Virus record (IMG/VR): IMGVR_UViG_3300039369_000001
Location: 1-6,467 of that record
DNA from: a virus
Length of the DNA stretch: 6,467 nt
Direction: 5' to 3' (one strand)
Part shown: positions 1-6,467 of the stretch, in pieces
How the letters are laid out: every line of letters begins with the position of its first letter
How positions within the stretch are numbered: position 1 is the stretch's first letter
Program-made: the position numbers and the translations under genes
Notes under the pieces: generated by a model
Told to the model about the DNA's origin: nothing
The model's database searches: none
Seen by the model: the letters and a program-made list of their open reading frames with translations, nothing else

Positions 1-98
1 TTTATGGTTCTACATCTAATAATATTGAAGTATTCTGTGATGAGGAATCGTATATTATTGGTTTGTTAACTGTTACTCCTGTGCCTATTTATACACAA
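1..98. repeat. Terminal redundancy (copy 1), identical to 6370-6467. It is the assembly or permutation signature of a circular 6369-nt genome.
   Basis: Base-by-base comparison of 1-98 with 6370-6467 shows 98/98 identity. The offset of 6369 is a multiple of 3 and keeps the capsid ORF in frame. Confidence 0.97.
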
Positions 99-512
99 AT
101 GTTATCGAAAGATTTCTTGTATAATGGCTTGTTAGATCATTATCAGCCCGAATTTGACCGTATTGGATTCCAGCCAATTACCTATAAGGAAGTTTGTCCG
201 CTTAATCTTGGTGTTACTGATACCGTTGATAAGGCTAATCAAACGTTTGGTTATCAACGTCCGTGGTATGAATATGTTGCCAAGTATGATAGTGCACACG
301 GTCTGTTCCGTACTAGTATGAAGAATTTTGTAATGTCTCGTGTCTTTTCTGGATTACCTCAACTTGGACAGCGATTTTTGCTTGTAGACCCTGCTACGGT
401 TAACCAAGTATTCAGCGTTACGGAATATACGGATAAGATTTTTGGATATGTGAAATTCAACGCTACTGCTCGATTACCAATCAGCCGTGTTGCAATACCT
501 CGACTAGATTAA
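1..512 (+). CDS. VP1: Major capsid protein (VP1 / phiX174 F-like), 3' portion. It continues from 4689..6467 across the circular junction, and bases 1-98 duplicate 6370-6467.
   Basis: The frame is the same (position mod 3 = 0) as the open frame running off the window end, and TAA lies at 510-512. Translation across the junction reads ...GVYGSTSNNIEVFCDEESYIIGLLTVTPVPIYTQMLSKDF...YQRPWYEY..., which resembles the conserved C-terminal blocks of Microviridae capsid proteins. The ORF track shows only the M63 sub-ORF because the true start lies upstream of the window edge. Confidence 0.93.
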   Translation, partial: YGSTSNNIEVFCDEESYIIGLLTVTPVPIYTQMLSKDFLYNGLLDHYQPEFDRIGFQPITYKEVCPLNLGVTDTVDKANQTFGYQRPWYEYVAKYDSAHGLFRTSMKNFVMSRVFSGLPQLGQRFLLVDPATVNQVFSVTEYTDKIFGYVKFNATARLPISRVAIPRLD

Positions 513-556
513 GAAAATAATTTTTTCTTTTTTTCTTTCGACATTGCATCTTTAAG

Positions 557-677
557 GCATATGTGTGTGACTTGCTCCAAGGGTTCTAATATTAATAATT
601 GTTAAATATTAGTAGCCTGCGAATAATATTTAATAATTATTGATATTAGGTTCATTGGACTTGTCGCGCGCATATAC
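557..677 (+). other. Long imperfect inverted repeat, forming a rod-like stem-loop of about 120 nt in the largest non-coding region.
   Basis: Three co-linear helices are present. Helix 1 pairs 557-571 (gcatatgtgtgtgac) with 663-677 (gtcgcgcgcatatac): 11 Watson-Crick pairs, 3 G.T wobbles and 1 mismatch. Helix 2 pairs 576-580 (tccaa) with 655-659 (ttgga). Helix 3 pairs 586-592 (ctaatat) with 643-649 (atattag). The apex holds its own AT-rich hairpins: 586-593/605-612 as an alternative pairing, and 622-627/636-641. Confidence 0.6.
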
Positions 678-686
678 CTACCTTTG
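654..686 (+). promoter_or_regulatory. Candidate Bacteroidetes-type promoter: -33-like aTTG at 654-657, a 21-nt spacer, and a -7 TAccTTTG at 679-686.
   Basis: The -7 element matches the Bacteroides consensus TAnnTTTG exactly. It lies in a non-coding region, in the + orientation, upstream of the 856 gene block. The motif is short and several chance hits are expected in this T-rich genome. Confidence 0.3.
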
Positions 687-705
687 CAATACCGTAAGAT
701 TAAAA

Positions 706-722
706 GGGAAAAGTATTTTCCC
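706..722 (+). other. Perfect 7-bp hairpin gggaaaa-gta-ttttccc, the first of a cluster of hairpins spanning 706-820.
   Basis: Direct reverse-complement check: 706-712 pairs with 716-722 around a 3-nt loop. Neighbouring hairpins are 725-737 (GAA loop), 746-758 (gcaac-tct-gttgc) and 767-786 (ggatt/aatcc with an 8-nt loop). Confidence 0.6.
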
Positions 723-855
723 TCTGCGTGAAACGTAAATTAATAGCAACTCTGTTGCGTGCGTCAGGGATTGAAGCGAAAATCCTCGAAGAGATTGTAG
801 CGTAAAGCCCGCTCGGACGCCCAAATAAATTTTAAAATTTTTAAATTTTACACTT

Positions 856-1179
856 ATGGCTAGAAATACAAAACCGGATTACACATTAGCAAGATGTGAA
901 TTTGATGTACAAAAAGATTTTGAAAGAACTAAACCTAATCTAGGTTTAACCCCTCAACAAGTAGCTGAAATGGCAAAACGTGGTATTCCCGTTTCTCCTA
1001 TGAATGTAAATTTTATTGACGTTAACGGTGATGCTTCTTGGAATATAGAGCCTCAATTCCGTCGTGATATGGATATGGCTACCGCTTGGGAAATGGAAAA
1101 AGCTTCCCAGCGTAAAGCTCTTCAGGTTCTTCGTCAGAAGAAATTTGGTGACAAGTATATTAATCCTCAAAATAATTAA
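856..1179 (+). CDS. Hypothetical 107-aa protein. Its position immediately upstream of VP2 and its size are compatible with a scaffolding-type or other structural accessory protein, but the function is not established.
   Basis: ATG sits behind a 28-nt pure A/T tract. The stop TAA (1177-1179) is 2 nt before the VP2 ATG. Codon usage (a strong NNT preference) matches the other genes. I recognise no family motif by eye. Confidence 0.7.
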   Translation: MARNTKPDYTLARCEFDVQKDFERTKPNLGLTPQQVAEMAKRGIPVSPMNVNFIDVNGDASWNIEPQFRRDMDMATAWEMEKASQRKALQVLRQKKFGDKYINPQNN

Positions 1180-1181
1180 TT

Positions 1182-2330
1182 ATGGCTAATGTTGGTGCCG
1201 GTGCTGCCGCCGGCGCTGCTGCTGGTTCTGTTGTCCCTGGTATTGGTACAGCTATTGGTGCTCTTGGTGGCGCTGCCATCTCTGCCATTGGCAACTGGTT
1301 TGGAAACAAAAGTAACCGCAAAGCGTCTCGCGAAGCCTTTGAGCGAGAAAGTAAATTCGCTCGTGAAGAACGTTTGGCTCAACAGCAATGGATTGAACAG
1401 ATGTATGAAAAAAACAATTCTTACAATTCACCTGCTGCCCAAATGCAACGTTTGAAAGATGCCGGATTAAATCCGGATTTGATGTACTCCCGTGGTGACG
1501 TAGGAAATGCGACCGCTCCTGAAGCTCCTACGCAAGCTCCTACACCTCGGTATAATGTGATACCTACGAATACTTACGGACAGACTGCACAAATCGCTGC
1601 TGATGCTGGTTTGAAGGCTGCTCAAGCTCGTCTGGCTCATTCCCAGAGTAAGAAAACGGATACTGAAGAAAGCTTGTTGACTGCTGATTATCTGTTGCGT
1701 AAGGCTCGTACCGAAAGTGATATTGAACTTAACAATTCTACTATTTATGTAAATCATGAACTCGGCCAATTAAATCATGCTGAAGCTGAAGTAGCTGCAA
1801 AGAAACTTCAAGAAATAGATGTTGCTATGTCTGAAGCTCGTGAACGTATTAATACATTGAAAGCTCAACAATCGCAGATTGATGAGAATATAGTTCAATT
1901 GAAATTTGATAGGTATCTGCGTTCTAAAGACTTTGAACTTCTTTGTAAGAAAACGTATCAGGACATGAAAGAGAGTAATTCTCGTATTAGTCTTAATGCT
2001 GCTGAAGTGCAGGACATGATGGCTACACAGTTAGCTCGTGTAATGAATCTGAATGCGTCTACTTATATGCAAAAGAAGCAAGGTATGTTAGCTAGTGAAC
2101 AGACTATGACGGAGTTATATAAGCAAACTGGTATTGATATTTCGAATCAGCATGCTAAGTTTAACTTTGATCAAGCTAAAAGTTGGGATTCAACCGAACG
2201 TTTTACTAATGTTGCTACTACCTGGATTAATTCCGTGTCGTTTGCCGTTAGTCAGTTCGCTGGTGCTACTACCACTCTTCAAAAAGGAGGTTTCCTTGGA
2301 AAGTCTATGTCTCCTATAGGATTCCGTTAA
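1182..2330 (+). CDS. VP2: Minor capsid / DNA pilot protein (VP2, functionally H-like).
   Basis: The 382-aa product has a Gly/Ala-rich N-terminus (MANVGAGAAAGAAAGSVVPGIGTAIGALGGAAISAIGNWFG). This is followed by ...NSYNSPAAQMQRLKDAGLNPDLMY, which I recall as typical of gokusho/alpavirus VP2, and then long heptad-like helical stretches. Gene order (after VP1, before VP4) fits. Confidence 0.88.
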   Translation: MANVGAGAAAGAAAGSVVPGIGTAIGALGGAAISAIGNWFGNKSNRKASREAFERESKFAREERLAQQQWIEQMYEKNNSYNSPAAQMQRLKDAGLNPDLMYSRGDVGNATAPEAPTQAPTPRYNVIPTNTYGQTAQIAADAGLKAAQARLAHSQSKKTDTEESLLTADYLLRKARTESDIELNNSTIYVNHELGQLNHAEAEVAAKKLQEIDVAMSEARERINTLKAQQSQIDENIVQLKFDRYLRSKDFELLCKKTYQDMKESNSRISLNAAEVQDMMATQLARVMNLNASTYMQKKQGMLASEQTMTELYKQTGIDISNQHAKFNFDQAKSWDSTERFTNVATTWINSVSFAVSQFAGATTTLQKGGFLGKSMSPIGFR

Positions 2331-2335
2331 TGATT

Positions 2336-2358
2336 AGCCGGGTGTCCCCCGGCTTTTC
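2336..2358 (+). terminator. Intrinsic-terminator-like hairpin agccggg-tgtcc-cccggct followed by TTTT.
   Basis: A perfect 7-bp GC-rich stem (2336-2342 / 2348-2354) with a 5-nt loop and a T-run at 2354-2357, starting 6 nt after the VP2 stop codon. Confidence 0.6.
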
Positions 2359-2378
2359 ACGATTTATTCCAAAATCGT
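2359..2378 (+). other. Hairpin acgattt-attcca-aaatcgt, immediately 5' of the candidate origin nick site.
   Basis: A perfect 7-bp stem (2359-2365 / 2372-2378). The arm sequence acgattt recurs as a direct repeat at 2451-2457. Confidence 0.55.
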
Positions 2379-2385
2379 ACTGCCT

Positions 2386-2395
2386 TAACTTGATA
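2386..2395 (+). promoter_or_regulatory. Candidate plus-strand origin nick site TAACTTG^ATA for the rolling-circle Rep. The predicted cleavage is between G2392 and A2393.
   Basis: 9 of 10 positions match the phiX174 gpA cleavage decamer CAACTTG^ATA. The site is in a non-coding region on the + (viral) strand, about 130 nt upstream of the rep gene and flanked by hairpins. A loosely similar TAAC...GACAC follows, as in the phiX 30-nt origin. Confidence 0.5.
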
Positions 2396-2496
2396 AGTAT
2401 GTAGTAACTGACACACCCTCTAATCTTTGATTATTTCCACCGGAAAAGTTACGATTTGCCCAAAGTGCGGCTTCCGTCCGCTATAGTATCTTAAAC

Positions 2497-2511
2497 TTCC
2501 GCGAAGCGGAA
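2497..2511 (+). other. Mini-hairpin ttccgc-gaa-gcggaa containing the GCGAAGC core.
   Basis: A perfect 6-bp stem (2497-2502 / 2506-2511) with a GAA triloop. It is followed directly by an A6T5A6 tract and the rep ATG at 2526. Confidence 0.65.
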
Positions 2512-2525
2512 AAAATTTTTAAAAA

Positions 2526-3881
2526 ATGAACAACATTTACTGCGAAGATCCTAAAGTAATCTGGCATCCGCATGCTTCTAAGCTGATACAAAAGTATCGT
2601 ACGTTTACAATGCCTTCTGGAACATATCACGGTTCTGTTCTTCATGTGAACAAGAATCATGTTAATAAAAATAATATTGATAAATATACTATTGTAAATC
2701 CTGCTACTGGTGAAACATTTCCAATGTTTTTAATTGTTCCCTGTAACAAATGTGCTCTTTGTAATGAAAAGAAAGCTCAACAATGGTCGTTTCGTGCTCT
2801 CTGTGAATCATATACCTCTAATAAACAAGCTTATTTTATAACTCTTACTTATAACAATGAACATTTACCGAAAGCTGGAGTATTTCCGGAAGAGATTCAA
2901 CTCTTTTTTAAACGCCTTCGTACCAAATTGGATAGACGTGGTATTTCTCATAATCTTCGCTATATTGCAGTTTCTGAATACGGACATTGGTCTAAACGTC
3001 CTCACTATCATATTATACTATGGAATTTTCCTGATAACTTCGAAACCTCGTACTCGCGGCTTACGCTCATTGAAAGCTGCTGGCGTCGTCCTACTGGTGA
3101 TTACAATCCTGACGGATCACCTGTTACTAGGTCTATTGGTTTTGCTTATTGTGTTCCTGTTATCAATGGTGGTATCAATTATGTCATGAAATATATGAAT
3201 AAACGTGAAAAATCTCCTGAAGGTATGAATCCTACATTTATGCTTGCTTCTCGCAAGAATGGTGGTATTGGTTCTGCCTATGCTGAACAGCTTCGCGCAT
3301 TCTATGAACAACAGCCTGACACTTGTGATATGTCTGTTATTAATATATATACCGGTCAATCTTTGACTACTATGTTACCTCGTTATTACCGTATGAAGTT
3401 TATGCCTTCTACCTCAATGTGTTATGACCCTAACTTTATTAAATACTTCAAGGATACGGTTCGTTGGTTTGAAGTTGCTCGTTATCTTCATAAACAATAT
3501 AAGCTTCCTTTTAAATTCACTTACCCTGAAGAGTATCTTCGTCTCGTTCGTATGACTAATAAAACTCCTTACTATAATCCTTCTAAAACTATTGTAAATG
3601 ATACATTTATAAAGTATTATCTTCCTCAATTCTGTTCACAAACTGTTTATGAGGATTTGTATTATAAGGCATTCTCTTATGCTCTTGATTGTTTATCGAC
3701 TGCTCTTGTATTCTTTGACTCCTCGCAAGTCCTAAAACATGAAAAATCTTTACATATGAATGCTCTCCAACAAGCTGCTATTAACGCTCGTATGGCTATG
3801 CGTGAAGAACTCAATCTTAAGAAAGCTTCTTACGATGTTCGTGAGAAACTGAATAGACATTATAGAAAAGAGAAGATTTAA
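2526..3881 (+). CDS. VP4: Replication initiation protein (VP4 / phiX174 gpA-like HUH rolling-circle endonuclease).
   Basis: The 451-aa product carries motif 1 YFITLTY. Motif 2 (HUH) is RPHYHIILW, with H-Y-H encoded at 3003-3011. Motif 3 has two tyrosines spaced by three residues, YVMKYMNK (3180-3203), as in phiX gpA. It also has CNKCALC and SRKNGGIG blocks of the kind seen in Microviridae VP4 proteins. Confidence 0.95.
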   Translation: MNNIYCEDPKVIWHPHASKLIQKYRTFTMPSGTYHGSVLHVNKNHVNKNNIDKYTIVNPATGETFPMFLIVPCNKCALCNEKKAQQWSFRALCESYTSNKQAYFITLTYNNEHLPKAGVFPEEIQLFFKRLRTKLDRRGISHNLRYIAVSEYGHWSKRPHYHIILWNFPDNFETSYSRLTLIESCWRRPTGDYNPDGSPVTRSIGFAYCVPVINGGINYVMKYMNKREKSPEGMNPTFMLASRKNGGIGSAYAEQLRAFYEQQPDTCDMSVINIYTGQSLTTMLPRYYRMKFMPSTSMCYDPNFIKYFKDTVRWFEVARYLHKQYKLPFKFTYPEEYLRLVRMTNKTPYYNPSKTIVNDTFIKYYLPQFCSQTVYEDLYYKAFSYALDCLSTALVFFDSSQVLKHEKSLHMNALQQAAINARMAMREELNLKKASYDVREKLNRHYRKEKI

Positions 3882-3915
3882 ACTAGATTTAACTACCAAT
3901 TAACACTATATTAAC
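3878..3915 (+). repeat. Four TTAA(A)C motifs phased at exactly 11 nt (starts at 3878, 3889, 3900 and 3911); iteron- or operator-like.
   Basis: The motifs are ttaaac 3878-3883, ttaac 3889-3893, ttaac 3900-3904 and ttaac 3911-3915. Larger units also repeat: agatttaaact (3874-3884) with agatttaact (3885-3894), and attaaca (3899-3905) with attaaca (3910-3916). The first unit overlaps the rep stop codon. Confidence 0.6.
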
Positions 3916-3926
3916 AATAGAATTCT

Positions 3927-3934
3927 TATCTTTG
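3927..3934 (+). promoter_or_regulatory. Candidate Bacteroidetes -7 promoter element TAtcTTTG, upstream of the small-ORF/capsid block.
   Basis: Exact TAnnTTTG match 40 nt upstream of the ATG at 3974, in a non-coding region. No clear TTTG -33 element is present; that position is occupied by the phased TTAAC repeats. Confidence 0.3.
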
Positions 3935-3973
3935 TAGTGTAAGAAAAAGGAATACTAATTTAATTTATGTGTT

Positions 3974-4156
3974 ATGGAAGATTTTATTGTTTTCTTTGTT
4001 AATAAGAATGGTTTGAATGACTTCGTGGTTATTAAAGCTTTGGATTTAAAAGATGCTATGCGTACTTCTAGATTATTTTCCAAGGCTTCTAATTGTGAGA
4101 TTCTAGGTGTTTGTCGTGATTGTTTTAAATCATTTAAATTGGATCAATATGAATAA
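3974..4156 (+). CDS. Hypothetical small protein (60 aa).
   Basis: This is the first ORF after the 3882-3973 non-coding region. Its stop overlaps the next ATG (ATGAATAA, an 8-nt overlap). Codon bias matches the phage genes. No recognisable motif. Confidence 0.55.
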   Translation: MEDFIVFFVNKNGLNDFVVIKALDLKDAMRTSRLFSKASNCEILGVCRDCFKSFKLDQYE

Positions 4157-4328
4157 GTATACGTTTATTTTTGAAGTTGCTTGGCGTGATTCTGAATCTG
4201 GTCAAATGAAGCCTCATGAGTATCGTAAGAAAACTCAAATGACTATTAATGATGCTCGTACTTATGCTCGTCGATTGTCTAATATTCAAAATGTGATTTC
4301 CGTTTTGTTTTATAAGCAAATGTTTTAA
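4149..4328 (+). CDS. Hypothetical small basic protein (59 aa, net charge about +5), possibly a DNA-binding or packaging accessory protein.
   Basis: I prefer the ATG at 4149 to the track start at 4107, because it gives a short coupling overlap with the upstream stop. The upstream 14 residues are the hydrophobic artefact expected of the +1 frame. Product: MNKYTFIFEVAWRDSESGQMKPHEYRKKTQMTINDARTYARRLSNIQNVISVLFYKQMF. Confidence 0.5.
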   Translation: MNKYTFIFEVAWRDSESGQMKPHEYRKKTQMTINDARTYARRLSNIQNVISVLFYKQMF

Positions 4329-4329
4329 T

Positions 4330-4494
4330 ATGTATAAAGGTGTTATAAAGTTCGTTAAGAGAGAAACTCTTCATGAGGAGTTTTCTATAAACATTGGTAT
4401 TTTTAACCGTCCTTCGACTGCTGAACGATTTCGTAAGCAATTACAGGAAGCTAATGTTGGATATGATGTTTCATTAATTTTAGAAAAGTTATGA
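4330..4494 (+). CDS. Hypothetical small protein (54 aa), not in the supplied ORF track because of its size.
   Basis: The ATG at 4330 is 1 nt after the previous stop. My translation is MYKGVIKFVKRETLHEEFSINIGIFNRPSTAERFRKQLQEANVGYDVSLILEKL, with TGA at 4492-4494 overlapping the next ATG (ATGA). It fills an otherwise unexplained 160-nt gap in a very compact genome. Confidence 0.5.
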   Translation: MYKGVIKFVKRETLHEEFSINIGIFNRPSTAERFRKQLQEANVGYDVSLILEKL

Positions 4495-4688
4495 AAATTA
4501 CTCCTGCCCAGTGGATTAAGCTTGTACAGCTTATTTCCACATTTATTATTGGTGTGATTACTGCTCTTACAGTACAGTCTTGTACTGCGTCTATGTCTGT
4601 GTTTTGGAAAAATCAAAATTCAAAACAGGATTCTCAACAAACTACCCAGCAAAAGGTAGATTCTGTAACTATTAAACCTAATTTTTAA
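4491..4688 (+). CDS. Small membrane-anchored or lipoprotein-like protein (65 aa); candidate lysis or exclusion factor.
   Basis: Product: MKITPAQWIKLVQLISTFIIGVITALTVQSC-TASMSVFWKNQNSKQDSQQTTQQKVDSVTIKPNF. It has a basic n-region, a hydrophobic span of about 20 residues and a lipobox-like V-Q-S-C (Cys31 encoded at 4581-4583). The tail is polar and rich in Q, S, T and K. The stop TAA (4686-4688) abuts the capsid ATG (4689). Confidence 0.6.
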   Translation: MKITPAQWIKLVQLISTFIIGVITALTVQSCTASMSVFWKNQNSKQDSQQTTQQKVDSVTIKPNF

Positions 4689-6467
4689 ATGGCACAAAAT
4701 GTTTTTGACGCTACATTTGATGTGAATAATCGCATTGATGTAAATTCTTTTGATTGGTCTCATGTGAATAATTTGACTACTGATTTTGGTCGTATTACTC
4801 CTGTCTTCTGTGAGCTTGTTCCTGCTAAAGGTTCTCTTCGTATTAATCCCGAGTTTGGTCTTGAGTTGATGCCTATGGTCTTCCCTGTTCAAACTCGTAT
4901 GTTTGCTCGTTTGAACTTCTTCAAGGTTACGCTTCGTTCTATGTGGGAAGACTATTCTGATTTTATTTCTAATTTCCGTGAAGATTTGGAGGAGCCTTAT
5001 TTACTTCTCGGTTCTTCTAATTTTTCTTCTATGCTTGGTACCGGTTCTCTTGGTGATTATCTTGGTGTCCCTACTCGGAATGTTGGTAATGAAGTTCCCT
5101 TGACTTCTGTAGTTAATCAATGTTCGGCTAATTCTATGAAGGTTTATAGCCCTTCAGTTACTCTTCAAGACGCTACTTCATCTATTATGTCTGGTTCTCA
5201 ACCTTCTTCTACTTGTGCCCTGTCATTTGGTAATTCTGATGGTCGTTCACAGGTAGCTTCTTTTGATGTTAATGTATCTGGCTATAATGATGCTATGCGT
5301 TCGTATCAATTGTATCTAGGTATTAAGAAAGCTAATGGTAAGGATTTGAATTCTTATTCTGGTTCTATCCTTTTTGGTACTTCTGAAAAATCTTATAAAT
5401 TTTTTAGAAATGTTACTTTTCGTTGGAATTCGACTACGTCTCTTTATGAGGCTCGTCTTACTTTTAATGAGAAATATTCCTCTATTAAGGTTTTATTGCA
5501 AACTTCTCCGGGTGTTGCTGGTTCTTCGTTATGGCTATTTGGTCCAAATGCTGCTTCTGCTTTAGCTTTTGTTGGTGAATCTGAAACTACTTATCAGACT
5601 ACTCCGTTTGCTACAAAGGATAAACCGGCTAATCTTCGTTTGCTTGCTTATCGTTTTCGTGCTTATGAATCTGTGTATAATGCTTATTATCGTGATATCC
5701 GTAATAATCCGTTTGTAGTTAATGGTCGTCCTGTTTATAACAAATGGCTTCCTACTATGAAAGGTGGTGCAGATGATACTACATATACTCTTCATCAATG
5801 TAATTGGGAACGTGACTTCCTGACTACTGCTGTACCTAATCCTCAACAAGGTGCTAACGCTCCTCTCGTCGGTCTTACCGTAGGTGATGTTGTTACCCGT
5901 TCTGAAGATGGTACGTTGTCTGTTCAAAAACAAACTGTTCTTGTTGACGAAGATGGCGCTAAATATGGTGTTTCTTACAGAGTATCTGAAGATGGTGAAC
6001 GTCTTGTAGGTGTTGATTACGACCCTGTTTCGGAAAAAACACCTGTGACTGCTATTAATTCCTATGCTGAATTGGCTGCCCTTGCTACGGAACAAGGTTC
6101 AGGTTTCACAATTGAAACTCTCCGGTATGTCAATGCTTACCAAAAGTTCTTGGAGCTTAATATGCGTAAAGGTTTCTCGTATAAGCAAATCATGCAAGGT
6201 CGTTGGGATATTGATATTCGGTTTGATGAACTTCTTATGCCTGAATTTATTGGAGGTATTTCCCGTGAATTGTCTATGCGCACCGTCGAACAAACCGTTG
6301 ACCAACAAAGTGCGTCTTCTCAAGGACAATATGCAGAGGCTCTTGGTTCTAAGACAGGTATCGCTGGTGTTTATGGTTCTACATCTAATAATATTGAAGT
6401 ATTCTGTGATGAGGAATCGTATATTATTGGTTTGTTAACTGTTACTCCTGTGCCTATTTATACACAA
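4689..6467 (+). CDS. VP1: Major capsid protein (VP1 / phiX174 F-like), 5' portion. The frame is open to the window end and continues at 99..512 in the circular genome, for about 730 aa in total.
   Basis: It is absent from the ORF track only because no stop falls inside the window. My translation found no in-frame stop between 5040 and 6467. Product: MAQNVFDATFDVNNRIDVNSFDWSHVNNLTTDFGRITPVFCELVPAKGSLRINPEF.... Conserved Microviridae capsid blocks include GSLGDYLGVP (from about 5046), LRLLAYRFRAYESVYNAYYRD (from about 5634), NWERDFLTTAVPNPQQG, and TIETLRYVNAYQKFLELNMRKG...MPEFIGG. Confidence 0.95.
   Translation, partial: MAQNVFDATFDVNNRIDVNSFDWSHVNNLTTDFGRITPVFCELVPAKGSLRINPEFGLELMPMVFPVQTRMFARLNFFKVTLRSMWEDYSDFISNFREDLEEPYLLLGSSNFSSMLGTGSLGDYLGVPTRNVGNEVPLTSVVNQCSANSMKVYSPSVTLQDATSSIMSGSQPSSTCALSFGNSDGRSQVASFDVNVSGYNDAMRSYQLYLGIKKANGKDLNSYSGSILFGTSEKSYKFFRNVTFRWNSTTSLYEARLTFNEKYSSIKVLLQTSPGVAGSSLWLFGPNAASALAFVGESETTYQTTPFATKDKPANLRLLAYRFRAYESVYNAYYRDIRNNPFVVNGRPVYNKWLPTMKGGADDTTYTLHQCNWERDFLTTAVPNPQQGANAPLVGLTVGDVVTRSEDGTLSVQKQTVLVDEDGAKYGVSYRVSEDGERLVGVDYDPVSEKTPVTAINSYAELAALATEQGSGFTIETLRYVNAYQKFLELNMRKGFSYKQIMQGRWDIDIRFDELLMPEFIGGISRELSMRTVEQTVDQQSASSQGQYAEALGSKTGIAGVYGSTSNNIEVFCDEESYIIGLLTVTPVPIYTQ
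6370..6467. repeat. Terminal redundancy (copy 2), identical to 1-98.
   Basis: 98/98 identity with the window start. Confidence 0.97.

Follow-up and report, generated by a model that had tools for sequence, protein, structure and literature searches.

A probable phiX174-type plus-strand replication origin upstream of Rep in a gut microvirus, with related elements in other microvirus lineages

The intergenic region between the VP2/pilot gene and the replication initiator gene (Rep/VP4) of a gut microvirus of the Bacteroidota type (roughly 6.37 kb) contains a 32-nt two-part element at positions 2385-2416. The element reads TTAACTYG^ATAA, then an A/T-rich spacer, then GTAACTGACACACC, and AACTTGATA lies within its left half. 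Judging from the sequence, this element (TTAACTTG^ATAAGTATGTAGTAACTGACACACC) and the hairpin at 2359-2378 most likely form the plus-strand rolling-circle origin of the virus, with cleavage predicted between G2392 and A2393 by homology with the phiX174 gene A protein (gpA). We consider it a very probable nicking site because it matches the phiX174 site and because once-per-genome versions occur in most of the sampled relatives and in several distant lineages. A first-pass annotation of this DNA had proposed a phiX174-type plus-strand origin here; the proposal is supported by the spacing of the element, its conservation, strand bias and single copy, and its separateness from att sites. We infer that Rep cuts here, that it does so at this exact bond, that it binds the right half and that the hairpin may have a role. 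The features are listed in Table 1; "the window" refers throughout to the whole 6,467-nt stretch of DNA that was analyzed.

Table 1. Features of the VP2-Rep intergenic region and the Rep gene (positions in the window)
Feature	Position	Strand	Remarks
GC-rich hairpin GCCGGGT-GTCCC-CCCGGC, then TTTT	2336-2354	+	7-bp stem, just past the VP2 stop codon
Hairpin ACGATTT-ATTCCA-AAATCGT	2359-2378	+	ends 9 nt before ACTTGATA
Variable spacer, hairpin to core	2379-2384	+	differs even among near-identical relatives
Left half-site, predicted nick site TTAACTTG^ATA	2385-2395	+	9/10 match to the gpA decamer CAACTTGATA
AACTTGATA	2387-2395	+	single exact copy in the 6,467-nt window
A/T-rich spacer AGTATGTAG	2396-2404	+	length constrained, sequence free
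Right half-site TAACTGACACAC(C), putative Rep-binding ("key") part	2405-2416	+	position matches phiX174 ...TATAGACCAC
Conserved block GTTACGATTTGCCCAAAGT	2448-2466	+	contains third ACGATTT copy
Hairpin TTCCGC-GAA-GCGGAA, then A/T run	2497-2511	+	15 nt before the Rep ATG
Rep/VP4, predicted rolling-circle initiator	2526-3881	+	Pfam PF23343, E 2.8e-18

The region that holds AACTTGATA comprises 195 nt of non-coding sequence between the VP2/pilot ORF (1182-2330) and the Rep/VP4 ORF (2526-3881). The 9-nt identity to the phiX174 site that had been noticed there, on the viral strand and in non-coding DNA, is exact and occurs once. With one more base, TAACTTGATA at 2386-2395 (+) agrees with the phiX174 decamer CAACTTG^ATA at 9 of 10 positions. 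AACTTGATA is followed by AGTATGTAGTA (73% A+T vs 63% genome-wide) and then by GTAACTGACACAC, which are the A/T-rich stretch and the right-hand sequence of the original description. By itself the 9-mer does not reach significance in the window: 0.11 exact copies are expected over the two strands, at least one copy turns up in 22 of 200 dinucleotide shuffles, and the number of matches with one mismatch (4) is near expectation (3.4). The earlier chance estimate of 0.05 was of the right order. For the phiX-spaced two-part pattern ACTTGATA-N14-GAC, the window has one occurrence and 200 shuffles have none. The real significance of the element comes from comparison with relatives and not from window statistics. 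The two further ACTTG copies that had been pointed out, at 570-574 and 659-663, are both present, and we rejected them as alternative nick sites: both form part of a long hairpin's stem (559-675), what follows them is neither AT nor TGACAC, so that GAT plus TGACAC is lacking, and they are kept in close relatives only.

The phiX174 record carries an annotated rep_origin at 4306. This origin has been described as 30 nt long and cut between G4305 and A4306 (preprint 10.64898/2026.07.25.740675), and as consisting of a nick site and a bind site (PMC5714925). The Bullavirinae origin (phiX174, G4, alpha3), CAACTTG^ATATTAATAACACTATAGACCAC, which is cut by the gene A protein, has 9 of 10 core positions in common with the window. 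As in phiX174, exactly 14 nt separate ACTTGATA from GAC (offset 22-24 in both), the spacer is A/T-rich, the site is on the viral strand in a single copy, and its cognate initiator belongs to the two-tyrosine HUH Reps and has TLT, E, HUH and YxxKY. Unlike the phiX174 origin, which lies inside gene A, the window element is intergenic, a difference that the first-pass annotation had already remarked upon. Location inside gene A is typical of Bullavirinae and is probably not a defining feature. Also unlike phiX174, a hairpin precedes the element by 3-10 nt in the window clade, and the right half reads AACTGACAC / TGACAC in the window vs TATAGACCAC / TAGACCAC in phiX174. The Rep families differ as well: PF23343 here vs Phage_GPA (PF05840 for phiX174 by PMC5714925). 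Finally, the base before the scissile G is T or C in the window clade, and synonymous changes across phiX174 Q107-D115 are detrimental (preprint 10.64898/2026.07.25.740675). Since both bases occur at 2391 and at least one of the detrimental changes falls in the phiX174 L108 codon, specificity is not identical in the two systems.

The window's Rep has the sequence features of a two-tyrosine HUH initiator: TLT, E, HUH (HYH) and YxxKY are all kept. It contains motif I (FITLTY), SEYG...RPHYHIILW with the HUH motif, the two-tyrosine motif YVMKYMNK, and an N-terminal Cys cluster; T106, T108, E151, H160, H162, Y219, K222 and Y223 are invariant in an 11-sequence Rep alignment. An hhalign comparison with phiX174 gpA gave a probability of 80% (E 1.4e-5) over about 68 residues, from motif I to HUH. 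A sequence search of solved structures returned none related to Rep, and the single-sequence AlphaFold model of Rep has a pLDDT of 36.7.

In an alignment with six relatives whose Reps are 46-96% identical, the core is invariant at almost all positions while the flanking spacers vary, and ACT-Y-GAT is found in every relative aligned. Among the window and its 13 closest relatives (Rep 93-96% identical), however, position 2391 is T in seven genomes and C in the other seven. T2391 is not invariant, and the conserved core is therefore ACTYGATA; the idea that the ACTTGATA core would be conserved in homologous intergenic regions thus held for the core but not for that base. We then consider 31 dereplicated relatives, with Rep down to about 30% identity. 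Here the strict two-part pattern occurs in 18/31 genomes, always as one copy on the + strand, and in 0/31 on the - strand, compared to a mean of 0.085 genomes in dinucleotide shuffles of the same set (the compared genomes share descent, and the counts are not fully independent). A position-weight (PWM) scan recovered variants in further clades. A clear match was absent from 13/31 genomes of this set, 17/61 gokushovirus-like genomes and phiMH2K, so the element is either not universal or has diverged past our search patterns.

The spacing between the halves is nearly constant: the offset from the A of ACTYGAT to the T of TGACA is 21 nt in 22/24 genomes. In these 24 genomes, hardly anything but A or T is found at positions +8 to +13. 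The search pattern itself dictates the core of the logo; conserved positions outside it include A at -2 (24/24), A at -3 (21/24) and C at +5 (20/24), and information content is below 0.5 bit at -10 to -3. AACTGACA, present in 21/31 dereplicated genomes, is among the four most widely shared 8-mers, tied with two and behind one at 22/31.

Folding confirmed all three hairpins that had been described as bracketing the motif (2336-2354, 2359-2378 and 2497-2511). The 201-nt intergenic region folds with z = -3.96, and the motif is essentially unpaired. The hairpin at 2336-2354 is probably the VP2 transcription terminator and the upstream edge of the origin region; a consensus terminator scan did not call it, and relatives have a GC hairpin in this position with a different sequence. 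The sequence of the hairpin at 2359-2378 is kept in relatives with Rep 46-96% identical, and a hairpin precedes the motif in 22/22 window-like genomes, with unrelated sequences in the more distant ones. In these 22 genomes, the upstream hairpin has a mean MFE of -9.1 vs -4.1 kcal/mol for random windows; throughout the window clade, a hairpin ends 3-10 nt ahead of the motif. Downstream, GTTRCGAWTTGCY..AAGT of the block at 2448-2466 is retained in relatives down to ~37% Rep identity, with a changing distance to the core, and is missing from more distant clades; the block may serve as a promoter element for Rep or as an accessory site for Rep binding. The hairpin at 2497-2511 lies outside the conserved element, and only the window and MK765551 have this segment in our alignment (A1). 

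Two further ideas about the region were rejected. Long-range pairing between AAATCGTA (2372-2379) and TACGATTT (2450-2457) would put the core into a loop of 70 nt; this idea fails because the downstream block is retained, with no compensating changes, in relatives whose upstream hairpin differs. There is likewise no signal of a recombination breakpoint beside the origin: the megablast match to PQ006744 stops at 2478, but ordinary blastn runs straight through. Rfam gave no match at the element locus; elsewhere in the window it gave a sub-threshold Flavo-1 match.

Related versions of the element occur well beyond the window's relatives. On the + strand, they were found in 44/61 Chp2-related gokushovirus-like genomes (4 on the - strand) and, in an environmental small-genome clade, in 15/15 genomes (0 on the - strand), both sets dereplicated; the shuffle expectation over the 31-, 15- and 61-genome sets is about 0.1-1.3 genomes. 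CTTG is invariant in the 44 gokushovirus-like elements. In most of the gokushovirus-like and small-genome-clade genomes with the element, CTTGAT sits in the loop of a covarying hairpin, and Chp2 and SpV4 conform to this pattern; the gokushovirus-like loop is ~9 nt (YYACTTGAT). The enclosing stem has at least 6 bp in 32/44 gokushovirus-like and 14/15 small-genome-clade genomes vs 4-8% of controls, and its covariation score of 0.274 (vs 0.160 shuffled) is reached by 0/500 shuffles. In the window clade, the enclosing stem has a mean of 4.1 bp and reaches at least 6 bp in 1/19 genomes, near control level. Across these genomes, the invariant part is CTTGAT, whether in a loop or unpaired, and the stem sequence changes freely. 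A stem-loop consensus from the gokushovirus-like genomes matched 367 GenBank microvirus records; among the 30 matches listed, 28 have no annotated feature, two overlap a coding gene, and none is annotated as rep_origin.

The core thus appears in three layouts: within the Rep gene without an adjacent hairpin (phiX174), in a hairpin loop (most gokushovirus-like genomes sampled), and 3-10 nt past a separate hairpin (window clade). The phages that bear the element infect Bacteroidota, Chlamydia, Spiroplasma, E. coli and other hosts. Since host promoter types differ and Rep is the one DNA enzyme that all of these phages encode, the shared reader of the element is most simply Rep. The earlier suggestion that nick-site specificity is conserved between distant microvirus lineages is supported, and extended to lineages whose Reps barely align to gpA. 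On balance we favor the view that most Microviridae (phiX-like, gokushovirus-like and Bacteroidota-type), with Reps diverged almost beyond recognition, inherited one ancestral two-part origin, YCTTG^AT - about 14 nt - TGAC(A/C), which was repackaged in three ways: in the Rep gene, in a hairpin loop, and after a hairpin.

A conserved block in front of Rep might instead be a Rep promoter, operator or 5' leader, with its likeness to phiX174 either coincidental or due to Rep autoregulation without nicking. We regard this as unlikely. In its favor, the window clade and most gokushovirus-like genomes have the element 40-350 nt ahead of the Rep start, the block at 2448-2466 between element and ATG is a possible promoter element, and TTGACA in the gokushovirus-like right half is the sigma-70 -35 consensus. 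However, a sigma-70-like promoter scan of 2250-2600 returned 0 sites, and the Bacteroides TAnnTTTG box is missing from 2331-2525, with exact conserved boxes at 679-686 and 3927-3934 in the two other intergenic regions. Moreover, while the element is nearly always intergenic in the genomes examined, it lies 350-700 nt downstream of Rep in one clade, ~1.5 kb upstream in another group (L079), >2.6 kb from Rep in 8 gokushovirus-like genomes, and within gene A in phiX174. Because its position relative to Rep varies, it behaves as an autonomous cis site and not as a Rep 5' UTR. Its conservation also spans phages of hosts with different promoter types, and its two-part spacing is fixed and equal to that of the biochemically defined phiX174 origin. 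A regulatory role could accompany origin function, as the element is usually just upstream of Rep. A shade less likely again is that the hairpin and conserved sequence form a complementary-strand origin or packaging signal, used by host primase, RNA polymerase, PriA or the capsid machinery and not nicked by Rep. The motif is always accompanied by a hairpin, and the phiX174 30-bp origin is reportedly needed for packaging too (work of Fluit/Baas and Aoyama/Hayashi), which counts in favor of a packaging role. Olo Ndela et al. 2022 described conserved hairpins upstream of Rep in the reekeekee- and roodoodooviruses, two small microvirus clades, and proposed them tentatively as complementary-strand (negative-strand) origins, making no connection to the gpA nick sequence (PMC9865509). 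By the published description, these stem-loops have invariant loops and compensatory stem changes, which is the architecture of most sampled gokushovirus-like genomes; in the window clade, the motif is beside the hairpin and not in its loop. Against such a role, the invariant part is the CTTGAT sequence and not the stem, and it equals the cleavage site of gpA, which plays no part in minus-strand priming (PMC5714925). The core is common to phages of Bacteroidota, Chlamydia, Spiroplasma and E. coli, although these hosts differ in their priming systems. A separate hairpin of the window, 117 nt long (559-675; dG -23.9 kcal/mol, z -6.9) and with arms that change in step among relatives, is a much stronger single-strand-origin candidate.

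It is very improbable that the element is a dif-like attP for integration by host XerC/D. Dif-like XerC/D att sites form direct repeats at provirus ends and consist of two inverted arms around a 6-8 bp center. They have been reported at the ends of Bacteroidetes microvirus proviruses, including upstream of Rep (Krupovic and Forterre 2011; PMC3091885), and the element resembles them in being short, conserved, non-coding and next to Rep, and in having two arms with a short A/T-rich spacer between. The two are nevertheless separate sites. The Bacteroides sp. f07 provirus (Rep 49% identical) has 20-nt direct repeats, ACAT[A/T]ATAATGATTATTCCC, at its ends, 6468 nt apart, with the right-hand repeat just downstream of the Rep stop codon, whereas its ACTTGATA...TGACAC element is intact, internal and ~100 nt upstream of Rep. 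The arms of the window element (TAACTTGA and TAACTGA) are direct repeats, in contrast to the inverted arms of dif; the element is also present in lytic phiX174 and Chp2; and in the window the att region corresponds to sequence in the other intergenic region (3882-3973). An att identity was rejected for the window clade, the f07 junction repeats being a different sequence. Least credible of all is that the motif has no specific function and resembles the phiX174 site by chance, within an intergenic region that is conserved in general. The expectation of 0.11 exact 9-mers per window leaves room for coincidence, and close relatives show fair conservation over the entire intergenic region, but strand-specific single copies in 18/31, 15/15 and 44/61 genomes, compared to about 0.1-1.3 by shuffles, contradict it. 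Furthermore, flanking bases are not conserved, and the element persists in relatives where the remaining intergenic sequence cannot be aligned.

If the element is a plus-strand origin, then by homology with phiX174 gpA, Rep/VP4 would bind the double-stranded replicative form at the right half-site, and the A/T-rich spacer would then melt. One tyrosine of YVMKY would cut the + strand at G2392/A2393 and become covalently linked to the 5' phosphate of A2393, while host polymerase and helicase would carry on synthesis from the 3'-OH of G2392, displacing the old strand. Once the regenerated site is single-stranded, the second tyrosine would cut it, and the first strand would be religated to a circle.

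HUH-nuclease origins typically carry the nick site in a hairpin loop. CRESS-DNA virus origins have a nonanucleotide in a hairpin loop, and relaxase oriT has an inverted repeat a few nt 5' of nic. The microvirus element is like these in that the HUH nuclease target is a short conserved sequence in or beside a hairpin, and in the window version the hairpin is 5' of the predicted nick, as at relaxase nic sites. However, the sequences and Rep lineages are unrelated, and microvirus Reps have two catalytic tyrosines where CRESS Reps have one. The likeness is an analogy in how the sites work, not membership.

A full-text literature search, whose reach did not extend to subscription papers (including the original Chp1, Chp2 and SpV4 genome papers), found no replication origin described for microviruses outside the Bullavirinae. 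If our reading is true, the origin and exact nick position of thousands of uncultured microvirus genomes could be read from sequence, and Rep-origin specificity would lie mostly in the right half-site and the hairpin context. With a sequence-readable origin, the many thousands of metagenomic microvirus genomes would gain a natural zero point for their numbering and a feature to annotate, and vectors or phagemids that combine origin and Rep may become possible for Bacteroides and other hosts that are hard to engineer. The element family would also offer a test of how far an HUH nuclease can diverge with its cleavage sequence unchanged.

The window (6467 bases) corresponds to a single circular microvirus genome of 6369 nt plus a 98-nt overlap; the circle is deduced from the exact 98-nt repeat at the window ends (1-98 = 6370-6467), and it was opened within the VP1 gene. 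All genes in the window are encoded on the + strand. The closest GenBank record is the rat-gut microvirus ON840028 (88.5% DNA identity, 96.5% Rep identity). Relatives with ~50% identical Rep proteins are found either integrated in Bacteroides genomes or in the same bins, so the host is probably a member of the Bacteroidales.

Genes of the circular microvirus genome, in window coordinates
Feature	Position	Strand	Family
VP1 major capsid protein	4689 via junction to 512	+	Pfam Phage_F
107-aa ORF (ORF856)	856-1179	+	
VP2 pilot protein	1182-2330	+	
Rep/VP4	2526-3881	+	Pfam PF23343 (E 2.8e-18)
Small ORFs (n = 4)	3974-4688	+	

The first-pass annotation had proposed a phiX174-like gpA cleavage motif, bracketed by hairpins, as a candidate plus-strand origin. 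The 9-mer AACTTGATA is indeed present at 2387-2395 (+) in the 195-nt VP2-Rep intergenic region, and folding and repeat analysis of the locus showed that the three hairpins named near it are real. In silico folding of the locus as a single strand leaves the motif itself essentially free of pairing. Two further ACTTG copies that had been pointed out (570-574 and 659-663) exist as well, both inside the stem of a long hairpin at 559-675. Taken alone, AACTTGATA is weak evidence: 0.11 copies are expected in the window by chance, and at least one was present in 22 of 200 shuffles. The phiX-spaced combination ACTTGATA-N14-GAC appeared in 0 of 200 shuffles.

We aligned the VP2-Rep intergenic regions of the window and five relatives with Rep proteins 46-96% identical. 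All six sequences share a near-invariant block, TAACT-Y-GATAA-NN-AT-NN-AGTAA-Y-TGACACACC, and are variable both between the upstream hairpin (2359-2378) and the block and 3' of it. At position 2391, where the window has T, three of the six have C, and T:C is 7:7 when the window is pooled with the 13 relatives closest to it (Rep identity 93-96%). Because the two bases alternate here, T2391 is not invariant and the core, whose conservation in relatives the alignment does bear out, is ACTYGATA. The two-part element (2385-2416), made up of this left half, an A/T-rich spacer and a TGACAC-type right half, is also found 3' of VP2 where Rep is only 30-36% identical, including in chicken, hare, lemur and human-gut microviruses. 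A separate block at 2448-2466, GTTACGATTTGCCCAAAGT (consensus GTTRCGAWTTGCY..AAGT), sits between the core and the Rep ATG; relatives with as little as ~37% Rep identity retain it, and its distance from the core varies. The block includes a third copy of ACGATTT, an arm of the upstream hairpin.

For a broader sample, 92 genomes were gathered by Rep similarity, without use of the motif, and dereplicated to 31. The pattern ACT[CT]GAT[AT]-N11-15-TGACA occurs on the Rep-coding strand of 18 of these 31 genomes, one copy each, and on the opposite strand of none; dinucleotide shuffles gave a mean of 0.085 genomes with the pattern. An unbiased count of shared 8-mers placed AACTGACA (21/31) among the top four, tied with two, the top one reaching 22/31; at least some of the other widely shared 8-mers reflect coding constraint, for example at the codons for HYH in Rep. 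In a logo of 24 genomes, the flanks are low in information and the spacer is A/T only, and the halves are offset by 21 nt in 22 genomes. Conservation extends outside the search pattern: relative to TGACA, there is an A at -2 (24/24), an A at -3 (21/24), and a C at +5 (20/24).

The phiX174 origin was reportedly dissected by van Mansfeld, Baas, Fluit, and Jansz into a recognition sequence, an A/T spacer and a "key" binding sequence, and the decamer by itself is said to be cut in single-stranded DNA. Position 4306, inside CCAACTTGATATTAATAACACTATAGACCACC, is marked as the viral-strand origin in the phiX174 record. According to a review, this origin comprises a nick site and a bind site (PMC5714925), and a recent complete-mutagenesis preprint gives its length as 30 nt, with cleavage and religation between G4305 and A4306; codons Q107-D115 span it, and synonymous changes there are detrimental (10.64898/2026.07.25.740675). 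Both the phiX174 origin and the window contain AACTTGATA, and, counting from the A of ACTTGATA, GAC occupies offsets 22-24 in each.

The initiator proteins share a corresponding core. In an 11-sequence alignment, the Rep invariants are motif I (FxTxTY), SEYG...R(P/A)HYH, and YxxKY, the same catalytic set as in gpA [T202/T204, E254, H263/H265, Y343/Y347; 10.64898/2026.07.25.740675]. Profile comparison matched Rep to gpA (probability 80%, E 1.4e-5) in a 68-column stretch running from motif I to the HUH motif. Rep and gpA are homologous at the catalytic core and unalignable elsewhere. The window Rep belongs to PF23343, whereas gpA is placed in Phage_GPA (PF05840) by the review (PMC5714925). Every Rep aligned, including those of gokushovirus-like phages, also carries an invariant Cys cluster N-terminal to the nuclease motifs (C6 ... 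C73-x2-C76-x2-C79), for which no counterpart was seen in the phiX174 gpA sequence; this cluster may be a zinc-binding DNA-recognition module.

A position-weight scan revealed variants of the element in further clades. Two extra genome sets were then fetched by Rep similarity. An environmental small-genome clade (~4.2 kb) has one CTTGATATATTAGTGCTWATTGACAC on the + strand in 15/15 dereplicated genomes and 0 on the - strand. Among Chp2-related gokushovirus-like genomes, CTTG[AT]T-N11-16-NTGAC[AC] occurs on the + strand in 44 of 61 and on the - strand in 4 (shuffle mean, 1.28). The motif in these clades lies in a hairpin loop, typically CACAGTTAC-TCACTTGAT-GTAACTGTG-N6-CTGACACC, in which the stem sequence changes while pairing is kept. 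Enclosing stems of at least 6 bp were found in 32/44 gokushovirus-like and 14/15 small-genome cases, compared with 4-8% of 5'-arm-shuffled controls, and the stem covariation score of the alignment was 0.274 vs 0.160 for shuffles (0/500 reached it) and ≤0.159 for slid partners. The cultured phages Chp2 [L097, 2903-2948; CTAGCGTATAACAG-TCTACTTGAT-CTGTTATACGCTAG-GTGATAGC, 14-bp stem] and SpV4 [L098, ~516-552; GGGGCATATAT-TACTTGT-TATAATATGCCCC-ATTGACGAC] fit the loop pattern, and phiMH2K gave no clear match to the element. In these two phages and the gokushovirus-like genomes with the element, ACTTGAT (ACTTGT in SpV4) usually occupies the loop of the covarying stem and is followed by TGACAC, TGATAG, or TTGACG. 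By blastn, the stem-loop consensus matched 367 GenBank microvirus records; among the 30 matches listed, 0 carry a rep_origin, 28 are without any annotated feature, and 2 overlap a coding gene.

In the window's clade, a stem encloses the motif in only 1 of 19 genomes, and a separate hairpin ends 3-10 nt 5' of it in 22/22 genomes examined, with unrelated hairpin sequence in the more distant members. By likeness to relaxase nic sites and other HUH nucleases, this hairpin may position Rep or aid single-strandedness. Altogether, one core occurs in three layouts: phiX174 has it within the Rep gene, most gokushovirus-like genomes sampled have it in a hairpin loop, and the window clade has it just 3' of a hairpin.

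Bacteroidetes microvirus proviruses have been proposed by Krupovic and Forterre to integrate via dif-like sites, and their text puts an att site upstream of Rep (PMC3091885), where the element lies. We examined a relative integrated in a 3.7-Mb contig of Bacteroides sp. f07 (L101). Its ends are 20-nt direct repeats, ACAT[A/T]ATAATGATTATTCCC, 6468 nt apart (4940-4959 and 11408-11427), the right-hand one immediately 3' of the Rep stop codon, whereas its TAACTTGATATATATAGAGTAACTGACAC element is intact ~100 nt 5' of Rep with viral sequence on either side. Because the repeats bound the provirus elsewhere and the element is intact within it, the element as an att site is ruled out. The att-region counterpart in the window is another intergenic region, 3882-3973, between Rep and the small ORFs. 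It holds a conserved block, TTAACACTNTATTAACAATAGAAT...TATCTTTGTAGTGT, and the L101 repeats lie at the equivalent place, directly 5' of ATCTTTGTAGTGT, making this region a candidate dif-like attP.

A regulatory side-role of the element, as promoter or operator, is possible. No sigma-70-like promoter or Bacteroides TAnnTTTG box was found overlapping it, and no such box 5' of Rep either; moreover, its position relative to Rep differs by clade (in phiX174 it is within the gene), and it is common to phages whose hosts use quite different transcription signals. Exact TAnnTTTG -7 boxes are present in two other intergenic regions: 3927-3934 (TATCTTTG), kept in 4/4 aligned relatives, and 679-686 (TACCTTTG), kept in ON840028 and PQ006744 and reading AACTTGGC in PQ006824. 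These boxes are consistent with a host in the Bacteroidota and point to two transcription units, one beginning 5' of ORF856/VP2 and the other 5' of the small ORFs/VP1.

The VP1-ORF856 intergenic region has features of its own. The mostly A/T 117-nt hairpin at 559-675 (dG -23.9 kcal/mol, z -6.9) is a candidate complementary-strand (single-strand) origin. ON840028 and PQ006744 retain it, with changes that seem to match between the two arms; PQ006824 has a different GC-rich sequence in its place. At 759-818, there is a full-length, below-threshold match to the Rfam Bacteroidota motif Flavo-1 (38.8 bits vs gathering 42, E 1e-5), which recurs only in ON840028 (39.1 bits), with no match in ten other relatives. 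Just 5' of ORF856, AGCCCGCYCGGACGCCC (806-822) is kept in ON840028, PQ006744, and MK765551, and largely in the distant PQ006824 as GCCGGAAGCCCC, where the remainder of the region is unalignable.

As far as sequence analysis reaches, it supports the plus-strand origin reading. The element is quite likely the plus-strand origin, at which Rep would nick between G2392 and A2393, with the right half as the putative Rep-binding part. The closest prior work, Olo Ndela et al. 2022, reports that two tiny-genome clades have conserved hairpins 5' of Rep whose loops do not vary, and cautiously suggests that they act in negative-strand initiation (PMC9865509). In openly accessible full-text literature, no plus-strand origin turned up for any non-phiX-like microvirus, and the major microvirus diversity papers mention none; an earlier remark may exist in subscription-only papers, among them those first describing the Chp and SpV4 genomes. 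What we describe is a phiX174-type origin core in another genomic and structural setting, with a very divergent Rep. For an HUH system, such a core holds no mechanistic surprise. The element is apparently unreported and recurs in several major lineages of what is a very large virus family, and it opens the origin of uncultured microviruses to direct testing.
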